This document shows, piece after piece, positions 1-43,541 of a stretch of DNA of 43,541 bases. Source of the DNA: an uncultured Bacilli bacterium. Lineage in GTDB: Bacteria; Bacillota_I; Bacilli_A; RF39; UBA660. Made by a program: the position numbers and the translations under genes. Numbering within the stretch: the first letter of the stretch is position 1; the number at the start of each line of letters is the position of its first letter. The notes under the pieces are model-generated. The model was not told the origin of the DNA, made no database searches, and saw nothing but the letters and a program-made list of their open reading frames with translations. The stretch covers positions 1 to 43,541 of the forward strand of contig CANQYF010000002.1 in NCBI GenBank assembly GCA_947628075.1, read 5' to 3'.

Positions 1-1535
1 AATTTAACCCATACATGTCCATATTGTCCACGTCCACCAGATTGTTTAATATATTTACCTTCACAATCAGCAGCTTGAGTTATTGTTTCACGATAAGCAA
101 CTTGAGGACGACCAATATTAGCTTCAACACCAAATTCATCTTTCATACGACGAACAAGTACTTCTAAGTGTAACTCGCCCATACCACTAATAACAGTTTG
201 ACCTGTTTCAGCGTCAGTTTTATATTTAAATGTTGGGTCTTCTTCAGCAAGTTTTTGTAATGCTTGTCCAAGTTTATCTTGATCAGCTTTACTTTTTGGT
301 TCAATTGCTTCATCGATAACAGGCAATGGGAATTCCATACCATTCATGATAACTGGATTTTTTTCATCACAAAGTGTATCAGCAGTTGTAGTATTTTTTA
401 AACCTACTAAAGCAGCAATTTCTCCAGTATATACATCCGTAATTTCTTTACGTTGGTTAGCATGCATTTGTAAAATACGACCAACTCTTTCTTTTACGTT
501 CTTAGTACTATTTAAGATATATGAGCCGCTAGCTAAATGACCAGAATAAACACGGAAGAATGCTAAACGACCTACATATGGGTCAGTCATAATTTTAAAA
601 GCCATAGCAGTAAATGGTTCAGAATCACTTGGATGTCTTTTAACTAAATTTCCATTAAAATCAGTACAATCTATTGCTTCTATATCAGTTGGAGCAGGCA
701 TGTAATCGATAACAGCATCTAATGCAAGTTTAATTCCTGTATTAGATAATGCACTACCACATACTACTGGGAAGAATTCAGCTTTTAAAACGCCTTTTCT
801 GATAGCTCCCTTAATTTCAGCAACAGTTAATTCTTCACCCATTAAATATTTTTCCATTAGGGCGTCGTCAAATTCAACTGCTTTTTCAATTAATTCCGTT
901 CTCTTTGTTTGAACTAGATCTTTTAAATCTTCTGGAATTTCTATTTCTTTATAATTTTCATGTTCATCAGCTCTATCAAATGTATACGCTTTTTGTTCAA
1001 TTAAATCGACAATTCCATGAAATTCATTCTCAGATCCAATTGGCCATTGGATTGGAGCATAATTAACACCTAATCTTTTGTCAATTGTTTCTAAACTAAA
1101 TTCAAAATCAGCTCCAAGCTTATCCATTTTATTAATAAAAAACATTCTTGGTACTTTATATTCTGTTGCTTGACGCCATACAGTTTCTGATTGTGGTTCA
1201 ACACCAGCATTACCATCAAGTAAACATATTGCACCATCAAGTACTCTTAAGCTTCTTTGAACTTCTACAGTAAAATCTACGTGTCCTGGAGTATCAATAA
1301 TATTTAAACGGTAACCTTTCCAATGCGCAGTTGTTGCGGCACTAGTAATTGTTATACCTCTTTCTTTTTCTTGTTCCATCCAGTCCATTTGAGATTCCCC
1401 ATCATGAGTTTCTCCAATTTTATGAGTAATACCAGTATGAAATAAAACTCTTTCGGTAAATGTTGTTTTACCAGCATCAATATGAGCCATTATACCAATA
1501 TTACGAACTTTATCAATAGTAACATCTCTTGCCAT
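1..1535 (-). CDS. fusA: Elongation factor G, N-terminal ~511 codons; the 3' end runs off the window
   Basis: Missing from the ORF track because it is truncated. My reverse translation from the ATG (complement of 1533-1535) reads [35 protein letters not shown]...[10 protein letters not shown]...INKMDK, which are EF-G GTPase motifs. It follows rpsL-rpsG as in the str operon. Confidence 0.95.
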
Positions 1536-1538
1536 AAT

Positions 1539-2006
1539 CTACCATCTATAATGAGCAAATGCTTTATTTGCTTCGGCCATTTTATGAGTATCTTCACGTT
1601 TTTTAACCGCTCCGCCTACACCATTACTAGCATCAATTATTTCATTTGCTAAATTTATAGCCATACCCTTTCCATTTCTTAATTTTGCATAATTAACTAA
1701 CCAACGTAACGCTAAAGTTTGTGCTCTTTCATCACTTACTTCAGTTGGTACTTGGTAATTTGATCCACCAACACGACGAGATTTAACTTCAAGTGCTGGA
1801 CTTATATTTTTAATTGCTTCATTAAATACATCCATTGCTTTTTTACCAGTTTGCTTTTCAACAGTTTCAAAAGCTTCATATAAAATATTTTGGGCTGTAC
1901 CTTTTTTACCATCTAACATAATTGCATTAACTAATTTTGTAACAACTTTTGAATTATAAATAGGATCTGGTAACACATCTCTTTTTATTGCTCTTCTTTT
2001 ACGCAT
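1539..2006 (-). CDS. rpsG: 30S ribosomal protein S7
   Basis: The 155 aa ORF starts [19 protein letters not shown] and ends AFAHYRW, typical of S7. SD AAGGAGG lies upstream. The gene sits between rpsL and fusA. Confidence 0.97.
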
Positions 2007-2029
2007 AATTATCCTCCTTCTTTAAAATT

Positions 2030-2440
2030 TTATTTTCCTTTTTTAGTTCCGTATCTACTACGAGCTTGTTTACGATTTTCAACACCATGTGTATCTAGTG
2101 TTCCACGTACAATATGATAACGTACACCAATTAAATCTTTAACACGTCCACCACGAACAAGTACTACACTGTGTTCTTGTAAATTGTGTCCTTCGCCTGG
2201 AATGTATGCATCGATTTCTTTTCCGTTAGAAAGTCTAACACGTGCATATTTACGTAATGCTGAGTTAGGTTTCTTTGGCGTTTTAGTTCCAACTCTAGTA
2301 CATACTCCTCTTTTTTGTGGACTTTTAACATCAGTTTGTTTTCTTTCTAATGTATTAAATCCTACATTAAGTACAGGACTTTTACTCTTTTTTGTCTTTT
2401 TTTGACGATTTTTCTTTACCAATTGATTTATTGTTGGCAT
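2030..2440 (-). CDS. rpsL: 30S ribosomal protein S12
   Basis: The 136 aa ORF reads [10 protein letters not shown]...[10 protein letters not shown]...[13 protein letters not shown], the S12 signature. Confidence 0.97.
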
Positions 2441-2534
2441 TATTTTCTCCCTTCTATTAACACGAATCCAAGTGTGTCAAAATTGTTTTTAAATTAAGTT
2501 CTACCACAGTAGAACCTAATTAAAATGCGATATT

Positions 2535-2563
2535 AATATATCATTTCATTATATGTTTGTCAA
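2535..2563 (-). promoter_or_regulatory. Sigma-A type promoter for rpsL-rpsG-fusA
   Basis: The minus strand reads TTGACA, 17 nt, TATATT. On the plus strand the -35 is tgtcaa at 2558-2563 and the -10 is aatata at 2535-2540. Confidence 0.55.
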
Positions 2564-2580
2564 CATTTTTTAATACATTT

Positions 2581-2961
2581 TTAATAGTTTCTGGTTTGAT
2601 AATCTTGGCAAGATATAAATCCAGCATAATTATTTATACCATCAACTTTGGTTACTAAAACATAACCACTGCAATTTTTACCATTTTTATCATTTAAACT
2701 ATCAATGTACTCTTTTTCTTTTAAAGTGTCATAACTTAATTTTAATTGACCATTAACCTCAACGTTATTATCTTTTATATAATCATGTGCAGCTGTTTCT
2801 AATTTTATTTCCAAATCAACATATTGCCTGTTACTAACAGCATTATCAAATGAACCATATAACTTTACTATAAAATAAACTGATACAAGTAGTGCTAAAA
2901 GTAACCCTAAACTTAACACAATCATTTCCGTTGTGCTCCAACCATTTTTATTTAACTTCAT
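2581..2961 (-). CDS. Prepilin-type (type IV pilin / competence pseudopilin-like) protein
   Basis: The N-terminus MKLNKNG|WSTTEMIVLSLGLLLALLV fits the class III signal: a short basic leader, Gly at -1, Glu at +5, then a hydrophobic helix. Two Cys near the C-terminus (NCSGY...ISCQDY) could form a pilin-like disulfide loop. SD AGGTGAT lies 7 nt upstream. Confidence 0.6.
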   Translation of the reverse strand: MKLNKNGWSTTEMIVLSLGLLLALLVSVYFIVKLYGSFDNAVSNRQYVDLEIKLETAAHDYIKDNNVEVNGQLKLSYDTLKEKEYIDSLNDKNGKNCSGYVLVTKVDGINNYAGFISCQDYQTRNY

Positions 2962-2978
2962 TTATAAAATCACCTAAC

Positions 2979-3248
2979 TTATTCTTTGATGCTTTCCTTC
3001 ACAGGAATAAATATATGGCCAAAAGCTTTACCATATATACTTGTTCTTTCATAACTAATTGCTTTATATCCTAGTCCATAATAAACATAAACATGCCCAT
3101 CTGGATATGTTAAAGTTTCTTCCTTTAATACTACTAACATAGGCTCATCAGCTTGATATCTAAAATATTCTACTAAAATTAAGCCAATCCATGCTACTAC
3201 TATTCCCACAATTAATACTTTTAATATTATTCCTATTGTTCTTCGCAT
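2979..3248 (-). CDS. Small single-pass membrane protein, function unknown
   Basis: The 89 aa ORF has an N-terminal TM helix (IGIILKVLIVGIVVAWIGLILV) and SD GAAGGTGAT. It is immediately upstream of, and probably co-transcribed with, the pilin-like gene. Confidence 0.55.
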   Translation of the reverse strand: MRRTIGIILKVLIVGIVVAWIGLILVEYFRYQADEPMLVVLKEETLTYPDGHVYVYYGLGYKAISYERTSIYGKAFGHIFIPVKESIKE

Positions 3249-3304
3249 AGTATCACCTTCTTAATTATAAAATAACTGCTTAAAAAATGCAATCAACTTT
3301 CAAA

Positions 3305-3340
3305 TAAAAAAGATTGCTAACAATTGCTAACAATCTTTTT
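3305..3340 (-). terminator. Rho-independent terminator after rplL
   Basis: Stem AAGATTG (3310-3316) pairs with CAATCTT (3331-3337). It is flanked by an A-run and a T-run, and the loop holds a tandem attgctaaca repeat. Confidence 0.6.
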
Positions 3341-3342
3341 CA

Positions 3343-3711
3343 CTATGCTAATTCAACTTCAGCACCGGCTTCAGTTAATTGATCAGCAATACTTTTAGCT
3401 TCATCAGCAGGAATATTTTCTTTAATATTTCCGCCGTTGTCAGCTAAACCTTTAGCTTCAACTAATCCTAAACCTGTAATTTCTTTAATGATTTTTATAA
3501 CTGCAATTTTGTTACCACCAGCTGATTTTAAAACAACAGTTTTTGTAGATGATCCTGCATCTTCTGCACCTTGAGCTGGAGCAGCTGCTACTGCTACTGC
3601 AGATGGGTCAACACCAAATTCTTCTTTCATTGCATCAACTAATTCTTTTACTTCAAGAATAGTCATTTCTTTTAATGCACTTATAAATTCATCTCTAGTT
3701 AATTTTGCCAT
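3343..3711 (-). CDS. rplL: 50S ribosomal protein L7/L12
   Basis: The 122 aa ORF has an Ala-rich hinge (AVAVAAAPAQGAE) and a C-terminal domain reading IKEITGLGLVEAKGLAD...EAGAEVELA. Confidence 0.97.
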   Translation of the reverse strand: MAKLTRDEFISALKEMTILEVKELVDAMKEEFGVDPSAVAVAAAPAQGAEDAGSSTKTVVLKSAGGNKIAVIKIIKEITGLGLVEAKGLADNGGNIKENIPADEAKSIADQLTEAGAEVELA

Positions 3712-3715
3712 TTTT

Positions 3716-4213
3716 CTATTCCTTTCCTTCTAACTTTTCGGCATAAAGATTTAAACTTATTGATAAATCTTTAACATATTGAATCATGCCACCAGCGAGC
3801 ATAGTAAGTAAGCCTTCTCTTGATGGAATACTTGCATATTCTTTGATTACATCAAGGCTTGCTACATCGCCACTGATAATTCCAATACGAATATTTAACT
3901 TGTCATGCTCTTTGGCATAATCAGCAATAACCTTAATTGGTTCCAACAAAGTTTTTCCAAATAATATAGCATTTGGTCCTTCTAGGAAATCATCCATATT
4001 AATATTTAATTCATCTAACGCTCTTTTTAAAAGAGTATTTTTATAAATCTTAATAGAAGATGAAATTTCATTAAGCTTATTTCTTAAATCAGTCATTTCT
4101 GCAACAGTTAAACCTTGATATTGAAATAAAATAACAGATTCGCTATTTTTAATATTATCAATAATTTCACTAACGATAACTTTCTTTTCATTAAGAATTT
4201 TTTCGCTTGCCAT
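3716..4213 (-). CDS. rplJ: 50S ribosomal protein L10
   Basis: The 165 aa ORF lies directly upstream of rplL with SD AAGGAGG. Its length and position fit L10. Confidence 0.93.
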   Translation of the reverse strand: MASEKILNEKKVIVSEIIDNIKNSESVILFQYQGLTVAEMTDLRNKLNEISSSIKIYKNTLLKRALDELNINMDDFLEGPNAILFGKTLLEPIKVIADYAKEHDKLNIRIGIISGDVASLDVIKEYASIPSREGLLTMLAGGMIQYVKDLSISLNLYAEKLEGKE

Positions 4214-4344
4214 TTTTCCTCCTTATATATTTAAGAAAAGCTTCCGACTACAGGAAGCTTAAAAACAATCTTGTTTAAAGTTTCCCTCGGTAGGATTATT
4301 AAAAGTATTATACTTCCCTACTGTCTTCGGTCTTTCTTTTCTTA
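4214..4344 (-). promoter_or_regulatory. rplJ 5' leader (L10-leader-like) with an attenuator hairpin
   Basis: The minus-strand transcript contains GACCGAAGACAGTAGGG...CCTACCGAGGG helices. A GC-containing hairpin follows, AAGCTTCC-n7-GGAAGCTT (4238-4260), then TTTTCTT just before the SD. This architecture matches Firmicutes L10 leaders. Confidence 0.6.
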
Positions 4345-4350
4345 TAACGT

Positions 4351-4379
4351 ATTATATACTACAACTTACCAAATATCAA
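4351..4379 (-). promoter_or_regulatory. Promoter for rplJ-rplL
   Basis: The minus strand reads TTGATA, 17 nt, TATAAT. The -35 is 4374-4379 and the -10 is 4351-4356. Confidence 0.65.
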
Positions 4380-4387
4380 GTGATATT

Positions 4388-5086
4388 TTATAACTCAAAT
4401 GAGTTTTTATCTATTTTGATACCAGGTCCCATAGTTGTAGAAATAGTAATTTTATCTATAAATGTACCTTTAACCGCATTTGGTTTAGCTTTATTTATAG
4501 TTTTAACAACATAATCTAAATTTTCTAATAATTTTTTAGCATCAAATGATGCTTTACCTATTATAGTATGAACATTACCAAATGAATCAGTTTTATATGT
4601 TACCATACCACTTTTAAGGTCTTTAATTACATCAGCAACTTTTAAAGTAACTGTACCAGTTTTAGGGTTAGGCATTAATCCTTTTGGCCCTAAAATATTA
4701 CCAATTTTACCAACTTCTGGCATCATGTCTGGTGTAGAAACTACTACATCAAAATCAAACCAATTTTCATTTTTAATTTTGTCAAGCATATCTTTATCAC
4801 CAACATAATCTGCTCCGGCATTTTTGGCTTCTTCAGCTAAAGCACCTTTAGCAATAACTAATACTTTCTTACTTTTTCCTGTTCCATTAGGCATAACTAA
4901 TGATCCACGAAGTTGTTGATCAGATTTTTTAGCATCTATGTTTAATTTAATGGCAACTTCTACTGTACTATCAAATTTAGTTATAGCAGTATCTTTTACC
5001 ATTTTTGTTGCTTCTTCTTTAGTATATAGTTTATTACTATCTATTTTATTAGAAGCTTCCACATATTTCTTACTACGCTTTTTCAT
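4388..5086 (-). CDS. rplA: 50S ribosomal protein L1
   Basis: The 232 aa ORF reads MKKRSKKYVEA...LRGSLVMPNGTGKSKKVLV...GPKGLMPNPKTGTVT, L1 motifs. Confidence 0.96.
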   Translation of the reverse strand: MKKRSKKYVEASNKIDSNKLYTKEEATKMVKDTAITKFDSTVEVAIKLNIDAKKSDQQLRGSLVMPNGTGKSKKVLVIAKGALAEEAKNAGADYVGDKDMLDKIKNENWFDFDVVVSTPDMMPEVGKIGNILGPKGLMPNPKTGTVTLKVADVIKDLKSGMVTYKTDSFGNVHTIIGKASFDAKKLLENLDYVVKTINKAKPNAVKGTFIDKITISTTMGPGIKIDKNSFEL

Positions 5087-5139
5087 AACTCTCCTCCTAA
5101 CTGTGGTTTATTAGCGGACTTTTTTTATTTAATTATATA

Positions 5140-5745
5140 TTATTTTTCTTCTTCAGCTTTTTCTTCAGCTTCTTTATCTTCATCACCAATAACTGGAACA
5201 TCTACTGGAGTATCAGCTTTAACTTCTTCTTCCATTGCTTCAAGTTCAGCTTCTCTTTTTAGCATTTCTTTTTCTTCCTCTTCAGCTTCTTTTGCTTGTT
5301 CAGCAAGTTCAGCATCGTTACGTCCCTTAATAGCAATACCCATATTACGGGCTGTTCCTTCGATGATGTTCATAGCTTCTTCAACTGTATAAGCATTTAA
5401 ATCTGGTAACTTTGTTTCAGCTATGCTTTTTAAATCAGCTTCAGTTATAGTTGCAACAATTTGATTTGCACCCTTAGCACTACCTTTTTGAATTTTAGCT
5501 ACCTTTTTTAGTAAAAATCCAGCAGGTGGAGTTTTTAAAACAAAATCAAATGTTCTGTCTTCATAAATTGAAATTTCACAAGGAACTATATCTCCCATTT
5601 TATCTTTTGTCGCATCATTAAATTTTGTACAAAATTCTTGTAAGTTAATTCCTGCAGGCCCTAAAACAGTACCAACTGGTGGAGCAGGTGTTGCTTTACC
5701 AGCTTGAATTTCAAGTTTAATTCTTTTTACGACTTCTTTTGCCAC
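5140..5745 (-). CDS. rplK: 50S ribosomal protein L11 with a ~60 aa acidic C-terminal extension
   Basis: The real start is probably GTG at 5745, with SD AGGAGG 6 nt upstream, giving (M)[24 protein letters not shown]. The L11 core ends near [12 protein letters not shown], followed by an E/K/A-rich tail. The track ORF to 5817 extends into the leader. Confidence 0.9.
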
Positions 5746-5841
5746 GAAAACACCTCCTATAAAATTTTTTCGCGTCAGTGGTCTTGGGCAAATCCGCTCT
5801 TCCCTCCCACTAAACATGGCAATTTTTCAATTGCATGTTAA
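5746..5841 (-). promoter_or_regulatory. Structured GC-rich 5' leader of rplK-rplA (candidate L1-binding autoregulatory element)
   Basis: The 5771-5820 stretch is conspicuously GC-rich in an AT-rich genome. The minus strand reads AGTGGGAGGGAAGAGCGGATTTGCCCAAGACCACT, closed by an AGTGG/CCACT stem. It lies between a good promoter and the rplK SD. Confidence 0.4.
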
Positions 5842-5870
5842 ATAATACCATAATTATTCTAATATTGCAA
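5842..5870 (-). promoter_or_regulatory. Promoter for rplK-rplA
   Basis: The minus strand reads TTGCAA (5865-5870), 17 nt, TATTAT (5842-5847). Confidence 0.5.
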
Positions 5871-5984
5871 TAGTTTTACCATTTTAAAATATATGTATTA
5901 TTTGTCAACTATAAAACATAAATTCCTCGCATTTTTTTACATATTATGTTATTATTAAGATATATTAAGGATAGAGGTTTTATT

Positions 5985-7004
5985 ATGGCTAAAAAATTTT
6001 TCTATAATAGAGTTTATAATACAAAAAGAACAATTATTCATTTAATAATAATTGGCGTTTGTGTTATCGGCATAATTGTTTGTTTTATTTTTACAACTAA
6101 TTTAGATGTTAAAAATCAAAATAAACCTAATGGGGAATTAAATTTAAAATCAGAAGTTACAGTAGAAATAAATGAGGAATTTTCTAACGAAATATTTTTC
6201 TCTAAAATTGAAAATGTTTCCCTAGATGATATTGAAGTTAATTATCCGGAAAATTTTGATATTAGCACTCCCGGCGTATATGAAGTTTCTTTAGTTATAA
6301 GCAAAAAGACCTATATTACTAAACTTAATGTAGTAGATACAATTAAACCTACATTAGATATAAAGGAACTTACTATTAAAGAAGGAGAACATTATTCAGC
6401 TCGAGATTTTGTAACTTCTTGTACAGACAATAGTAATAACGATTGTATAATAGACTATGCCACAGCACAAGACGAGGAAGGAAATATTATAGATTATTCT
6501 TCCTATAAAACACCTGGTACTTATCCTATTAAAATTATTGCTAAAGATAAATCTGATAATGAAATAGTTAAAGAAACAACTTTAATAATTGAAAATAAAA
6601 ATGGTAATACTACTCCAGAAAAGCCAACAATTTGTAAATACGGTAATAATGAATATGATGAAAACAATTATTTAATGGCTGTAGATGTTACCAATGGAGG
6701 TTGCGCTATTAGTCTTGATCTTTATAAAAATAATACGACAAGAGCAAGTATTAATAAATTGATGGAAACAGAAACTGTAAGAATTAAAAAAGACATTGAT
6801 AAATTAAATTTACCAGGTACTAAAGCCTTAAATAGACAACAAAATGCAGTTATTAATAAAAGTGGCAATGGTATTGTTGGTTATGAATTAATAATGACAG
6901 TAGTTATGACTAATAATGGCTCTTCCGAAGTAATTGCAGAATATAAAGTTAATAGCGAAGGCAAAAGAATCTTTATTAATAATAAGTATAATTTAAGTGA
7001 ATAA
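5985..7004 (+). CDS. Membrane-anchored extracellular protein, function unknown
   Basis: The probable start is ATG 5985 (MAKKFFYNRVY...), preceded by AAGGATAGAGG. An N-terminal TM helix (IIHLIIIGVCVIGIIVCFIF) is followed by a beta-rich ectodomain. No catalytic motif was recognised. The track ORF starts at 5946. Confidence 0.6.
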   Translation: MAKKFFYNRVYNTKRTIIHLIIIGVCVIGIIVCFIFTTNLDVKNQNKPNGELNLKSEVTVEINEEFSNEIFFSKIENVSLDDIEVNYPENFDISTPGVYEVSLVISKKTYITKLNVVDTIKPTLDIKELTIKEGEHYSARDFVTSCTDNSNNDCIIDYATAQDEEGNIIDYSSYKTPGTYPIKIIAKDKSDNEIVKETTLIIENKNGNTTPEKPTICKYGNNEYDENNYLMAVDVTNGGCAISLDLYKNNTTRASINKLMETETVRIKKDIDKLNLPGTKALNRQQNAVINKSGNGIVGYELIMTVVMTNNGSSEVIAEYKVNSEGKRIFINNKYNLSE

Positions 7005-7010
7005 TAGTTT

Positions 7011-7041
7011 AAAAAAACATATCACAATGATATGTTTTTTA
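7011..7041. terminator. Bidirectional rho-independent terminator between convergent genes
   Basis: AAAAAACATATC-acaat-GATATGTTTTTT is a perfect hairpin flanked by an A-run and a T-run. Confidence 0.75.
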
Positions 7042-7043
7042 TA

Positions 7044-7511
7044 TTATTTAGAATCACGATATTTTTTTATAAAGTTTTTTATTAATACTATTAAAGTACA
7101 AATAAGAACAATCGTATATATAATTAAAAACAATAAATTCCAAAGTTTATAATAAACATTATTAGTTGAAAGCAGTTCTATATAATCATAGCCAACATCT
7201 CTCACTAAATCAAAAGGAACTTTGATAAATACTACTAGGATTACCATATATAAAATGTCTAAAACCATTTTACCTTTGGCATCACTATTTTTAAAAATAG
7301 TCGCAAATTCATTAATACTATCACCAATGTTATTAAATAACCCTGTATTTAATTTACTATAATCTATTCCTCTTTTATCATATATTTCTTTAGCTAATTC
7401 TTTAACATTTAAATTACTTTCAATATTACATGATTCTAATTCTTTTTGGCGTTCTTCTTCTTTTAAATATTTTAATTCTTCTGCTAATTTTTTTAATTTA
7501 TCCTCTTTCAT
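7044..7511 (-). CDS. Membrane protein with an N-terminal charged coiled-coil region, function unknown
   Basis: The 155 aa ORF starts KLKKLAEELKYLKEEERQKELE, followed by two predicted TM segments. It is the last gene of the putative TetR operon. Confidence 0.55.
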   Translation of the reverse strand: MKEDKLKKLAEELKYLKEEERQKELESCNIESNLNVKELAKEIYDKRGIDYSKLNTGLFNNIGDSINEFATIFKNSDAKGKMVLDILYMVILVVFIKVPFDLVRDVGYDYIELLSTNNVYYKLWNLLFLIIYTIVLICTLIVLIKNFIKKYRDSK

Positions 7512-7559
7512 ATCATCAACCCTACTTTCATAATATCAAAAAAATAATTATATTTCAAA

Positions 7560-8129
7560 TTATTTTTTACCTACTTTTATAAGTAAAGCAAACCCACCAA
7601 TTAAAACAATAAAAATAGTTCCTAAAATTATTAAATCATACTTACTGGACTTTTCTTGTTCTTGCTTACGATTAACTTTTAACTTATCAATGTTAACATT
7701 AATATCCTTAGCAATGAGTGAAATTCTGTCGATTGGGGTTTCTTCGCTATCACGAAATTCAACAATACGATCATACATCTTACTTAAATCTTTAGTTCCA
7801 ATTTGTAAATAGTCTCCAATCGCAATTATAGGAGTAGCAATATCTTCAGGTTTAGTACTTTCACCAAAATGATCTAGTGATTTAATTAATAAATTATACA
7901 ATTCTTCATTCTTAGTTTGCCATTTTCCATCAAATACTTCCAATACATCCAGTTCAAATAAATCTGGTTCATTTTTTAATAAACCATCAAAGTACTCGAA
8001 TGCATATTCACAAGCAGGACAACCCTCTTTGGAAAAAATATATACTTTAACGTCATTTTTAGCATGAACACTAGGCATAACTAAAAATAAACTTATCATT
8101 CCTAATATTATATATATAAACTTCTTCAT
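7560..8129 (-). CDS. Secreted, membrane-tethered thioredoxin/glutaredoxin-like CxxC protein
   Basis: The probable start is ATG 8129. It has a signal peptide (MKKFIYIILGMISLFLVMPSVHA), a redox motif (KEGCPACEY) and a C-terminal TM anchor (LIILGTIFIVLIGGFALLI). Confidence 0.6.
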   Translation of the reverse strand: MKKFIYIILGMISLFLVMPSVHAKNDVKVYIFSKEGCPACEYAFEYFDGLLKNEPDLFELDVLEVFDGKWQTKNEELYNLLIKSLDHFGESTKPEDIATPIIAIGDYLQIGTKDLSKMYDRIVEFRDSEETPIDRISLIAKDINVNIDKLKVNRKQEQEKSSKYDLIILGTIFIVLIGGFALLIKVGKK

Positions 8130-8178
8130 CTTATCACCAACATTTTTTATTATAACAAACCTCAATACTATTTAAAAG

Positions 8179-8727
8179 CTATTTCTCTAAGGTTTTGAAT
8201 ATTTTAACTATTCTAACTATTATTTCTTTATCTTCAATATCAATTTTATTGGTCGCTATTAAAGTAGCTAATCCATTTGCATATAACCATACATGCATAA
8301 ATAATTCTTTGGCACTTTCAAAAGTATACCCTTGTTTATTAACTAAATTAATGATTGCCCCTTGATTCCACTTTTCATTTAAGACATCATCTATACTTTT
8401 CCATTTTAAATTATTTGATAAAAATAAACTAACAAATAAATTTTTATATAATTTAGCAAATTCTACATAAGCAACACATAAAGTAACCAAAGCATTTTTA
8501 TTATCAACTCTACTAGTTATGAATTCATCATATTGTTTATAAATTTCTTTATATATATCTTCTTTGATTTCATCCATACTGGTAAATATTCGATATAAGG
8601 GTTTAGTAGAAATTTTTAACTCTTTGGCTAAATCTCTAGCGTTTAAACTTTCCCACCCTTTTTTATTAATTAACACAACTGCTTTATTAATAATTGCTTC
8701 TTTACTTAATTTACAACTGGCCGGCAT
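8179..8727 (-). CDS. TetR/AcrR family transcriptional regulator
   Basis: The 182 aa ORF has an N-terminal HTH (LNARDLAKELKISTKPLYRIFTSMDEI) typical of TetR_N. A palindromic operator lies just upstream. Confidence 0.8.
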   Translation of the reverse strand: MPASCKLSKEAIINKAVVLINKKGWESLNARDLAKELKISTKPLYRIFTSMDEIKEDIYKEIYKQYDEFITSRVDNKNALVTLCVAYVEFAKLYKNLFVSLFLSNNLKWKSIDDVLNEKWNQGAIINLVNKQGYTFESAKELFMHVWLYANGLATLIATNKIDIEDKEIIVRIVKIFKTLEK

Positions 8728-8743
8728 CTTAATTCCCCCAATC

Positions 8744-8761
8744 TGGTAACTATCGTTACCA
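8744..8761. promoter_or_regulatory. Candidate TetR operator (inverted repeat)
   Basis: TGGTAAC-tatc-GTTACCA is a perfect 7+7 inverted repeat. It sits between the -10 box and the SD of the TetR gene. Confidence 0.55.
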
Positions 8762-8763
8762 TA

Positions 8764-8792
8764 ATTATATAAATTTTTATTATATTTGTCAA
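8764..8792 (-). promoter_or_regulatory. Consensus sigma-A promoter of the TetR operon
   Basis: The minus strand reads TTGACA (8787-8792), 17 nt, TATAAT (8764-8769). Confidence 0.7.
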
Positions 8793-8814
8793 ATCTTAAA
8801 AAAAGAGCCTATTA

Positions 8815-10440
8815 TTATTGATTATCTAATTCACTTGGTAATAATACATTTCCAGTTCGACCGGCCTCTTTCAATCTTGCTTCAATCCAACTTCTATTTT
8901 CTTCGTCTTTTACTATGATTGTTATGCCATTTTTAACGTTTGAAAACATTCCACCATAAGATGTTACTTGGCTAAATTCGGCATTCCTCAAATCTAAATA
9001 TTCTAATGAACTCATTCCACAAAACATATTCGCCATAATGGTTACTTTTCTAGTATCAAAACTGGATAAGTCCAATTCTTTTATTTGACTAAGATCTCTA
9101 AACATGCTGTTCATGTTTGTAACATTACCAGTGTAAAAGCTACTTACATCTAATTCTGTAAGTGAACTCATGCCGTGAAACATACTACCCATTATTGTTA
9201 CTTTCATCGTATTAAAATTTGACACATCTAATTTGGTTACTCTACTTAAACCAGAAAACATACCATACGCAGTTGTTACTTTCTTGGTATTAAAATTCGA
9301 TACATCAAATTCGCTACCTCTAATACCAAGTCCAAATTCACTAAAATTATCTATAGTCGCGGTGTCTAATTTACTAACATCTAATTTGTCCAAACTTGCC
9401 GAGCCAACAAAACATCGCCATACATTACTATTTAAATCACTATAAAAATTGCCAAATACAATATTTTCTAAATTGGATAGCCAAGAAAAAAAATAGCTAA
9501 TATTTAATGAATATATTCTATCTTTGCTTCCTATATATAAATCATAATATTGTTCTTCTTCATCTGTCTCTTTTGAAATTTCTTCTAACCAACCTATAAT
9601 GCTTCCTGCTGGCGATTGATTTTTACCAGTTCCAACGTTTGTTAAATCCCAAGTTTTAATCACTGATTCGGTATTTATATAATCAACAAAATAAATATTT
9701 TTAATATATTGTGCCCATTCTTCACTTCTAAAAGCACCGTATTGATTATTATATCCAGTACTAACTAAATAAACTGCTCTTTCACCAGTTAATTCACATT
9801 TTAAATCTGTAGTATCTATATCTATATTGATATCTTTTCCTGATATATAACTTTGGTCTGTTTCTTTATTTGTTAACTCTATATATGTTTCTATACTTTT
9901 ACTATTATTTCCTACTATATCTAAACTGATTGGTATTGTTGTTTTGCCATTTGTGTTTTGAAGTGTTGATAAATCAATAACTTTGTGATTTGTTCCCCAT
10001 CTTAGGAATACTTTTAAATCGTCTTGCTCTAATACTGGTAATATACTATTAACTCCATTATCAACAGTAATTGTAACATTCGCTGTACATCTATAAATAT
10101 TATCGTCTTTTTTTGAGTTAGTTAGTGTAATTACTCCTATATCATGAAATCCTTCACTTTTGGTTTTAACATAATTATCTTCGTCGTCAGCATAGATTGT
10201 TCCTAAATTATCTAAGCTCATAGCAGAACCATCAACATTTAAATTTAATTTAGTAGTTGGATTTTGAATACTGGCAATAGCTACTCCCTCTGTACTTCCT
10301 GTTACTACTGTTTTATTATAATTATTTGAGTTTACTTCCACAGCAAAATAAGCATATGATGCCCCAACAAGTAATATTAACAAGAATAATATTCCTATTA
10401 TTAATTTTATATCGATTATTTTCTTCTTTTCTCTTGCCAT
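8815..10440 (-). CDS. BspA-family leucine-rich-repeat surface protein (DUF285 / 26-residue surface repeat type)
   Basis: The 541 aa ORF has an N-terminal TM/signal segment. The C-terminal half carries about 25-26 residue repeats of the form LDVSNFNTxKVTxMxxMFxGxSxLxxLD, at least five copies by eye. Confidence 0.8.
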   Translation of the reverse strand: MAREKKKIIDIKLIIGILFLLILLVGASYAYFAVEVNSNNYNKTVVTGSTEGVAIASIQNPTTKLNLNVDGSAMSLDNLGTIYADDEDNYVKTKSEGFHDIGVITLTNSKKDDNIYRCTANVTITVDNGVNSILPVLEQDDLKVFLRWGTNHKVIDLSTLQNTNGKTTIPISLDIVGNNSKSIETYIELTNKETDQSYISGKDINIDIDTTDLKCELTGERAVYLVSTGYNNQYGAFRSEEWAQYIKNIYFVDYINTESVIKTWDLTNVGTGKNQSPAGSIIGWLEEISKETDEEEQYYDLYIGSKDRIYSLNISYFFSWLSNLENIVFGNFYSDLNSNVWRCFVGSASLDKLDVSKLDTATIDNFSEFGLGIRGSEFDVSNFNTKKVTTAYGMFSGLSRVTKLDVSNFNTMKVTIMGSMFHGMSSLTELDVSSFYTGNVTNMNSMFRDLSQIKELDLSSFDTRKVTIMANMFCGMSSLEYLDLRNAEFSQVTSYGGMFSNVKNGITIIVKDEENRSWIEARLKEAGRTGNVLLPSELDNQ

Positions 10441-10482
10441 ATATTCTACACTTCTCTATTTATTATTCTTCTTATATATTTT

Positions 10483-10509
10483 ATTATACAATAACCCCCC
10501 CCTAGGCAA
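10483..10509 (-). promoter_or_regulatory. Candidate promoter of the BspA-like gene with a G8 homopolymer in the spacer
   Basis: The minus strand reads TTGCCT (10504-10509), then a, GGGGGGGG (10495-10502), ttattg, then TATAAT (10483-10488). The spacer is 15 nt. Confidence 0.45.
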
Positions 10510-10560
10510 GTGAAGATAGGCAATTTTTCACACAAGAAAAAAATTTTTTAAAAAAGAAAA

Positions 10561-10588
10561 ATGTTGAAAACCATTAAGTTCTCAACAT
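10561..10588 (-). terminator. Rho-independent terminator after prmC
   Basis: The minus strand reads ATGTTGAGAAC-ttaatg-GTTTTCAACAT, a stem with one mismatch, followed by TTTTCTTTTTT. Confidence 0.6.
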
Positions 10589-11307
10589 TAAATTTGACTA
10601 TTACTAACAAATAGATATCTTTCATAGTTATTATAGTCTTTTTCTATTTTTATATAGGAATTTGGTAATATTGTTTTAATATATTCATCTAAATAAATTT
10701 CCTCTTTATCTCCTATTTCAAAGGCAATTAAGTAATTTGGTTTTAAGTTGTTTTTAACTTTATTCAAAATTATTTTATAAAAATACAAACCATTATCAGA
10801 AGCAAAAATGGCATTTTGAGGTTCATACTTGGTTTTTTCGTCTACTTCATTTCCAATTGGAACATAAGGTGGATTACTAATAATTAAATCGTATTTATTT
10901 TCACTTTTAAAATCATGAATATCTAAATGCATAAAATTAATATCTACTTTATTTAATATGGCATTATCTTTAGCTATTGTTATAGCTTTAGGATTTATGT
11001 CTATTGCATCAACATCACAATTTAAATGTTTTTTTAACGCAATAGCAATACAACCACTGCCAGTACCTATTTCTAATATTTTAGGATTATTTATATTAAT
11101 TTTTTTTAAATATTTTATTGTTTTTTCCACTAAATACTCAGTTTCAAATCTTGGAATCAACACATTTTCATTAACCTTAATAAGAGAGTTATAAAATTCC
11201 ACATTGCCAATTATATATTGAACTGGATAGCCACTTTTTAACTTTTGGAGTGCTTCTTCATAATTATCATTAGGAACATATTTTTTTATTAATTCTTCAT
11301 CGCTCAT
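10588..11307 (-). CDS. prmC: Release-factor glutamine N5-methyltransferase (HemK/PrmC), short form
   Basis: It has the SAM motif LEIGTGSGCIAI and the NPPY motif (IISNPPYVP), and lies downstream of prfA. Confidence 0.88.
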   Translation of the reverse strand: MSDEELIKKYVPNDNYEEALQKLKSGYPVQYIIGNVEFYNSLIKVNENVLIPRFETEYLVEKTIKYLKKININNPKILEIGTGSGCIAIALKKHLNCDVDAIDINPKAITIAKDNAILNKVDINFMHLDIHDFKSENKYDLIISNPPYVPIGNEVDEKTKYEPQNAIFASDNGLYFYKIILNKVKNNLKPNYLIAFEIGDKEEIYLDEYIKTILPNSYIKIEKDYNNYERYLFVSNSQI

Positions 11308-11551
11308 GTTTTCTATTCTCTAAAATTAATCTACATAATTCTCCTTTTTCAAAAGGATTCTCCATATTTTCTATTAGAAATGCCGATACATCTTTTATTT
11401 CATATTGTTTCGTTACTTCCCTACATTTATAACAATATAAATCTTTAATATGCCCAACTGGTTTTTCTGTTCCAAATCTTCTTTGAATAGTTGTTACATT
11501 TCCACATTTAGGACAAACCAAATCTGTTCTAACGAATCTCAAGATTATCAC
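11297..11551 (-). CDS. Small CxxC...CxxC zinc-ribbon protein (L33-like spacing) with a C-terminal extension
   Basis: The 84-codon ORF starts at GTG 11551 or, better, at TTG 11542, which is preceded by AGGTGA. The sequence CPKCG-x22-CYKC is present. The ORF overlaps the prfA stop and the prmC start. Confidence 0.5.
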   Translation of the reverse strand: MIILRFVRTDLVCPKCGNVTTIQRRFGTEKPVGHIKDLYCYKCREVTKQYEIKDVSAFLIENMENPFEKGELCRLILENRKHER

Positions 11552-12599
11552 CTGCTAACTTTAAACGCATATCTTCTGTAATTAAAGCTTCAATTATGGG
11601 AGATAGATGTCCATCCATTACTTTGTCTAATTCCATTATAGAAAAATTAATTCGATGATCTGTTACTCTATTTTGAGGATAATTATAAGTTCTTATTTTT
11701 TCAGAACGATCTCCCGTTCCTATTTTAGTTTTTCTTTCTACCCCTAATTCTTGTTCTTGTTTTTGTTTCATAGCATCATGTAATTTAATTCTAAGTAATC
11801 GCATGGCATTTTCTTTATTTTTAAGTTGACTTCTTTCGGTTTGACAAGACACCACTACACCAGTAGGAACATGAGTAATACGAACTGCTGAATTAGATGT
11901 ATTTACTGATTGGCCTCCCGCTCCACTAGAATGAAAAACATCAATCTTTAAATCACTTTCTTTAATATCTATATCTACATCTTCTACTTCTGGCATAACT
12001 AAAACAGTAGCAGTTGAGGTATGAACTCTACCTTGAGTTTCCGTTGCGGGAATTCTTTGAACACGATGAGATCCACTTTCATATTTTAATTTAGAATAAA
12101 CATTATCCCCTTTAACCATATATTCAATTTGTGCATATCCACCAGATGTTCCCTCAATTGAATTTAAAACTTCGATTTTCCAGCCATTTTCAATGGCATA
12201 ATAAGAATACATTCTAAATAAATCCCCAGCAAAAATATTAGCTTCGTCTCCTCCGGCTGCTCCTCGTATTTCCATTATAACGTTTTTGCCATCGTTTTCA
12301 TCTTTGGGAACTAAAAGTTGTTTTAATGTGCTTTCTAAATCTTCAATTTTATTAGTTAAATTTTCAACTTCTTGCATAGCCATTTCCTTAAATTCAGGAT
12401 CGTTAACTAAGCTTTCAGCTTCTTCTTTAGCATTTTTTGCTTCTTTATATTCATTATATTTATTTACTATTTCTTCTAAATCACTATGTTCTTTTGAAAG
12501 TTTTTTTAATTTATTATAATCATTTAATACTTCTGGTTTTTGTAATTCAATTTTTAATTCTTCATATTTTTTTTGAATATTTTCTAATCTTTCAATCAT
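11529..12599 (-). CDS. prfA: Peptide chain release factor 1
   Basis: The 356 aa ORF has the PAT tripeptide (RIPATETQGR) and the GGQ motif (SGAGGQSVNT). Confidence 0.97.
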   Translation of the reverse strand: MIERLENIQKKYEELKIELQKPEVLNDYNKLKKLSKEHSDLEEIVNKYNEYKEAKNAKEEAESLVNDPEFKEMAMQEVENLTNKIEDLESTLKQLLVPKDENDGKNVIMEIRGAAGGDEANIFAGDLFRMYSYYAIENGWKIEVLNSIEGTSGGYAQIEYMVKGDNVYSKLKYESGSHRVQRIPATETQGRVHTSTATVLVMPEVEDVDIDIKESDLKIDVFHSSGAGGQSVNTSNSAVRITHVPTGVVVSCQTERSQLKNKENAMRLLRIKLHDAMKQKQEQELGVERKTKIGTGDRSEKIRTYNYPQNRVTDHRINFSIMELDKVMDGHLSPIIEALITEDMRLKLAGDNLEIR

Positions 12600-12658
12600 A
12601 ATATCACCCGTTTTCTCCCTAAGATTATACCATTTTACCTATTACTATGCAATAAAAG

Positions 12659-13531
12659 TTACTTTTTTGGAACTATATGAATATTACAATGTTTAATAAA
12701 TGCAAATTGTTTTTCTAAATTATCATGAATATATAAAACTACTTCATTAGCATCATCTAACTTCATATTGCCATCAATAGCAAGTTCCGTATCAATATAT
12801 ACTTTACTACCGAACATTCTTGTTTTAAATTCATTAATTACGACATTTTTATTTAAACTTTTAATAAAATCCTTAATTTTTTCATTAACTTCTTCATCAC
12901 AAGATTTATCAACCATTTGATTAATAGATGTCGCAAATATATCTAAAGCTGATTTAACAATTAAAATAGCAATAAGAATACTACATAATGGATCTAAAAC
13001 AGTTAAGCCTAATCTAGCTCCTAAAATACCAATAAAAGATCCAATGGAAGAAAATGCATCACTACGATGATGCCAAGCATCAGCTTTCATAGATGGCGAA
13101 TTTAACTTCTTAGCGGCCCACATAGTATAATGATACATTCCTTCTTTAATAATTATAGATATTACCGCCGCTACTAAGGCAAATCTACCTGGTATTTTTA
13201 AAAGAGTACTACTCATTATATTATTAATGCCTATATAACCTATCCCAATACCTGTTAAAAATAACATAAAGGAAAGGATAACAGCCATAACTGATTCTAT
13301 ACGTTCATGACCATATGGATGCGATTCATCTGCATCTTTAGAAGCATAAAATAAACCAAATATTACCGCAAAAGTACTTACAACATCTGATAAAGAATGA
13401 AATGCATCAGATATAATGGCATGCGAATGAGCAATAATACCGGCAATTAATTTAAAAGCAAATAAAAAGAAATTAATTAACACAGTAATTATTGACACTT
13501 TAATTCCCAAATTATTTAAATTCTTTTTCAT
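12659..13531 (-). CDS. Cation diffusion facilitator (CDF) family metal efflux transporter
   Basis: The probable start is ATG 13531 (MKKNLNNLGIK...). It has six TM segments, the metal-site motifs HAIISDAFHSLSD and HHRSDAFSS, and a C-terminal cytoplasmic domain. Confidence 0.85.
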   Translation of the reverse strand: MKKNLNNLGIKVSIITVLINFFLFAFKLIAGIIAHSHAIISDAFHSLSDVVSTFAVIFGLFYASKDADESHPYGHERIESVMAVILSFMLFLTGIGIGYIGINNIMSSTLLKIPGRFALVAAVISIIIKEGMYHYTMWAAKKLNSPSMKADAWHHRSDAFSSIGSFIGILGARLGLTVLDPLCSILIAILIVKSALDIFATSINQMVDKSCDEEVNEKIKDFIKSLNKNVVINEFKTRMFGSKVYIDTELAIDGNMKLDDANEVVLYIHDNLEKQFAFIKHCNIHIVPKK

Positions 13532-13608
13532 ATCACATCTTTCTTTCTGTCTAAAAAAGTGAAACATATTGTCTCACATTTATTTTTTTTTAATTATATT
13601 TTTTTTGA

Positions 13609-14043
13609 TTATTCGGCACTAATTTCATCTTCATCAACAATAACTAAATCTTTTAAATCATCATCGTCATCGTCGTCACTATCTATATCATTATCGTAAT
13701 ATATATCTTCTTCCTCGTCGGTATCTTCAATTTCTTCTTCCTCTATTTCTTCGTTATCTAAATTTTCTTCTTCATCTTCAATAACTATATCTAAAGAATG
13801 ATTAGTAGCTAAATCCCAATAACCATTTTCCAGTAAAACAAATTTTTTATTAGTAGATAATAATTCAAAAAAGTCTCCAATTCGCTCTTCTACTGTCTCA
13901 TCAGGAAGATCTAATGCTTTACAAACCTTTTGAAATAAATCAATTATTTTCATTTTCTTGCCATTTTTTTCTAAAATTAAATAAGCAATTTCATCATAAC
14001 CCATTGTTTCTAATTCTTCTTTTGGTATATCTTTTAAATTCAT
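13609..14043 (-). CDS. rpoE: RNA polymerase delta subunit
   Basis: The N-terminal HARE-HTH-like domain reads EELETMGYDEIAYLILEKNGKKMKIIDLF...FVLLENGYWDL. A long D/E tail follows. SD GAGGAG is present. Confidence 0.85.
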   Translation of the reverse strand: MNLKDIPKEELETMGYDEIAYLILEKNGKKMKIIDLFQKVCKALDLPDETVEERIGDFFELLSTNKKFVLLENGYWDLATNHSLDIVIEDEEENLDNEEIEEEEIEDTDEEEDIYYDNDIDSDDDDDDDLKDLVIVDEDEISAE

Positions 14044-14093
14044 AATTAATCTCCTCGTTCTTTCTCATTATATGCAACAATATTATAATATTA

Positions 14094-14429
14094 CTATAAT
14101 AAATGCACTACTATCTTTTTTTCTTCGTTATCCAATTTATATTTTAATATAATATTATGGTCTTTTTGAATATTACAATCGATTTTATCATTAATTGTTA
14201 AATTATCTTTTTTTAGTACATATTTAAATGTTTGCCTTTTAAAATCTATTTCAAAATAGAAGTCTTTATTCTCTCTTACATAAGTATCTTTTTCTAAATC
14301 AATGATGTTTAAAGATTCTTGATCATCATATTTTAATAATTTATCTTTTATATATTCGCATTTAACATTTTTATTATTAATTGTTATTTTATTATTAGTA
14401 AGTAAAGTCCAATTTACTAATTTTTTAAT
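14094..14429 (-). CDS. Hypothetical 111-codon protein with a probable ATT start (absent from the ORF track)
   Basis: My reverse translation reads IKKLVNWTLLTNNKITINNKNVKCEYIKDKLLKYDDQESLNIIDLEKDTYVRENKDFYFEIDFKRQTFKYVLKKDNLTINDKIDCNIQKDHNIILKYKLDNEEKKIVVHLL*. The frame is bounded upstream by TAA. AAAAGAGGTGAT SD lies 7 nt before ATT (14427-14429). A promoter is upstream and rpoE is downstream. Confidence 0.55.
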   Translation of the reverse strand: MKKLVNWTLLTNNKITINNKNVKCEYIKDKLLKYDDQESLNIIDLEKDTYVRENKDFYFEIDFKRQTFKYVLKKDNLTINDKIDCNIQKDHNIILKYKLDNEEKKIVVHLL

Positions 14430-14453
14430 ATAATCACCTCTTTTGTCTTAAAA

Positions 14454-14482
14454 ACTATAACATAACATATATATAAATTCAA
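14454..14482 (-). promoter_or_regulatory. Promoter for the ATT-start ORF and rpoE
   Basis: The minus strand reads TTGAAT (14477-14482), 17 nt, TATAGT (14454-14459), with a TG at the extended -10 position. Confidence 0.55.
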
Positions 14483-14525
14483 CATAATTTTTTGGTTTTT
14501 TTACATAATAATTTTAGGTGGATTT

Positions 14526-16469
14526 ATGAAATTAGTAAAAACATTAATTAAATTAGGTTTTTTTGGCATAATTTCCTTTATCATTTGCTATATTGGAATT
14601 AATATTTATGCCCTTATTACTCCTAAATTAAATATAACAAATAATGGAACTTATTATCTTTTTGATAATCAAGATAATTTAGTCTATCAAGGTAGCAGCA
14701 CTTCTTCTTGGGTTAATATTGAAGATATAGCTCCCAATTTAAAAAATGCCGTTATAGCCATTGAAGATCGTAAATTTTATAATCATCATGGATTTGATAT
14801 TCCAAGAATAGCGAAAGCCATGCTTAAAAATATTGAAAATGGCAGAATAGTTCAAGGGGCATCTACAATAACCCAACAATTAGTCAAAAATTTATATTTA
14901 GATTTTGATAAAACTTGGAAACGAAAAATTGAAGAAGCTTTTTTAACCATTATTGCGGAAATTCAATATGATAAAGAAGAAATACTCGAAGCCTATTTAA
15001 ATACTATTAATTATGGTAATGGGAACTATGGGGTTAGTAATGCTAGTTATTATTATTTTAATAAAGATGTAAAAGATTTGAGTTTAGAAGAAGCAATTAT
15101 GCTTGCGGGAATTCCCAAAAGTCCTAATAAATTTAATCCTGTTTCAAACAAAGAAGAAGCAATTAAAAGGTCTAAAATAGTAGCTAAAGCTCTATATGAA
15201 AATAAATATATAACAGAAGAAGAATATAATAATTTAGATTTTGAAAATTTAGCTATTTATGGAAAAAATAACGAAAATAATTTACAAATGCTTATGTATT
15301 ATCAAGATGCAGTGTATAAAGAATTAGAAACTTTAGGTATTAGTAAAAGTCTTTTAGAATCTGGGGGACTTAAAATATATACAAATTTGGATATTAAAAA
15401 ACAGACAAGTTTAGAAAAAAATATTTTAAAAAATTTTGATGGCGAAAGAGAATTACAAGTAGCAAGTATTATAGTAGACCCAGATAGTGGTAAAATTGAG
15501 GCTTTAACTGGGGGACTTGATTATGGGTTAAGCCAGTATAATCGCGCAACTGAGTCAAAAAGACAAGTTGGTTCGACTATGAAACCATTTCTTTATTATG
15601 GAGCTTTAGAAAATAATTTAGTATCATCATCAAAATTTAAAAGTGAATATACAACTTTTAATATTAATAACTTACAAACCTACGCACCAACTAATTTTAA
15701 TGATAAATATGCTAACAAAGAAATTACCATGGCAGCAGCAATTGCGTTTTCCGATAATATTTATGCCGTTAAAACAAATCTATTCTTAGGTACAAATATT
15801 TTAGTAGATACCGCTAAAAGAGCAGGAATAAATGAAGACTTAGAGCCTAATCCATCTTTAGCTTTAGGTACTGGAGAAATTAATATAATCGATTACGCTA
15901 CTGGCTATGCCACCTTAGCAAGTGGGGGATATAAAAAAGATTTATATCTTATCAGAAAAATTGAAGATGCCGATGGAAACGTTATTTTTGTCAAAAAAGA
16001 AAAAAAGAGTTTAGTTTTAAACCCTAACTATGTCTATATTTTAAATGAATTATTATCAAATACTACATCTTCTGCTTTTAGAGATTATACTACTTCAACA
16101 GCTAGAGTAATTGCTGGAAAATTAAGTCGTAAATATGCAATTAAAACCGGAACTACTTCCACTGATTATTGGACAGTTGGCTATAATAAAGATGATTTAA
16201 TGTTAGTCTGGATTGGTTATGATGACAACCGTGAATTTACCCAAAGTTATAGTTATATTCCTAAAAATATTTGGGCAGACACCATGGAAGAAATAGAAAG
16301 CGGTATGGAAAATAATTGGTATGAGACACCTAATAATGTAGTTGGTATTATCTTAGATGCTGTAACTGGGGAGCCAACTAATGATGCCAGCAGAGCCATT
16401 GTTTATTACTATTTAAAAGGTAGTGAGCCTAATATTAAAAGCGAATATTTTTATAAAAAAGAAGAATAA
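14526..16469 (+). CDS. Class A penicillin-binding protein (glycosyltransferase + transpeptidase)
   Basis: The 647 aa ORF has an N-terminal TM segment, the GT51 motif EDRKFYNHHGFD, and the transpeptidase motifs STMK, SDN and KTGTT. Confidence 0.92.
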   Translation: MKLVKTLIKLGFFGIISFIICYIGINIYALITPKLNITNNGTYYLFDNQDNLVYQGSSTSSWVNIEDIAPNLKNAVIAIEDRKFYNHHGFDIPRIAKAMLKNIENGRIVQGASTITQQLVKNLYLDFDKTWKRKIEEAFLTIIAEIQYDKEEILEAYLNTINYGNGNYGVSNASYYYFNKDVKDLSLEEAIMLAGIPKSPNKFNPVSNKEEAIKRSKIVAKALYENKYITEEEYNNLDFENLAIYGKNNENNLQMLMYYQDAVYKELETLGISKSLLESGGLKIYTNLDIKKQTSLEKNILKNFDGERELQVASIIVDPDSGKIEALTGGLDYGLSQYNRATESKRQVGSTMKPFLYYGALENNLVSSSKFKSEYTTFNINNLQTYAPTNFNDKYANKEITMAAAIAFSDNIYAVKTNLFLGTNILVDTAKRAGINEDLEPNPSLALGTGEINIIDYATGYATLASGGYKKDLYLIRKIEDADGNVIFVKKEKKSLVLNPNYVYILNELLSNTTSSAFRDYTTSTARVIAGKLSRKYAIKTGTTSTDYWTVGYNKDDLMLVWIGYDDNREFTQSYSYIPKNIWADTMEEIESGMENNWYETPNNVVGIILDAVTGEPTNDASRAIVYYYLKGSEPNIKSEYFYKKEE

Positions 16470-16483
16470 ATTTATTCTTCTTT
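16458..16483. repeat. Perfect 26-bp palindrome spanning both convergent stop codons (probable bidirectional terminator)
   Basis: AAAGAAGAATAAA|TTTATTCTTCTTT. Both the PBP and the ParB-like protein therefore end in ...KEE*. Confidence 0.8.
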
Positions 16484-17545
16484 ATTAATTGTAACAATAT
16501 ATTTTACTTCTTTGTCAGTTTCTTCTTTTACTACATTAGTTGTATAATTATTATTTTTTAAATTTGTTTCTAAATTATTTAATAAATCTTCAGCTATCGC
16601 CATGTCTTTGATTTTAATAATACTTTCCCCTGGAGCAACAAAATCCAACAACTCAATTTCATTATTATCATTTAATGGAGTTTTTTCTTCTATGGTTAAT
16701 TCAGGAGCACTTGGTGTTTCCAAAGAGTTCATATTAACTTTTTCATCCTCTAAATAATTAAAAAATTTATTTGGAATTATGGTATTATTATTTTCATTAG
16801 TATTAATTATGTTTTCTTCCTCTACTTTTGCTGGTGGAATAATATCTGTTGCTGTTTCTTTAATTACATTAATATCTGGGTTTAATTCAATAATTGGAGT
16901 TTCTTGTTCTTCCACTTTTTCACCCACTTTACCCTCTTTTAATCTTCTATCTAATTCTTTAACTGTTATTCTTTCATCAATAATAGTTTTTAACCATTTA
17001 TTTTGTTCTTCCGTGTCTTCTAATTGTAATAAGCTTCTCGCATGTCTTTCTGATATTTTACCTTCCATTAAAGCATTTTGAACATCTTCAGATAATTGTA
17101 ATAGACGTAGTTTATTAGATATAGCTGATTGACTTAATCCCATCTTTTTAGCTAATTCTTCTTGTGTTAAATATCCTTTATCTAATAAAGCTTTATATGA
17201 TTTAGCTTCCTCAATTGCCGATAAATCTCTTCTTTGAATATTTTCCACGATTGCTACTTCGGCACTTTTTTTATCATCCATTGCCGTTATAATTGCCGGC
17301 ACACTCATTAGTCCTGCCATTTTTGAAGCTTTATATCTTCTTTCACCTGCAACTATTTCATATTTGTCACCAAGGCGTCTTAAAATAAGGGGTTGAATAA
17401 TCCCATGTTCTTTAATAGAAGATGCTAATTCTTTTAGTGAAGATTCTTCAAAATTAAGCCTAGGTTGAAAACGATTAGGAATTATATCTTCAATTGGTAT
17501 ATTAATAACTTGTCCACCTACGCCAGATGTATTCACTATAATCAT
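16472..17545 (-). CDS. noc: ParB/Noc-family CTP-dependent DNA-binding protein, Noc-like
   Basis: It has PNRFQPR, the GERR box (IVAGERRYKAS), and an HTH region LSQSAISNKLRLLQLSEDVQNALMEGKISERHARSLL that resembles Noc more than Spo0J. It lies directly downstream of rsmG, the noc position in Bacillus. A long N/E-rich insert precedes the C-terminal end. Confidence 0.7.
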   Translation of the reverse strand: MIIVNTSGVGGQVINIPIEDIIPNRFQPRLNFEESSLKELASSIKEHGIIQPLILRRLGDKYEIVAGERRYKASKMAGLMSVPAIITAMDDKKSAEVAIVENIQRRDLSAIEEAKSYKALLDKGYLTQEELAKKMGLSQSAISNKLRLLQLSEDVQNALMEGKISERHARSLLQLEDTEEQNKWLKTIIDERITVKELDRRLKEGKVGEKVEEQETPIIELNPDINVIKETATDIIPPAKVEEENIINTNENNNTIIPNKFFNYLEDEKVNMNSLETPSAPELTIEEKTPLNDNNEIELLDFVAPGESIIKIKDMAIAEDLLNNLETNLKNNNYTTNVVKEETDKEVKYIVTINKEE

Positions 17546-17574
17546 GCCCCTTTACTTCTATATTTAATTTTATC

Positions 17575-18291
17575 TTATTTACCTTTTTTTTGCAATGGCT
17601 TTTTTAATATTTTAGCATATGGTCTTAAGTCATTTAATTTTGTTTCCCCATTTTTACTTATTATTATTAAATTTCTTTCATTAGTGTTATTATGTAAAAA
17701 GAAAGTTATTATTTTTAAAACTTTAGCATGTAAAATCGTAATAGTATCTTTGGCGTCTTCTAATTCACTAGTAATACTACCTTTATAAGCAACAAATAAT
17801 CCTTTTGTTTTAACTAAAGGAAGAGAAATTTCGGCAAGTACCCGTAAATTAGCAACTGCTCTTGAAGTAACAAGATCAAATTTATTCAAATTAGTTTTAG
17901 CATAATTTTCTACTCTACTATTAATAAGTTCAACTTCAATATTAAGTTTATTTGCAAGTTCTTCTAAAAATTTTATTTTTTTATTATTAGAATCAAGCAA
18001 AGTAACCCTTATATGAGGAAAAAATATTTTAATAACCATTCCTGGAAAACCAGCACCAGTACCTATATCTAATAAATTTTCTATTTCATTTAAATTAACT
18101 TCTTTAACTATTGTTAAAGAATCATAAAAATGCTTTAAATAAATATCTTCATCATTAGTTATAGCAGTTAAATTAGTATGACTATTATATTCATATAAAA
18201 AATTTTTATAGATTTCTAATTTTTCTAACATATCATCTGTTATATTAACATTTAATTTTTTTACTTCTTCTATAAATTCACTTTTATTCAT
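17575..18291 (-). CDS. rsmG: 16S rRNA (guanine527-N7)-methyltransferase
   Basis: The 238 aa ORF has the SAM motif LLDIGTGAGFPG and follows mnmG (gidA-gidB arrangement). Confidence 0.93.
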   Translation of the reverse strand: MNKSEFIEEVKKLNVNITDDMLEKLEIYKNFLYEYNSHTNLTAITNDEDIYLKHFYDSLTIVKEVNLNEIENLLDIGTGAGFPGMVIKIFFPHIRVTLLDSNNKKIKFLEELANKLNIEVELINSRVENYAKTNLNKFDLVTSRAVANLRVLAEISLPLVKTKGLFVAYKGSITSELEDAKDTITILHAKVLKIITFFLHNNTNERNLIIISKNGETKLNDLRPYAKILKKPLQKKGK

Positions 18292-20146
18292 TTTTACTAT
18301 ATTCTTTCTTTAAATAAACTGCTAAAATAGCAATATCTGATGGATTAACGCCACTTATTCTTGAAGCCTGGGCAATTGTTCTAGGTCTAACCTTATCTAA
18401 TTTTTGTTTGGCTTCACTAGCTAAATTTTTAATTTTTTGATAATCAATATCATCCGGAATTTGCTTTTCTTCAATTTTTTGTAATTTTTCAGCTTCTTTA
18501 TAAGCTTTTTCAATGTAACCAATATATTTAAAATTAATTTCGACTTGATATTTGACTTCTAAATCATAGTTAAATTCATGAAAATTATTTAAAAAATCCA
18601 TGGTTATTTCTGGTCTTTTTAAAGCTTCGGCATAAGTTATATTTTGTCTTGGAATATCTATATTATGATTTTTAAAAACTTCTTTTACTTGTTCATTTAA
18701 TACAAGTTTAGTATTTTTTAATTCTTCCGTAAGTTTTTGAATATTTAGACGTTTTTCCTCTAATTTATGATATTGTTCTTTAGTAATTGTTCCAATTTTA
18801 TATGCAATATCTCTTAATCTTAAATCAGCATTATCATGTCTTAAAATTAAACGAAATTCGGCTCTACTGGTAAGCATTCTATAAGGGTCAGTTATTCCTT
18901 TAGTTACTAAATCATCAATTAAAACACCAATATAGGCTTCATCTCTTCTTAATACCAAAGATTCTTTATTTTGTAATTTTAAACTAGCATTAATACCAGC
19001 AATTAAACCTTGTCCTGCAGCTTCTTCATAACCACTTGTCCCATTTATTTGACCAGCAGTAAAAAGACCTGCAATTAATTTATTTTCTAAACTAGGTTTT
19101 ATTTGTAAAGGGTCAATGGCATCATATTCAATAGCATAAGCATATTTAGTTATAATAGCATTTTCTAATCCTTTTAAAGTATGGACCATTTCCTCTTGAA
19201 CATACTTAGGCATGCTTGTCGAAAACCCTTGTAAATACCATTCATCATAATAAATACTTTCTGGTTCTAAAAATAATTGATGGCGCTCTTTATCAGCAAA
19301 CCTTACTATTTTATCTTCAATTGATGGACAATATCTTGGTCCAACTCCAGTCGCATATCCACCATACATTGCTGATTCTTTTAAGTGTTTTTTAATTATT
19401 TCATGCGTTAATTCGTTGGTGTATACCAAATAACATTTTTGTTGATCATTTAATTTATATTGTGGTTTTATATCATGACTAAATGTCCAATATGTATTAT
19501 CACCAATTTCTTCATGCATCTTACTAAAATCGATTGATTCTTTTTTGATTCTTGGCGGTGTTCCGGTTTTTAAACGAATAATATTAAGTCCTAATTTTTT
19601 TAAATTATTACTTAAATAATTACTTCGATCTTCCCCATGAGGACCACTTGGAGTATTTTCTGAACCTATTAAAATATTAGCGTTTGTATATGTTCCTGTC
19701 GTTAAAATTACAGTTTTTCCCTCTATCCTTTTACCATTATCTAAGATAACACCCTTAACTATATTATTTTCCACAATTATATCTTCTACTTTAGCTTCTT
19801 CGATAGTTAAATTTTTATTTTTTTCTAAAAATTCTAACATTTTTTTGGGATATACTTTTTTATCAGCTTGAGCTCTTAAACTTCTTACTGCCGGTCCTTT
19901 TGAATTATTTAACATCTTAATTTGAAAATGTGATAAATCTGTAACAATTCCCATAAGTCCCCCTAAAGCATCTATTTCGCGCACTATAATTCCTTTAGCG
20001 GTTCCCCCAATCGAGGGATTACATGGCATATCAGCAATATTATTTTTATTCATAGTTAAAAGAAGGGTTTTCATACCCATTTTTGCTGCAATATTGGCTG
20101 CTTCACAACCAGCGTGTCCTCCTCCTACTACTATAATATCATACAT
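18284..20146 (-). CDS. mnmG: tRNA uridine 5-carboxymethylaminomethyl modification enzyme MnmG (GidA)
   Basis: The 620 aa ORF has the FAD motif VVGGGHAGCEAA and typical GidA conservation throughout. Confidence 0.97.
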   Translation of the reverse strand: MYDIIVVGGGHAGCEAANIAAKMGMKTLLLTMNKNNIADMPCNPSIGGTAKGIIVREIDALGGLMGIVTDLSHFQIKMLNNSKGPAVRSLRAQADKKVYPKKMLEFLEKNKNLTIEEAKVEDIIVENNIVKGVILDNGKRIEGKTVILTTGTYTNANILIGSENTPSGPHGEDRSNYLSNNLKKLGLNIIRLKTGTPPRIKKESIDFSKMHEEIGDNTYWTFSHDIKPQYKLNDQQKCYLVYTNELTHEIIKKHLKESAMYGGYATGVGPRYCPSIEDKIVRFADKERHQLFLEPESIYYDEWYLQGFSTSMPKYVQEEMVHTLKGLENAIITKYAYAIEYDAIDPLQIKPSLENKLIAGLFTAGQINGTSGYEEAAGQGLIAGINASLKLQNKESLVLRRDEAYIGVLIDDLVTKGITDPYRMLTSRAEFRLILRHDNADLRLRDIAYKIGTITKEQYHKLEEKRLNIQKLTEELKNTKLVLNEQVKEVFKNHNIDIPRQNITYAEALKRPEITMDFLNNFHEFNYDLEVKYQVEINFKYIGYIEKAYKEAEKLQKIEEKQIPDDIDYQKIKNLASEAKQKLDKVRPRTIAQASRISGVNPSDIAILAVYLKKEYSKNE

Positions 20147-20153
20147 ATTTATC

Positions 20154-21497
20154 CTACTTTCCTAAACAGAAATTACTAAATAAAGTATCTATTAATTCAT
20201 CACGATATACTTCTCCCGTAATTTCTCCTAAATAATTCCAAGCATTAGTAATATCAATTTCAATCATATCAATAGGAATATCACCATTTAAATTATTAAT
20301 TGCATTATTAATACTAGTTAATGCTTTTTTTAGTAAATCTATTTGTCTTACATTAGAAAGATAAGTCAAATCTTTATTATTTATTTTATCAAGTTCTAAT
20401 AACTTAATAATGGCATTTTTTAAAGATGATAAACCATTATTATTTATTGTATTTCCTATAATATAATCTTTTTTAATATTTAATTTGTTATCTAAATCAG
20501 ACTTATTAACAAATATTATTCTTTTTTCTTTGGCAACACTATTAATTAAATTTTCTTCGTAACTTGTTATTCTTTCATTATTATTTAAAACAATAATCAC
20601 AACATCGGCATCTTTAATAACCTTTTTACTTTTTTCAACTCCGATTTTTTCAACAACATCTTCCGTTTCCCTAATTCCAGCAGTATCGATAAAATTGATT
20701 AAAAAGCCATTATAAGTTATGCTACCCTCAACTATATCTCTAGTAGTACCTGCAATATTGGTAACAATTGCTTTATCTTCTTCTAATAAGGCATTTAAAA
20801 TACTACTTTTTCCAACATTTGGTTTGCCGACAATGGCAATATTAATGCCATCTTTAATTAATTTACCGTTTTTGGAATCTTTTAACATAATCTCTAAATT
20901 TTCTTTTACTTTTAAAAGTTTAGGCATCAAGTTATCTTTCGTAATTATTTCAATATCTTCATATTCAGGATAATCTATATTTACTTCAATATTTGCCATA
21001 ACATCTACTATTTCTTTTCGCATAGCTTTTATTTTCGTTAAAAGGGCTCCACTTAAATTATTTAAAGCTAGTATTCTTGCATTATCAGTTTTCGCATTAA
21101 TCAAATCATTAACAGATTCAGCTTCAGTTAAATCTAATCGACCATTTAAAAAAGCTCTTTTCGTAAATTCTCCTGGTTCGGCTAAACGACAACCATTTTC
21201 CAAAAGCAATTCAAGTATTTTACTCGTGGTATTTACGCCACCATGACTATTAATTTCAACAATATCTTCTTTAGTATAAGTTTTAGGAGCAAGCATAACA
21301 CTAACTAAAACTTCATCAATTTTTTCATCTTTATTATAAATAAAACCATAGTGAATAGTATGACTTTTAACCGTTTTTAAATCTTTACCATGAAAAAGAT
21401 TTGCCACTATGTTTATGGCATCTTTACCACTTACTCTTATGATAGAAATAGCTCCAATACCTGAAGATGTCGCAATAGCGCATATAGTATCTTCCAT
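20154..21497 (-). CDS. mnmE: tRNA modification GTPase MnmE (TrmE)
   Basis: The start is ATG 21497 with SD AAGGAG (MEDTICAIATSSGIGAISIIRVSG). It has the G1 motif GKPNVGKSS and the C-terminal CLGK. Confidence 0.96.
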   Translation of the reverse strand: MEDTICAIATSSGIGAISIIRVSGKDAINIVANLFHGKDLKTVKSHTIHYGFIYNKDEKIDEVLVSVMLAPKTYTKEDIVEINSHGGVNTTSKILELLLENGCRLAEPGEFTKRAFLNGRLDLTEAESVNDLINAKTDNARILALNNLSGALLTKIKAMRKEIVDVMANIEVNIDYPEYEDIEIITKDNLMPKLLKVKENLEIMLKDSKNGKLIKDGINIAIVGKPNVGKSSILNALLEEDKAIVTNIAGTTRDIVEGSITYNGFLINFIDTAGIRETEDVVEKIGVEKSKKVIKDADVVIIVLNNNERITSYEENLINSVAKEKRIIFVNKSDLDNKLNIKKDYIIGNTINNNGLSSLKNAIIKLLELDKINNKDLTYLSNVRQIDLLKKALTSINNAINNLNGDIPIDMIEIDITNAWNYLGEITGEVYRDELIDTLFSNFCLGK

Positions 21498-21554
21498 ATA
21501 CTTACTCCTTTCGCACACTTATATTAGCACAAATATGCTTTTTTTGCATTAAAA

Positions 21555-21573
21555 AACTTGGCTAATCCAAGTT
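21555..21573 (-). terminator. Terminator hairpin after jag
   Basis: The minus strand reads AACTTGG-attag-CCAAGTT followed by TTTTTAAT. Confidence 0.5.
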
Positions 21574-22181
21574 TATTCCGGTTTAATAATAACATGTCTA
21601 TTTGGTTCTTCCCCAATACTTTCAGTCGTTACTCCTTTAAAATCAGTTAGTATATTATGAACAATTCTCCTGTCATAAGCATTCATATTTTCTAAATGAG
21701 CTTCTACTTTTGTTTTATAAACATCTCTTGCCACATTTTTAGCTAATCTTTCTAGACGTTGTTGTTGTTTTTCGCGATAATTTTCCACATCTAAACAGAT
21801 ATATACTCTTAAGTTAAAATCTGTATTTATTTTTTGCTTTACAATTGTTTCTAAAGCCTTTAAAGTATTACCACCTTTACCAATTAAAACTGGGTTATTT
21901 GAAGAATATATTTTAATATAAATGGTATCTTCTCTAAGCTTGGTCTCAAAATTACAAGTAAGTCCCATATTCGTTAACAATTCTTCTATGTATTCCTTTA
22001 TATATTCTATAAGGTCTTTTTTTAAAAATGCTTTTACTTCAATTGAAGAATTTTTATTAAATAATCCACTCTTTTTTTCACAATATTTGTAATAAAAATC
22101 TTCTTTTGTAATATTTAATTCATTACAAATACTTTCTAAAATAGTTTCTAAATCTTTTCCTTCTTTAATTATTGTTTCCAT
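21573..22181 (-). CDS. jag: Jag/KhpB RNA-binding protein (KH + R3H domains)
   Basis: The 202 aa ORF has the KH-like motif LIGKGGNTLKALE and the R3H-like motif NAYDRRIVHNIL. It lies downstream of yidC as in Bacillus spoIIIJ-jag. Confidence 0.88.
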   Translation of the reverse strand: METIIKEGKDLETILESICNELNITKEDFYYKYCEKKSGLFNKNSSIEVKAFLKKDLIEYIKEYIEELLTNMGLTCNFETKLREDTIYIKIYSSNNPVLIGKGGNTLKALETIVKQKINTDFNLRVYICLDVENYREKQQQRLERLAKNVARDVYKTKVEAHLENMNAYDRRIVHNILTDFKGVTTESIGEEPNRHVIIKPE

Positions 22182-23205
22182 ACTTCAGACTCCTTTTAAC
22201 TTCTAACTTATCTTTTATTTTATCTTTTTTATTTTTGTTTGGTTTATCTTTTTTATCATCCGACAATTTTTTAAATATAAATGTTTGAATGGCGATAAAA
22301 GCATAAGTTATAATCCAGTATAGTGCTAAAGCTGTTGATAATGAAAATGATGTTACAACGATTAAAATAACCATAATATTAGTCATCATATTCATTTGTC
22401 TTTTCATATCAGGAGTTTGATTCATGGCTCCCGTGGATTTCATAGAATACTTAAATGAAAAATAAGTTGATCCCGCAATTAAAAGAATAAGAATGATATA
22501 CCAATAATTACCTTGCGATAGTCCGACATAAGGAGTCATACCTAAGTTAAATCCTAATAATTTATCTTCAAAAATGGCTGGTACTCTATTTAATGCTTGT
22601 AAAAAGGCAAAGAATATTGGCAATTGTAAAAATGCTACTAAACAGCCACTCATTGGTTTAACATCATATTTTTTATAAATAGCCATCATTTCTTGACTTT
22701 TCATCATCATTGAATCACGATCATCACGACCACGATATTTAAATTCCAGTTTTTCCATTTCTTTTTGAACTTTTTGCATATTTTTACTTTGTTTATGAGT
22801 ACGATAAGAAAAAGGTAATAAAATTAAACGAATTAGTAAACCAATAATTATAACTGATATACCCAAATTCTTAACAACACTACCTAATTTTAAGATTAAA
22901 TAAGCTAAAGGCTTAACAAATAATAATTCCCAAAGACCAGAAGCTTTATTAGAATTTAATTTAAACTCGCTACAAAATGGTAGTTTATTAAATGGTATTT
23001 TTAATTCATCACTATAATTAGCATAAATGTTATATAAATTTGAATTTTCACTTGGTTTACATAATATATTATTAGGTAAATTTTGACCAGTTTCTTTATA
23101 ACTAACTATTTGATTTTTATCATCCTTAATATAATCATTAGTACCACACCCACTTGTTAATAAAATCATCCCTATTAATAATACTACTAATAATTTATTT
23201 TTCAT
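22165..23205 (-). CDS. yidC: Membrane protein insertase YidC (lipoprotein type)
   Basis: It has the lipobox LLTSGCG, multiple TM segments and a basic C-terminal tail. It is in the conserved rnpA-yidC position. Confidence 0.92.
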   Translation of the reverse strand: MKNKLLVVLLIGMILLTSGCGTNDYIKDDKNQIVSYKETGQNLPNNILCKPSENSNLYNIYANYSDELKIPFNKLPFCSEFKLNSNKASGLWELLFVKPLAYLILKLGSVVKNLGISVIIIGLLIRLILLPFSYRTHKQSKNMQKVQKEMEKLEFKYRGRDDRDSMMMKSQEMMAIYKKYDVKPMSGCLVAFLQLPIFFAFLQALNRVPAIFEDKLLGFNLGMTPYVGLSQGNYWYIILILLIAGSTYFSFKYSMKSTGAMNQTPDMKRQMNMMTNIMVILIVVTSFSLSTALALYWIITYAFIAIQTFIFKKLSDDKKDKPNKNKKDKIKDKLEVKRSLKYGNNN

Positions 23206-23533
23206 ATGAAGCTCCTTTATTTAATAAATTAATCAATTCTAATTCCATCTTTTCATAAGATAAATTTAATATTTCTTTCTTACATATTATAATATAATTA
23301 TGAAATTTTGGAAATATATTTATGTTATTATCAATAATATTTCTGATTTGTCTTTTAATTTTATTTCTTATAACTGCATTGCCTATTTTTTTACCAACAG
23401 CAATGCCATAATTATTTTTAATAAAATCTTTTTTGGAAAAACAAATTACATAATATTTATTGCTAATTCTTTTACCGTTATTATAAACATCATTAAATAA
23501 AATTTTTGATTTTAAAATATCTCTTTTTTTCAT
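23195..23533 (-). CDS. rnpA: RNase P protein component
   Basis: The 112 aa ORF has an RNR-like motif (KIGNAVIRNKIKRQIR) and lies downstream of rpmH. Confidence 0.93.
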   Translation of the reverse strand: MKKRDILKSKILFNDVYNNGKRISNKYYVICFSKKDFIKNNYGIAVGKKIGNAVIRNKIKRQIRNIIDNNINIFPKFHNYIIICKKEILNLSYEKMELELINLLNKGASYEK

Positions 23534-23558
23534 ATTAGTTAAAAAAACACGTAAGAAA

Positions 23559-23681
23559 TTACTTTGTTAATTCCTTACGACCTTTTCTACGACGATTATT
23601 AATTATCTTTGTTCCTTTTCTAGCAAAGAAACCATGCTTTTTAGCTTTTTTTCGATTGTTTGGTTGATAAGTTCTTTTCAT
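23559..23681 (-). CDS. rpmH: 50S ribosomal protein L34 (short, 40 aa)
   Basis: It is too short for the ORF track. My reverse translation reads [51 protein letters not shown] is present. Confidence 0.9.
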
Positions 23682-23715
23682 AATGATTCCACCTCTTTCT
23701 TCAGTAAGCGCTATT

Positions 23716-23745
23716 ATTATAATATTATTATATTAGAAATGTCAA
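23716..23745 (-). promoter_or_regulatory. Promoter for rpmH-rnpA
   Basis: The minus strand reads TTGACA (23740-23745), 18 nt, TATAAT (23716-23721). Confidence 0.55.
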
Positions 23746-23788
23746 GAAATAACATATCTAACAATAATTAACAAAACATTAAAAATTT

Positions 23789-24038
23789 TTATCAACATTC
23801 AAAATATGACAAAATTTGTATTTTTAATATTTAAATAACTTTATTTTAACAAAAGTCAAGACTTGAAATTTCCTTAATGTAAAGTATAAATTTAAGTTTT
23901 CAACACTTTCAACATTTGAAAAAGCTTAACTCAATTGTTTAAAAGTTTAAAAGTTGACAAAAAAATGTTGAAAATGTTAATAACCTAATGTAACATAGAT
24001 ATTACCTAGAAAATTTATGTTGAAAATTATGTTAATAA
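23789..24038. promoter_or_regulatory. oriC: oriC part 1: DnaA-box cluster upstream of dnaA
   Basis: These 9-mers are within 1-2 mismatches of TTATCCACA. Forward orientation: TTATCAACA 23789-23797, TTTTCAACA 23897-23905, CTTTCAACA 23906-23914. Inverted orientation: TGTTGAAAA 23966-23974, TGTTAATAA 23975-23983, TGTTGAAAA 24018-24026, TGTTAATAA 24030-24038. The cluster is at the rpmH/dnaA divergence, where gene-strand bias switches. Confidence 0.8.
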
Positions 24039-24059
24039 AAACATATAAATAAATTTTTC

Positions 24060-24089
24060 TTGTAATAAAAATTCATTTAATGGTACAAT
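24060..24089 (+). promoter_or_regulatory. dnaA promoter
   Basis: TTGTAA (24060-24065), 18 nt, TACAAT (24084-24089), with an upstream TG (extended -10). Confidence 0.5.
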
Positions 24090-24130
24090 TATTTTGGGAT
24101 ATTTATGATTGTGGGGTGAGGTAATAACAC

Positions 24131-25492
24131 ATGAAAACTAAAGAGATTTTTAAATCATTTTTAAATGAGATTGCAGACTCAGTTAGTAGTAGTACTTATT
24201 CCGTTTGGTTTAATGATCTAGAATTAGTAAGTATGGATGATCATACCATGGTTATCAAAGTACCTCTTCCAGTTCATAAACAAATACTTAAAAATACTTA
24301 TTTAGAATTAATTGATGAAACAATTTTCTCTTTAACCGGTATTAATTATGAATTTCAATTTTTAACAAAAGATGAATTACAAGAACTTAAAGAAGATGAA
24401 AAAGAAAAAATATCTTTAAATGAAAATAAAAATGATATAGTAGAATGGAATACTAATTTAAATCCTAACTTAAATTTTGATAATTATGTTGTTGGAGAAT
24501 CTAATCGTCTTGCTTATATATCCGCAATGAATGTTGCTCAATCTCCAGGAACAATTAGAAATCCTTTATTTATATATGGTCGAAGTGGCATTGGGAAAAC
24601 GCATTTAATGCATGCGATTGGCAATTATATTACTGAACATTCTTCAAAAAAAGTTTTATATACAACAAGTAATGACTTTAGAGATGAGTATGCTGGTATT
24701 TCAAGACAAGAAAAAGGGAAAGATTCTATTGAATATGCTAATAATTTTAAAAATAAATATCGCAATGTTGATGTTTTAATTGTTGATGATATTCAATTCT
24801 TAGTCGGAGCAGAGCTAACACAGCAAGAATTCTTCCATACATTTGAAGCTCTTCATCAACAAAATAAACAAATAATTATATCAAGTGACCGGAGTCCAGA
24901 TGATTTAAAGAAAATAGAGGAAAGATTAAGAAGTCGATTTACTTGGGGACTTCCAGTTGATATTTATCCACCAGATTTTGAATTAAGGTGTGATATAATT
25001 AATCAAAAATTGGAAAATACCAGTATTAAAAATAAAATTAATAGAGATGTTATTGAATATATTGCTAATGCTTGCCCGAATGACGTTAGACAAATAATTG
25101 GAACCATTAACAGATTACTTGCTTATACCGCCATGATGGCTCCAGAAGTTATTACTTTAGATTTTGCGATTGAAGCCATAAAAGATTATGTTAATACTAA
25201 TATATATCAAGAAAATACAATATCACATATTCAAAAAGTGGTAGCGGATTTCTTTAAAATAACGGTGGAAGATTTAAAAAGTAAAAGAAGAAGTAATAAT
25301 ATTGCAAGACCTCGTCATATAGCCATGTACTTATGCCGAATTGAAACCGAAGAAAACTTAGCAAAAATTGGTTTAGAATTTGGAGGTAGAGATCATTCAA
25401 CAGTAGTAGCAAGTTGTGAAAAAATAAAAAATGAATTAAAAAATAACACTACACTTGATAACATGTTGAAAGAAATAAAAGCAAAGTTATAA
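24131..25492 (+). CDS. dnaA: Chromosomal replication initiator protein DnaA
   Basis: The 453 aa ORF has Walker A GRSGIGKTHLMHA, Walker B LIVDDIQFL and a C-terminal DNA-binding domain (RPRHIAMYLCR...GGRDHSTV). Confidence 0.98.
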   Translation: MKTKEIFKSFLNEIADSVSSSTYSVWFNDLELVSMDDHTMVIKVPLPVHKQILKNTYLELIDETIFSLTGINYEFQFLTKDELQELKEDEKEKISLNENKNDIVEWNTNLNPNLNFDNYVVGESNRLAYISAMNVAQSPGTIRNPLFIYGRSGIGKTHLMHAIGNYITEHSSKKVLYTTSNDFRDEYAGISRQEKGKDSIEYANNFKNKYRNVDVLIVDDIQFLVGAELTQQEFFHTFEALHQQNKQIIISSDRSPDDLKKIEERLRSRFTWGLPVDIYPPDFELRCDIINQKLENTSIKNKINRDVIEYIANACPNDVRQIIGTINRLLAYTAMMAPEVITLDFAIEAIKDYVNTNIYQENTISHIQKVVADFFKITVEDLKSKRRSNNIARPRHIAMYLCRIETEENLAKIGLEFGGRDHSTVVASCEKIKNELKNNTTLDNMLKEIKAKL

Positions 25493-25495
25493 TAA

Positions 25496-25566
25496 TGTTG
25501 AAAACAAGTTAATTATTAACATAAGTAATTTCAAAGCATTTGTTAAAAAATAATAAGTTATTAACA
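25496..25566. promoter_or_regulatory. oriC: oriC part 2: DnaA boxes and AT-rich region between dnaA and dnaN
   Basis: Boxes are TGTTGAAAA 25496-25504, TTATTAACA 25513-25521 and TTATTAACA 25558-25566. The bipartite layout matches Bacillus-type origins. Confidence 0.6.
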
Positions 25567-25623
25567 TTGTTAACAGTATAATAAAAACAATAATATTAAT
25601 AATAAAAGAAAGAAGGAGATATT

Positions 25624-26742
25624 ATGAAATTTGTTATTGATAAGAATATTTTATTAGAAGCTCTTACAAATGTAACAAGAGCAATTGGAACTAGAACTAC
25701 AATACCTATTCTAAATGGTATTAAATTTGAATTAACAAATAGTGGGTTAACCTTATTAGCAAGTGATTCTGAATTAACTATTAAAATAAATATCGAGGAA
25801 AAAGATATCAAAAAAATAGATAATCCAGGAAGTATGATAATTCAAAGTAAATATATATTAGATATAATAAGGAAAATGCCTGCTGATACTATTAATTTTG
25901 AAGCAATTGATAATAGTAAAATAAAAATTTATACAGATAATAATGAATATAGTTTAAATTGTTATGATATTAATGATTATCCACATATAGCTTTAGATGA
26001 ATCTAAAGAACCAATTGAAATCGCCGCTGAAACTTTAAAAAATATAATTAATGAGACTTCCTATGCTGTATCAACACAAGAAGTAAGACCATTACTTACC
26101 GGTATTAATTTAAAAATAACTGGAGATAATCTAGAATGTATTGCAACAGATTCTTATCGTTTAGCTAAAAAAAATATCAAATTAAATAGTATGGTTAATA
26201 ACACTATTAATATTGTAATTCCTGGTAAAAGTATTAATGAATTAGAAAAAATATTAACTGACGAAGACAATGTAGTTATGCACATTTTTACTAATAAAAT
26301 ATTATTTAAATATCATAATATTCAATTTCAAACCAATTTATTAAGTGGAACATATCCAGATACAACGCATTTTATACCTAATGAATTTGCCTATATGATT
26401 AATTTAAATTTAAAATCTTTTAATGATGCCGTAGATAGAGCTTCATTACTTTCTCAAAGTAAAGATAAAAATATTGTTAGAGTATTAATTGAAGATAAAT
26501 TAATGGTTATATCATCTAGTGCTAGTGAAATAGGAAAAACGGAAGAAAAGTTAAATATTGAATGTAGTAATAAAGAAAAACTTGAATTAGCTTTTTCTTC
26601 TAGATATATGCTTGAAGCTTTAAAAGTAATAAAAGATGATAATATATTATTATTAATAAATAGTGATGATAAACCAATTTTAATTAAATCAGTAAAAGAT
26701 GAATCATTATTGGAACTTATTTTACCAATAAAAACTTATTAA
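25624..26742 (+). CDS. dnaN: DNA polymerase III beta sliding clamp
   Basis: The 372 aa ORF reads MKFVIDKNILLEAL...ATDSYRLA... It follows dnaA and has SD GAAGGAG. Confidence 0.97.
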   Translation: MKFVIDKNILLEALTNVTRAIGTRTTIPILNGIKFELTNSGLTLLASDSELTIKINIEEKDIKKIDNPGSMIIQSKYILDIIRKMPADTINFEAIDNSKIKIYTDNNEYSLNCYDINDYPHIALDESKEPIEIAAETLKNIINETSYAVSTQEVRPLLTGINLKITGDNLECIATDSYRLAKKNIKLNSMVNNTINIVIPGKSINELEKILTDEDNVVMHIFTNKILFKYHNIQFQTNLLSGTYPDTTHFIPNEFAYMINLNLKSFNDAVDRASLLSQSKDKNIVRVLIEDKLMVISSSASEIGKTEEKLNIECSNKEKLELAFSSRYMLEALKVIKDDNILLLINSDDKPILIKSVKDESLLELILPIKTY

Positions 26743-26776
26743 TAAATAAAAAATAAAGAAAAAAATATAAAAAAAA

Positions 26777-26792
26777 TATTTCCCGGGAAATA
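26777..26792. other. Noc-binding-site (NBS) type palindrome
   Basis: TATTTCCCGGGAAATA is a perfect 16-bp palindrome containing the 14-bp ATTTCCCGGGAAAT. A half-site-like TTATTTCC follows at 26803-26810. Confidence 0.6.
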
Positions 26793-26848
26793 ATTCGACA
26801 AATTATTTCCTCTTTTTATGCTATAGTAACCCCTAAAAAGGAGGGTTT

Positions 26849-27301
26849 ATGTCAGAATTTATTATTAATGAAGAAACAGTTGCTTTAAGAAAGGATGAAA
26901 ATAAAACAATAATATATAATGTTGATAACTGTTTAGTTATTAACAAAAATTTAAAAAATATATTAAATACAAATTGTTTATATTATGGAAGTGATTTAAA
27001 CGGAAGAAGACGGAGTGCACAGAGATTATTAAATATGAAATATAAAGTGCCTATAATTATTTCAGATATCAACAATTATATTTTAATTTCCATTGGATCA
27101 TTAAGAGATAATAATTGTTTGTTAATTATGCTTAACAAAATCATAGATTATGAAGAAAAAGATAATTATTTAAAAATAATTTGTGCTTTTAATCAAGAAT
27201 TTGTGGTCAATATTTCTAAATATAGCTTTGAAAAATTATTAATTAATGCAATTAAATTAAATAACTTATTAAAATGGCGAAAAAATGTAAATAATGTTTA
27301 A
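26849..27301 (+). CDS. ComK-family-like protein (tentative)
   Basis: The 150 aa ORF reads ...CLYYGSDLNGRRRSAQRLLNMKYKVPIIIS...NYILISIGSLRDNNC... This parallels B. subtilis ComK, FFGSSYAGRKAG...KISHKPPIMVD...IFLFPTLSSTRPQC, as I recall it. SD AGGAGGG is present. Confidence 0.45.
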   Translation: MSEFIINEETVALRKDENKTIIYNVDNCLVINKNLKNILNTNCLYYGSDLNGRRRSAQRLLNMKYKVPIIISDINNYILISIGSLRDNNCLLIMLNKIIDYEEKDNYLKIICAFNQEFVVNISKYSFEKLLINAIKLNNLLKWRKNVNNV

Positions 27302-27391
27302 AATGTGTTTATTTTATGTTATAATTATAAGTAGGTATAGGAGTACTTAAAATACCATTTTATTAAGCAGCGAGGAAAAGAAGGCTATAAA

Positions 27392-28480
27392 ATGAAATTG
27401 AATAGTTTAAAACTTCATAATTTTCGTAATTATGAACATCTAAATTTAGAATTCAGTCCTAACTTAAATATTATTTATGGAAATAATGGAGTAGGAAAAA
27501 CTAATTTAGTCGAGGCCATTTATGCCTTATCACTTACAAAATCTTTTCGAACAAATAACGATAAATATTTAATAAGAAATGGTGAGTTAAGTACAAAAAT
27601 AGAAGGAGAAGTAGAAGAAAATACCATTAATAATTATCAAGTAATTTTAAATAAAGAAGGAAAAAAAGTTAAAATAAACAATAATATATCTTCAAAAATA
27701 AGTGATTATGTTTCCAATATCAATATCATAATTTTAGAACCAGATGAACAAGTCATTTTAAAATCTTCACCATTAGCTAGAAGAAAATTATTGAATATTG
27801 AAATTAGTCAATTAAAAAAAGATTATATTCTTTATTTAAACAATTATAATAAAACATTAAAACAGCGTAATTTTTATTTACGAGAGTTAATGATTAATTC
27901 AAATGCTAGTTTAGAATATTTAGATATTTTAACCACAAAATTAGTTGAATATGGTGAAAAAATTTATAATTATCGAAATCAATTTATTGAAAATATAAAT
28001 CAATATTTAACTAATAAATATCAACAAATATTTGAAATTGGTAATCTTGCTTTAAAATATAATTCTGATTATAAAAATAAAGATGCAAAAGAAATTAAAG
28101 ATTTTTATAAGAAGAATTATAATAGAGAAATAAATGCTGGTAAAACTCTTTTTGGGATTCACCATGATGATATAATTTTTATGTTAGATGGCAAAGATAT
28201 TTCAGAATGGGGGAGTAATGGTCAACAAAAAAATGCTATTTTTGCCTTTAAATTAGCGGAAATAGAAATTTTTAAACAAGAAAAAGAAAATTATCCAATA
28301 TTAATTTTAGATGATTTATTTAGTGCTTTAGATAAGAAAAAAGTACATAATATTTTTAATTTATTAAATGATAATATTCAAACTTTTATAACAACTACGG
28401 AACTTCAAAAAATTAATAAAACAATTTTATCTAAAGCAAAGATATTTAAAGTTACTTTAGAGGGTGTAAAGGAGGAATAA
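27392..28480 (+). CDS. recF: DNA replication and repair protein RecF
   Basis: The 362 aa ORF has Walker [10 protein letters not shown], the signature-like motif GSNGQQKN and Walker B ILILDD. Confidence 0.95.
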
Positions 28481-28482
28481 AT

Positions 28483-30405
28483 ATGGAAGAAAAAATGCAT
28501 TATAATGAAAATGATATTCAAGTTCTAGAAGGTTTAGAAGCTGTTCGCAAAAGACCAGGAATGTATATAGGTACAACTGATGTTAAAGGACTTCATCATT
28601 TAGTTTGGGAAATTGTTGATAATTCTATTGATGAAGCTTTAGCAGGATATTGTAATCATATTGAAGTAATTATTAATAAAGGTAATAGTATTACAGTTAA
28701 AGATAATGGACGTGGTATACCAGTAGGTATTCATCCAAAAACAGGTATTTCTACTGTGGAAACAGTCTATACAGTTCTTCATGCTGGCGGAAAATTTGGT
28801 GAAGGCGGTTATAAAGTTAGTGGAGGTCTTCACGGTGTTGGAGCTTCCGTAGTTAATGCTTTATCAAAATGGGTTAATGTTACAGTATATCGGGATGGTA
28901 AAATATATGAAGCAAAATTTGCTGATGGAGGAAAAACTGTACAAAAATTAACTGTTATTGGTGAATGTGAAGAAAATAGAACAGGAACAACAGTGGAATT
29001 TAAACCAGATTCAGATATTTTTGATACCGATATTTTTGATTATGAAACATTAAAAGTTAGAATTAGAGAATTAGCGTTCTTAAATAAAGGATTATCTTTA
29101 ACTATTAGAGATGATCGTGATGATGAAGATACAACTGGTGAAACCTTCCATTATGAAGGTGGTATTTCCGAATATGTTAAGTTTTTAAATGCTTCTAAAA
29201 CTCCTATTCAAGAAGATATTATTCATTTAGAAGGGGAAGAAGATGGCATATTTTTTGAAGTAGCATTACAATATAACTCTGGGTATAATGATAGTATTTA
29301 TTCATTTGTTAATAATATTAATACTCATGATGGTGGTACTCATGAAGAAGGAGTTAGAAGGGCCTTAACAAGAGTTATTAATAATTATGCTCGTAAAGCG
29401 AATATTTTAAAAGAAAAAGATGATTCTTTAACAAGTGATGATGTTAAAGAAGGTCTTACAATGATAATTTCTTGTAAACATCCTAACCCTCAATTTGAAG
29501 GTCAAACAAAAGGAAGATTAGGTAATTCCGAAGTTAGAAGACTTGCTGATAGTGTTTTTTCAAAAGGTTTTGAAAGATATTTAATGGAAAATCCTGACGC
29601 TGCTAAGATTATTGTTGATAAGACAATGACTGCCGCAAGAGCTAGAGTAGCAGCAAAGAAGGCTAGAGAAGTAGCCAGAAGAAAAAGTGATTTAGATATT
29701 GTTAATTTTGGTGGAAAATTAGAAGATTGTAAAGAAAAGGATCCATCTGTTTGTGAAATATTTATAGTCGAAGGAGATTCAGCGGGTGGCTCTGCAGTCA
29801 AAGGAAGAAATTCTATGACACAAGCTATTCTTCCATTAAGAGGAAAAATTTTAAATGTAGAAAAAGCTAGAATAGACCGAGCATTATCTAATGAAGAAAT
29901 AAGAACAATTATAACAGCTTTTGGAACTGGTATAGGTGACAATTTTGATTTAAGTAAATTACGATATGATAAAATTATAATCATGACCGATGCCGATGTT
30001 GATGGAGCACATATTAGAGTATTGTTATTAACACTTTTCTATCGTTTCTTTAAGCCAATTGTAGAAGCAGGGCATGTATATGCGGCTCAGCCTCCTCTTT
30101 TCTGTATAAAACATGGTAAAGTTAGAAAATATGTTTTAGATGAAAAAGAAAGAGATGCTTATCTTGCCTCACTAAATCCAAATACTAAATATGAAATTTT
30201 TAGAATGAAAGGTTTAGGAGAAATGGATGCTGAAGAATTAAACGAAACAACAATGGATATTAATACTAGAATTTTAAGAAGAATTACGGTTGATGATGCA
30301 ATCGCTGCTGATGAAGCATTTTCAATGCTAATGGGTGAAGAAGTTGAGCCACGCCGATTATTCATTGAACAAAATGCTGAATATGCTAAGAACGTAGATA
30401 TTTAG
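28483..30405 (+). CDS. gyrB: DNA gyrase subunit B
   Basis: The 640 aa ORF has GHKL ATPase motifs ([16 protein letters not shown]) and Toprim motifs ([16 protein letters not shown]). Confidence 0.98.
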
Positions 30406-30415
30406 GAGGTTTAAA

Positions 30416-32863
30416 ATGAATCAAGAAAAAGATAAGTTAATAGAAAATAATATAGTAAAAGAAATAAAAGATTCATTTATTGATTATTCAGTTAGTGTTA
30501 TTATGTCAAGAGCAGTTCCTGATTTACGTGATGGTTTAAAACCTGTTCATAGAAGAATTTTATGGTCAATGTACGAATCTGGTTATACACCAGATAAACC
30601 ACATCGTAAAAGTGCACGTATTGTCGGGGATGTCATGGGAAAATATCATCCACATGGTGATTCAAGTATTTACGATGCAATGGTAAGACTCGCTCAAGAT
30701 TTTAATTTTACTCATACATTAGTTGATGGTCACGGTAACTTTGGTAATATTTCTATTCCAAGACCAGCTGCGTCACGTTATACGGAAGCAAGACTTGCAA
30801 AGATATCTTTAGAATTATTAAGAGATATTAATAAAGAAACCGTTAATTTTTTACCTAACTTTGATGAATCAGAAAAAGAGCCAGAAGTTTTACCATCTAG
30901 ATTTCCTAATATTTTAGTAAGCGGAACAATGGGTATTGCTGTAGGTATGGCAACTAATATTCCTCCCCATAATTTAGGAGAAGTTATTGATGGATGTGTT
31001 GCATATATCGATAATCCTGAAATTGATATCAACGGATTAATGCAATATATAAAAGGCCCCGATTTTCCTACTGGTGGCGTGATTTTAGGCAATAGTGGAA
31101 TAAAAAAAGCATATGAAACAGGAAGAGGAACAATTACAATTAGAAGTAAAGCCACAATTGAAGAAAAAAATGGCAAAAATTATATAATTATTGATGAAGT
31201 CCCTTATGGTGTAAATATTACTGATTTAAAAGAAAAAGTAGCTGAGCTTGTTCATAATAAAATAATTGATGGAATTGCAGATTATCATACTGATTTAAAA
31301 GATGGTTTAAAGATAACTATTACATTAAAGAAAGAAGCAAATGCTCAAGTTGTCCTTAATAATCTATTTAAACATACACAATTTCAAACTAGCTATGGTA
31401 TTATTTTCTTAATGATTGATAATAAAGTTCCAAGAACTTTAGGTTTAAAAGATATTATTTCTAAATATATTAATTATCAAGAAGAAGTAATTATTAGAAG
31501 AACAAAATTTGATTTAGATCGTGCTGAAAAAAGGGTACATATTTTAGAAGGGTATAAAATTGCCTTAGATAATCTTGACGATTTTATAAAAATTATTAGA
31601 GAATCGGAAACAGATGTTATAGCTAAAGAAACTTTAATTCAAAAATATGCTTTAAGTGATGTTCAAGCTGATGCAATTTTAGAATTAAAATTACGTCGTT
31701 TGACTGGTCTAGAAAGAGCCAAAATTGAAGAAGAATTAAAAGATTTATTAGCTAAAATAGAAGAATATAAGGAAATTTTAGCATCTCGTGAAAAAATTCT
31801 AAATATTATTAAGAATGAACTTTTAGAAATAAAAGAAAAATATGCTGTGGAACGTCGTACTAAAATTGATATGACCGCTATTGAATATATCGAAGATGAA
31901 TCATTAATCCCAGAGGAAGACATAATGGTTGTTTTAACTAATAAAGGTTATATTAAACGTACTACTAATGACACCTTTAAAGTTCAAAATAGGGGTGGAA
32001 TTGGTGTAAAAGGATTAACTACTAATGATGAAGATTATGTTGAAAATTTAATTAATTTATCAACTCATGATTATATAATGTTCTTTACAAATAAAGGAAA
32101 AGTTTATCGTTTGAAAGGATATGAAATACCAGAATTTAGTCGTCAATCTAAAGGAATACCAGTTGTTAATTTGTTAAATATTGAAAAAGATGAAAAAATA
32201 AATTCAATTATTCGTATTAATAAAAACGAAGAATATAAATATTTATTGTTTGCAACTAAGAAAGGAATTGTTAAAAAGACTAATATATCCGAGTTTGAAA
32301 ATATTAGAGCAACTGGAAAAATATGTATTAATTTGAATGACAATGATGAATTGTTAGATGTTAAAAAGACAACTGGCGAAAGTCTTGTCTTGATAGGTAG
32401 TAGTGCTGGTCGGATGGTTAAATTTGATGAATCAGAAATTAGAGCTATGGGAAGAACTGCTACTGGTGTTAAAGGAATTAATTTAGATGGGGGCACTTGT
32501 ATTTGTTTAGAAGTTGTTCAAGAAGATTCAGTAATTGTTTTGGTAACTGAGAAAGGTTACGGTAAACGTACAAATGTTTGTGATTTTAGAAAAACAAAAC
32601 GTGGAAGTAAAGGCGTTTTAGCCTTAAATGTTACTGAAAAGAATGGTAATTTAGTCGCAGCAAAATTAGTAGAAGAAAATAAAGATTTAATGATAATGAC
32701 TAATGTGGGAATTACTATTAAATTACCAATAGATCAAATTTCTATTTTAGGTAGAGTGACTCAAGGACTTAGATTAATTTCCTTACGTGAAAATCAAACG
32801 GTTGCCACTGTCAGTGTGGTTGATAAAACAAGTGAAGAAGAAGTTACCGGACAAATTGATTAA
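30416..32863 (+). CDS. gyrA: DNA gyrase subunit A
   Basis: The 815 aa ORF has AVPDLRDGLKPVHRR, the active-site region RYTEARL, and C-terminal beta-pinwheel repeats. Confidence 0.98.
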   Translation: MNQEKDKLIENNIVKEIKDSFIDYSVSVIMSRAVPDLRDGLKPVHRRILWSMYESGYTPDKPHRKSARIVGDVMGKYHPHGDSSIYDAMVRLAQDFNFTHTLVDGHGNFGNISIPRPAASRYTEARLAKISLELLRDINKETVNFLPNFDESEKEPEVLPSRFPNILVSGTMGIAVGMATNIPPHNLGEVIDGCVAYIDNPEIDINGLMQYIKGPDFPTGGVILGNSGIKKAYETGRGTITIRSKATIEEKNGKNYIIIDEVPYGVNITDLKEKVAELVHNKIIDGIADYHTDLKDGLKITITLKKEANAQVVLNNLFKHTQFQTSYGIIFLMIDNKVPRTLGLKDIISKYINYQEEVIIRRTKFDLDRAEKRVHILEGYKIALDNLDDFIKIIRESETDVIAKETLIQKYALSDVQADAILELKLRRLTGLERAKIEEELKDLLAKIEEYKEILASREKILNIIKNELLEIKEKYAVERRTKIDMTAIEYIEDESLIPEEDIMVVLTNKGYIKRTTNDTFKVQNRGGIGVKGLTTNDEDYVENLINLSTHDYIMFFTNKGKVYRLKGYEIPEFSRQSKGIPVVNLLNIEKDEKINSIIRINKNEEYKYLLFATKKGIVKKTNISEFENIRATGKICINLNDNDELLDVKKTTGESLVLIGSSAGRMVKFDESEIRAMGRTATGVKGINLDGGTCICLEVVQEDSVIVLVTEKGYGKRTNVCDFRKTKRGSKGVLALNVTEKNGNLVAAKLVEENKDLMIMTNVGITIKLPIDQISILGRVTQGLRLISLRENQTVATVSVVDKTSEEEVTGQID

Positions 32864-32864
32864 A

Positions 32865-32884
32865 AATATTTCCCGGGAAATATT
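32865..32884. other. NBS-type palindrome (NBS-1)
   Basis: AATATTTCCC|GGGAAATATT is a perfect 20-bp palindrome that starts 2 nt after the gyrA stop codon. Confidence 0.65.
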
Positions 32885-32910
32885 ATCAATGTTTCACGTG
32901 AAACATTGAT
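32885..32910. other. parS: parS site (parS-1)
   Basis: ATCAATGTTTCAC|GTGAAACATTGAT is a perfect 26-bp palindrome. The core TGTTTCACGTGAAACA matches the Firmicutes parS consensus TGTTNCACGTGAAACA at every defined position. Confidence 0.8.
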
Positions 32911-32930
32911 AAAGACTTTTTATAATTAAT

Positions 32931-32968
32931 AAGCATAACTTAAATTTTAGGTTATGCTTTTATTATTC
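32931..32968 (+). terminator. Rho-independent terminator of gyrA
   Basis: AAGCATAAC (32931-32939), an 11-nt loop, then GTTATGCTT (32951-32959), followed by TTATTATT. Confidence 0.7.
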
Positions 32969-33236
32969 TGTGCATTCAGTAAAATATAAATAGCTATAAT
33001 GAATGTATATAAGTAATGTTTTATATAATTAATAATTTATATTTCAAGGCCCTTGTTAATTATTATAAACATGAGTTTTTAAAAAATAGTAATTATAATA
33101 GTTGTTTAATGTTATATAAATAATATTTATAATGATTTAATTTTAAATTGATCATTAATTAGTTATTAATAATTTATATTTATTGTTTGAATATTGTAAT
33201 ACAGAATCAATTTTATTAATTGTATATTAATTGCCT

Positions 33237-33258
33237 TAATGTTTCACGTGAAACATTA
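33237..33258. other. parS: parS site (parS-2)
   Basis: TAATGTTTCAC|GTGAAACATTA is a perfect 22-bp palindrome. Confidence 0.8.
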
Positions 33259-33260
33259 GC

Positions 33261-33284
33261 AAATTATTTCCCGGGAAATAATTT
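33261..33284. other. NBS-type palindrome (NBS-2)
   Basis: AAATTATTTCCC|GGGAAATAATTT is a perfect 24-bp palindrome. Confidence 0.65.
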
Positions 33285-33333
33285 AAGTAAAAAAAAATAG
33301 TTAATAGATGAATTTTATTAAATCACATTTTTT

Positions 33334-33369
33334 AATTATTCAATGTTTCACGTGAAACATTGAATAATT
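33334..33369. other. parS: parS site (parS-3), the longest palindrome
   Basis: AATTATTCAATGTTTCAC|GTGAAACATTGAATAATT is a perfect 36-bp palindrome. It has no adjacent NBS. Confidence 0.8.
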
Positions 33370-33529
33370 GTAATTAATAACGTTATTTTTTTGTGATGCT
33401 ATTTTTTTAAAATTATTAAACAAATTTTTAAATTATAAACAAATCATTAAGTTAAAATAAGTATTTTATTATTTTAGTAAAATATGATAAAGTTTCGAAA
33501 ATTTAAGTTTTAAGTTTAAAAAGCTACTA

Positions 33530-33551
33530 TAATGTTTCACGTGAAACATTA
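33530..33551. other. parS: parS site (parS-4)
   Basis: TAATGTTTCAC|GTGAAACATTA is a perfect 22-bp palindrome. Confidence 0.8.
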
Positions 33552-33576
33552 AAAATATTTCCCGGGAAATATTTTT
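33551..33576. other. NBS-type palindrome (NBS-3)
   Basis: AAAAATATTTCCC|GGGAAATATTTTT is a perfect 26-bp palindrome. It ends 8 nt before the -35 of the ffs promoter. Confidence 0.65.
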
Positions 33577-33584
33577 CTAATTTC

Positions 33585-33613
33585 TTGTATTAAAAATTAA
33601 AATATGTTATTAT
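33585..33613 (+). promoter_or_regulatory. Promoter of the SRP RNA gene
   Basis: TTGTAT (33585-33590), 17 nt, TATTAT (33608-33613). Confidence 0.55.
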
Positions 33614-33618
33614 GACTT

Positions 33619-33692
33619 TGCACAACAAATATAGCGTAAACTGGTCAGGGTTGGAAAACAGCAGCCAAATCGTTTCCTATTTGTGTGTGCTT
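33619..33692 (+). ncRNA. ffs: Small (4.5S-type) signal recognition particle RNA
   Basis: It contains ACTGGTCAGGGTTGGAAAACAGCAGCCAAA, matching the conserved SRP domain IV (GGUCAGGUCCGGAAGGAAGCAGCCAA). The 5' GCACAACAAATA pairs with the 3' TATTTGTGTGTGC to form one long hairpin, followed by a T-run. The position upstream of tadA and dnaX matches scr in Bacillus. The ends are approximate. Confidence 0.8.
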
Positions 33693-33710
33693 TTTTATTA
33701 GGTGATAAAT

Positions 33711-34115
33711 ATGAAAGACTTTATGACATTAGCGTTTGAAGAATCAATAAAAGCAAATAAAAAAAATGAAATACCGGTTGGGGCTATTATTGTAAGAAAC
33801 AATAAAGTGATTTCAAAATCTCATAATAATCGTCAAAAAAAATATAATGTTTTAGGTCATGCAGAAATTAATGCAATATTAAAAGCTGAAAAAAAAATAA
33901 AAGATTGGCGTTTAGATGATTGCGATTTATATGTTACTTTAGAACCATGTGATATGTGTATAAGCATTATTAAAGAATCAAGAATTAAAAATGTATACTA
34001 TTTAGCAAAGAATACAAACAAAAGTTCTATAGGTGATGGCCAATTGTATGATAATATTGATTTAAAAGAAAAATATGAACAATTGCTTAAAAATTATTTT
34101 AAAAAGATGCGTTGA
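33711..34115 (+). CDS. tadA: tRNA-specific adenosine(34) deaminase
   Basis: The start is ATG 33711, after GGTGAT. It has the CDA zinc motifs HAEINA and PCDMC. The track ORF starts at GTG 33702. Confidence 0.9.
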   Translation: MKDFMTLAFEESIKANKKNEIPVGAIIVRNNKVISKSHNNRQKKYNVLGHAEINAILKAEKKIKDWRLDDCDLYVTLEPCDMCISIIKESRIKNVYYLAKNTNKSSIGDGQLYDNIDLKEKYEQLLKNYFKKMR

Positions 34116-34173
34116 TTTTTTTTAAATTATTATGGTTGCTGTGGTATAATATTGTAAGAAAGGAATTGCACCT

Positions 34174-35727
34174 ATGAACTACAAAGTTTTATATAGAAAA
34201 TATCGGCCTGATTGTTTTGAAAATATTGTGGGTCAGGATTATATAATAAAAACTCTTCAAAATTCTGTTCTTAATAACAATATTTCACATGCTTATATTT
34301 TTTCGGGACCTCGTGGTACGGGAAAAACAAGTACCGCTAAAGTTTTTGCTAAAGCCATTAATTGTTTAGATCCAGTTAATGGATCGCCGTGTGGTAAATG
34401 TGAATTTTGTCAAAATTTTCAAGAAAACCCGGACATTATTGAGATAGATGCCGCATCTAACAATGGTGTAGATGAAATAAGAACATTAATTGACAATATT
34501 AAATTAATGCCCACAAACGGCAAATATAAAGTTTATATTATAGATGAAGTTCATATGTTAACAACAAGTGCTTTTAATGCCTTATTATTAACATTAGAAG
34601 AGCCACCTTCTCATACAATTTTTATTTTGGCAACAACCAACATTGAAAATGTACCGATTACTATATTATCTAGGTGTCAAAGATTCGACTTTCAAAAAAT
34701 TAAAGTTGAAGATATAGTTAAAAGATTAGAATATATATGCGATATAGAAAATATAAAAGCTACTCCCGAGGCGTTGAAAGAAATTGCCTATTTAGCTGAA
34801 GGCGGTTTAAGGGATGCTTTAAGCTTATTAGATCAATTATCAAAGACAAATCAAGAATTAACCTTAGAATTAATTGATAAGGAAGTAAAAACCTTATCGG
34901 AAAGCGAAATTATTGATTTATTAAATGTTATTGAAGATAATGATGTAGAACAATTTTTAGAACATTTGCAAGATTACGAGCAAAGAGCAATTGATTATAA
35001 AAGTTTTGTTAAAAAATTTACTGATGTGGCTAGTAATCGAGCCAAAAACATCAAAAAGTCCGGTAACTTTAGAAGATTAACTTTTTCTGATTATAAAAAA
35101 ATAATTTTAGAATTGTCTGATAGTATAACAAAAATTAATATAAATGTAGAACCTTATACAATATTAGAAATGATACTTCTGGATTATTTTAATACAGATA
35201 CAAAAGCAAATGAAATAGCTGAAATAAAAGAAGAAAAAAATATTGAAGAAAAGCCAAATAATATAGTGGATAACAGTAGTGACGAAAAAATGAAAGAACT
35301 TATTAATATTAGAATCAATAATTGTTTTGTAAATGTGCAAAAAAAGTATTTAGAACAAATCAAAAATGATATTAATAATTATTTGAATTCTATAAGTATT
35401 GATGGTAAAATAAAAACAATTCTTCTAGATTCTGAAGTAGTTGCGGCATCCGATACTAATTTAATATTTGCTTGTAGTAGTGAGAAAAAAGCTGATACCG
35501 CTAATAAAAAATTAAATTTTATTGAAGATGGTCTGGAGAAGGGAATAGGAAAAGCTTATAAGATAATATTTTTAAATCAAAATGTTTGGCTGAAAGAAAA
35601 AAATAGGTATATTGAAAACTTAAAAAATAAAATCAAATATAAGATAATTCCTGAACCTGAAATAAGTGAAAAAGAGAATTTTCAAATTAATGATGTATTT
35701 GAAATTTCAAAAGTTGAGATTATTTAA
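34174..35727 (+). CDS. dnaX: DNA polymerase III subunits gamma/tau
   Basis: The 517 aa ORF has Walker A GPRGTGKTS, the zinc module CGKCEFC and the SRC motif (LSRCQRF). Confidence 0.96.
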   Translation: MNYKVLYRKYRPDCFENIVGQDYIIKTLQNSVLNNNISHAYIFSGPRGTGKTSTAKVFAKAINCLDPVNGSPCGKCEFCQNFQENPDIIEIDAASNNGVDEIRTLIDNIKLMPTNGKYKVYIIDEVHMLTTSAFNALLLTLEEPPSHTIFILATTNIENVPITILSRCQRFDFQKIKVEDIVKRLEYICDIENIKATPEALKEIAYLAEGGLRDALSLLDQLSKTNQELTLELIDKEVKTLSESEIIDLLNVIEDNDVEQFLEHLQDYEQRAIDYKSFVKKFTDVASNRAKNIKKSGNFRRLTFSDYKKIILELSDSITKININVEPYTILEMILLDYFNTDTKANEIAEIKEEKNIEEKPNNIVDNSSDEKMKELINIRINNCFVNVQKKYLEQIKNDINNYLNSISIDGKIKTILLDSEVVAASDTNLIFACSSEKKADTANKKLNFIEDGLEKGIGKAYKIIFLNQNVWLKEKNRYIENLKNKIKYKIIPEPEISEKENFQINDVFEISKVEII

Positions 35728-35742
35728 GAGGAGGTGATAGAG

Positions 35743-36042
35743 ATGAATATGCAAAATTTAATGGCACAAGCGCAAAAATTACAAAGAGATATAACAGCCA
35801 AAAAAGAAGAATTAGAAAAAATGGAATTTGTTGGTAAATCTGAATGGGTTGAAGTAACATTTACTGGGGGCAAAGTAATCAAAAATGTAAAAATTATTAA
35901 AGAAGACGATATTGACGATGATGAAAAGGAAATATTAGAAGATATGATCCAAATAGCAATAAAAGATGCTTTTATTCAAATAAATAGAGCAATGGAAGAA
36001 AAATTAGGCCAATATGCTGGGGCTTTAGATGGGTTAATGTAA
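35743..36042 (+). CDS. ybaB: Nucleoid-associated protein YbaB/EbfC
   Basis: The start is ATG 35743, after GAGGAGGTGAT (MNMQNLMAQAQKLQ...). It sits between dnaX and recR as in most bacteria. Confidence 0.92.
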   Translation: MNMQNLMAQAQKLQRDITAKKEELEKMEFVGKSEWVEVTFTGGKVIKNVKIIKEDDIDDDEKEILEDMIQIAIKDAFIQINRAMEEKLGQYAGALDGLM

Positions 36043-36043
36043 T

Positions 36044-36646
36044 ATGATATATCCTGAATTATTGCAAAAATTAATCAATTATTATAAAAAATTTCCTGGT
36101 GTTGGTGAAAAATCCGCTGAACGAATGGCTTTAGCTACAATAGAATTAGATAGCAAAGATGTAGATGATTTTTCACAAATTCTAAAAGACGCCAAAGCAA
36201 AATTACATCCATGTAAAATATGTGGTCAACTAACGGAGAATGAAATATGTAATATATGTAATAATCCCCAACGTGACAAAAACTTAATTTGCGTTATTGA
36301 AGATTATAAAAGTGTCTTTTCCTTTGAAAAAGTGGGCAATTTCCAAGGAGTATATCATGTATTAAATGGTTTAATTTCTCCGATGGATAGTATTGGCCCT
36401 GAAGATATTAATATATCTTCCTTAGTTAAAAGAGTAAATGAATTAGAAAATCCAGAATTAATTTTAGCTCTTAAATCTTCCGTAGAGGGAGAAACAACGA
36501 CACTATATATTAAAAAAATATTTGAAAACAAGAAGGTAACGATATCTAGATTATCTTATGGAATTCCTATGGGTGCTGAAATAGATTATTTAGATATAAT
36601 TACACTTGATAAAGCATTAGAAGATCGCAAAAAAATATCTGAATAA
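36044..36646 (+). CDS. recR: Recombination protein RecR
   Basis: The 200 aa ORF has a helix-hairpin-helix (FPGVGEKSAERMA), a C4 zinc finger (CKICG...CNIC) and a Toprim domain. Confidence 0.96.
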   Translation: MIYPELLQKLINYYKKFPGVGEKSAERMALATIELDSKDVDDFSQILKDAKAKLHPCKICGQLTENEICNICNNPQRDKNLICVIEDYKSVFSFEKVGNFQGVYHVLNGLISPMDSIGPEDINISSLVKRVNELENPELILALKSSVEGETTTLYIKKIFENKKVTISRLSYGIPMGAEIDYLDIITLDKALEDRKKISE

Positions 36647-36683
36647 AAAAGCTCAAATTTAATATACTTTAGTGGTGATATAA

Positions 36684-36872
36684 ATGAAAAATAAGCTAGG
36701 ATCACTTTTAAAAAAAATAGTGTTTGGCTTTGGAATTATCTATGGAATAAACGTTATGCTAAAAAATGTAGGTGTATATTTACCAATAAATATTATAACT
36801 GTCGGAATAACATCGTTTTTAGGAGTTCCTGGTTTATTATCATTATTTGCAATCTTCTATATTATTAATTAG
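36684..36872 (+). CDS. bofA: BofA-family small membrane protein (pro-sigma-K processing inhibitor family)
   Basis: The 62 aa ORF reads GVYLPINIITVGITSFLGVPGLLSLF, resembling B. subtilis BofA GIHVPINLVTTAISGILGIPG as I recall it. It lies after recR, matching Bacillus synteny. Confidence 0.65.
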   Translation: MKNKLGSLLKKIVFGFGIIYGINVMLKNVGVYLPINIITVGITSFLGVPGLLSLFAIFYIIN

Positions 36873-37755
36873 GAGGTTTATTATAAATAGTAGTGAGTTA
36901 GAAAATTTAATTAATTATTATAGAGACGGCAAATTAGCTCATGCTTATTTAATATCTACGAATAATATAGATAAATGTAAGGAAGTTCTTTTAAAAGTTA
37001 TAAAGAACATTTTTTGCGTTTTAGAATATTCTCAAAATTGTAATAAGTGTTCTTTATGTCATTTAATTGATATCAATACATTGCCAAGTTTAAGAATAAT
37101 TTATCCAGATGGTAATTTTATAAAAAAAGACCAAATATTAGAATTAAAGAATCTTTTTGCTAAAGCATCGCAATTTACGAAAGAGTCAATATACATTATT
37201 GTTAATGCTGAAAAAATGAATAAAGAAGCCGCTAATACTATGCTTAAATTTTTAGAAGAACCACAAGGTAATGTTATAGGATTCTTTATTACTAATCATA
37301 AAGAAAATATAATGCCTACCATTAGTAGTAGGTGTCAGTTATTAAAGTTAAATTTTGCGACAGAATTATATGATCAATTGGGCATTTCTTTAGAAAAATA
37401 TAATGAATATGAAGAAGTGGTAAAAAATTATTTATCCAAAATAGAAACGGAAAAAAGTAAGTCTATATTATATAATGGAGAATACTTAAGTAACTATGAA
37501 AAAGAAGACATTAAGGTAATATTTCAAATTATATTAAAAAAATATTTAAGTGTTCTAGAAAATAAATTATTGAAACGGGAAACTCAAAATATTTCAGATT
37601 ATACATTTCTAAATCAATTAAATATAGATAATTTAAAGAAAAAAATAAATCTTATAATCGAAATTTTAAATGAAATAAATTATAATATAAATGTAAATCT
37701 AATGTTAGATAAATTTGTCATAGAAATGGATGGAATAAATAATGAAAGTATATAG
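36847..37755 (+). CDS. holB: DNA polymerase III delta' subunit
   Basis: It has AAA+ clamp-loader features (GKLAHAYLIS, SRCQLL). Coordinates are the maximal ORF from TTG 36847, which has no SD. A strong AGGAGG at 36871-36876 is followed in frame only by ATT 36880 and ATA 36883, so the true start is probably non-canonical. Confidence 0.8.
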   Translation: MQSSILLIRRFIINSSELENLINYYRDGKLAHAYLISTNNIDKCKEVLLKVIKNIFCVLEYSQNCNKCSLCHLIDINTLPSLRIIYPDGNFIKKDQILELKNLFAKASQFTKESIYIIVNAEKMNKEAANTMLKFLEEPQGNVIGFFITNHKENIMPTISSRCQLLKLNFATELYDQLGISLEKYNEYEEVVKNYLSKIETEKSKSILYNGEYLSNYEKEDIKVIFQIILKKYLSVLENKLLKRETQNISDYTFLNQLNIDNLKKKINLIIEILNEINYNINVNLMLDKFVIEMDGINNESI

Positions 37756-38524
37756 TGTTATATTTAAAACTAATGGAAAAGAATATTATTTTAACGGTGA
37801 AGATACTATTAAAGTTGGAGATTATGTAGTAGTAGAAACGGAAAAAGGACAACAATATGGTCAAGTAAATAGCATCATACAAGAAGATGCTTCCGATAAA
37901 TATAAAAATATTATTAGAATAGCTACTAAAGAAGATGAAGAAGAATATTATAAAATATTAAAAGAAACCAATGAAGCTTTAATTAAATGTAAGGAGTTTG
38001 TAAAAAAATTAGGTTTAAATATGAATGTTATTAGTGCAGATTTTAATTTTGATAAATCTCAGTTGTTATTTAATTTTGTGTCTGAGGAAAGAGTTGATTT
38101 TCGAGAACTTGCTAAAAAGCTTGCAAGTGTATATCATACCCGTATTGAACTACGCCAAATAGGAGCTCGTGATAAAGCTAAAGAAGTAGGAGGCGTTGGA
38201 GTATGCGGGCAAAAAATATGTTGTGGACGTTTTTTAAATCATATTGAGGCTATTTCAATGAATATGGCAAAAAACCAAAATTTAGCACTTAACCCATCCA
38301 AAATTAATGGTCTATGTGGAAGACTTTTATGTTGCTTACAATATGAAGATGAAAATTATGTTGAACTTGGAAAAGGGATGCCTGACATTGGTGAAACTTA
38401 TAAAACGCAAAATGGTGAGGGAAAAGTTATAAGCGTAGATGTTTTAAATAGAAGATGTAAAGTTTTAATTGGTAGTAATAAAGAAGAAATTGAGATACCT
38501 TATGAAGAAGAAAGTACTAAATGA
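37742..38524 (+). CDS. yaaT: PSP1-domain protein YaaT/RicT
   Basis: The 260 aa ORF has a Cys cluster (GVCGQKICCGRFL...LCGRLLCCLQYE). It follows holB as in Bacillus. Confidence 0.88.
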   Translation: MKVYSVIFKTNGKEYYFNGEDTIKVGDYVVVETEKGQQYGQVNSIIQEDASDKYKNIIRIATKEDEEEYYKILKETNEALIKCKEFVKKLGLNMNVISADFNFDKSQLLFNFVSEERVDFRELAKKLASVYHTRIELRQIGARDKAKEVGGVGVCGQKICCGRFLNHIEAISMNMAKNQNLALNPSKINGLCGRLLCCLQYEDENYVELGKGMPDIGETYKTQNGEGKVISVDVLNRRCKVLIGSNKEEIEIPYEEESTK

Positions 38525-39218
38525 TTTATTTGATTATGGTTTGAAAATATATCAAATACCTGGTTATTTTAAATTTTCCTTAGATTCAATTCTTTTAGCA
38601 GAATATGTAAAAATTACAAATAAGACTACTAAAATTCTTGATTTATGTTGTGGAAATGCCTCTATTCCATTAATCTTATCTACTAAAACAAAAGCTTTTA
38701 TGGAAGGGGTTGAAATTCAAAAAGAAATATATGATTTAGCTATCGAAAGTATTCATTTTAATAAATTAGATGACCAAATAAAGATGTATAATGCTAATGT
38801 TACCGATATATCTAACTGGTTAAAAGGGAAAAAATATGATATAATCACATGCAATCCCCCATATTTCAAAGTAGATAGTAAAGATTATATAAATGACGAA
38901 ACGACTTTAGCAATTGCTAGACATGAAATTAAAGCCACTTTAGAAGATATTTTTAAAGTAGTAACTTCGTTTTTAAATACAAAAGGGGAATTTTATTTAG
39001 TACATCGGGCTAGCCGATTAGATGAAATAATAAATTTGGGTTATAAATATAACTTAAATGTTAAAAATATTGAACTTATTAAAACTAAGGAAAATAGTGT
39101 TCCTTATATTGTCTTAGTAAGATGTGTAAAAGATTCTAATAGTGGGCTTAAAATTAATGATGTTAAATGTATAGAAAATTTAAAAACTTATAAAAACTTG
39201 TTCAAGGAGGCAAAATGA
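38502..39218 (+). CDS. Class I SAM-dependent N6-adenine methyltransferase (YabB/TrmN6-like)
   Basis: The likely start is ATG 38502 (MKKKVLNDLFDY...). It has the SAM motif ILDLCCGNA and the NPPY motif (CNPPYF). Confidence 0.8.
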   Translation: MKKKVLNDLFDYGLKIYQIPGYFKFSLDSILLAEYVKITNKTTKILDLCCGNASIPLILSTKTKAFMEGVEIQKEIYDLAIESIHFNKLDDQIKMYNANVTDISNWLKGKKYDIITCNPPYFKVDSKDYINDETTLAIARHEIKATLEDIFKVVTSFLNTKGEFYLVHRASRLDEIINLGYKYNLNVKNIELIKTKENSVPYIVLVRCVKDSNSGLKINDVKCIENLKTYKNLFKEAK

Positions 39219-39736
39219 AATTGATAGTAGGGCTAGGCAATCCTGGTCGAGAATATAAAAATACTAGACATAATATTGGTTATATGGTATTAGATAACTA
39301 TTTAGGTAAAGTAGAGTGGAAAAATAAAATGGAATCTTATTTTTATTCTATCGAAATAAATGGTGAAACTGTAATTTTTCTAAAACCAATTACTTATATG
39401 AATTTATCAGGTTTAGCTGTAAATAAAGTAGTTAATTTTTATAAAATAAAAATAGAAGATATTCTTATTATTCAAGATGATTTAGATCTTCCATTAGGAA
39501 CTTATAAAATAAAGAAAAATAGTTCTTCTGGTGGCCATAATGGCATAAAATCAATTATTTCTGAATTAAATACACAAGAATTTGGCAGATTAAAAATAGG
39601 TATAGGGAAAAATAATAATATACCAACTGATAAATATGTTTTAAGCAAATTTTCTCTCGAAGAATTAAAAATTATTAATGATAATATGGAAGAATATAAA
39701 GTAATTATTCGAGATTTTATTGAAAAAGGTATATAG
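39215..39736 (+). CDS. pth: Peptidyl-tRNA hydrolase
   Basis: The 173 aa ORF reads MKLIVGLGNPGREYKNTRHNIGY...GGHNGIKS. Confidence 0.96.
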   Translation: MKLIVGLGNPGREYKNTRHNIGYMVLDNYLGKVEWKNKMESYFYSIEINGETVIFLKPITYMNLSGLAVNKVVNFYKIKIEDILIIQDDLDLPLGTYKIKKNSSSGGHNGIKSIISELNTQEFGRLKIGIGKNNNIPTDKYVLSKFSLEELKIINDNMEEYKVIIRDFIEKGI

Positions 39737-39756
39737 TTTAAATATTAGGAGTTAAA

Positions 39757-42700
39757 ATGAATTTAGATTCGTATTTTAATTTTACAAATGGTAGTACTAC
39801 ATATGGGTTAACTAATGAGTTAATTGCTTTTTACGTGGAAAAATTATATAAAGAATCTAAAAAAAACATCATAGTAGTAGCTAGTAATTTATATGAGTGT
39901 AATAAATTATATAATGAAATAAAAAATCATCTTGATAATACCGAAATTTTTCCTATGGATGATTTTATTACGTCCAAAATGTTAGCAAAATCTCCAGAAT
40001 TTGAGTTAGGAAGATTAAATGTTTTAGATAAAATTTCTCAAAATCAATTAGTTGTTGTGACAAATTTAATGGGTTATTTAAAATATTTACCTCAAAAAGG
40101 TACGGATGAAAAAATAAAGTTAACTAAAAATCAAGAAATTAATCGTGAAGAATTAATTAAAAAGTTAGATTTATTTGGCTATAAAAGAGAATCTTTAGTA
40201 ACAACATCTGGTGAATATTCTTTAAGAGGTTTTATAATAGACGTTTATCTTATTAATGAACTTCACCCTATTAGAATTGAATTATTTGATAATTTGATTG
40301 AATCAATTCGTTATTTTGATGAAAATACGCAAAGAACTATTAAAGAAATAGATGAAATAAATATAAAACCTTTTCAAGAAGTTATAACTGATAAGAAAAG
40401 TTCGTTATATGATTATTCTAAAGATGCTATAGTCATTTATTTAAATAAAGAACAAATTAATGTTAGTTATAATAAACTATGTGAAGAAATAGTAGATTAT
40501 AATAGAGAAAATAATTCCAATGAAAAATACATGTATGAATTAAATGAAATAAATCCCAAGTATGAATTATTTATAGATAATATTACTAATCCAACTGATA
40601 CAATTGCAAAAGAAATCCTGCCTTTTAATGAAAATTTTGAATTATTAAAAGATAATTATTTTAAATGGCAAAAAGAAAATAAAAAAATATATTTTTATTT
40701 ATCAAAAGATAAGGAAATTAAAACAATAAAAAGCTTAATTCCAAGCGCTAATATAATAAAACAAAAAATAAATAAAGGTTTTATTTATAAAGATATAGTA
40801 TGTATTTCAGAAAACGATATTGGAGTACAAAGTAATCCTGTAACTCAATATAAAAACAATTTACATATAGGTAAAAAAATAAAAAGTTATAATGATTTAG
40901 AAAAAGGTGATTACATAGTTCATATAAATCACGGAATTGGAATTTATAATGGGTTAGTTACTTTAGTTAAAGATGGGTTAAAAAAAGATTATATTCAACT
41001 TTTATATGAAGGAAATGATAAAATATATATTCCGGTCGAAAAAATTAATTCCATCTATAAATATTCAGATAAAGACGGAGCAACACCTAAATTAAATAGG
41101 CTTAATTCAACTAATTGGGAAAAAACAAAAACATATATTAAGAAAAAAGCTAAAGATATATCAAAAGAATTATTAGATTTATATGCGAAAAGAGCTGCTA
41201 TTACCAAAACACCATATAAAGATTATGAAGAAGAAAAAATATTTGCTAGTTCTTTTGCTTATGAAGAGACAAAAGATCAAACTAAGGCTATTTTAGAAAT
41301 AAGTAGAGATTTAAATAGTAAAGTTCCTATGGATAGATTGTTATGTGGTGATGTTGGTTTTGGTAAAACGGAAGTTGCTATGCGAGCTATTTTTAAAACA
41401 GTTATAAATAATAAACAAGTTATGTATTTATGTCCAACTACTATTCTTTCTAAACAACAATATAATGTAATTAAAGAAAGATTTAAAGATGAGCCAGTGG
41501 AAATAAGATTATTAAATAGATTTACTACTTTAAAAGAACAAAAATATATATTAGATGGTTTAGAAAAAGGAACAATTGATATTTTAGTAGGTACTCATCG
41601 TATCTTAAGTGATGATATTCATCCTAAAAATTTAGGTTTATTAATTATTGACGAAGAGCAACGTTTTGGGGTTAAACATAAAGAAAAAATAAAAGAATTA
41701 AAAACGGACGTTAATGTGCTTACATTATCAGCAACCCCTATTCCAAGAACATTAAAGATGGCTTTGGCAGGCTTAAGAGATTTATCGATTATAGATACAC
41801 CCCCAATTAACAGATATCCAGTTCAAACTTATGTTGTAGAAGAACAAGATTTATTAATAAAGGATGCGATTTATAAAGAATTATCTCGTAAAGGACAAGT
41901 GTTTATCTTAAATAATCGAATTGAAAAATTAGAAGAACTTCAATTGCATATTAATTCTTTAGTACCCGAAGCGAGAATTGGTTATGCTCATGGGCAAATG
42001 ACTAAAGAAGAATTAGAAATGGTAATGGAAAGATTCATAAACTATGAATATGATATCTTAATTTGTACAACAATTATAGAAAATGGAATAGATATTTCTA
42101 ATGCTAATACTTTGATTGTTTATGATGCCGATAATTTTGGCTTATCGCAATTGTATCAAATAAGAGGAAGAGTAGGAAGAAGTGACCGGATTGCCTATGC
42201 ATATCTTTTATATAATAAAAAGAAATTATTAAATGAGGTTGCAGTCAAAAGATTACAAGCTATAAAAGAATTTACAGAACTTGGAAGCGGTTATAAAATT
42301 GCAATGCGAGATTTAGCTTTACGGGGAGCAGGAGATATATTTGGAAGTGATCAAGCTGGTTTTGTCGATTCAGTAGGTATATCTTTATATATGAAATTAA
42401 TTGAAGATGAATTAAAAAAGGCTAAAGGGGAGTATGTGGAAGATGAGGAAGAAGATAATAAAAATTTAATTGAGGTTTCAACCCACATAAAAGATGATTA
42501 TGTAAGTGATGAGGATATTAAAATAGAAATTCATCAAAAGATTAATGAAATAGATTCTCTAGACAAATTAAAGCAAGTAAAAGAAGAATTAGAAGACCGG
42601 TTTGGTAAAATTGACAAAGATATGGAAATATATATGTATGAAGAGTGGTTTACTAATCTTTGTAAAATGTTAAATATTACGAAAATTAATAAAACTGAAA

Positions 42701-42903
42701 GATATATAGAGATAACTTTACCGGAAGAGTTATCTAGTCATATCAAAGGAGATAAATTATTATTTGAAACAATGAATATATCTAATAAATTTAATATAAA
42801 GTATATTCATAATAATATAATAATTACCTTATTCTATAAAAGTTTAAATGACCATTATATTTACTTTTTAGTAAAACTTTTAGTAGCTATTAAAGATAAC
42901 TAG
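39757..42903 (+). CDS. mfd: Transcription-repair coupling factor
   Basis: The 1048 aa ORF has Walker A GDVGFGKTEVA, DEEQRFG and helicase motif VI (QLYQIRGRVGRS). It follows pth as in Bacillus. Confidence 0.96.
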   Translation: MNLDSYFNFTNGSTTYGLTNELIAFYVEKLYKESKKNIIVVASNLYECNKLYNEIKNHLDNTEIFPMDDFITSKMLAKSPEFELGRLNVLDKISQNQLVVVTNLMGYLKYLPQKGTDEKIKLTKNQEINREELIKKLDLFGYKRESLVTTSGEYSLRGFIIDVYLINELHPIRIELFDNLIESIRYFDENTQRTIKEIDEINIKPFQEVITDKKSSLYDYSKDAIVIYLNKEQINVSYNKLCEEIVDYNRENNSNEKYMYELNEINPKYELFIDNITNPTDTIAKEILPFNENFELLKDNYFKWQKENKKIYFYLSKDKEIKTIKSLIPSANIIKQKINKGFIYKDIVCISENDIGVQSNPVTQYKNNLHIGKKIKSYNDLEKGDYIVHINHGIGIYNGLVTLVKDGLKKDYIQLLYEGNDKIYIPVEKINSIYKYSDKDGATPKLNRLNSTNWEKTKTYIKKKAKDISKELLDLYAKRAAITKTPYKDYEEEKIFASSFAYEETKDQTKAILEISRDLNSKVPMDRLLCGDVGFGKTEVAMRAIFKTVINNKQVMYLCPTTILSKQQYNVIKERFKDEPVEIRLLNRFTTLKEQKYILDGLEKGTIDILVGTHRILSDDIHPKNLGLLIIDEEQRFGVKHKEKIKELKTDVNVLTLSATPIPRTLKMALAGLRDLSIIDTPPINRYPVQTYVVEEQDLLIKDAIYKELSRKGQVFILNNRIEKLEELQLHINSLVPEARIGYAHGQMTKEELEMVMERFINYEYDILICTTIIENGIDISNANTLIVYDADNFGLSQLYQIRGRVGRSDRIAYAYLLYNKKKLLNEVAVKRLQAIKEFTELGSGYKIAMRDLALRGAGDIFGSDQAGFVDSVGISLYMKLIEDELKKAKGEYVEDEEEDNKNLIEVSTHIKDDYVSDEDIKIEIHQKINEIDSLDKLKQVKEELEDRFGKIDKDMEIYMYEEWFTNLCKMLNITKINKTERYIEITLPEELSSHIKGDKLLFETMNISNKFNIKYIHNNIIITLFYKSLNDHYIYFLVKLLVAIKDN

Positions 42904-42950
42904 TATAAATAATCTAAATTTATTCACACTAATAAAAGGAGTGTGTAGTT

Positions 42951-43460
42951 ATGAGTAAAAGTGGAATTACTAGAAGAATCGATGAATTAGGAAGAATTGT
43001 AGTTCCAAAAGAAATAAGATATAACTTAGGTATTCGCGATGGTGAGCCTTTAGAAATTTATACTAGTGATAATTCCATCATTATAAAGAAATATTCCCAT
43101 GTGGAGAATATAAAAGATTTAGGTAAAATTATTTGTGATATAGTTAGTGATGCGTGTAATGTTGGTGTAATGATAAGTGATAGAGAAAAAATAATTGCTA
43201 CTAGTGATAATTTAAAAGAATTACAAAATAGTTCTTTAGAAGAAAAATATAAAAAATTAATTGATAATCGAGAAACATATAAAAAAGATAGTAAAGAAAT
43301 TAATTTTAATAAAAATTGTTATTTTACTATATTACCTATTATTACCTCAACTGATTGTAATGGCTTAGTCTTTATTTTAAGTGATACGTTACAAAACGAA
43401 AATTTAAATTATGCTAAAATAGTTCAAAAATTATTAGTTCAAAAATTAGATGTTAATTAA
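42951..43460 (+). CDS. spoVT: AbrB-family regulator SpoVT-like (SpoVT-AbrB N-domain + GAF-like C-domain)
   Basis: It reads GITRRIDELGRIVVPKEIRYNLGIRDGEPLEIY. The 169 aa length and the position after mfd match B. subtilis spoVT. Confidence 0.8.
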   Translation: MSKSGITRRIDELGRIVVPKEIRYNLGIRDGEPLEIYTSDNSIIIKKYSHVENIKDLGKIICDIVSDACNVGVMISDREKIIATSDNLKELQNSSLEEKYKKLIDNRETYKKDSKEINFNKNCYFTILPIITSTDCNGLVFILSDTLQNENLNYAKIVQKLLVQKLDVN

Positions 43461-43472
43461 AACATCTTTTTT
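43448..43472 (+). terminator. Weak AT-rich terminator hairpin after spoVT
   Basis: AGATGTT-aattaa-AACATCT followed by TTTTTTG. Confidence 0.4.
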
Positions 43473-43481
43473 GTATGAGAA

Positions 43482-43504
43482 AACCCCCAGATAGTCTGGG
43501 GGTT
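43482..43504 (-). terminator. GC-rich hairpin, likely the terminator of a convergent gene beyond the window end
   Basis: AACCCCCAG-atagt-CTGGGGGTT. The T-rich tract (TTTCTCAT) follows only on the minus strand. Confidence 0.45.
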
Positions 43505-43541
43505 CAGTAAAGCTTAAGCGATAAGTTGAAAAGAAAAACTC

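Follow-up and report, generated by a model that had tools for sequence, protein, structure and literature searches.

Between gyrA and the small SRP RNA gene (ffs), this uncultured Bacilli bacterium carries two classes of 16-bp palindrome, parS and the Noc-binding site (NBS), interleaved close to the presumed oriC. The question raised by this locus is which proteins load there and whether the pairing of their sites has a function. The pair of ParB and Noc is the textbook example of a duplicated DNA-binding protein with switched site specificity. The NBS is defined by its difference from parS at positions 1 and 6 of the half-site (PMC7383237). In B. subtilis, Spo0J and Noc cooperate on DNA near the origin and time Z-ring assembly (Hajduk et al. 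2019, PMC6852036). The searched literature describes the two sites in separate places, with parS close to oriC and NBS dispersed around the chromosome. The features discussed here are collected in Table 1; the window is the whole stretch of 43,541 nucleotides (43.5 kb) that was analysed.

Table 1. Features of the window that bear on the array (window coordinates; a dot marks a feature given without strand)
Feature	Position	Strand	Remarks
ParB-family gene, Noc-like, 357 aa	16472..17545	-	directly downstream of rsmG
Presumed oriC: rnpA-dnaA intergenic region	23534..24130	.	GC skew changes sign
Solitary perfect NBS	26777..26792	.	dnaN-comK gap, ~57 bp upstream of comK start
gyrA	30416..32863	+	conserved left flank of the array
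NBS 1 (TATTTCCCGGGAAATA)	32867..32882	.	4 bp past gyrA stop codon; in 20-bp palindrome
parS 1	32883..32912 (core 32890-32905)	.	30-bp perfect palindrome; centre 23 bp from NBS 1
Likely main gyrA terminator	32931..32959	+	hairpin then T-run
parS 2	33240..33255	.	in 22-bp palindrome
NBS 2	33265..33280	.	in 24-bp palindrome; centre 25 bp from parS 2
parS 3	33334..33369 (core 33344-33359)	.	unpaired; 36-bp perfect palindrome
parS 4	33533..33548	.	in 22-bp palindrome
NBS 3	33556..33571	.	26-bp palindrome; centre 23 bp from parS 4
Small SRP RNA gene (ffs)	33614..33696	+	right flank of the array
tadA	33702-34115		after ffs

Four exact copies of the parS 16-mer TGTTTCACGTGAAACA and three of the NBS 16-mer TATTTCCCGGGAAATA lie in the gyrA-ffs gap. 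An earlier note on this DNA had placed these seven sites correctly and had named them as canonical parS and NBS, which holds: the 16-bp palindrome TGTTNCACGTGAAACA, used as the test for parS, is matched by four exact copies, and ATTTCCCGGGAAAT, the test for NBS, by four exact 16-mers in the window. The three NBS listed there stand, and a fourth perfect copy, upstream of comK, had been missed. This position is also filled in five relatives (L120, L121, L124, L125, and L126). By chance, 0.03 copies of TGTTTCACGTGAAACA and 0.01 copies of TATTTCCCGGGAAATA are expected in the window. No further match to TGTTTCACGTGAAACA was found elsewhere in the 43.5 kb, even with two mismatches, so parS is confined there to one gap and only NBS has an additional copy outside it.

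With N for NBS and P for parS, the order of sites is N-P, P-N, P, P-N. The three tight pairs reported earlier, with their order and spacing, were recovered, as were the palindrome lengths (22 to 36 bp for parS, 20 to 26 bp for NBS) and the lone parS 3 as the longest. Paired sites are separated edge to edge by 7 to 9 bp. The outer two dyads form an inverted repeat of 46 nucleotides that is 96% complementary, in which parS 4 and NBS 3 mirror NBS 1 and parS 1. NBS 3 ends approximately 40 bp upstream of ffs. The gap is 750 bp in length with a GC content of 0.20, and its ORFs are trivial, none exceeding 40 aa, in agreement with the AT-rich, ORF-free stretch described before. The origin-proximal position also stands. 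The presumed oriC, marked by the rnpA/dnaA divergence and the GC-skew switch at about 23.5-24.1 kb, lies approximately 8.7 kb from the array, and the individual sites are 8.7 to 9.4 kb (about 9 kb overall) from the dnaA start and the skew switch. The array was also considered as a second oriC module, which is unsupported: DnaA boxes are not enriched in it, and none lies inside the gyrA-ffs gap. The only Rfam matches in the window are the SRP RNA and an L10 leader; the array is therefore not a known RNA.

A pattern scan found parS/NBS pairs in no fewer than 119 species-level genomes, almost all of them from uncultured low-GC Bacilli of the gut or rumen. The pair locus is adjoined by gyrA in 102 of the 119 and by tadA in 94. 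At the 79 loci with both flanks, the gyrA-tadA gap has a median length of 659 bp and holds 88% of the parS and 71% of the NBS. NBS are over 10 times denser inside the gap than outside, and the excess holds after the dyad by which each locus was found is discarded. The spacers between sites cannot be aligned even at 81-90% GyrA identity and the 16-mers stay perfect, including in one relative that carries an inserted mobile element. Judged from these sequences, strong selection acts on the parS and NBS 16-mers, and their co-clustering is conserved throughout the clade; it is not a scattered REP element. Dyads measure 46 bp and tandem units 60-85 bp; the dyad units are amplified in tandem in several species (for example L009, L044, and L062), and some relatives carry 8-17 parS in tandem units. 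Solitary NBS occur in the flanks of relatives, upstream of comK and inside genes (15 in dnaX and five in yabB). The NBS is thus not confined to intergenic DNA, and the solitary copies at dnaX and comK fit what is expected of a working Noc-type system. No parS was found in approximately 80 kb around noc in relatives.

The two site classes are kept apart. Related sequence totalling 939 kb holds 276 perfect parS and 289 perfect NBS (more than 560 sites) and just three sites in which a single half-site is hybrid. Position 5 of parS varies between T and C, whereas the matching position of the NBS is invariant and the NBS is almost without variants. The flanks also differ, with A at position -1 in 98% of parS and A-tracts beside NBS. 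This lack of mixing, together with the different tolerated variation and the different flanks, argues for two distinct readers.

The spacing between the paired sites is less uniform than the window suggests. Clade-wide, NBS-parS distances range from 16 to about 60 bp, are never less than 16 bp, and have modes at about 26, 36, 48, and 57 bp. A period of approximately 11 bp is present in these distances (periodogram power 14.4, reached by none of 2000 simulations), although the sampled species share ancestry and the statistic therefore overstates their independence. No such period was found in the parS-parS distances. In the closest relatives of the window, the distance within the first dyad ranges from 23 to 104 bp. 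In a sample of four loci picked by GyrA homology, tight pairing is clear in two, loose in one, and missing in one. One relative, L126, has NBS-parS distances of 82-104 bp, and another, L127, has 17 parS and a single NBS 224 bp away. Tight pairing is frequent, not universal. The fixed spacing proposed in the earlier note is ruled out, since distances differ even between close relatives, and just the phasing of approximately 11 bp survives.

The only ParB-family gene in the window is the one linked to rsmG, and this rsmG-noc synteny is kept in relatives. Both the ParB_N and HTH_ParB Pfam domains were found in the encoded paralogue, which has the CTP motif GERRYKA, where the Noc pattern is GERRxRA. 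Its specificity residues are Q-K-Q-R (Q173, K179, Q184, R201), and all 120 homologues carry Q173, K179, and R201 (Q-K-x-R). Position 184, a lysine in Noc, is occupied by Q in the window protein and by S, T, or A in relatives, so that three of the four Noc residues are kept. In the work of Jalal 2020, Q173 reads A1 and R201 reads C6, both require a permissive lysine at 179 and/or 184, a single such lysine suffices for DNA binding, and Q173/K179/R201 form the NBS-specific class. In deep mutational scanning, parS binders always have R173, and dual-specificity variants mostly have T or S at 201. From these residues, the paralogue is predicted to be NBS-specific and should not read parS.

In other respects the protein is not a typical Noc. 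The Noc membrane helix is an N-terminal amphipathic segment of approximately 10 aa followed by helix alpha2 (PMC8429893). No such helix was found in the window protein or its relatives, where 7-14 residues without a hydrophobic face precede the ParB N domain; residues 1-10 are disordered in the AF2 model of the paralogue. The best-scoring family is still NCBIfam TIGR04285 (nucleoid_noc), at 276 bits and under the 315-bit cut-off. The N-terminal domain scores nearly equally against Thermus Spo0J and against Noc. The C-terminal linker of the window protein carries the conserved motifs IPNKFFNYLEDE and EIELLDF; the linker is 100 aa in length and disordered, with conserved motifs of the forms FFNFLEDE and EIEMLDF.

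A second ParB paralogue, which the earlier note had suggested looking for together with soj, did not appear. No canonical ParB gene, with the parS-type specificity residues R173 and G201, was found in the 43.5-kb window or, by tblastn, in approximately 1.1 Mb of origin-proximal sequence of relatives, the only exception among the loci being L031, an unrelated Oscillospiraceae locus. None was found within 10 kb either side of the Noc-like and GyrA homologues, and soj-spo0J does not follow noc as it usually does. A metagenome scan with an AT-rich codon pattern for GKSR...N.LRLL returned mostly marine ParBs and none that could be tied to the clade. The most promising gut group from these searches proved to be Thomasclavelia/Coprobacillaceae. 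A Coprobacillaceae ParB compared with 1.84 billion representative proteins, with look-ups by name and context, reached Amedibacillus, Spiroplasma, Mycoplasma, rsmG-parA-parB loci of Mollicutes type, and one phage- or plasmid-like contig, none of which could be tied to the clade. The related Coprobacillaceae and Mollicutes have retained a canonical ParB, which in some cases stands alone and at a distance from rsmG.

The gyrA-ffs gap is probably this lineage's centromere, composite in build, at which two paralogous CTP clamps are loaded. The four parS would load a canonical ParB clamp, whose gene would have to lie outside the window, and the three interleaved NBS would load the Noc-type paralogue. 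Each clamp would nucleate on its own 16-bp palindrome in a CTP-dependent manner and then slide. With loading sites 7-9 bp apart, both proteins would share the same DNA of approximately 0.7 kb, and a mixed or tightly abutting nucleoprotein complex would form next to oriC. Such a complex may couple the ParB functions of origin segregation and SMC loading to Noc-type contacts, for which the membrane, the division machinery, and the replication machinery are candidates. The interleaved arrangement suggests that ParB and the Noc-type protein work side by side. A further reading, possible but doubtful, is that the paralogue now serves as a dedicated partner of ParB at the centromere and is no longer a nucleoid-occlusion membrane tether, with clamps that touch or form a hybrid partition complex. 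Its loading beside parS would then be helically phased and stereospecific, and the origin would be tied to the membrane, pole, or division machinery through the linker motifs IPNKFFNFLEDE and EIEMLDF, a link that would functionally replace the missing ParA/Soj.

The composite centromere was weighed against four other explanations. The NBS-bound protein might fence ParB in, instead of cooperating with it, by keeping sliding ParB clamps out of gyrA and the ffs promoter or by making ParB spreading one-directional. Such a roadblock would suit the window, where the outermost site on both sides is an NBS and the outer dyads are mirror images, and its subclade (GyrA at least 81% identical), where 10 of 10 arrays begin N-P beside the gyrA stop and seven of the 10 have N as their last site; with 7-9 bp from edge to edge, paired sites also probably leave a clamp too little room to pass. 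It is nonetheless unlikely. In all 80 arrays that contain both site types taken together, the first site is an NBS in 34 (28 expected) and the last in 16 (28 expected), so the idea that NBS always bracket the parS cluster fails clade-wide and is true only of the subclade. Many arrays strictly alternate (NPNPNP) or hold the NBS between two parS (PNP), and Noc-type clamps themselves quit their site once CTP is bound (PMC8429893). Alternatively, the rsmG-linked paralogue might be the sole family member in the genome and read both palindromes, as in the single promiscuous ParB/Noc protein offered as an option in the earlier note. The failure to find a second ParB-family gene in the window or the origin-proximal loci of relatives, the absence of soj-spo0J after noc, and the even scores of the N-terminal domain all speak for this reading. 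They are set against the invariant Q173 and R201 of the homologues, which match neither the parS binders nor most dual-specificity variants, the near absence of hybrid half-sites, the separate variation and flank preferences of the two classes, and the canonical ParB retained by Coprobacillaceae and Mollicutes. Dual specificity is accordingly disfavoured and rated improbable.

Co-location without coupling is also improbable. On this view both site types gather independently in the largest AT-rich non-coding gap close to oriC, and lying side by side serves no function. It would account for the wide variation in spacing and the loss of pairing in L126 and L127, and the gap is indeed the main non-coding stretch of a compact origin region. 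However, NBS are tolerated inside dnaX and yabB, their excess in the gap survives removal of the discovery dyad, the phasing is specific to NBS-parS pairs, and repeated amplification of PN units has taken place. That the sites are generic REP/MITE-like repeats or mere terminator hairpins is very improbable and already largely refuted. The palindromes do extend past 16 bp, the parS 1 palindrome scores as a terminator-like hairpin, and the first parS after gyrA is terminator-like in 27% of species as opposed to 10% of other parS. Most sites, however, have no T-run. The cores are exact matches to two known ParB-family sites, the flanks show a consensus and not repeat-element homology, and copies beyond the array are limited to one NBS in the 43.5 kb, with no parS around noc in relatives. 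All parS and three of the four NBS of the window share one gap, and parS is concentrated in the syntenic gap clade-wide. The earlier note was therefore right to set these sites apart from generic repeats, with pairing conserved in at least 119 species-level genomes and the 16-mers, not the spacers, retained.

The array can be compared with two known systems. Like the chromosomal parS clusters of B. subtilis, Caulobacter, Corynebacterium, and Myxococcus, it has several copies of TGTTNCACGTGAAACA within approximately 1 kb and a few kb from oriC, which by homology would be loading sites for the CTP-dependent ParB clamp. Unlike those clusters, it interleaves parS at 23-25 bp with another class of palindrome, for a paralogous clamp, occupies a fixed syntenic gyrA-ffs position in more than 100 species, and has no adjacent parB and soj; some relatives also reach 8-17 tandem parS. 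With the Noc-NBS system of B. subtilis and S. aureus it shares the identical 16-bp site tATTTCCCGGGAAATa, a paralogue directly after rsmG that has Q, K, and R as specificity residues and GERR as its CTP motif, and extra NBS dispersed in origin-proximal genes. It differs in that the paralogue is without the membrane-targeting amphipathic helix and K184, falls under the family cut-off, and has the long disordered linker, and in that most local NBS are paired with parS and not scattered. The Spo0J-Noc cooperation in B. subtilis is genetic, whereas here the sites themselves are physically paired, and no link of that cooperation to juxtaposed sites was found in the searched literature. The composite array is a variation on the known parS and Noc-NBS systems, and the pairing appears undescribed in the searched literature, as the earlier note had supposed.

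Loading sites a few bp apart, in helical register, at one locus, and across a large clade imply a direct functional interplay of two paralogous CTP clamps, which may take the form of cooperation, mutual blocking, or mixed complexes. Because the sites are kept paired at one locus, the array is a natural compact substrate for in vitro tests, as 46-bp dyads or 60-85-bp tandem units. It could be used to study how sliding clamps that differ in specificity encounter each other, what role a Noc-type protein has without its membrane helix, and how origins are segregated in organisms apparently without soj next to noc. The array also identifies the predicted centromere of an abundant, uncultured group of gut and rumen Bacilli.

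The gap between gyrA and the SRP RNA gene (ffs) contains four exact copies of the parS 16-mer and three of the Noc-binding site (NBS) 16-mer. All seven lie where the earlier note had placed them; a fourth NBS, upstream of comK, had been overlooked. No other TGTTTCACGTGAAACA is present in the 43,541-bp window with two mismatches allowed, and the chance expectation for the window is 0.03 for TGTTTCACGTGAAACA and 0.01 for TATTTCCCGGGAAATA. The three dyads (neighbouring parS and NBS pairs) measure 23, 25, and 23 bp centre to centre. These distances, the long perfect palindromes around the sites (22–36 bp for parS, 20–26 bp for NBS), and the AT-rich spacers (20% GC over the array stretch, all ORFs 40 aa or shorter) agree with the earlier reading. 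The first dyad mirrors the last, and together they form a 46-nucleotide inverted repeat that is 96% complementary. Comparison of the array stretch with Rfam matched no family.

Coordinates of sites and genes in the window
Feature	Position	Strand	Description	Enclosing perfect palindrome
parS TGTTTCACGTGAAACA	32890		exact 16-mer match	30 bp
parS TGTTTCACGTGAAACA	33240		exact 16-mer match	22 bp
parS TGTTTCACGTGAAACA	33344		exact 16-mer match	36 bp
parS TGTTTCACGTGAAACA	33533		exact 16-mer match	22 bp
NBS TATTTCCCGGGAAATA	32867		exact 16-mer match	20 bp
NBS TATTTCCCGGGAAATA	33265		exact 16-mer match	24 bp
NBS TATTTCCCGGGAAATA	33556		exact 16-mer match	26 bp
NBS TATTTCCCGGGAAATA, fourth copy	26777-26792		exact 16-mer match, upstream of comK	
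First parS after gyrA, with arms	32883-32912			
ParB-family gene	16472-17545	minus	357 aa; noc position after rsmG; sole family member in the window	
comK homologue	26849-27301		between dnaN and recF	
DUF285/LRR protein	8815-10440		541 aa; DUF285 ('Mycoplasma protein') and LRR repeats	

The window is the origin region of a firmicute of roughly 27% GC and resembles that of Bacillus. The left arm reads rpsG/rpsL ... rplJ/rplL ... prmC, prfA ... PBP1, the ParB-like gene, rsmG, mnmG, mnmE, jag, yidC, and rnpA. The right arm reads dnaA, dnaN, comK, recF, gyrB, gyrA, the array, SRP RNA, tadA, dnaX, ybaB, recR, holB ... pth, mfd, and spoVT. The GC skew changes sign in the rnpA/dnaA gap, which places the array approximately 9 kb into the right replichore and upholds its proposed position next to oriC. 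DnaA boxes are not enriched, and none occurs inside the array. The DUF285/LRR protein is consistent with a lineage near Mollicutes and Erysipelotrichia. Sporulation genes are represented by spoVT in the window and by spoIIR and bofA in relatives.

The solitary NBS lies approximately 57–80 bp 5’ of the comK start, over the likely promoter. At least five relatives have an NBS at the matching position (L120:772, L121:773, L124:6358, L125:6361, and L126:6357), and another, L122, has none there. The site may be an ordinary NBS or may feed into the regulation of comK. The placement of comK within the core origin gene block is kept in all relatives examined and is an unusual site for a competence regulator.

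One genome per GTDB species was scanned for parS followed by an NBS core within 0–30 bp, which gave at least 119 stretches. Among the matches listed, the carriers are nearly all uncultured low-GC Bacilli, 'Erysipelotrichaceae', 'Tenericutes', or 'Mollicutes' MAGs from guts and rumens, including Clostridium sp. CAG:417, CAG:710, CAG:1000, Candidatus Scybalousia, and Onthousia; no named Bacillus, Staphylococcus, or Listeria genome is among them. In these listed matches gyrA is present in 102 and tadA in 94 of the 119 loci. In the 79 listed loci with both flanks, the gyrA-tadA gap has a median length of 659 bp and holds 317 of 362 parS and 163 of 228 NBS. Around noc, no parS was found in roughly 80 kb from four relatives.

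The spacers cannot be aligned even at 81–90% GyrA identity, while the 16-mers remain perfect. Related sequence totalling 939 kb contains 276 perfect copies of TGTTTCACGTGAAACA, 289 of TATTTCCCGGGAAATA, and only three hybrid sites, each with a single hybrid half-site. In the same sequence, position 5 is T or C in parS and invariant in NBS. In both site types the consensus continues into the flanks, as (C)AA-TGTT...AACA-TT(G) around parS and as A-tracts around NBS, and this accounts for the length of the palindromes; perfect symmetry runs past the core by a mean of 3.0 bp at parS and 2.6 bp at NBS, compared with 0.48 bp at control centres. These sequence comparisons argue for strong selection and for two separate readers of parS and NBS.

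The fixed dyad spacing that the earlier note had supposed is not supported. In the nearest relatives of the window the first dyad measures 23, 30, 31, 33, 35, 35, 36, 39, 50, and 104 bp. Four loci were picked by GyrA homology, not by dyads. In L124 the order is NPPN (N, NBS; P, parS), the pairs being 35 and 25 bp apart, and L125 has NNPNPN with 31 and 36 bp. In L126 both site types are present 82–104 bp apart, and L127 (GCA_977041565.1) has 17 parS and a single NBS 224 bp off. From these GyrA-chosen loci it follows that co-location of parS and NBS in the gyrA-tadA gap is general, and that tight pairing is frequent and not obligatory. The L127 locus (12520-13962; GyrA 75% identical) is a parS-only expansion of the gyrA-ffs locus in approximately 1.5 kb, with higher-order repeats of roughly 400 bp and its NBS at the ffs end.

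NBS-parS centre distances have a minimum of 16 bp and cluster at approximately 25–27, 35–37, 47–49, and 56–57 bp. Their periodogram peaks near 11 bp with a power of 14.4, reached by none of 2000 simulations drawn from a smoothed histogram, in a sample of species related by descent, each locus of which was recruited through one dyad within 44 bp. No period near 11 bp appears in parS-parS distances in the same analysis. The peaks fall near half-integer helical turns, which would put the two dimers on helix faces roughly opposite each other.

Among the site orders are NPPN, PNP, and strict alternation over long arrays built of 62–84-bp tandem units. In the subclade of the window, 10 of 10 arrays begin N-P and 7 of 10 finish in N; NBS at both ends is typical of this subclade, not of the clade overall. 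Strictly alternating tandem arrays of 6–11 units with periods of 62–84 bp occur at loci L009, L044, L062, L006, L034, L043, and L092, with longer, irregular dyad spacing (approximately 170–330 bp) in L044. Such arrays are amplified versions of the dyad and would be compact natural substrates for in vitro work. In the close relative L030, an ORF resembling an IS200/IS605-type Y1 transposase, its family assigned by reading the sequence and not by profile search, lies mid-array at approximately 250–730 of the oriented gyrA-tadA gap, flanked by repeats; the parS and NBS around it are intact.

In many cases the first parS after gyrA (in the window, L110, L107, L030, and others) has lengthened arms with a T-run behind them, and therefore looks like the intrinsic terminator of gyrA. 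Terminator-like form is found in 27% of first parS and 10% of other parS. The site appears to serve as both centromere site and terminator hairpin.

The ParB-family gene is the only one in the window, and neither soj nor spo0J was found there. Among proteins of solved structure, its product is closest to Noc of Geobacillus and B. subtilis, and Thermus Spo0J ranks only slightly lower. Its recognition region is GLSQSAISNKLRLLQL...ISERHARSL. At the four specificity positions of Jalal et al. 2020 (173, 179, 184, and 201), where ParB has RTAG and Noc QKKR, it carries Q-K-Q-R, and Q-K-[S/T/A/Q/N]-R is found in 120 of its 120 closest database homologues. In that study, Q173 reads adenine 1 and R201 cytosine 6 of NBS, at least one permissive lysine is needed at 179 or 184, R173 is always kept in parS binders, and position 201 is mostly T or S in dual-specificity variants. 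By these rules the protein is predicted to bind NBS, not parS.

This protein differs from Noc, with which it shares the position after rsmG, in two respects. The ParB N domain begins after only 7–14 residues, so the protein lacks the feature that defines Noc function, an N-terminal amphipathic membrane helix (PMC8429893), and the NCBIfam TIGR04285 score is 276 bits, below the cut-off of 315. A disordered linker of approximately 100 residues contains two nearly invariant motifs in otherwise variable sequence, IPNKFFNFLEDE (a predicted short amphipathic helix, residues ~257–272) and EIEMLDF (~296–302), and is followed by a C-terminal domain of dimerisation type, predicted with confidence. IPNKFFNFLEDE bears a loose resemblance to RFFGLGE, a part of the membrane peptide at the N-terminus of B. 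subtilis Noc. It may be a motif for binding the membrane or a partner that has changed its place in the protein.

Searches of related loci by tblastn returned no ParB, save on one unrelated Oscillospiraceae contig. Metagenomes scanned with an AT-rich codon pattern yielded many ParBs. A gut-derived stand-alone group belongs to Thomasclavelia/Coprobacillaceae, and further representatives to Amedibacillus, Spiroplasma, Mycoplasma, Mollicutes-type rsmG-parA-parB loci, and a phage/plasmid-like contig. A canonical ParB of the array-bearing clade was not found by tblastn of related loci, the metagenome scan, or database representatives. Neighbouring lineages are shown to retain a canonical ParB, which in some cases stands alone and apart from rsmG; this is no proof for the array-bearing clade. 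We infer that one exists there, because canonical parS is perfectly conserved and the encoded paralogue is predicted to bind NBS only.

Two ENA contigs (L250 and L251; 120 kb and 65 kb) carry a canonical ParB 56% identical to that of Coprobacillaceae, in phage- or plasmid-like surroundings (RtcB, RNase H, NAD-ligase, primase, and numerous small ORFs); of the two, one derives from the same sample series as an array-bearing MAG (BRZ_PC). At a Mollicutes-type rsmG-parA-parB locus (L254, GCA_014238055.1), the table 11 translation of the called parB differs from the database protein. Some neighbouring lineages recode UGA, and the mismatch probably reflects genetic code 4.

That the sites are repeats or terminator hairpins is scarcely credible; a REP-like element is ruled out by gap-confined synteny, perfect 16-mers amid unalignable spacers, few hybrids, and the differing variation of the two sites. 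A single dual-specificity protein reading both sites is quite unlikely, given an encoded paralogue with predicted affinity for NBS alone. Co-location of parS and NBS without coupling is held to be just as improbable. A role of NBS as a roadblock or boundary is unlikely.

The best-supported reading, which we consider probable, is a composite centromere next to oriC, on which paralogous CTP clamps of ParB type and Noc type would be loaded side by side. Cooperation has a genetic precedent in B. subtilis, where Spo0J and Noc jointly time Z-ring assembly (PMC6852036). Jalal et al. 2020 describe parS as confined to the surroundings of oriC and NBS as spread widely over the genome, whereas here three NBS are juxtaposed with parS in one gap. 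The literature searched contained no description of juxtaposed or interleaved parS and NBS. The elements of the array are known; their arrangement is real and conserved, appears to be undescribed, and goes together with an atypical Noc-type protein.
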